Of a DNA stretch of 11,032 bases, positions 1 to 11,032 are shown one piece after another; position 1 is the stretch's first letter; each line of letters begins with the position of its first letter. Made by a program: the position numbers and the translations under genes. The stretch is taken from positions 1-11,032 of the forward strand of contig JAGWDQ010000036.1 of assembly GCA_018260615.1 (NCBI GenBank), given 5' to 3'. The notes beneath the pieces were generated by a model. The model saw only the letters and a list, made by a program, of their open reading frames with translations, was not told where the DNA came from and made no database searches. This DNA is from Candidatus Altarchaeum sp. GTDB lineage: Archaea > Altiarchaeota > Altiarchaeia > Altiarchaeales > Altiarchaeaceae.

Positions 1-59
1 CATAATTATAGGAAGAATAAAATATTTTTCCCTTTTTGGAATCTGATTGCCACAAGACC
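1..59 (-). mobile_element. Probable end of an insertion sequence (IS6-like terminal inverted repeat) that interrupts rubrerythrin; possible transposase ATG at 3..1 running off the window
   Basis: The minus strand from 59 reads GGTCTTGTGGCAAT, 9/14 identical to the IS26/IS6-family IR GGCACTGTTGCAAA. It starts exactly where rubrerythrin homology stops. A minus-strand ATG lies at 3..1. Only one end is visible. Confidence 0.45.
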
Positions 60-320
60 TATGGTGTTGCCAAGCGTTGTCGGAACATCCGCTTCAACTT
101 TGATGACATCAAAATTTTCATCGCTCTTCTTTTTCAACTCGTTAATTAATTTAAACAGCCAGCTCGCATGCTCTTTTTCATTTTCTGCCGTGATGAGAAA
201 AATTTCAGAAATTTGTTCAAAGCCCTCTTTTCTGGCAATTTTAGAATACATTGTATACCTGTTTCTTGCCTGACTTTCTCCTGTAAATGCCGCCGCCAGA
301 TTTTTTATCGTGTTTTCCAT
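6..320 (-). pseudogene. rbr: Rubrerythrin, N-terminal half only (truncated after ...LGNTI at 60)
   Basis: It has the typical rubrerythrin N-terminus (NLAAAFTGESQARNRY, EGFEQISEIF, AENEKEHA, first ExxH). The expected ENLKAAIxGE, second ExxH and rubredoxin-like domain are replaced by an unrelated 17-aa tail (GLVAIRFQKGKNILFFL*). Confidence 0.85.
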
Positions 321-415
321 TTTCGCTGTGTTTTAAATTTTTTATAATTTATTATAACAATCTCACTATAAATTAGTAATATTTTTAAAATTCCTGTTTT
401 AAATCCCGAACGAAC

Positions 416-685
416 TTATTTTAATTTTCTCTTTTCTTCTCTGTATGCCTTTATTTCATTTTTCACATCCTCTCTTGTTATTCCTTCTTCGTTAAATTTC
501 TCTGAAAAGTAATCCATAAGTTTAAGCATTCCCTTTTTAGTCACATCCTGGTTCATCCTTTTCAGCAATATGCTATCGTCTTTTTGCATAACAAATAATC
601 TGTCTTTATTCTTAATTCCCAGTATATCTCTTATATCCTTGGGGATTACCAGCTGCCCTCTGCTTGAGACCGTTACTATCTCCAT
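416..685 (-). CDS. AbrB/MazE/SpoVT-family DNA-binding protein (antitoxin-like), no adjacent toxin
   Basis: N-terminal motif VTVSSRGQLVIPKDIRDILGI...D.L is the swapped-hairpin AbrB signature; charged helical C-terminus. Confidence 0.85.
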   Translation of the reverse strand: MEIVTVSSRGQLVIPKDIRDILGIKNKDRLFVMQKDDSILLKRMNQDVTKKGMLKLMDYFSEKFNEEGITREDVKNEIKAYREEKRKLK

Positions 686-748
686 TTTAGTAGGTCTTAC
701 TTATTAATTATAAATTTAAACATAAAAATGTCCTGCTTTTTTCCAGCT

Positions 749-1011
749 TCACACTCTTGCGAAATTTTTTGGAAATTTTTTATTTTTCTCATACTCTTCA
801 TACCTTTCCTCACCGACACATTCTTTTGCATGTTTGCACCATTCTATGCACAATGATGCTTCTTCTTTAAATACTTCTTTTTTGCAATTAGGACATTTTG
901 CTTTAAACTCGTCGCTCCAAATTTCAACTTCTTTCCCGCAATTAGGACATTTTAATATTCTATCTTTGGCTGCAAAACAAATTGCCTTCCGAGACAGTTA
1001 AAATCAGTCAT
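749..1011 (-). pseudogene. Small Cys-rich double zinc-ribbon protein with a one-base frameshift at ~954 (absent from the ORF track)
   Basis: ATG at 1011 gives MTDFNCLGRQFVLQPKIEY* (TAA at 954-952). The overlapping frame continues LKCPNCGKEVEIWSDEFKAKCPNCKKEVFKEEASLCIEWCKHAKECVGEERYEEYEKNKKFPKNFARV* (TGA 751-749) and has no ATG of its own. One added base at TAT-TAA-AAT would join them into an ~87-aa protein with two CPxC motifs plus CxxWCxxAxxC. Confidence 0.75.
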
Positions 1012-1054
1012 TTTCCATCTTTATTATCTTTTTTATCGTACAGGAAAGTTCGTT

Positions 1055-1348
1055 TTATTGTTCTCTCACACCAAGACACGGAGACACAAAGGGCAATGTT
1101 GCTCTGTGACTTTGTGTGAGTATTCTTCTGATTTTTTTATCAGTTCTAACCAAATTTATCGCTTTTTTCGGGCATTTTGATACACATGTCGTGCAACCAT
1201 AGCAATAACTTGTGTCCTGAACAAGACACACATTTTTATTCCCAACCTTTTCTATTTTAAATATCCTCTGACCTTTATGACATACCCCTACACATATTCC
1301 GCAACCATCACATTTTTCGGGGTCTATTGTTATTTGTACCATCGGCAT
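1055..1348 (-). CDS. 2x[4Fe-4S] ferredoxin-like protein with C-terminal extension
   Basis: Two CxxCxxCxxxC motifs: CDGCGICVGVC(H) and CYGCTTCVSKCP, followed by AI. Start at 1348 or 1342. Confidence 0.9.
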   Translation of the reverse strand: MPMVQITIDPEKCDGCGICVGVCHKGQRIFKIEKVGNKNVCLVQDTSYCYGCTTCVSKCPKKAINLVRTDKKIRRILTQSHRATLPFVSPCLGVREQ

Positions 1349-1358
1349 TACAATATTT

Positions 1359-1622
1359 TTATTTTACAAGTAAACTATACCTTTTCCTGTCTTTCAGTTC
1401 ACTGATTTTTCCTTCGTTCCATCCTGCAATGTTCTGATAATATCCTGTAATTCTTGAATAATGTTCTAATACCTTACCCCCATGAGGAAGCGTTTTTTCG
1501 TATGTTTTAGCGCATTCCATTGAACAAACAACATCGCCCTTATCTGTTGGTTTTAAATTTTTATCAACGGTTGCCTGAAAATGCTCGCCAACTATATCCT
1601 TTCCGCAAACAACACATTTCAT
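1359..1622 (-). CDS. Small stand-alone NrdD-like glycyl-radical C-terminal domain with N-terminal TRASH/YHS-like metal finger
   Basis: YSRITGYY-x5-WNEGKISELKDR matches the class III RNR C-terminal RxxGY...N.GK.xE..xR motif. The N-terminus is CVVCG-x25-CSMEC. ATG at 1622 (MKCVVC); the ORF track starts at GTG 1634. Confidence 0.8.
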   Translation of the reverse strand: MKCVVCGKDIVGEHFQATVDKNLKPTDKGDVVCSMECAKTYEKTLPHGGKVLEHYSRITGYYQNIAGWNEGKISELKDRKRYSLLVK

Positions 1623-1745
1623 TCTTATAGTCACATTTAACTATTTTTTTAATAATTAATATATAATTAATATTAGGTATTTAAATATTTAAAATAAAAA
1701 GAAATTTTTAAGATAGTTTAAAAATGTCAAAAATTTATCGCAAAA

Positions 1746-2120
1746 ATGTCAAATCCGCACAATACAAAAAATTGCCCGATAATGGGAATCAATAAATGTA
1801 TTTTTGAAGAAACAGGAAAATGCCCGATTACTGAAATTTCAAACATTCTCGCCAAAAGATGGGTGATGCAAATAATGAGGGAATTACTTGCCGGAAACAG
1901 AAGATTCAACGAACTTCAAAAGTCATTAAAAAACATTAGTCCGAGAGTGCTTTCGGAAAGATTGGATGAAATGGAAAAGTACGGGATAATCAAAAGAAAA
2001 ATTTATGCGGAAGTTCCGGTTAAAGTTGAGTATTCATTAACAGAAAAAGGATTGGAATTAAAGGACTCATTAAATGCCCTGACTAAATGGTGGATAAAAT
2101 GGGAATTAAGCAATATTTGA
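1746..2120 (+). CDS. HxlR-family winged-HTH transcriptional regulator (HypR/YodB/QsrR-like)
   Basis: CP...ILAKRWVMQIMREL...RRFNELQKSL.NISPRVLSERLDEME..GII.R..YAEVPVKVEYSLTEKG is the HxlR signature. Three N-terminal Cys (C10, C18, C26). Divergent from the redox genes. Confidence 0.93.
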   Translation: MSNPHNTKNCPIMGINKCIFEETGKCPITEISNILAKRWVMQIMRELLAGNRRFNELQKSLKNISPRVLSERLDEMEKYGIIKRKIYAEVPVKVEYSLTEKGLELKDSLNALTKWWIKWELSNI

Positions 2121-2248
2121 GAAATTTTCTTTTTTATAATTATATTGCTAGAAGTAAGCAGCGGGATTCTAAATTTTCAAGATAATTGTTTAGTGTTATT
2201 CGTTTTCATAGGTCTATTCTTTTATTCGGTTAGAGAATGGTATTTCAT

Positions 2249-2336
2249 ATAACGGATGGAGGATATACGACGTTCGCCGATAGGCGAATGTCCCGAAGGG
2301 CAAGGACGAAGTCCGCCGCGTATATCCTTTTGTTAT
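2249..2336. repeat. attC-like structured element E1 (88 bp)
   Basis: ATAAC-GGAT-GGAGGATATACG-[ACGTTCGCC GATA GGCGAATGT]-[CCC GAA GGG]-CAA-[GGAC GAA GTCC]-GCCG-CGTATATCCTTT-T-GTTAT. Confidence 0.9.
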
Positions 2337-2355
2337 GTGAAGTTGATGAAGGACA

Positions 2356-3936
2356 CTAAATGTCTAATTTGTTATATATTGGCAGCACCGGCGGCATCCA
2401 ATCATTTTCAATTTTCCTGAATTGATCTGTTATCTCAAAGATATGATGTAATGGTGTAACAACCACGCCCGTATCTTCATTTGGTTCCTCTTTAATCCAT
2501 GATTTAAGGTTGTTGAATGAGATATGATACGCATCCTCAAGTAATTCAAGAGCGACTTTTTTCATCTCAAATCCGGAATACAGGAGATACGCTACAACCA
2601 TTAGATCATTTGACTGCAGATTGCAGTATGGCTGGTATGGCGCCATTTTAAATATTGTTGGCTTTTGATGCGTTCTTTCAAATTTTTCAAACCTTTCTTC
2701 ACCCCACAATCCATGTAATTTTCTTAAAATTCTCATCACATCATCCGCCATTCCAAGTCGCGCATAACCAACCATAACATCGTACAATTTTATATTTCTC
2801 CAGCTTCTTTTAAACTGTGCTGATCGATAGGTTGTAAAATGATTTGCCAATTTTTCACCATCCTCAAGCAATTCCTTCCCGGAATCAATATTATTAAATC
2901 TTGCAAAAACAGGTGCAATGAAATTTCTGAATGGTTCTTCTACTATTCTACCCACTTTTTTCCCTTTTAGTTCTTCTTCCTTTGGTTTTGTTTTTTCGGC
3001 AATTAACATGGCAAATTCTAATGCTTTTTTGTCGTTTAATCTTGAATAAGCATAAATTAAACTTAAAATTTCTCCCTCATCGCGCGGAATTTCCAGCATT
3101 GGGCGATTCGCTGCAGGAGAATCTTTAAGGTCGGGATATACTTCACATAACCTGGTATGCATCAATTTATCAATCCTTTTTTCCTCTTTATCAAGTATCT
3201 GTTTTGATTCGGCATATCCATTGGAAATTGAGATATATTCAAATATTCTATGTTCTCCAGAGCATACCGGAGCATCTCCTTTCGTCAATCCAAATATAGA
3301 GGGATTTCGTTTATCCGGAAATAAATCAAATATTTTTGCATCTTTAAAAAATCTTGAGAGCCATAAATTTATTCCTTCATTTAGTTTTCCCGCGCTTGCC
3401 AATCGCCACCATATATCATCCCCATCTATCTCAAAACCAATTTGGACTATATCACAATCCTCATTAAAGTGTTCTGAACGCATACGCATCCGGCATGTAT
3501 CGCCGACAAATATAAATGAGATATCCCTTATTACATCCTCTAATCCAAGAGATGTAGCAATCAAAAACCAATCATTAAACAGACCAGATGGTGCATTAAA
3601 CACACCAAATGTTCTAATTTCTTCAATCTTATTTTTTATATCTTTTTCTATGAATGCCGTTGGAAATCTTTCAAATAATTCTTTAGCAATGGCAAGTTCT
3701 CTTGCACATACCAAATCCCGAAGTATCTCAAATTCTTTATAATAAATTGGTTGAACATCACGATATTTCCCTTTCTTTGAAAAGAAATTTGTATTTTTTA
3801 TATATTCATTCATTTGGTCTATCTCTCCTGCCCGTGCATATATTCTTAGAGCATCTTGAATTGCCATTTCCTTCCAATTTTTATGTTTAGAGCATTCACT
3901 CATTACTTCATTTAATCTATATTCCCATGTTACCAT
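2356..3936 (-). CDS. Hypothetical 526-aa cytoplasmic, largely alpha-helical protein
   Basis: Long ORF, charged and Leu/Ala-rich, no signal peptide or motif I recognise. Its stop codon directly abuts the cassette end arm (2332-2355). Confidence 0.8.
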   Translation of the reverse strand: MVTWEYRLNEVMSECSKHKNWKEMAIQDALRIYARAGEIDQMNEYIKNTNFFSKKGKYRDVQPIYYKEFEILRDLVCARELAIAKELFERFPTAFIEKDIKNKIEEIRTFGVFNAPSGLFNDWFLIATSLGLEDVIRDISFIFVGDTCRMRMRSEHFNEDCDIVQIGFEIDGDDIWWRLASAGKLNEGINLWLSRFFKDAKIFDLFPDKRNPSIFGLTKGDAPVCSGEHRIFEYISISNGYAESKQILDKEEKRIDKLMHTRLCEVYPDLKDSPAANRPMLEIPRDEGEILSLIYAYSRLNDKKALEFAMLIAEKTKPKEEELKGKKVGRIVEEPFRNFIAPVFARFNNIDSGKELLEDGEKLANHFTTYRSAQFKRSWRNIKLYDVMVGYARLGMADDVMRILRKLHGLWGEERFEKFERTHQKPTIFKMAPYQPYCNLQSNDLMVVAYLLYSGFEMKKVALELLEDAYHISFNNLKSWIKEEPNEDTGVVVTPLHHIFEITDQFRKIENDWMPPVLPIYNKLDI

Positions 3937-3958
3937 TTTTTAATGTTTCCTTTTGTTT

Positions 3959-4771
3959 TTAATTTATAAGCATATCTTCTTGTGTTGATCCCGGGCTTAA
4001 AAATCTTATATCGGGATTTTGTTTTAATTTTTCCGTGATTTTTGTTTCTAATTTTTGGACAAGCGTTTCATTTTCCTCATTAACCCCACAGATTTGAACA
4101 TATATTGCATTATGGGACGAAAGGATTATAGGAATAAATGGATTGCCTACTCTCTCATTACCAACCAATAAATATAGTTTATTATCGGGCAAATGAAATG
4201 TTATTACTCTAAAAAGTTGGCTTCTGTATCTACCATTATAAAAATCTTTAATACTGGTGGGAAATATTTTGCCCAACAACGGAAAAACTAAATAATAATA
4301 CCAGTATTTATATCTTCTACGAAAATTACCTAAAGTTGCAGAGTAATCTTGTTTTTTATATTTAATTGGTATTTCGTTTAAGCATTTTTCAACAATACCC
4401 AATGCAAAATTCAATTCTATGTTATAAAATTCCAATAGATGATAAAGGTCTTTACCTATTATATTCTTATGATTATGCCAATTATTAAATAATGAATTAC
4501 TCTTATCTCTCGCCCAGACAGACCGAACTGGAAGTATAACGATTGTATAATAAAATAATGCCATAACAAAAACCCAGGATATGAGGAAAAATAATGTATT
4601 AACATATATATTACTAAAGTCAAAACTATAAACATTAGTGACTACATGAAGCATACTCCCGGTGACTATTAATGACATGAGTGTGATAGGGATCCACATC
4701 AGAATAAACAATATAAATATTATCCAGAATGCTACTTTATTTATTTGAATCGTCCTATAAACCCAATTCAT
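3959..4771 (-). CDS. Hypothetical membrane protein (two N-terminal TM segments, soluble C-terminal domain)
   Basis: Hydrophobic stretches VAFWIIFILFILMWIPITLMSLIVTG and LFFLISWVFVMALFYYTIVILPV; 22-34 bp spacing from its neighbours. Confidence 0.8.
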   Translation of the reverse strand: MNWVYRTIQINKVAFWIIFILFILMWIPITLMSLIVTGSMLHVVTNVYSFDFSNIYVNTLFFLISWVFVMALFYYTIVILPVRSVWARDKSNSLFNNWHNHKNIIGKDLYHLLEFYNIELNFALGIVEKCLNEIPIKYKKQDYSATLGNFRRRYKYWYYYLVFPLLGKIFPTSIKDFYNGRYRSQLFRVITFHLPDNKLYLLVGNERVGNPFIPIILSSHNAIYVQICGVNEENETLVQKLETKITEKLKQNPDIRFLSPGSTQEDMLIN

Positions 4772-4805
4772 TTTGCTCTTTATTTTTTTGATTTTACGGT
4801 TTTAA

Positions 4806-7800
4806 TCAAATTTCAGATATATGTGCACTAACACCATTCCCACTTCCCGCCGGAGCGTCAGACTCTATCTTTCTTACATCTGTTGCCGGTGCATTTCCCG
4901 TTCTTGGTTCAAAATAGTTCCCGTCAACGGTTCTGCCTGCGGTTGCCATTCCCTTATACTCATACACACCAGTATCGGGATTCTCTATATATTTTCTCGT
5001 GCTTGTGTGTGCTACCTGTGTATTTGGGTAATCTTCAAGATATGTTCTTCCGGAAGGCGTAGTATATGTCCTCCCACTTAATCTCCCTTTTGTTACGATT
5101 TTTAACATAACTCCATACCCCGTTTCGTTTTCAATATATTTAATTTCCGTTATTCTTATTCCATTCTCATCCAATACATCTGTCCTGCCCAGTATAGTAT
5201 CACTTCTTGCCAGATGCTCATTATAGATCTTATTCACAATGTTATTGTGCTGTGTCTCTGCTATGTTGTTCAATTCCGAATACTCCGTATGTGTAAGGTT
5301 TAGTATTTTGCTAAATATTTTCCCGGGTGTTGTTTCTATCCCAAGTGCAGAATCTAAATACTCTTGAATTTTTGAAGTTATTTCCTCCTGATCAGAGCCA
5401 TTAAAAATACTTTCAACATTTGTGGTGTGCCACAACTGAGTATTGATATGTGTATATCCCGCTTTGTATCCAAGTGCCGCTCCGGATGACCCAACTAAAG
5501 ACAATGTTTTTATCAGGGTCCCATCGTCATTCCGACACGCAACAAATTCCAGACCTCCTGAAATCGCTCCTGCAGGTGTGGGTGTACTGCCTTGTGCAAA
5601 CCCTCCAGTACATGTACCTCCATACTCTGAATTGCCTTCAATACCCCAAACTAATGTGGCTTCTCCCTGTATCGATATGTCCGAAAAAAGATCAATTAAT
5701 GAACTTACTCCCCCGGTCGCCTCTGCAGGACCAGCAAGTTGAGCTATATCTGTTAATCCTACACTAAGTATGAGTCCCGCGCCCAATTCCGCCGATTCTG
5801 TTGTTATTATACTCACATCATGTGTTTTAAGATTGATAAGTAATCCTCCCTGTACATCAACACCTGCTGATACGACACAATTAAAACTTGCTGTACCACC
5901 AGTCGCAGGGATTATAACTATCGCATCCGCACCCGTCAGGTCATGAATACTGTCCAATACATCAATTACATACTCTGACTCTGTTTTATTTGAATAAACA
6001 ACAATATTAACTGATTTTAAATTAACAGAAGAATTATCAATATATTTTGGAACATCAAAGTCCAGATAATATGTTTCGTTTTGTGAAATATTTACTTGTC
6101 TTGTATCATTACAAATTATGCTACCATTTTCAGCATAAGCAGTTAATATTATCGTATGATTATCACTATAATTGGCAAGAATTGAATATGTGAATCTTGT
6201 TTGCGAATCATTTTCTTCAATATCTTCCAATCTCACGATTTTTAATGGATCCGCATCTTTTGAAATTTTAGAAAATGTCGCTTTCCGTTTGAGGTAATGG
6301 GTTGAATTATGAGGGAGTATAATCTCTTTTCCGACAGTATAATTGCCGTTGAGATCTAAATTTAAATCAGAATTAATTCCGGAATTATTTATAACAGTGA
6401 CAACTATCTCTTTTGGAATGCTGTTCGTTGTTTCGGAACTTGATTTCAGGATAACGGTTGCTGTGTAATTGTTGTTTGTTATACTAAAATTATCAAAAAT
6501 AATTCTATTGGAATCTATATTTATAGTTCCGTTAATGCGGATAATTGTTTCATTTGAAACCAAAAGCAATTGTGCATTTTTTATTTCAGATAAATCGCTC
6601 TCAGCAGATATACTGAATGGAAATTCATCAAGATAAATTACTTCATGGGAATCATTATTTAAAATTTGTGTTAAATTGCCGCAAGAGTAATTCAACCAGT
6701 TCACTTTATAAGGGGAGTAGGTAAAGCTGGCAGTATTGTTTATATTAATTTTTCTTGTATTTGTGGATATGTTTCCTGTACTGTAAATCCCTGATGCGGT
6801 GTACCAATAACCCTCCGAACTATATGGCAGGTTATAAAGAACAAATTGCGAAACTCCATTTATATCTGTTGTACTGTTTAAAACAATTGTTAAATTTGAA
6901 TTCCACACATTTAATTGCACAGAAATGTTCTCTTCCGGGTATCCAAGATTAGTAGATTTGATGCCAATGACCGAAACAGATATTTGAGTATTATTTATTA
7001 AATAGGAGGGGATTGGTTTTTCCATCAAAGGGTTGGTTTCTGTTTTATTGTCATCGTCAAATTGACCTAAATATTCTATTTTTCTATAATATAATGAACA
7101 GGTATTAACACAATCAGAAACTGCAGATATATCATTATAATTATTGGTTGTGGTGCATGTGTTATTATCTCCTGAATTTGAACCAATATTGGAAATGTCA
7201 TAATAATCACCTCCTGATTGATTGTTATTGCAGAATATATTAAAGTTTATTGTATTGCTTGCAGCAGTACTTGTCGTATAAAAACCATGACGATTATTGT
7301 TGTTTGCAGTATTATTGATTAAATTATTATATTCTGAGTAAGAAGATAAATAAATCCCATAATAATTTGAATTTGCCGTATTACCGGTTATGTTATTATT
7401 ATCCGAATACCGCAGATAAATTCCGCGATAAAAATCAGTAACTACACAATTCCTGATTACATTATTGTCTTTACTACTTAAATAAATTCCTTTATCAGTT
7501 CCAGAACCGTCACCGCCAATTGTATTTCCCTGGCAGTCAAAGATTTTATTGTTGAAATTTCCAGGGTTGTCAATGCAAGTTCCTGTGTGGTTTATTATGC
7601 TGGTATTTAGTTTGACTGTATATGCATTATTGTTAATGTTCAGAGCATCATAGCAATCCGAACAGCTGTCACACGCGCATACTTCCCCCATGGTCCCTGT
7701 GCAGTTATTGGCACTTGCGAGTGTGCTCACTCCAAGGATAAATACAAAAGTTAGTATTCCATACATTACAGTTCTCCATAAATTTTCATTCAATGGTCCA

Positions 7801-7856
7801 AAACCCTTATCCGCTCTCTCATGAACTTCAGCGGAACAACTATTTTTGTTTTGCAT
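4806..7856 (-). CDS. Large secreted/surface protein: N-terminal NosD/right-handed beta-helix (PbH1) repeats, beta-rich middle, Gly/Ala-rich segment and uncharacterised C-terminal domain
   Basis: Signal/anchor segment (YGILTFVFILGVSTLASA). Motif CDSCSDC...TCI...IFDCQGNTI.G, then repeated GIYL....NN.I..N.. units. Many NxS/T sequons. Confidence 0.85.
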   Translation of the reverse strand: MQNKNSCSAEVHERADKGFGPLNENLWRTVMYGILTFVFILGVSTLASANNCTGTMGEVCACDSCSDCYDALNINNNAYTVKLNTSIINHTGTCIDNPGNFNNKIFDCQGNTIGGDGSGTDKGIYLSSKDNNVIRNCVVTDFYRGIYLRYSDNNNITGNTANSNYYGIYLSSYSEYNNLINNTANNNNRHGFYTTSTAASNTINFNIFCNNNQSGGDYYDISNIGSNSGDNNTCTTTNNYNDISAVSDCVNTCSLYYRKIEYLGQFDDDNKTETNPLMEKPIPSYLINNTQISVSVIGIKSTNLGYPEENISVQLNVWNSNLTIVLNSTTDINGVSQFVLYNLPYSSEGYWYTASGIYSTGNISTNTRKININNTASFTYSPYKVNWLNYSCGNLTQILNNDSHEVIYLDEFPFSISAESDLSEIKNAQLLLVSNETIIRINGTINIDSNRIIFDNFSITNNNYTATVILKSSSETTNSIPKEIVVTVINNSGINSDLNLDLNGNYTVGKEIILPHNSTHYLKRKATFSKISKDADPLKIVRLEDIEENDSQTRFTYSILANYSDNHTIILTAYAENGSIICNDTRQVNISQNETYYLDFDVPKYIDNSSVNLKSVNIVVYSNKTESEYVIDVLDSIHDLTGADAIVIIPATGGTASFNCVVSAGVDVQGGLLINLKTHDVSIITTESAELGAGLILSVGLTDIAQLAGPAEATGGVSSLIDLFSDISIQGEATLVWGIEGNSEYGGTCTGGFAQGSTPTPAGAISGGLEFVACRNDDGTLIKTLSLVGSSGAALGYKAGYTHINTQLWHTTNVESIFNGSDQEEITSKIQEYLDSALGIETTPGKIFSKILNLTHTEYSELNNIAETQHNNIVNKIYNEHLARSDTILGRTDVLDENGIRITEIKYIENETGYGVMLKIVTKGRLSGRTYTTPSGRTYLEDYPNTQVAHTSTRKYIENPDTGVYEYKGMATAGRTVDGNYFEPRTGNAPATDVRKIESDAPAGSGNGVSAHISEI

Positions 7857-7943
7857 TTTTTGTTTAATTTTGTTTGATTTTATTTATTTTGATTTAAAGT
7901 TAATAAATGTTTAAATTCTAAATTTGTCCGTAGTCAATTTCAT

Positions 7944-8031
7944 ATAACGTATGCGATTAAGCGAAGTTTTGCGTCAGCAAAATATGGGTGAAGTTTCCTG
8001 CAAGGAAACGTAACCGCTTAATCGCTGTTAT
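7944..8031. repeat. attC-like structured element E2 (88 bp, divergent sequence)
   Basis: ATAAC-GTAT-GCGATTAAGCG-[AAGTTTTGC GTCA GCAAAATAT]-GGGTGAA-[GTTTCCT GCA AGGAAAC]-GTAAC-CGCTTAATCGC-T-GTTAT. The TTAAGC/GCTTAA stem resembles a canonical attC L box. Confidence 0.9.
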
Positions 8032-8146
8032 GCTCTCTGACCGAAGGGAAGACGAAATTTTAGTGCAACGATGCCGAAGGTAAAAATTTCGAGTTCAAAA
8101 ATCGTGCGTGGGGTGGAAGTTTTAGAAATTAGTGAGGACTGATTAA

Positions 8147-8485
8147 CTAATGAAAAATAGTCAGATACAGAAAAATAAGTCCTAATATTAAGAATATAAT
8201 ACCCATACCTCGATATATTTTAGGAATTACTTTTCCTGGTTCCCATTTAGAACCTAAAATTTTCATCCACCAAACCTGAAATTTTATTAGCCAATCAGGT
8301 TTTATAGATAACAATAATCCTATAAGAGTAAATGGAACTGCTAGGAACCAGCCGTATTGTGCCCAAAATATATCGCAAGGAATTTCTTGGTCATTTACAT
8401 AACATTTTGCCATTACTGGACTAATTATCATCAACAATGTTAAAGTTGAAATTCCAAAAAGTATAAATTTATTTTTCTGTATCAT
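8147..8485 (-). CDS. Small membrane protein with signal peptide (DUF6199-like C-terminal pattern)
   Basis: N-terminal hydrophobic leader ending ...SPVMA-KC, a Cys pair (CYVNDQEIPC), a TM helix ending KPDW, W...W...EP...R.MG and a final TM helix. The DUF assignment is from pattern recall only. Confidence 0.7.
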   Translation of the reverse strand: MIQKNKFILFGISTLTLLMIISPVMAKCYVNDQEIPCDIFWAQYGWFLAVPFTLIGLLLSIKPDWLIKFQVWWMKILGSKWEPGKVIPKIYRGMGIIFLILGLIFLYLTIFH

Positions 8486-8495
8486 TCTGTATCAT
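8476..8495 (-). repeat. 10-bp tandem duplication of the start region (ATGATACAGA x2)
   Basis: The + strand reads TCTGTATCAT at both 8476-8485 and 8486-8495. Confidence 0.9.
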
Positions 8496-8519
8496 ATTGA
8501 AACTATAATTATTCTTATA

Positions 8520-8527
8520 TTTATAAA
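8520..8527 (-). promoter_or_regulatory. Putative archaeal TATA box of the 112-aa gene cassette
   Basis: Minus strand TTTATAAA preceded by A-rich ACAAAAACAAATG (BRE-like), about 25 nt upstream of the ATG at 8495. The AT-rich background weakens this call. Confidence 0.45.
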
Positions 8528-8581
8528 CATTTGTTTTTGTCAGCCCGAACGTATCTTAGTAGCACGATTTTTGAATTGAGC

Positions 8582-8669
8582 ATAACGGAATAAGGGTATC
8601 CGAAGTTGCCCGATATGGCAATTTCACGGAGTGCAAGGGCGATAGCCCGTAGCGGATACCCTTTGTTAT
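8582..8669. repeat. attC-like structured element E3 (88 bp)
   Basis: ATAAC-GGAAT-AAGGGTATCCG-[AAGTTGCC CGATAT GGCAATTT]-[CAC GGA GTG]-CAA-[GGGC GATA GCCC]-GTAG-CGGATACCCTT-T-GTTAT. Confidence 0.92.
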
Positions 8670-8708
8670 CGGATGTAATGCGGAGGCATCTTATTCAATC
8701 AGAATGTT

Positions 8709-9263
8709 TTAATATGGAAATGTGATTATTAGGATTGCTATTAGTGCAACCACTATGATGATCACCCCTACAAGTGATATAAGAAGGACACCGATTGCCT
8801 TGCCTTGTGTAAATTCATGTGCCACCCTGATAGCCCGGTATGTAAACACTAAACTTGCAATTTGGTATATTAAGATACCCAAAAAAGGTATTATCGCAAA
8901 TATTCCTGGCGCATACGGAAGAGCCATCGCCCTTAAAAAACTAGTATAATCTGCTTTTCCACCAGCGAGTTTGCAAAATATATGGAAATATCCAGTAGTA
9001 ATTGGCCAAGCTATAAGTGCAATAATAGGGAATATGACAATATCCAACAATCCAAACCCTAATGAACCAAAACGAATACTTTTTTCTTCAATTCCCGGAA
9101 CAAGAAAAGATTCGAGCAATCCACCAATTGAAATAAAAATAGATGCAATTATAATGATAATGGCACCAGATACTAATGCATCTTTATCATCTCGTGCTTC
9201 TGCAAATACTTCCCTATCTGAACTCAGAACTCTTTTCATCCTGTTAAATACTATGTTCATCAT
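8709..9263 (-). CDS. Yip1-domain (YIP1 family) multi-pass membrane protein
   Basis: VL..D.EVF.E N-terminus, TM helices, and the conserved ...KLAGGKADY...LRAMAL...P...IIPFLG...AIRVAHEF..GKA pattern of prokaryotic Yip1 proteins. Confidence 0.88.
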   Translation of the reverse strand: MMNIVFNRMKRVLSSDREVFAEARDDKDALVSGAIIIIIASIFISIGGLLESFLVPGIEEKSIRFGSLGFGLLDIVIFPIIALIAWPITTGYFHIFCKLAGGKADYTSFLRAMALPYAPGIFAIIPFLGILIYQIASLVFTYRAIRVAHEFTQGKAIGVLLISLVGVIIIVVALIAILIITFPY

Positions 9264-9362
9264 TTTTCTTTATTTTGGATTTTTATTTTTTAATTAATTA
9301 TTAAACATGGATTTAAATATAAATTTGTATGGTTTTGTAATTCTGCCGAAGCATTATTTCCG

Positions 9363-9450
9363 ATAACGGATTAAGGGTATCCGAAGTTGCCCGATAGGGC
9401 AATTTCACGGAGTGCAAGGGCGATAGCCCGCCGCGGATACCCTTTGTTAT
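9363..9450. repeat. attC-like structured element E4 (88 bp, near-identical to E3)
   Basis: ATAAC-GGATT-AAGGGTATCCG-[AAGTTGCCC GATA GGGCAATTT]-[CAC GGA GTG]-CAA-[GGGC GATA GCCC]-GCCG-CGGATACCCTT-T-GTTAT. Confidence 0.92.
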
Positions 9451-9511
9451 CGGATGTAATGCGAAGGCAGTTTATTCAGTTGGACTGTCGTTAGTTAAAC
9501 ACCTATAAATT

Positions 9512-10942
9512 TTATGATGCTTTTACTCTTTTGACATTTGAGATACACTCATCTTTATCCTTCTTTTCTGATATTTTCTCGCAGAGAGAGCCATCCAGTT
9601 TTGCTATAGCAACCTCTTTAACACACCAATTTTTCCCTATTGAATTTGATGTTTTGTCACACAAGAAGACATCTTGTTTTTTTTCAGCAAGTCGGCTAAT
9701 ACATATGTCTTTATACCCCATATCCATGAATCCATACTTATATCCATACATATCTTTAAGTTCAGATACAGATGTATCCCCTATATCCCCACACAGAGAG
9801 ATATTCTGTTTTGCCACAGCAATCTTATAAATACACCACCTTTCATACCATGAATTTGATTTTTCACACAGAGAGATATCCTCTCTTGTCGCTGCAACTC
9901 TTAGAATACACCCTCCTCTTCCACCTAAAAGCGTTGATGCGTATGTCTTAGAGTGGGTCGCTGTTGCTATACTTGACTCATAGTTTTTGGTATAAATATA
10001 GCCATCCATCGATGTATATCTCTCAGAGTATCCTCTTATTATGCTCCATAATGTTTCCCCTAATGATATTCTCTCACAAAGTGAGATGTCTCCTTTCGCC
10101 GATGCAACCCACCCCATACAATTTTCTCTCGCAGAGGCATCGTATGTCTTAGATATTACAGAATTCTCTGATATCTTTTCACAGAAAGAAACATCTTTTT
10201 TATCCATTGCAAATAAGTAAATACACTCATTTTTATCTTCTGTTTTATTCATCGAATCACAATAAGAGACGCCCTCTATTTTTATCTTTTTATATGCCTC
10301 TTTTTTTCCTTGGTAACATTTATCATAACAATCTTTTGAATCGCAATATAAATCGCAATATGTCTCAACAACACCTTTACATTTTTCACCTGAACATACA
10401 CCTTCATTACACTTATTATTCTTACAACATAGCTCACTAATTCCTCCACATTTTTCACATTTCCCATTAGAGCATGCACCTTCACCACAGATATTATTCA
10501 TACAGCATAATTCACTAATTCCTCCACAACTTAAACATTTACCTTCACTACAAGCCAAGTTAGAAGATGAACATTTGTTGCCTTCACAGCACAACTCACC
10601 AGTCCTTCCACATTTTTCACATTTTCCATCCGAACACGCCCCCACATCACAGAGATTGTTATTACAGCACAACTCACCAGTCCTTCCACATTTTTCACAT
10701 TTTCCATCCGAACACGCCCCCACATCACAGAGATTGTTATTACAGCACAACTCACCAATTCCTCCACAACTTAAACATTTATTTTCACTACAAGTCAAAT
10801 TAGAATATGAACAATTGTTACTCTCACAACAATTTTGATTTAAATTCCCACATCCTCCAGTACACCCACTGATTATTATAAATCCAACAATGGCCAGCCC
10901 TACAATTCCATAAGTAAATAAATTTTTATTTGTATTTTTCAT
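9512..10942 (-). CDS. Cys-rich lipoprotein with six disulfide-type repeats and C-terminal A..K.D.S.CEKI-type repeats
   Basis: Probable start ATG 10942 (ORF track starts at TTG 10960). Basic N-terminus, hydrophobic core and lipobox-like ISG-C27. Repeats CGxxxE/QxCCxxxxCxxxxCxxxxC, then repeats such as AMDKKDVSFCEKI, ASAKGDISLCERI, AIAKLDGSLCEKI. Confidence 0.88.
   Translation of the reverse strand: MKNTNKNLFTYGIVGLAIVGFIIISGCTGGCGNLNQNCCESNNCSYSNLTCSENKCLSCGGIGELCCNNNLCDVGACSDGKCEKCGRTGELCCNNNLCDVGACSDGKCEKCGRTGELCCEGNKCSSSNLACSEGKCLSCGGISELCCMNNICGEGACSNGKCEKCGGISELCCKNNKCNEGVCSGEKCKGVVETYCDLYCDSKDCYDKCYQGKKEAYKKIKIEGVSYCDSMNKTEDKNECIYLFAMDKKDVSFCEKISENSVISKTYDASARENCMGWVASAKGDISLCERISLGETLWSIIRGYSERYTSMDGYIYTKNYESSIATATHSKTYASTLLGGRGGCILRVAATREDISLCEKSNSWYERWCIYKIAVAKQNISLCGDIGDTSVSELKDMYGYKYGFMDMGYKDICISRLAEKKQDVFLCDKTSNSIGKNWCVKEVAIAKLDGSLCEKISEKKDKDECISNVKRVKAS
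10586..10757. repeat. Exact 78-bp intragenic tandem repeat (2.2 copies)
   Basis: Identical units start at 10586 and 10664, with a partial third at 10742. They encode GELCCNNNLCDVGACSDGKCEKCGRT. Confidence 0.95.
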
Positions 10943-11003
10943 TTTTTCATGAATTATCAATTACTATATTTAAATGTAAAAAGTTATATTTAGCTGATTT
11001 TAC

Positions 11004-11032
11004 AATTCTGCCGAAGCATTATTTCCGATAAC
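11004..11032. repeat. Cassette end arm plus AAC core of a fifth element (E5), cut by the window end
   Basis: AATTCTGCCGAAGCATTATTTCCGATAAC is identical to 9339-9367, which leads into E4. Confidence 0.9.

Follow-up and report, generated by a model that had tools for sequence, protein, structure and literature searches.

Integrons, including the sedentary chromosomal ones and the archaeal ones of Ghaly et al. 2022 (PMC9668308), combine the integrase IntI with the sites attI and attC, and the imperfect palindrome at the end of each co-oriented cassette carries AAC/GTT boxes. Insertion occurs at a GTT in a primary site adjoining the tyrosine recombinase gene, the two ends of a cassette are the two halves of one site, the bottom-strand fold is favored, and the cargo is accessory and rich in ORFans. 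In archaeal integrons, attI lies downstream of intI (PMC9668308). Likenesses to each of these traits are found or predicted in a stretch of 11,032 nucleotides from Candidatus Altarchaeum sp. (hereafter the window), which probably represents an integron-like cassette array, one of several in this genome, with sites that would act as folded-DNA recombination sites.

The genes of the array are separated by four attC-like hairpin sites, here called H, all on the + strand: E1 (2249..2336), E2 (7944..8031), E3 (8582..8669), and E4 (9363..9450). The span from ATAAC to GTTAT is exactly 88 nt in all four. The units between sites measure 5607, 550, 693, and 1577 nt; according to the ORF list all of their long ORFs are on the minus strand, and each H site stands behind a minus-strand gene. 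The original prediction of four 88-bp ATAAC...GTTAT palindromes between co-oriented units thus agrees in coordinates, sizes, and minus-strand ORFs, and its assignment to a probable archaeon is correct, with ribosomal protein S28e present and L20 not found. A covariance model of H, trained on 12 copies, scores E1 to E4 at 93.6, 64.1, 93.9, and 101.6 bits, respectively, with E-values of 1e-12 to 6e-22.

All four cassettes read on the minus strand. Cassette 1 (9451..11027), the first behind the attI-like element T described below, encodes a protein of 482 aa (9512-10960) that contains internal tandem repeats; relatives yielded repeat-domain matches to it only and no ortholog. A cassette 5′ leader on the + strand (10980..11032) ends in an ATAAC half-box at the junction to T, and a second copy of this leader, 83% identical, lies at 9315-9367. 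Cassette 2 (8670..9362) encodes a 184-aa membrane protein of the Yip1 family (8709-9263; PF04893, E 2.6e-13) that was not found in three genomes of the same genus and is at most 46% identical to matches elsewhere. Cassette 3 (8032..8581) holds one 112-aa ORF (8147-8485) of no family, without a match across 60 genomes of the class. Cassette 4 (2337..7943) spans 5.6 kb and carries ORFs of 1016 aa (4806-7856, a right-handed beta-helix), 270 aa (3959-4771), and 526 aa (2356-3936, no Pfam family). A three-gene cassette of this length is unusual for integrons. It is closed by E1, the last site of the array; a 120-nt stretch at E1 matches, at 96.7% identity, a site on contig C98 of G056, which belongs to another family. 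The 5′ leader of cassette 4 (about 7755-7950) also has counterparts in that genome, 79-82% identical, both ahead of cassettes on the same contig and behind an integrase on another (C49). The cassette genes are accessory. The genome is rich in small repeats, one of which, about 110 nt long, lies ahead of E1 (window 1029-1140) and has counterparts at 27 places or more.

Every H copy in the window folds far beyond shuffled controls on the + strand (z -3.8 to -6.3). A bulge of 5-6 nt opposite 1-3 nt sets off the ATAAC/GTTAT helix from the inner stem, which is a perfect 10-11 bp, and the tip consists of 2-3 sub-hairpins (two in E2, the most divergent copy). As originally proposed, this geometry is unlike that of canonical attC, with an asymmetric bulge rather than the 5/6 spacer, no extrahelical base, and a branched tip. 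The claim that the stem extends about 20 bp past the R box holds at E4 only and fails at the other sites; given the flank test below, the extension at E4 is read as a by-product of the cassette ends. Forty-nine distinct copies were compared across many genomes: 92.6% of cells pair, compensatory changes occur at 22 of 30 pairs, and the covariation score is 0.50 vs. 0.04-0.07 with the partners slid. ATAAC/GTTAT is kept in 47-48 of these 49 copies, and the 7-mers of the window sites are each one base off RYYYAAC and GTTRRRY. On the H + strand, two positions form G·T pairs in 45 and 44 of the 49 copies, respectively; the gene-sense strand would have A·C mismatches there. The + strand is antisense to the genes, and its fold is the more stable one in each of the four window copies, by 1.4-3.4 kcal/mol. 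The conserved G·T wobbles suggest bottom-strand folding, and we infer that it is the bottom (antisense) strand of H that folds. Rfam gave no match at the H sites of the window. H is present in 26 of 61 genomes of the class, and several copies are single.

Pairing at the cassette ends was scored over the 12 nt outside the box, for each cassette end with its own other end, with its in-situ partner, and with background. Watson-Crick pairs numbered 5.94 for the own end, 4.52 for the in-situ partner, and 4.23 for background, and the contiguous runs were 2.38, 1.13, and 0.81, respectively (P that background equals or exceeds own < 1e-4); the own end was better at 9 of 11 informative junctions. The two ends of cassette 3 pair over 9 bp through the box, whereas its in-array partners do not, and the ends of cassette 2 are 79% complementary over 24 nt. 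Since the two ends of a cassette pair better with each other than with their present neighbors, these data point to a footprint of circular cassettes and to recombination at the ATAAC/GTTAT box. The earlier view of a cassette array with folded recombination sites as separators is supported. At the contig level, no circular cassette, excision junction, or alternative order was seen in public runs; the single low-depth joint (2352 to 7928, 22-nt side) lies outside the boxes.

At 11008-11032, where a fifth element's flank had been suspected, the assembly graph instead reveals the junction to T, an attI-like element of about 135 nt: the contig continues through a 55-nt overlap into either C120 or C5, and on both the box is followed by T and not by a hairpin. 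T consists of three direct units, each a palindrome of the same L-type half-site (a predicted integrase-type binding unit), and ends 5-6 nt before GTTAT. The metagenome-assembled genome (MAG) contains nine copies of T, seven of which are followed within about 0.5-2.6 kb by H with the opposite strand label, and about nine T-gene-H arrays. Beyond T of the window array lie housekeeping genes, namely Thi4 (C5) or an ECR1_N exosome-type gene (C120), and one T copy is directly behind the only tyrosine recombinase gene of the MAG (C38). At 11 other loci, inspected by eye, T-like palindromes and then GTT (mostly GTTA) come directly after the integrase stop codon, and a strict T pattern occurs at 13 of 53 integrase loci vs. 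a background of 0.006 per 300 nt. This placement downstream of the integrase gene is that of published archaeal attI cases (PMC9668308).

No recombinase adjoins the window array, and no integrase is encoded on C36, C120, or C5. The original prediction placed a recombinase just beyond 11032, but the graph runs into T and then housekeeping genes, and the sole tyrosine recombinase of the MAG is located on C79/C38, at the head of a different array. In this family the order is intI, T, and cassettes, all co-oriented, with the recombinase gene reading towards its arrays and not away from them. The MAG integrase is 342 aa long and scores 207 bits against the integron integrase model TIGR02249 (cut-off 265), in two pieces; model positions 180-235 are missing, with 13 residues in place of 55. 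This IntI-specific insertion, situated around patch III, is absent from all 15 aligned family members, and no protein of the MAG, which is 87% complete, reaches the TIGR02249 threshold. The NCBIfam XerA equivalog model NF040815 is passed (237.9 vs. 220), and the protein may therefore be annotated as a chromosome-dimer resolvase. Its catalytic and core-binding domains are equally similar to XerA and to IntI4 (2a3v), at 29-34% identity. The solved XerA chains that the integrase matches lack its N-terminal domain of about 70 residues, the matches beginning at integrase residues 64 and 79. The N-terminal 72 residues gave a confident structure model (pLDDT 88.5), the best fold matches of which are the HARP domain of SMARCAL1 (probability 0.98) and the damage-recognition domain of XPB, with weak Foldseek E-values (0.03). 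Among 14 family members, 8 gave a Pfam HARP match, the best at E 2.3e-5, although the similarity falls short of the curated Pfam cut-off.

The MAG integrase has Gly (GGA) at the position of catalytic Arg-I, which is Arg in 14 of 14 aligned homologs, and this copy looks catalytically dead. Genomes may carry more than one copy of the gene, and pseudogenes are frequent in the family: G056 has six integrase matches, several of them broken, and stops or split reading frames occur in copies of G002, G030, and G056:C11. Identity between archaeal and bacterial members reaches 67%, which indicates horizontal transfer.

Integrase homologs in G056, G003, G002, and G030 are followed 1-5 kb downstream by co-oriented H sites. 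Among 80 loci fetched from public genomes through integrase similarity, 12 contain H matches; 27 of 28 such matches have the strand label opposite to that of the integrase, and all but one are downstream. These 12 loci come from Micrarchaeota, Hydrothermarchaeales, and Altarchaeum among the archaea, and from Atribacteria, Desulfitobacterium, Thermodesulfobacterium, Spirochaetes, Bacillota, Ignavibacteria, and Nitrospirae among the bacteria. A recombinase is associated with H arrays across many genomes, and at least 12 independent loci have the insertion-less, HARP-bearing type adjoining such arrays. The closed relative G029 has nine H sites and gave two partial matches only to the integrase query (to residues 73-340 and 64-334); it apparently has no HARP-bearing integrase, because the one match inspected starts without the HARP region. 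Scatter of H without relation to genes, named beforehand as evidence against an array, was not seen, H standing behind genes in the mapped arrays. Fixed gene order in all relatives was not borne out either, since cassette content differs between them.

We propose that a cassette comprises one to three co-oriented genes followed by the 88-nt H. Folded H would present two duplex boxes, the invariant ATAAC/GTTAT (R-like) and an inner box of CGTATAT or CGGATAC type (L-like), with a bulge of about 5 nt between them and a branched tip capping the hairpin. The array would start at a double-stranded attI-like T, just outside the window. The putative recombinase would be related to Xer and IntI, with a HARP-like N-terminal domain and no IntI-specific insertion, and in relatives its predicted gene directly precedes T and is oriented towards the array. 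Folded H would recombine with T, or one H site with another, by strand exchange at the GTTAT box, so that cassettes would exit as circles and enter behind T. More speculatively, the HARP-like domain may recognize bulged or branched DNA, replacing the IntI insertion that contacts extrahelical bases. Because the window array has no recombinase of its own and the only copy in the MAG looks catalytically dead, the array is probably static now or moved in trans. The bulge bases sit on the arm with the presumed cleavage box, the mirror image of canonical attC, and the analogy to attC may therefore fail in detail.

An ordinary integron remnant, that is, a CALIN of canonical attC sites whose normal IntI is missing from the incomplete MAG, would also display AAC/GTT boxes, a gene-then-hairpin layout, and a circular-cassette footprint, all of which are integron features, and archaeal integrons with attI downstream of intI have been published (PMC9668308). 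This explanation is nevertheless unlikely: no MAG protein reaches the integron integrase cut-off, the site has neither the 5/6 spacer nor extrahelical bases, and the recombinase found repeatedly beside such arrays is the insertion-less, HARP-bearing one. In addition, no Altiarchaeota are listed in those supplement tables of the archaeal integron survey that were searched (PMC9668308). Still less probable is that H represents REP/MITE-like selfish repeats, or DNA-level terminator hairpins, that pile up behind genes without cassette recombination. Small repeats such as that at 1029-1140 are indeed abundant, Ca. Altiarchaeum hamiconexum has the highest MITE density among archaea surveyed (PMC11602168), and several H copies stand singly. 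However, H bears no signature of terminal inverted repeats with target duplication, in every mapped array it lies behind genes that read towards it with the opposite strand label, its orientation relative to the integrase is conserved across two domains, and its flanks pair with the far end of their own cassette rather than with the local partner. Rfam has no match at the H sites, and the better fold of the antisense strand together with the conserved G·T wobbles argues against a terminator that acts on mRNA.

The least probable of these alternatives holds that the recombinase is a housekeeping XerA and T is dif-like, the link to the arrays being incidental or like that of Xer-exploiting elements (IMEX, dif modules). 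The protein does pass the XerA_Arch equivalog cut-off, the MAG yielded no other tyrosine recombinase, and the units of T are palindromes of Xer-like half-sites. Against this, dif is a single 28-bp site, whereas T has 2-3 units and shares a GTTA junction with H. A multi-copy, often pseudogenised recombinase, with a 70-residue N-terminal domain missing from solved XerA chains and up to 67% identity between Archaea and Bacteria, also does not fit this role.

The preferred reading remains an integron-like array. No publication of this integron-like system was found in the literature, and the family, which has members among Archaea as well as Bacteria and departs from known integrons in its integrase and site geometry, is apparently undescribed. 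With little more than even confidence, we lean towards a second class of integron across both domains, in which a Xer-like integrase, its N-terminal HARP-type structure-sensing domain replacing the IntI insertion, works with a bulged, branched attC and a downstream attI of palindromic units. If true, this second class has been missed by IntI-based searches, and integron-type gene capture would therefore extend to Altiarchaea, DPANN, Firmicutes, Atribacteria, and others, reaching clades thought nearly integron-free.

Among described recombinases, a related group is the 'Integron-like' subgroup of simple tyrosine recombinases (Smyshlyaev et al., 2021; PMC8138268), although no description of the sites, arrays, or N-terminal domain of insertion-less members was found in that study. 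The integrase resembles archaeal XerA and bacterial XerC/D with dif (4a8e, 5hxy) in its 29-34% identity, its passing of the XerA model, and its palindromic predicted binding sites. It differs from XerA and XerC/D in having an extra N-terminal domain, in being multi-copy and horizontally spread, and in being followed by T and hairpin-bounded cassettes; it is also 342 aa long, in contrast to the housekeeping recombinase of about 280 aa that acts on one dif site. A CALIN (IntegronFinder; PMC4889954; PMC9024848) is a group of at least two attC sites, less than 4 kb apart, that has no integron integrase nearby. The window is similar in that several attC-like sites follow one another on a contig that encodes no integrase, E2, E3, and E4 lying within the <4 kb spacing. 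Unlike a CALIN, it retains an attI-like head, and the 5.6 kb between E1 and E2 exceeds the 4 kb usually allowed. The proposal that the system is distinct from IntI integrons is upheld. In place of the IntI-specific insertion, the recombinase has a HARP-like N-terminal domain. The 5-nt bulge is on the box-bearing arm, whereas canonical attC has a 5/6 spacer and, on the other arm, extrahelical bases. The branched tip is conserved, attI is made up of 2-3 palindromic units in a row, and, unlike integrons, this system features many T-headed arrays per genome, most of them without an integrase.

Four hairpin sites, referred to here as H and each spanning exactly 88 nt from ATAAC to GTTAT, lie at 2249-2336 (E1), 7944-8031 (E2), 8582-8669 (E3) and 9363-9450 (E4) of the window, which is the entire 11,032-nt contig C36 of a 2.2 Mb metagenome-assembled genome (148 contigs, 33% G+C, 87% complete). 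The genome encodes an S28e ribosomal protein, and bacterial L20 was not found in it, which bears out the expectation of a probable archaeon. All substantial ORFs between the four sites are on the minus strand, and therefore each H lies behind either a single gene or a group of genes, at the 3′ end. All four copies fold far better than shuffled controls, into an ATAAC/GTTAT outer helix, a bulge of 5-6 nt against 1-3 nt, a perfect inner stem of 10-11 bp, and a tip branched into two or three small hairpins. Among the tip loops, many belong to the C-GAA-G, C-GGA-G or C-GATA-G types, which are stable DNA mini-hairpin motifs. The original prediction had described four 88-nt palindromic ATAAC...GTTAT elements and their folded geometry, and both the coordinates and the folding are confirmed. 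A permissive Rfam search of the whole window gave no match at the H sites; its sole match, to a miRNA model inside a gene, was dismissed as chance.

A covariance model built from 12 copies of this genome detected 24 H copies in it, and copies in 26 of the 61 genomes of the class. For 49 distinct copies taken from numerous genomes, pairing holds in 92.6% of cells, two-sided changes occur at 22 of 30 pairs, and the covariation score is 0.50, versus 0.04-0.07 with slid partners, while the ATAAC/GTTAT box pairs are invariant. H might be thought to act as an mRNA terminator or another sense-RNA element. In 45 and 44 of the 49 copies, however, two of its pairs are G·T when read on the antisense strand and would be A·C on the sense strand; the antisense strand also folds better by 1.4-3.4 kcal/mol in all four window copies, and both observations argue against an RNA role of this kind. 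The structure of H appears to be under selection, probably on the bottom strand. The sequence comparisons fit H as a single-stranded DNA substrate on that strand, as in integrons.

A different element adjoins the end of the array. Contigs C120 (at its start) and C5 (at its end) overlap the final 55 nt of C36, and on both the terminal ATAAC is followed by an element of about 135 nt (T) with no hairpin, so what had been taken for the flank of a fifth H site leads into T instead. T consists of three direct units at a spacing of about 38 nt, each of them palindromic and built from a 7-9 nt half-site (type ATATACG...CGTATAT); behind the last unit come 5-6 nt and then GTTAT, where the cassette starts. 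Seventeen positions of the final 23 nt of T are identical to the 3′ arm of H, and in the H inner stem, too, it is the half-site that is conserved. Since T and the 3′ arm of H have the half-site, the 5-nt spacing and GTTAT in common, folded H, as a duplex, offers the two double-stranded boxes of T.

The genome holds nine T copies, seven of which have at least one H within about 0.5-2.6 kb with the opposite strand label (C38, C5, C120, C142 with two, C68, C70 and C81), and no H was found behind the copy on C90. The copies on C5 and C120 both join the window. Past T lies a Thi4 gene on C5 and an ECR1_N exosome-type gene on C120; hence no recombinase heads the window array, although one had been expected beyond position 11032. 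At the other end, window positions 1-50 are identical to the starts of C69, C87, C90 and C114, and both C36 and C69 run on into C143 through a 55-nt overlap, so that several arrays end at one repeat boundary.

The sequence between that boundary and E1 lies outside the array. It contains a rubrerythrin-like ORF (6-320), a MazE/AbrB-type antitoxin-like ORF (416-685), a 2x[4Fe-4S] ferredoxin together with a 91-aa ORF (1055-1634; ferredoxin-like ORF at 1055-1348, minus strand), and, on the opposite strand, an HxlR regulator (1746-2120). The 91-aa ORF matches only the C-terminal end of the anaerobic ribonucleotide reductase NrdD. At the start of the ferredoxin-like ORF, an imperfect-palindromic repeat of about 110 nt (1029-1140), unrelated to H, has at least 27 matches (75-99% identity) on many contigs of the genome; its depth in the public runs is very high. 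Two 27-nt direct repeats 54 nt apart occupy 873-953, where no ORF of at least 60 aa is listed; on the minus strand they apparently encode CxxC-type zinc-ribbon motifs. Positions 2080-2289, comprising the 3′ end of the HxlR gene and the first 40 nt of E1, are duplicated on another contig (C17:279-488) at 88.6% identity, and the duplicate adjoins a weak H match.

Cassettes that once existed as circles and recombined at the box would be expected to have flanks that pair with their own far end and not with the present neighbor. In seven arrays from four genomes, the 12-nt flanks outside the box form on average 5.94 Watson-Crick pairs of 12 with the cassette's own far end (contiguous run 2.38), 4.52 with the in situ partner (1.13) and 4.23 with background from other contigs (0.81). 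The background reached the own-end value with P < 1e-4, in situ pairing is indistinguishable from background, and the own end pairs better at 9 of 11 informative junctions. The ends of the 184-aa cassette are 79% complementary over 24 nt, and those of the 112-aa cassette pair over 9 bp through the box. The extension of the stem beyond the R box that had been reported for these sites holds at E4, where it is long because two neighboring cassettes carry the same 53-nt leader, but is absent in situ at E3 and E2.

The cassette cargo is accessory. No match to the 112-aa ORF was found in 60 relatives, the Yip1 cassette protein was not found in three same-genus genomes, and no ortholog of the 482-aa repeat protein was found in relatives. 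The latter, a probable surface repeat protein, carries tandem 78-nt (26-aa) repeats at 10376-10831; modules akin to these are found in many relatives, as well as in large proteins on C121, C100 and C75. None of the cassette-gene orthologs in the 60 relatives was close enough for a direct comparison of cassette order. A site in G056, a genome from another family, matches E1 at 96.7% identity, and the leader of the large cassette recurs there ahead of cassettes as well. The window is present as Logan contigs in two public groundwater runs, where contigs break at the near-identical E3 and E4. A contig from one run (8.7x) joins 2352 to 7928, skipping the 5.6-kb cassette and keeping both hairpins, with a 22-nt side of 90% likeness at the joint. 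This was rejected as evidence of excision, as the joint falls outside the boxes; another array sharing the leader is its probable origin.

The one tyrosine recombinase of the genome (342 aa) is encoded at C79:92-1120. Its last five codons also start C38, where they are followed by a T copy and two cassettes with H sites, and C79 diverges 35 nt past the stop into an IS630-family element (C49; DDE_3 and HTH_23). The integron-integrase model scores the protein at 207 bits (cut-off 265); the match falls into two pieces, between which model positions 180-235, the site of the IntI extra domain, are missing. The archaeal XerA model scores it at 237.9 bits, above the cut-off of 220, and by sequence and predicted fold it is about equally near IntI4 (2a3v) and XerA (4a8e, 5hxy). 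Residues 1-72 are confidently predicted (pLDDT 88.5) to form a beta-beta-alpha-beta-beta-alpha-beta domain, the top fold matches of which are the SMARCAL1 HARP substrate-recognition domain and the XPB damage-recognition domain. The Pfam HARP model matches 8 of 14 family members, with a best E of 2.3e-5, which falls short of the curated cut-off. SMARCAL1 HARP and XPB damage-recognition domains bind forked or distorted DNA, and the predicted fold suggests that the HARP-like domain may read the bulged or branched H hairpin. At the position of the first catalytic arginine, residue 197 is glycine (GGA), giving GLGVSE versus GLRVSE in all 14 aligned homologs; this genome's own copy is probably inactive.

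Homologs that are full-length, including the N-terminal domain, occur at 40-67% identity in many Bacteria and Archaea. Among relatives, co-oriented H sites lie 1-5 kb downstream of homologs in G056 (C49, C11, C42 and C289), in the same-genus genome G003 (C2) and in G030 (C3), and a T-like match lies at a contig end just behind the integrase gene in G002 (C135). A T nhmmer profile gave only three weak matches in relatives, and reading the sequence after integrase stops was more informative. When 80 loci fetched through the integrase were searched with the H model, 28 matches were spread over 12 loci; 27 carry the strand label opposite to that of the integrase, and with a single exception the matches lie downstream of it. 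These loci belong to Atribacteria (7 sites), Desulfitobacterium sp. Sab5 (6), Thermodesulfobacterium, two Spirochaetes, Bacillota, Ignavibacteriaceae, Nitrospirae (two loci), Micrarchaeota, Hydrothermarchaeales and Altarchaeum. Eleven loci read by eye have T-like palindromes and then GTT (mostly GTTA) directly past the integrase stop; under a strict pattern, 13 of 53 loci carry such palindromes, where the background rate is 0.006 per 300 nt. The module of integrase, T, and cassettes with H is thus conserved in two domains.

In Altiarchaeales relatives (G002:C135, G030:C3, and C11, C42 and C289 of G056), many integrase copies have stops or a split reading frame, or survive only as C-terminal fragments that still precede H arrays. 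The closed relative G029 has a four-site H array and no recognizable T, in neighboring sequence that is partly masked; a 278-aa Xer-type gene there, with H 290 nt upstream and no T behind, is probably a housekeeping XerA.

Published archaeal integrons were found with HattCI and IntegronFinder, and have IntIs with the extra domain and attI downstream of intI; the tables of that survey hold no Altiarchaeota entry in the portion available (PMC9668308). Within the 'integron-like' subgroup, the insertion is not fully conserved (Smyshlyaev et al.; PMC8138268). Integrons are defined and searched for via the IntI-specific domain and the canonical attC model. By these criteria, Firmicutes, Actinobacteria and most Archaea seem to have few or none (PMC9024848). 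A literature search on Xer-type or HARP-bearing integron integrases or on Altiarchaeum integrons returned nothing relevant, and no paper describing such arrays, the T site or the HARP-like domain was found.

Judged from sequence, the most plausible reading of the window array is that it belongs to an undescribed integron variant found in Archaea and Bacteria alike, and that the array itself is probably inactive now. The original interpretation is thereby largely upheld, as regards an integron-like cassette array of a distinct system, and fails on the position of the recombinase. If the family captures cassettes without the IntI domain, that domain would be no universal need for folded-site recombination, and the HARP-like domain and bulge would offer a natural comparison with the I2 helix and extrahelical bases in strand and structure recognition. 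Integrase identity between this archaeon and bacteria, Nitrospirae and Atribacteria among them, reaches 67%. The system, if so read, would be a cross-domain route of gene exchange and, for Altiarchaeum, would explain where much of the strain-specific gene content for surface and membrane comes from. The window system would work like an integron, but is without the two defining features of IntI integrons tested, namely the IntI extra domain and the geometry of spacer and extrahelical bases. In H, unlike canonical attC, the extra bases sit on the arm bearing the presumed cleavage box; in the VchIntIA-VCR structure, the extra-base arm of canonical attC is reportedly the mirror image of this arrangement.

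Follow-up and report, generated by a model that had tools for sequence, protein, structure and literature searches.

The stretch of DNA analysed here in its full length of 11,032 nucleotides (the window) probably represents the distal portion of an integron-like array of gene cassettes, its host being an archaeon of the Altiarchaeales group. In this reading, which is the best explanation as a whole, the inverted arms at the ends of each cassette would be the outer stem of a recombination site folded from a single DNA strand. That the two arms of a cassette match each other beyond chance is an observation. The genome of the window (G000) belongs to an uncultivated archaeon from groundwater.

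The units of the array are always separated by a conserved, covarying hairpin of 76–96 nt. This element is composed of ATAAC, an unpaired GGAAT, an 11-bp covarying stem, two or three mini-hairpins with GNA loops, and GTTAT. TAAC and GTTA are unchanged in all of 19 copies, and the same 19 copies display compensatory changes at 8 of 16 stem pairs. G000 contains 23 copies of the element, which is also present in 22 of 41 relatives. Similarity of the core does not settle which cassette owns it; the same core type is found with differing arms on either side.

All sites, arms and modules of the window are given on the forward strand; the cargo genes lie on the reverse strand. The distal end of the array is E1 (2249–2336), a folded recombination site (ATAAC, bulge, 11-bp stem, three mini-hairpins, GTTAT) recognised by its fold and by the covariance model R1 with 66.5 bits. 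A copy in the related genome G060 is 97% identical, and the type of the left arm is also equal there. The left arm of cassette D (2337–2355), located 3' of the cargo genes, pairs with the right arm (7925–7943), located 5' of the cargo promoter. The cargo between them (2356–7856) comprises three ORFs of 526, 270 and 1016 amino acids; the largest contains a beta-helix region, while the other two match no family. E2 (7944–8031; 62.7 bits with R1) is a hybrid site according to its in-situ fold, with flanks mismatched outside ATAAC/GTTAT. In cassette C, the left arm begins with four paired proximal nucleotides (GCTC, 8032–8035) and is interrupted by a nested 56-nt hairpin module (8036–8091), which the fold loops out of the stem as a branch. 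Pairing is resumed in its distal part (8092–8107), with 15 of 16 positions matching 8562–8577 and one G.T. The cargo of cassette C is an ORF of 112 amino acids without family (8147–8485), and its paired right arm (8562–8581) abuts E3 (8582–8669; 78.7 bits with R1), by its fold again a hybrid site in situ. Cassette B has paired arms at 8670–8688 and 9344–9362 and an ORF for a Yip1-domain membrane protein of 184 amino acids (8709–9263). E4 (9363–9450; 79.3 bits with R1) is not a hybrid and folds in situ with the full long stem. Cassette A, finally, has paired arms at 9451–9470 and 11008–11027; its ORF (9512–10960; 482 amino acids) contains Cys-rich tandem repeats of 26 residues and belongs to no family.

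These arms, together with the adjoining ATAAC/GTTAT, had been paired in the initial annotation, and a recount yields the same figures. The arms of cassette D (2332–2355 and 7925–7948) form 19 Watson-Crick and 3 G.T pairs over 24 positions, the remaining two being G.A. In cassette C, 24 Watson-Crick pairs and one G.T account for all 25 positions (8027–8035 plus 8092–8107 with 8562–8586). Cassettes B (8665–8688 with 9344–9367) and A (9446–9470 with 11008–11032) reach 19 of 24 and 20 of 25 pairs, respectively. The hybrid flanks of E2 (TTCAT-ATAAC/GTTAT-GCTC) and E3 (GAGC-ATAAC/GTTAT-CGGA) also read as described. The claim that the flanks of an element can mismatch holds for these two sites but not for E4, the flanks of which pair like cassette arms because cassettes A and B have one arm type in common. 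Folding in silico, as had been proposed, yields long continuous stems for the reconstituted circle junctions (−30.9 kcal/mol for D, −50.7 for C, −34.2 for B and −39.4 for A). The hybrids E2 and E3, in contrast, do not form such stems in situ (−24.6 kcal/mol, with the short R stem only, and −23.9 kcal/mol), whereas E4 reaches −39.4 kcal/mol. To speak of three unrelated arm sequences, as was originally done, goes too far. The arms share the skeleton GTTAT-N4-A(A/G)TT followed by a private part, often with a GAA/GAA internal loop; A and B make up one type, and arm types are found again in further cassettes and further genomes.

The mechanism that we propose can be outlined as follows. The element would fold on the strand opposite the cargo genes, and strand exchange would occur within ATAAC of the folded strand, that is at G|TT on the gene strand. 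Exchange at this point would imply a cassette that reads, in gene direction, TTAT plus arm, promoter, ORF, the complementary arm with or without a module, ATAAC, core and G; a bacterial integron cassette has the same layout. Taken together, the two arms would thus make up the outer stem of a single long palindrome, a site complete only in the excised circle. Since integration would split this site, each site in the array would combine halves from two cassettes, i.e., be a hybrid, except where neighbours have an equal arm type, as at E4. The arms may stabilise the hairpin of the free cassette and so favour its re-insertion; the hybrid sites, which fold less well, may favour stability of the array. 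The simplest reading is that the arms act through stem stability.

How far the arm rule extends beyond the window was analysed in G000 and its relatives, about 15 related archaeal genomes with 48 cassettes in total, all genomes compared being metagenome bins. An anchored score that permits one insert was used. A score of at least 7 was reached by 20 of the 48 pairs of cognate arms, by 12 of 1200 non-cognate pairs and by 2 of 76 pairs of flanks of one element. Cognate arms differ from non-cognate pairs with p = 1e-16 and from across-element flanks with p = 3e-9 (Mann-Whitney). The comparison of matching within cassettes with matching across elements in a larger set, which the initial annotation had named as a refuting test, clearly favours the arm rule. 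The high-scoring cassettes are spread over nine or more genomes and four families, and their matched arms measure 14–29 nt, GTTAT included. In G000 itself, matched arms are seen in 12–13 of about 19 cassettes, if the double-stranded end sites discussed below are also taken as cassette borders. Overall, a long arm match is absent in about one third to one half of the cassettes; in some of them, not necessarily in all, the borders have escaped detection.

The same data bear on the idea of cassette-specific address codes, according to which the arms would be read in trans and steer a cassette to a particular place. The arms are, indeed, private and long enough for specificity. Across-element matching, however, stays at background level, one and the same arm type is seen beside different cores and neighbours, and the only partner found for an arm is the other arm of its cassette, with nothing matching in trans. 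The address codes suggested by the initial annotation are therefore very improbable.

A more serious contender is that the arms are neutral relics of the origin of the cassettes and have no present function. For instance, the core could have entered an existing palindrome (say, the terminator hairpin of a preceding gene), the halves of which were parted when shuffling took place at the core. Arm sequences are largely cassette-private and lie outside coding sequence, and cassettes with different cargo can have both ends in common (A and B in the window, D-type ends in G060), which would fit a common precursor. Conservation points the other way. A 2.2-kb cassette common to the genomes G029 and G003 is 77% identical overall, but about 90–100% identical in arms and module; its right-end homology ends at ...GCGTATAA. 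In G060, the distal stem of D-type arms is altered jointly on both sides, from GGACA/GGACA to GGACGCC/GGACGCC. One cassette of this genome speaks against the split-site reading, its four bases adjoining GTTAT/ATAAC being mismatched and its distal arm matched. Many left arms harbour a hairpin module of 35–56 nt, and pairing resumes exactly beyond it; the module of cassette C is 85% identical to one at the same position in G006, a genome of a different family. Mismatches, moreover, are strand-specific, being G.T and G.A. Neutral relics thus appear unlikely. They would in any case be a rival on origin, compatible with a present function.

The strand bias deserves attention. Arm mismatches are mainly G.T or G.A on the element-sense strand, i.e., the strand opposite the genes. 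Of 52 mismatches, 34 form G.T on this strand as against 3 on the other one, yet many of the G.T cases fall on one recurrent position (GAAGT versus GAAAT) and are therefore not independent events. In 67 of 75 elements the fold is more stable on the sense strand, which has a purine content of 56.5%, and the longest ORF is antisense to it in 39 of 47 cassettes. This bias also bears on the possibility that the arms pair in RNA, where the two ends of the cassette transcript, or those of an antisense RNA, would form a stem serving to stabilise, process or circularise it. The arms do enclose the whole transcription unit, the right one 5' of the promoter region and the left one just past the stop codon. 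Wobble pairs on the strand opposite the genes, however, become C.A mismatches in mRNA; GNA triloops, as present here, are characteristic of mini-hairpins in DNA, Rfam has no matching family, and the right arm, some 50–80 nt 5' of the start codon, is probably outside the transcript. Pairing in RNA can be given little credence.

Where the outer stem of the folded site would be cut is suggested by homology breaks. The right end of cassette D is homologous to its copies in G060 up to 7948, the C of ATAAC. At the other end of the window, a double-stranded site with a triple inverted repeat ("type-2") has its left edge in the terminal ATAAC (11028–11032), as evident from its continuation in the contigs C120 and C5. 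Both start with positions 10978–11032 of the window at 100% identity and run on into a type-2 site; the right arm of cassette A with ATAAC is thus joined to two different sites of this kind. This ATAAC does not belong to a fifth hairpin element. In G029 and G033, the last arm with ATAAC or CTAAC abuts a double-stranded inverted repeat just before a recombinase gene, and in G002 a type-2 site follows a XerA-type gene; such sites are candidate counterparts of attI, at which cassettes enter an integron next to its integrase gene. Judged from their sequence, then, the arrays end in double-stranded inverted-repeat sites, and the coincidence of homology break and end-site junction at ATAAC supports a crossover there. 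A recombination product was not seen in public runs, searched as contigs; a single joint from 2352 to 7928 in contigs has one side of 22 nt and a depth of 8.7.

A further view holds that the arms are no split-site halves at all but inverted repeats, either as borders of invertible segments or as the terminal repeats of transposon-like units. Inverted repeats of 20–25 bp around a gene-sized segment, and a tyrosine recombinase gene in the genome, would be expected of such units. Against this, the cargo has the one-sided orientation mentioned above, inversion joints were not found in contigs, and target duplications are absent, the flanks being inverted ATAAC/GTTAT and not direct repeats. Further, the conserved hairpin invariably lies between the units, and a given arm can adjoin different cores and end sites, the junction lying precisely at ATAAC. 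Of all readings, this one is the least probable, with hardly any chance of being correct.

The enzyme that would act on the folded sites is most likely a XerA-family tyrosine recombinase without the IntI-specific insert, as gene neighbourhood suggests. The sole tyrosine recombinase in G000 (C79:92–1120) scores 237.9 bits against the profile XerA_Arch NF040815, with a cut-off of 220, which is also passed by a protein of G003 and two gene products of G029. In G000 and G003 the recombinase has an N-terminus longer by about 70 residues. XerA-type genes lie beside elements in six genomes (G003, G029, G030, G033, G036 and G002), in each case on the gene-upstream side; the contig of the window contains no recombinase. 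With the IntI profile (TIGR02249), neither the recombinase of G000, a genome 87% complete, nor any of 61 genomes of the class reaches the cut-off, and every match to it in these genomes lacks profile positions of about 180–230. XerA doubles as a housekeeping chromosome resolvase. In G000, one XerA-type gene only is present. The CTX phage, with its attP and XerCD, shows that a Xer enzyme lacking the IntI insert can work on a single strand folded into a hairpin; the phage is, however, a single integrating element and not an array of swappable cassettes. Archaeal XerA/dif (PMC3646895) is comparable in the XerA-scoring recombinase and in double-stranded inverted-repeat sites beside the gene, which does not imply a dif role for the latter.

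Bacterial integrons are among the closest known systems. Their attC sites, too, are imperfect palindromes with an invariant AAC...GTT between mostly single-gene cassettes, and a cassette starts with bases complementary to the inverse core at its far end, since only in the circle is the site intact. The integron logic adduced by the initial annotation, i.e., arms pairing within cassettes and hybrids across elements, agrees with the 48 cassettes, the folds and the breakpoints at ATAAC. In attC, the R''/R' boxes are RYYYAAC/GTTRRRY and the folded bottom strand is recombined (Nivina et al. 2016, PMC5027507); the present consensus, ATAAC/GTTAT followed by a variable N4, fits this purine/pyrimidine pattern in part only. 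As here, the attC strand that folds is also the one serving as template for the cargo, and it is more stable and richer in G.T pairs and in purines (PMC5027507). There are also differences. The 11-bp stem is without bulges, and the arm facing the cleaved AAC thus lacks extrahelical bases; the terminal part of the site is a conserved multi-hairpin; a module of 35–56 nt can sit inside the paired region; and the platform has no IntI, its arrays ending in double-stranded sites. Without extrahelical bases and without IntI, and with XerA-type recombinases beside the arrays, the system is not a canonical integron.

As had been noted early on, the arms by far exceed the 7-bp R box. Complementarity over 7 bp is what integrons predict; here it is visible over about 20–29 nt, mostly cassette-private, so that the sequence itself reveals where cassettes end, which sites are hybrid and where the crossover point lies. 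The rule as such is known from integrons, and the data support its extension by about three-fold. Long structured attC sites also occur in the large sedentary superintegron of Vibrio cholerae, the repeats of which (VCRs, about 120 nt) are near-uniform across the array; their length therefore reflects a family-wide sequence and not cassette-private pairing. Two open questions of integron biology are touched: how folding of attC balances mobility against array stability, and whether capture of cassettes with hairpin sites needs the IntI-specific domain. If a XerA-type enzyme is responsible, gene capture via folded DNA sites would predate the IntI family or extend more widely than it, and matched versus hybrid arms would offer a simple natural test system. 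Tentatively, and with more doubt than confidence, one may go further and credit Altiarchaeales-type archaea with a gene-capture system of their own. It would combine a XerA-type recombinase with a private 14–29-nt stem extension per cassette, often with a hairpin module; the free circle would fold much better than the sites in the array, with a bias to double-stranded end sites and stable arrays in consequence.

Archaeal integrons and CALINs have been described by Ghaly et al. (2022, PMC9668308), likewise as arrays in metagenome bins and mostly without an integrase on the contig. These arrays, however, were found by a canonical attC model, and their IntIs have the IntI-specific domain; Altiarchaeota are mentioned there only as the root of a tree. 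A CALIN is a group of two or more attC sites spaced by less than 4 kb and with no integrase close by; E2–E4 would qualify if accepted as attC-like, lying within 1.5 kb on a contig that has no recombinase.

The window makes up the entire 11-kb contig C36 of a metagenome bin of 2.2 Mb with 33% GC, in which archaeal SSU and LSU rRNA genes are present. Its four copies of a putative recombination-site element, E1 (2249-2336), E2 (7944-8031), E3 (8582-8669) and E4 (9363-9450), are each 88 nt long, and a fifth ATAAC (11028-11032) closes the contig. Rightward of 2249, the gene units between the elements carry all their ORFs on the minus strand. In an alignment of 19 copies from the bin the TAAC and GTTA ends are invariant, and the 11-bp stem shows compensatory changes at 8 of 16 predicted pairs. 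A covariance model recovers 23 copies in the bin and further ones in 22 of 41 related genomes. Judged by its sequence, the 88-nt element is a genuine structured family; searches of the window against Rfam and for tRNAs yielded nothing relevant.

The initial annotation had claimed that the left and right ends of each gene unit (cassettes D, C, B and A, from left to right) are paired arms. This observation is confirmed, and coordinates and pair counts were correct for all four. The arms of D (2332-2355 with 7925-7948) form 19 Watson-Crick, 3 G.T and 2 G.A pairs out of 24. Those of C (8027-8035 plus 8092-8107 with 8562-8586) form 24 Watson-Crick and 1 G.T pair out of 25, a 56-nt insert at 8036-8091 being looped out. 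B (8665-8688 with 9344-9367) reaches 19 of 24 pairs and A (9446-9470 with 11008-11032) 20 of 25. The annotation also said that the outer flanks of a single element can mismatch. E2 and E3 indeed are such hybrids; E4 is not, A and B having the same arm type. When the circle junctions are reconstituted and folded in silico with DNA parameters, a single uninterrupted long stem results for every cassette, at -30.9 kcal/mol for D, -50.7 for C, -34.2 for B and -39.4 for A; in C the insert forms a branch of that stem. The hybrids as they stand in situ reach -24.6 (E2) and -23.9 kcal/mol (E3) and retain just the core and a short R stem.

The comparison named beforehand as the one that could refute the rule was that of matching within cassettes and across elements in a larger set. 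It comprised 48 cassettes, each between two co-oriented elements, from the bin and from arrays of its relatives; arms of the same cassette were compared with the two flanks of one element and with non-cognate pairs. The rule passed: 20 of 48 cognate pairs had an arm score of at least 7, versus 2 of 76 across-element pairs, one of them being E4, and 12 of 1200 non-cognate pairs. At least nine genomes, from four families, contribute high-scoring cassettes; matched arms measure 14-29 nt, GTTAT included. The integron-type reading of the arms is supported; the mechanism we infer. That the arms might serve as cassette-specific address codes, as had also been proposed, is not supported.

The arms follow a common plan. 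The left one starts with GTTAT and four variable bases, may then carry a hairpin module of 35-56 nt, and ends in AGTT followed by 8-14 private bases; in the right one the private bases precede AATT, four bases and ATAAC. In several arms GAA faces GAA of the same strand. Where a module is present, pairing restarts exactly past it, as in cassette C, in cassettes of contigs C69, C142 and C81, in those of the relatives G029 and G003, and in others. The module of cassette C (8036-8091) is 85% identical over 55 nt to one in G006, a genome of a different family (locus L048, G006:C9, just after 3856), and because of this likeness the modules are regarded as a sequence family of their own. Such modules (8036-8091; L048; C69, C142) fall into conserved families common to genomes of different families, and their position is always four bases past GTTAT. 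A unit of about 170 nt in G029 (locus L061, G029:C1 1250001-1262000, at 5745-5895) has matched arms and a module without any ORF. It is situated between a hairpin element and an attI-like inverted repeat ahead of the recombinase gene and looks like a cargo-less mini-cassette.

A 2.2-kb cassette is common to G029 and G003, which belong to different families; its identity is 77% overall and about 90-100% in arms and module. D-type cassette ends also occur in G060, a member of another family, where the two arms have changed jointly in the distal stem (GGACGCC/GGACGCC, against GGACA/GGACA in the window). The arms are therefore kept, and kept paired. G060 further contains two cassettes (locus L078, G060:C98 8000-18000, at 2647-6907) that have the ends of cassette D and a much shorter cargo. 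They agree with D in an E1-like core, in the left arm and in some 200 nt at the right end, a stretch that takes in the N-terminus of the cargo protein; cassette ends thus recur with other cargo, like those of A and B in the window.

Where the exchange takes place can be narrowed down. The private four bases beside ATAAC and GTTAT, e.g., GCTC, CGGA and GTCT, obey the within-cassette rule, and the exchange should therefore fall inside ATAAC...GTTAT. Four observations of sequence speak for the sense strand's ATAAC end: the homology between the G029 and G003 cassettes stops at ...GCGTATAA; that of the right end of D to three G060 loci stops at 7948, the C of ATAAC; contigs C120 and C5 carry the last arm of the window and its ATAAC on into double-stranded sites that differ from each other; and the last arm in G029 and in G033, with its ATAAC/CTAAC, adjoins an inverted repeat just upstream of a recombinase gene. 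Read in gene direction, a cassette would be built as TTAT-arm ... ORF ... arm-ATAAC-core-G, with the exchange at G|TT, a layout like that of integron cassettes. Whether the core belongs to the left or the right cassette was not decided by core similarity: identities in the G029/G003 pair are 75% (left) and 64% (right) at a background mean of 65%, and throughout the bin the same core type accompanies different arms on both sides.

The fifth ATAAC is no further hairpin element. It opens a site of about 135 nt with three inverted-repeat boxes, here called type-2 (e.g., TATATCCGCAGTTATTGCATATA). The bin contains at least nine such sites, each preceded by a cassette arm and ATAAC. Those at C120 51-186 and C5 2172-2025 both continue window positions 11028-11032; the others are at C142 4200-4067 and 2998-2863, C38 286-151, C68 14039-14168, C81 45333-45197, C90 1233-1353 and C70 11238-11126. 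They serve as right cassette borders, and once they are counted as such, 12-13 of the roughly 19 cassettes of the bin have matched arms. Since a related site lies downstream of a XerA-type gene in G002, type-2 sites are candidates for attI-like or dif-like double-stranded sites. By eye, the half-site TAT(A/C)CG(A/C)A is present in the stem of the hairpin element too.

The pairing has a preferred strand, on which three measures agree. Well-matched arms contain 52 mismatches; G.T on the element-sense strand (the plus strand in the window) accounts for 34 of them, many at one recurrent position, and G.T on the opposite strand for 3. In 67 of 75 elements the sense strand is the more stable of the two; it has 56.5% purine and is antisense to the longest ORF in 39 of 47 cassettes. 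The same properties, i.e., stability, G.T, purine and cargo template, are published for the bottom strands of integron attC sites (PMC5027507).

The sole tyrosine recombinase of the bin (C79:92-1120) scores 238 bits as archaeal XerA (cut-off 220); as integron integrase it stays under the cut-off and lacks the IntI-specific stretch. Across 61 genomes of the class no protein scores as high as the IntI cut-off, and the searches of bin and class gave only XerA-type enzymes. Genes of this type adjoin elements or type-2 sites in G003, G029, G030, G033, G036 and G002. Beside arrays they are in every case found on the gene-upstream side, which is where an integron keeps intI and attI. By this neighbourhood evidence, the XerA-type enzyme is probably tied to the arrays.

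The logic of the array is that of integron cassettes. Two tested features of the canonical integron family, extrahelical bases and IntI, are absent, and canonical R boxes measure 7 bp (PMC5027507). Archaeal integrons have been described (Ghaly et al. 2022, PMC9668308); no paper in the literature searched ties Altiarchaeota to integron-like arrays or XerA to arrays of cassettes. The present analysis adds a test of the arm rule across the family, the strand specificity of the pairing, the modules nested in the arms, the double-stranded sites at array ends and the constant side of the recombinase gene.

Two groundwater runs contain the stretch, as Logan contigs only, and none of these contigs holds a usable cassette junction. 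One low-depth contig of run X2 links the D arms directly (2352 to 7928) and skips 5575 nt; such a join would represent either an "empty" cassette or a deletion, yet at a depth of 8.7 and with a shorter side of 22 nt it is too weak. Differences in depth from one cassette to another are figures per contig and were not relied on. Branches at 9367/9368 arise because the right arms of A and B are identical. In X2, loose ends at 7950 and 8586, each in a single contig, suggest that D and C have their right arms joined elsewhere in another sample, to other cores or to end sites. In the same run, the second groundwater sample, cassette B (8706-9341) differs at 41 of 636 positions, against 0-2 per contig for D, C and A, which suggests that B is another allele or copy there. 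A contig branch at 2253 traces to a paralogue on C17 (88.6% identity over 2080-2289) and is not population heterogeneity. The paralogue, at C17 279-488, covers the about 170 nt left of E1 (2080-2253) and leads into a different hairpin element, so the apparent chromosomal flank may itself be a repeated cassette end.

The cargo proteins gave no match to defence systems. That of cassette A (9512-10960) is a Cys-rich protein of 482 aa made of 78-nt (26-aa) tandem repeats, two of them identical at the DNA level; no Pfam family matched it. A 91-aa ORF at 1359-1634 matches only the C-terminal glycyl-radical end of the anaerobic ribonucleotide reductase NrdD (Pfam PF13597, positions 526-562) and adjoins a small ferredoxin and a rubrerythrin fragment. 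A separate dispersed repeat at 1023-1140 (…CACCAAGACACGGAGACACAAAGG…GTGACTTTGTG…) is 83-89% identical to copies on C17, C120 and C5. It is often accompanied by TCAAAACGCAGAGTTTTGAAAAT-type palindromes, which occur over many contigs, and has the look of a MITE-like family with no relation to the cassette sites.

Follow-up and report, generated by a model that had tools for sequence, protein, structure and literature searches.

The closest described counterparts of the elements analysed here are the attC sites of integrons. Those of Vibrio (VCR) carry a large, branched and variable terminal structure, the extrahelical bases of attC lie on the R''-L'' arm, i.e. the 3' arm of the bottom strand, and the bottom strand of the canonical attCaadA1 has a GAA tip (Bouvier et al. 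2009, PMC2727003). Cassette arrays, mostly without IntI, have been reported from archaeal MAGs, with attC sites that are more similar within a genome and site types common to Archaea and Bacteria (Ghaly et al. 2022, PMC9668308); the arrays described below are alike in these respects. That survey demanded canonical attC models and an insert-bearing IntI. Two Xer systems are also relevant. The attP(+) of CTX-phi is single-stranded DNA whose fold mimics dif, giving the Xer-type enzyme XerCD two dif-like arms around a mispaired centre to act on (reviewed in PMC5357621), and archaeal XerA/dif (Cortez et al. 2010, PMC2958812; PDB 4A8E, 5HXY) shares with the present system a recombinase that aligns with XerA from end to end and a site laid out as arm, 6-bp spacer, arm.

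The window, the whole stretch of 11,032 nt under analysis, comes from a groundwater archaeon and contains four elements, E1 to E4 (Table 1). We estimate at roughly 0.7 the probability that these are attC analogues, i.e. recombination sites of an integron-like array of gene cassettes, which would fold as branched single-stranded DNA. The original prediction, made from the letters alone, described four elements of different sequence, identical 88-bp length and covarying multi-branch fold. All four are at the places claimed, E3 beginning one base right of the implied start, and each measures exactly 88 nt from ATAAC to GTTAT. The quoted inner stems and hairpins 1 (22 nt), 2 and 3 are all in place; E2 has, after hairpin 1, a single long hairpin (flanks GGGTGAA...GTAACC) where E1, E3 and E4 carry two. 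The sequences do differ, pairwise identity being 76-79% for E1 against E3 and E4 and 58-62% for E2 against the other three. However, E3 and E4 are 95% identical, so that the independent sequences number three, not four. As single-stranded DNA, the minimum-energy folds of the + strand of E1-E4 are multibranched, at -18.8 to -22.5 kcal/mol (z = -4.0 to -6.6 relative to dinucleotide shuffles).

Table 1. Elements, element parts and cassette genes in the window; bit scores are those of covariance model R1.
Feature	Position	Strand	Remarks
E1	2249..2336	+	four-way subtype; 74.9 bits
E1, ATAAC	2249-2253
E1, bulge	2254-2259		GGATGG
E1, stem 5' arm	2260-2269
E1, hairpin 1	2270-2291
E1, hairpin 2	2292-2300		CCC-GAA-GGG
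E1, hairpin 3	2304-2314		GGAC-GAA-GTCC
E1, stem 3' arm	2319-2328
E1, GTTAT	2332-2336
E2	7944..8031	+	three-way subtype; 64.3 bits
E3	8582..8669	+	four-way subtype; 81.9 bits
E4	9363..9450	+	83.1 bits
E4, flanks lengthening the outer stem	9352-9362 and 9451-9461
E4, ATAAC	9363-9367
E4, bulge	9368-9372		GGATT
E4, stem 5' arm	9373-9383
E4, hairpin 1	9384-9405
E4, hairpin 2	9406-9414
E4, linker	9415-9417		CAA
E4, hairpin 3	9418-9429
E4, stem 3' arm	9434-9444
E4, T	9445
E4, GTTAT	9446-9450
ATAAC, fifth junction	11028..11032	+	at window end
Three-gene cassette	2356..7856	-	1016 aa (beta-helix), 270 aa and 526 aa; downstream site E1
Cassette gene, 112 aa	8147..8485	-	no Pfam match; downstream site E2
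Cassette gene, 184 aa	8709..9263	-	Yip1-domain membrane protein; downstream site E3
Cassette gene, 482 aa	9512..10960	-	cysteine-rich repeats; no Pfam match

Selection on the branched shape, the first half of what the original prediction had claimed, is supported by compensatory changes in the main stem and in all three branch hairpins. Across 72 distinct copies, pairing amounts to 95% in the main stem, where 10 of the 11 pairs show two-sided changes, and to 89% in the structure as a whole; sliding the partners by 1-3 columns lowers the latter to 30-44%. In the four-way subtype, represented by 18 copies in 7 genomes, compensatory changes are seen at two of the three pairs of hairpin 2 and at three of the four pairs of hairpin 3. 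The energy model has no tandem G.A pairs, so that minimum-energy folding overlooks the second hairpin of 35 copies out of 119; hence the branch claim rests on covariation and not on hairpin counts. At the end of hairpin 1 the covariance-model alignment wobbles by one base. Past ATAAC/GTTAT the outer stem shows no covariation, pairing there being no better than with the flanks of other copies, which is expected if the two flanks come from different cassettes. The outer arm is paired at only about 8 of its 12 positions, through conservation rather than covariation.

Across copies the branch point is fixed, and so is the base of hairpin 1 (AAGTT/AATTT, in which 68 of 72 copies have a G.T pair), while free variation is found in the loop of hairpin 1 (18-71 nt) and in hairpins 2 and 3 (15-33 nt). 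A constrained multi-way junction had been considered unusual. The branched tip itself is not, as the Vibrio VCR illustrates (PMC2727003); distinctive is that the branch point is fixed and that hairpin 1 has a conserved base. We read these two features as part of a predicted recombinase-binding arm and not as a size ruler.

The second half of the claim, selection on size, is not supported. A length histogram and a covariation analysis of further copies had been proposed as the check: the covariation bore out the shape, and the histogram revealed broad length variation. The 119 distinct copies range from 70 to 134 nt (median 83) and only 8% measure 88 nt. Compensation between the length of hairpin 1 and that of the remaining tip is ruled out (rho 0.05, covariance about 0); the two lengths are uncorrelated, so their variances simply add. 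Since branch lengths do not compensate one another, the 88-nt length itself is under no selection and total size is unconstrained. Equal lengths of 88 nt are restricted to this window, and another array (G003:C2) mixes sites of 98, 79, 81, 76, 106, 90 and 76 nt. The one subtype to which E1, E3 and E4 belong is most often 88 nt long, and E2 equals them by chance. The chance that three independent lengths all come to 88 is about 0.5-2%, which leaves a mild residual oddity. What is constrained is thus the arms and the position of the junction, and the length ruler first proposed is to be corrected in this sense.

The folding strand was assigned from two asymmetries. The motif C-GNA-G occurs 148 times on the model strand and 3 times on its complement (shuffles, 25 +/- 4); in an independent cross-phylum set the counts are 112 and 2. 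The model strand is also the more stable one in 67 of 72 copies and, in the second set, in 42 of 47. Mini-hairpins of the type d(GCGNAGC) are extraordinarily stable in DNA (PMC13037366, PMC3201870). The folding strand so defined is the non-coding strand, which in the window is the + strand. In the source genome the gene 3' of the folding strand is antisense to it and ends beside the site in 23 of 23 cases, and the same polarity holds in 76 of 81 cases at other loci. Because C-GNA-G is confined to the strand opposite the cassette genes, the sites probably fold as single-stranded DNA, in the manner of integron attC.

We propose the following anatomy. Each site follows a cassette gene, and its non-coding strand would fold once single-stranded. 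The outer arm would consist of ATAAC/GTTAT and 3-4 flanking pairs, followed by a central region whose two sides are unequal (about 10 nt 5' against 6 nt 3', with a 4-nt bulge) and by an 11-bp stem, the inner 7 bp of which are semi-conserved as CG(G/T)ATA(T/C), with a three- or four-way junction on top. Hairpin 1 would stack directly upon the main stem, its base (AAGTT over AATTT, with the G.T pair) contributing the five distal pairs of an inner arm of 12 bp, AATTT^CGTATAT, which would repeat the outer arm AATTTCGTATAA. Hairpins 2 and 3 would be a variable insert at ^, stabilised by the C-GNA-G mini-hairpin loops. Both the coaxial stacking and the split arm are predictions read off sequence logos. 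Folded in this way, the site would imitate the duplex 12-6-12 dif-like core of the attI-like site. A Xer-like tyrosine recombinase devoid of the integron-integrase insert would then cut at ATAA|C and exchange one strand.

The sequences that suggest this arrangement are as follows. The 5' flank has the consensus AATTTCGT followed by ATAA, and the sequence running from the end of hairpin 1 into the stem is AATTT | CGTATAT. In the folded element the two arms stand 6 nt apart on the 3' strand. The attI-like core, ATTTCCGATAA-CGACTT-ATATCCGCAGTT, has in 5 genomes a 12-6-12 layout of two inverted arms and a ~6-bp spacer, which is of the Xer/dif type; sites of that type have arms of about 11 bp and are cleaved where arm and spacer meet. 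The complete attI-like site has several palindromes and an N5-GTTAT end, and is located downstream of the recombinase in 5 loci. The unpaired bases of the elements (4-5 nt versus 1 nt) lie on the 5' arm of the folding strand, i.e. the R'-L' arm, in about 90% of the copies, and the stem above them is fully paired.

These same arms raise the question of whether the elements are ordinary double-stranded dif-like sites, as in Xer-dependent modules, with the hairpins a by-product of inverted arms. The right end of the element can be written as a duplex, CGGATAC-CCTTTG-TTATATGA, consisting of arm, 6-bp spacer and arm; the attI-like site is a 12-6-12 duplex and the recombinase is XerA-like. Nevertheless, we consider this explanation unlikely. 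A duplex site would need neither the compensatory changes in the three tip hairpins nor the strand asymmetry of C-GNA-G, which is about 50 to 1. Moreover, in the duplex the inner arm lacks its AATTT half, which sits 20-30 bp away. Other differences from archaeal XerA/dif (PMC2958812) are that the sites are present in multiple copies flanking mobile genes and that the recombinase has about 70 additional N-terminal residues. CTX-phi, for its part, integrates a phage genome at the chromosomal dif (PMC5357621) and is not a cassette array with an attI-like platform of its own.

As to the enzyme, a Xer-like gene heads the array, co-directional with the cassettes, in G003:C2, G030:C3, G056:C49, G056:C11, G056:C42 and the Dehalococcoidia contig G061:C98; in the first four of these it is followed by an attI-like site. 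In the Dehalococcoidia contig the site next to the recombinase resembles a short hairpin site and not a duplex attI. The array-linked subfamily bears the N-terminal region mentioned above. Its alignment with XerA is contiguous, whereas that with VchIntIA covers residues 7-170 and 249-318 only. In the source genome, the 3' end of a recombinase gene on contig C79 overlaps the start of contig C38, on which there are an attI-like site and an array. It must be noted that the C79 recombinase scores above the NCBI XerA equivalog cut-off and could be a housekeeping Xer enzyme instead of a dedicated integrase. The attI-like site beside the window's own array (contig C5, locus L021) has no adjoining recombinase, so that the enzyme would have to work there in trans.

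Could these be ordinary attC sites whose canonical IntI is simply absent from the incomplete assemblies? Much is shared with canonical attC and the VCR: AAC...GTT cores with a presumptive crossover at AA|C, the position after a gene, a non-coding folding strand, a centre that stays unpaired, covariation that follows the structure, a tip that varies and is sometimes branched, and a GAA loop on the recombining strand. Furthermore, most reported archaeal integrons are CALINs (attC clusters without integrase). Still, a hidden IntI seems quite improbable. No match to TIGR02249, the integron-integrase family model, exceeded the cut-off in 11 genomes, which include the source genome and one assembled as a single contig. 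In 10 of the 11 the sub-cut-off matches are split, all of them skipping model positions about 180-235, and the eleventh has no match. The extra unpaired bases are clustered in the central region on the arm opposite to that which defines the extrahelical bases of attC. In contrast to canonical attC, the inner arm is conserved in sequence (CGKATAY plus AATTT), split by the branch point and common to the attI-like site, the outer arm reaches into a conserved AATTTC flank, and the linked recombinase lacks the IntI insert. A smaller departure from the attC consensus, in which the outer cores RYYYAAC and GTTRRRY pair on folding, is that the second R of GTTRRRY is mostly T in this family. Unlike in the archaeal integrons of PMC9668308, the recombinase is XerA-like and co-directional with the cassettes rather than divergent. 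In the accessible parts of that paper's text and supplements we found neither Altiarchaeota nor the related assembly accession nor the family motifs, and the literature searched yielded no description of Altiarchaeota integrons or of Xer-based integron-like arrays. Surveys defined by the IntI insert and canonical attC models would miss or mis-orient this family.

Whether the sites amount to a second class of integron across both domains, with an insert-less Xer-type recombinase reading 12-bp arms on a folded single strand, is a more tentative matter, to which we give somewhat less than even odds. Such a class would have its inner arm built across the three- or four-way junction by the stacking of hairpin 1 on the main stem, which would make the branch an integral part of the binding site. 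The central bulge, and not extrahelical bases, would set strand choice and limit the reaction to a single strand exchange. The dif-like arms, the junction-split arm, the strand-specific mini-hairpin loops and the bulged centre provide handles for testing an integron reaction by a plain Xer-like enzyme.

Evidence of mobility comes from natural variants. Contigs C120 and C5 overlap the window and continue from the junction at its end into an attI-like site composed of three imperfect palindromes of the type (T)ATATCCG...CGGATAT; E1 is the final site of the array and the most distant from this attI-like site. On the metagenome contig L021 the same attI-like site is joined straight to the Yip1 cassette, the 482-aa cassette and E4 being absent, and identity with the window stops at 9367, the C of ATAAC in E4. 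The window and L021 are thus natural variants that differ by one extra cassette at the attI-proximal position. Likewise, the 171 nt to the left of E1 recur beside a copy on contig C17, and the two sequences part directly past ATAAC. In both pairs ATAA|C is where homology ends. Non-autonomous transposable repeats (of MITE or REP type) that land between genes by chance would also give many dispersed copies, some of them solitary, at which assemblies break. They would not be expected to keep a fixed polarity to the upstream gene (23/23 and 76/81), to be organised in arrays with a recombinase and an attI-like site at the head, or to gain and lose entire cassettes at the ATAAC/GTTAT ends, where target duplications were not seen; such an origin is very improbable. 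Least credible of all is a role of the fold in RNA, as a terminator, 3' UTR stabiliser or small RNA: the sites do lie just past stop codons, but an Rfam scan of the window at E <= 1 gave nothing for the elements and only a chance miRNA-like match within a gene, GNA triloops with a C-G closing pair are a motif that stabilises DNA, and, since the optimised strand lies antisense to the genes, the mRNA would bear the weaker complement.

Sites of this kind are widespread. A pattern scan of genome contigs produced many chance matches, and only loci confirmed by the covariance model were kept. R1 finds 24-25 copies in the source Altiarchaeales genome, about 21 of them full-length; of the 61 genomes of the class, 35 have copies. 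Other archaeal hosts are Methanosarcinales, Methanophagales, Methanocellales, Thermoplasmata, Archaeoglobus and Nitrosotalea; the bacterial ones are Dehalococcoidia, WOR-3, Aminicenantes, Ignavibacteria and Patescibacteria. With few exceptions the 119 copies have (A/C/T)TAAC and GTTA(T/G/A), and their core is 90% paired. The family would move gene cassettes in many uncultured archaea and bacteria, with near-identical sites across phyla. A Methanosarcinales genome, for instance, has a 95% identical copy of E4 between unrelated flanks.

The four elements E1 to E4 belong to a non-canonical integron variant, present in both domains, as its attC-like sites. All four were found in the window with the stems and hairpins originally described for them (see table). 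When the + strand of each is folded as single-stranded DNA, the structure obtained is multibranched, at -18.8 to -22.5 kcal/mol, and scores z = -4.0 to -6.6 relative to dinucleotide shuffles. E3 and E4 are 95% identical, E1 shares 76-79% with these two and E2 shares 58-62% with the others; the four thus amount to three independent sequences.

Sites and cassettes in the window
Feature	Position	Strand	Description
E1	2249-2336	+	ATAAC to GTTAT, 88 nt; four-way subtype
E2	7944-8031	+	ATAAC to GTTAT, 88 nt; three-way subtype
E3	8582-8669	+	ATAAC to GTTAT, 88 nt; four-way subtype
E4	9363-9450	+	ATAAC to GTTAT, 88 nt; four-way subtype
Fifth ATAAC junction	11028-11032	+	window end
Three-gene unit with beta-helix protein		-	cassette
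112-aa protein		-	cassette
Yip1 membrane protein		-	cassette
482-aa cysteine-rich protein		-	cassette

The source genome is archaeal (2.2 Mb, 33% G+C, with archaeal SSU and LSU rRNA genes) and carries 24-25 copies of the site over 12 contigs, as counted by iterated nhmmer search and then with R1, a covariance model built from 21 copies after that search. Within the class to which this genome belongs, R1 also detects the site in 35 of 61 genomes. In a wider survey, one genome per species was scanned for the pattern and the matches were filtered with R1. This extends the family to Methanosarcinales, Methanophagales, Methanocellales, Thermoplasmata, Archaeoglobus and Nitrosotalea among the archaea, and to Dehalococcoidia, WOR-3, Aminicenantes, Ignavibacteria, Bacteroidia, Syntrophobacter and Patescibacteria among the bacteria. 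A Methanosarcinales MAG, from another archaeal phylum, contains an 88-nt site 95% identical to E4 (locus L118, 688-775) in unrelated flanking DNA. The GCGGATAAAAG subtype is also shared with Dehalococcoidia and Patescibacteria. Archaeal integrons and CALINs have already been published (Ghaly et al. 2022; PMC9668308); neither the text of that paper nor the supplements searched mention Altiarchaeota, and our literature search found no paper describing this site family.

That selection acts on the shape of the element, as first proposed, is supported by compensatory changes in the main stem and in hairpins 1, 2 and 3 of the tip. Standard pairs fill 88.7% of the cells in an alignment of 72 copies, which was fitted to the model and is thereby biased towards the structure, as compared with 69% when partners are shuffled and 30-44% when they are slid by 1-3 columns. 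Among these copies the 11-bp main stem is 95% paired, with both-side changes in 10 of its 11 pairs, and the upper stem of hairpin 1 has such changes in all four. Covariation extends to the branch hairpins, as seen in 18 copies of the four-way subtype from 7 genomes: pairing is 100% in hairpin 2, where two of three pairs are compensatory, and 93% in hairpin 3, where three of four are. An independent MAFFT alignment (A2) and a MAFFT alignment of the subtype (A4) give the same picture. The majority of copies have three-way junctions. Minimum-energy folding of 119 copies predicts two hairpins per tip in 71, three in 13 and one in 35, the single-hairpin calls largely reflecting second hairpins held by tandem G.A pairs, a type of pairing absent from the energy model.

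Selection on size, the other half of the original prediction, is refuted by broad length variation. The 119 distinct copies span 70-134 nt (median 83, interquartile range 78.5-87) and nine of them measure 88 nt; the 72 distinct copies from the class range from 72 to 134 nt (median 84.5), and full copies in the source genome from 76 to 88 nt. Hairpin 1 varies from 18 to 71 nt in the class set and the remaining tip from 15 to 33 nt, without correlation between the two (Spearman 0.05, p = 0.67), and their variances sum to that of the total length. Arrays mix lengths: successive sites measure 98, 79, 81, 76, 106, 90 and 76 nt along G003:C2, a contig of another genome, and 84, 84, 76, 83, 73 and 76 nt on the Dehalococcoidia single-cell contig G061:C98. 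The equal length of the four elements is a local coincidence (chance about 0.5-2%) and not a constraint, since E1, E3 and E4 share the four-way subtype, whose lengths run from 82 to 92 nt with 88 as the most frequent (5 of 20), E2 belonging to the three-way subtype.

The probable folding strand of the family, referred to here as the model strand, is the + strand in the window. The pentamer C-GNA-G occurs 148 times on this strand in the class set versus 3 times on the complement (25 +/- 4 in shuffles), and 112 versus 2 times in an independent cross-phylum set. In DNA, GNA triloops with a closing C-G pair yield mini-hairpins of extraordinary stability (PMC13037366, PMC3201870), and the canonical site attCaadA1 has a GAA tip on its bottom strand as well (PMC2727003). 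The model strand is the more stable one in 67 of 72 class copies (Wilcoxon p = 3e-12) and in 42 of 47 copies of the cross-phylum set. The gene lying 3' of the site on this strand is antisense, with its stop codon beside the site, in 23 of 23 cases in the source genome and 76 of 81 outside it. It is therefore the cassette's non-coding strand that is optimised, which fits the integron bottom strand and argues against a role of the fold at the mRNA level. On the + strand, the 20-100 nt after GTTAT are purine-rich (seen at window 8032-8130 and 3' of other copies as well) and contain further C-GAA-G mini-hairpin motifs, e.g. ACCGAAGGG and GCCGAAGG, that may be decayed site remnants or an accessory structure.

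In the proposed outer arm of the site, the model-strand 5' flank has the consensus AATTTCGT, followed by ATAA|C. The inner arm would be made of the last bases of hairpin 1 and the 3' arm of the stem, which read AATTT | CGTATAT, with G/T and T/C variants. Thus, both arms are copies of one 12-mer. In the mechanism that we infer from sequence, the arms of the folded site would lie on opposite strands and point at a central region, as in a dif-type site. This region comprises 6 nt on the 3' strand and about 10 on the 5' strand, the surplus probably forming a bulge of 4-5 nt that adjoins the presumed cut. In five genomes the core of the attI-like site, the multi-palindrome site at the array head, shows these arms too, separated by a 6-bp spacer. 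Hairpin 1 follows the stem directly, no base being left unpaired between them (G then AAGTT, 92-100% of copies), so that stacking would complete the inner arm; hairpins 2 and 3 would branch off at a one-strand break in that arm. A G.T pair, conserved in 68 of 72 copies beside a pair that covaries between A-T and C-G, may serve to keep AATTT on the recognised strand. The branch point would be fixed because it lies inside this predicted protein-binding arm, the parts beyond it being free to vary. Of the claim that a constrained multi-way junction is unusual, the fixed branch point stands, but VCR sites are already known to have a branched tip (PMC2727003).

The system is like an integron in its attI, cassettes, folded attC and AA|C crossover. 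It departs from the canonical family in two defining traits: its unpaired bases are on the R'-L' arm, whereas the extrahelical bases of canonical attC sites belong on the R''-L'' arm (PMC2727003), and its recombinase is devoid of the IntI insert. In 10 of 11 genomes tested, the integron-integrase model TIGR02249 matches the enzyme below cut-off, in two pieces that skip model positions ~180-235; the eleventh gave no match. The recombinase passes the archaeal XerA model (238 bits, cut-off 220), aligns with VchIntIA at residues 7-170 and 249-318, and aligns contiguously with Pyrococcus XerA. The array-linked subfamily has an additional N-terminal region of ~70 residues. The closest mechanistic parallel is CTX-phi attP(+), a folded single strand on which a Xer-type enzyme acts (PMC5357621).

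All intervals between sites in the window hold - strand genes. Two other contigs of the source genome, C120 and C5, overlap the window's right end and continue after ATAAC with three imperfect palindromes of the type (T)ATATCCG-N-CGGATAT and no further element. The same multi-palindrome site, ending in N5-GTTAT, comes right after a Xer-like recombinase gene on contigs of other genomes (G003:C2, G030:C3, G056:C49 and G056:C11), and after such a gene at the C79/C38 join of the source genome. The cassettes that follow are co-directional, each ending in a site of the expected orientation. G061:C98 carries the recombinase together with six sites. Between 349 and 7207 of this locus (L098) five sites face one way and the sixth, by a TAG-interrupted recombinase gene, is reversed; the arrangement is a two-armed or mirror layout.

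In a JGI metagenome contig (L021, 2440-2615, compared with window 9363-11032), a natural population variant, the Yip1 cassette directly follows a C5-type attI-like site. The match to the window stops at position 9367, where the ATAAC of E4 has its C; at the attI-proximal position the 482-aa cassette with E4 is therefore polymorphic for presence or absence. E1 and a copy on C17, also of the source genome, have 171 nt of left flank in common and diverge immediately after ATAAC. This segment (window 2083-2253, C17 316-485; 94% identity) includes the 3' end of an HxlR gene and stands beside a different site on C17. It would be one and the same array end from a second strain, or else a terminal segment common to both.

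The cassettes seem to carry conserved promoter-like leaders. Those of the Yip1 and 482-aa cassettes (window 9269-9367 and 10925-11032) are 78% identical over ~100 nt, the first 24 nt after GTTAT being identical, and a different leader (AATTGACTACGGAC...TTTAGAATTTAAACATTTA) is common to other cassettes (window 7774-7948, G056:C49). The 482-aa gene contains tandem ~78-nt repeats (window 10376-10819; 97% and 79% identical) encoding cysteine-rich modules. A dispersed, MITE-like repeat of ~115 nt lies at window 1025-1140 and has >80 copies across the source genome. Here it runs into the 3' end of a small ferredoxin-like ORF (1055-1348, - strand), and another copy adjoins the C5/L021 attI-like site.
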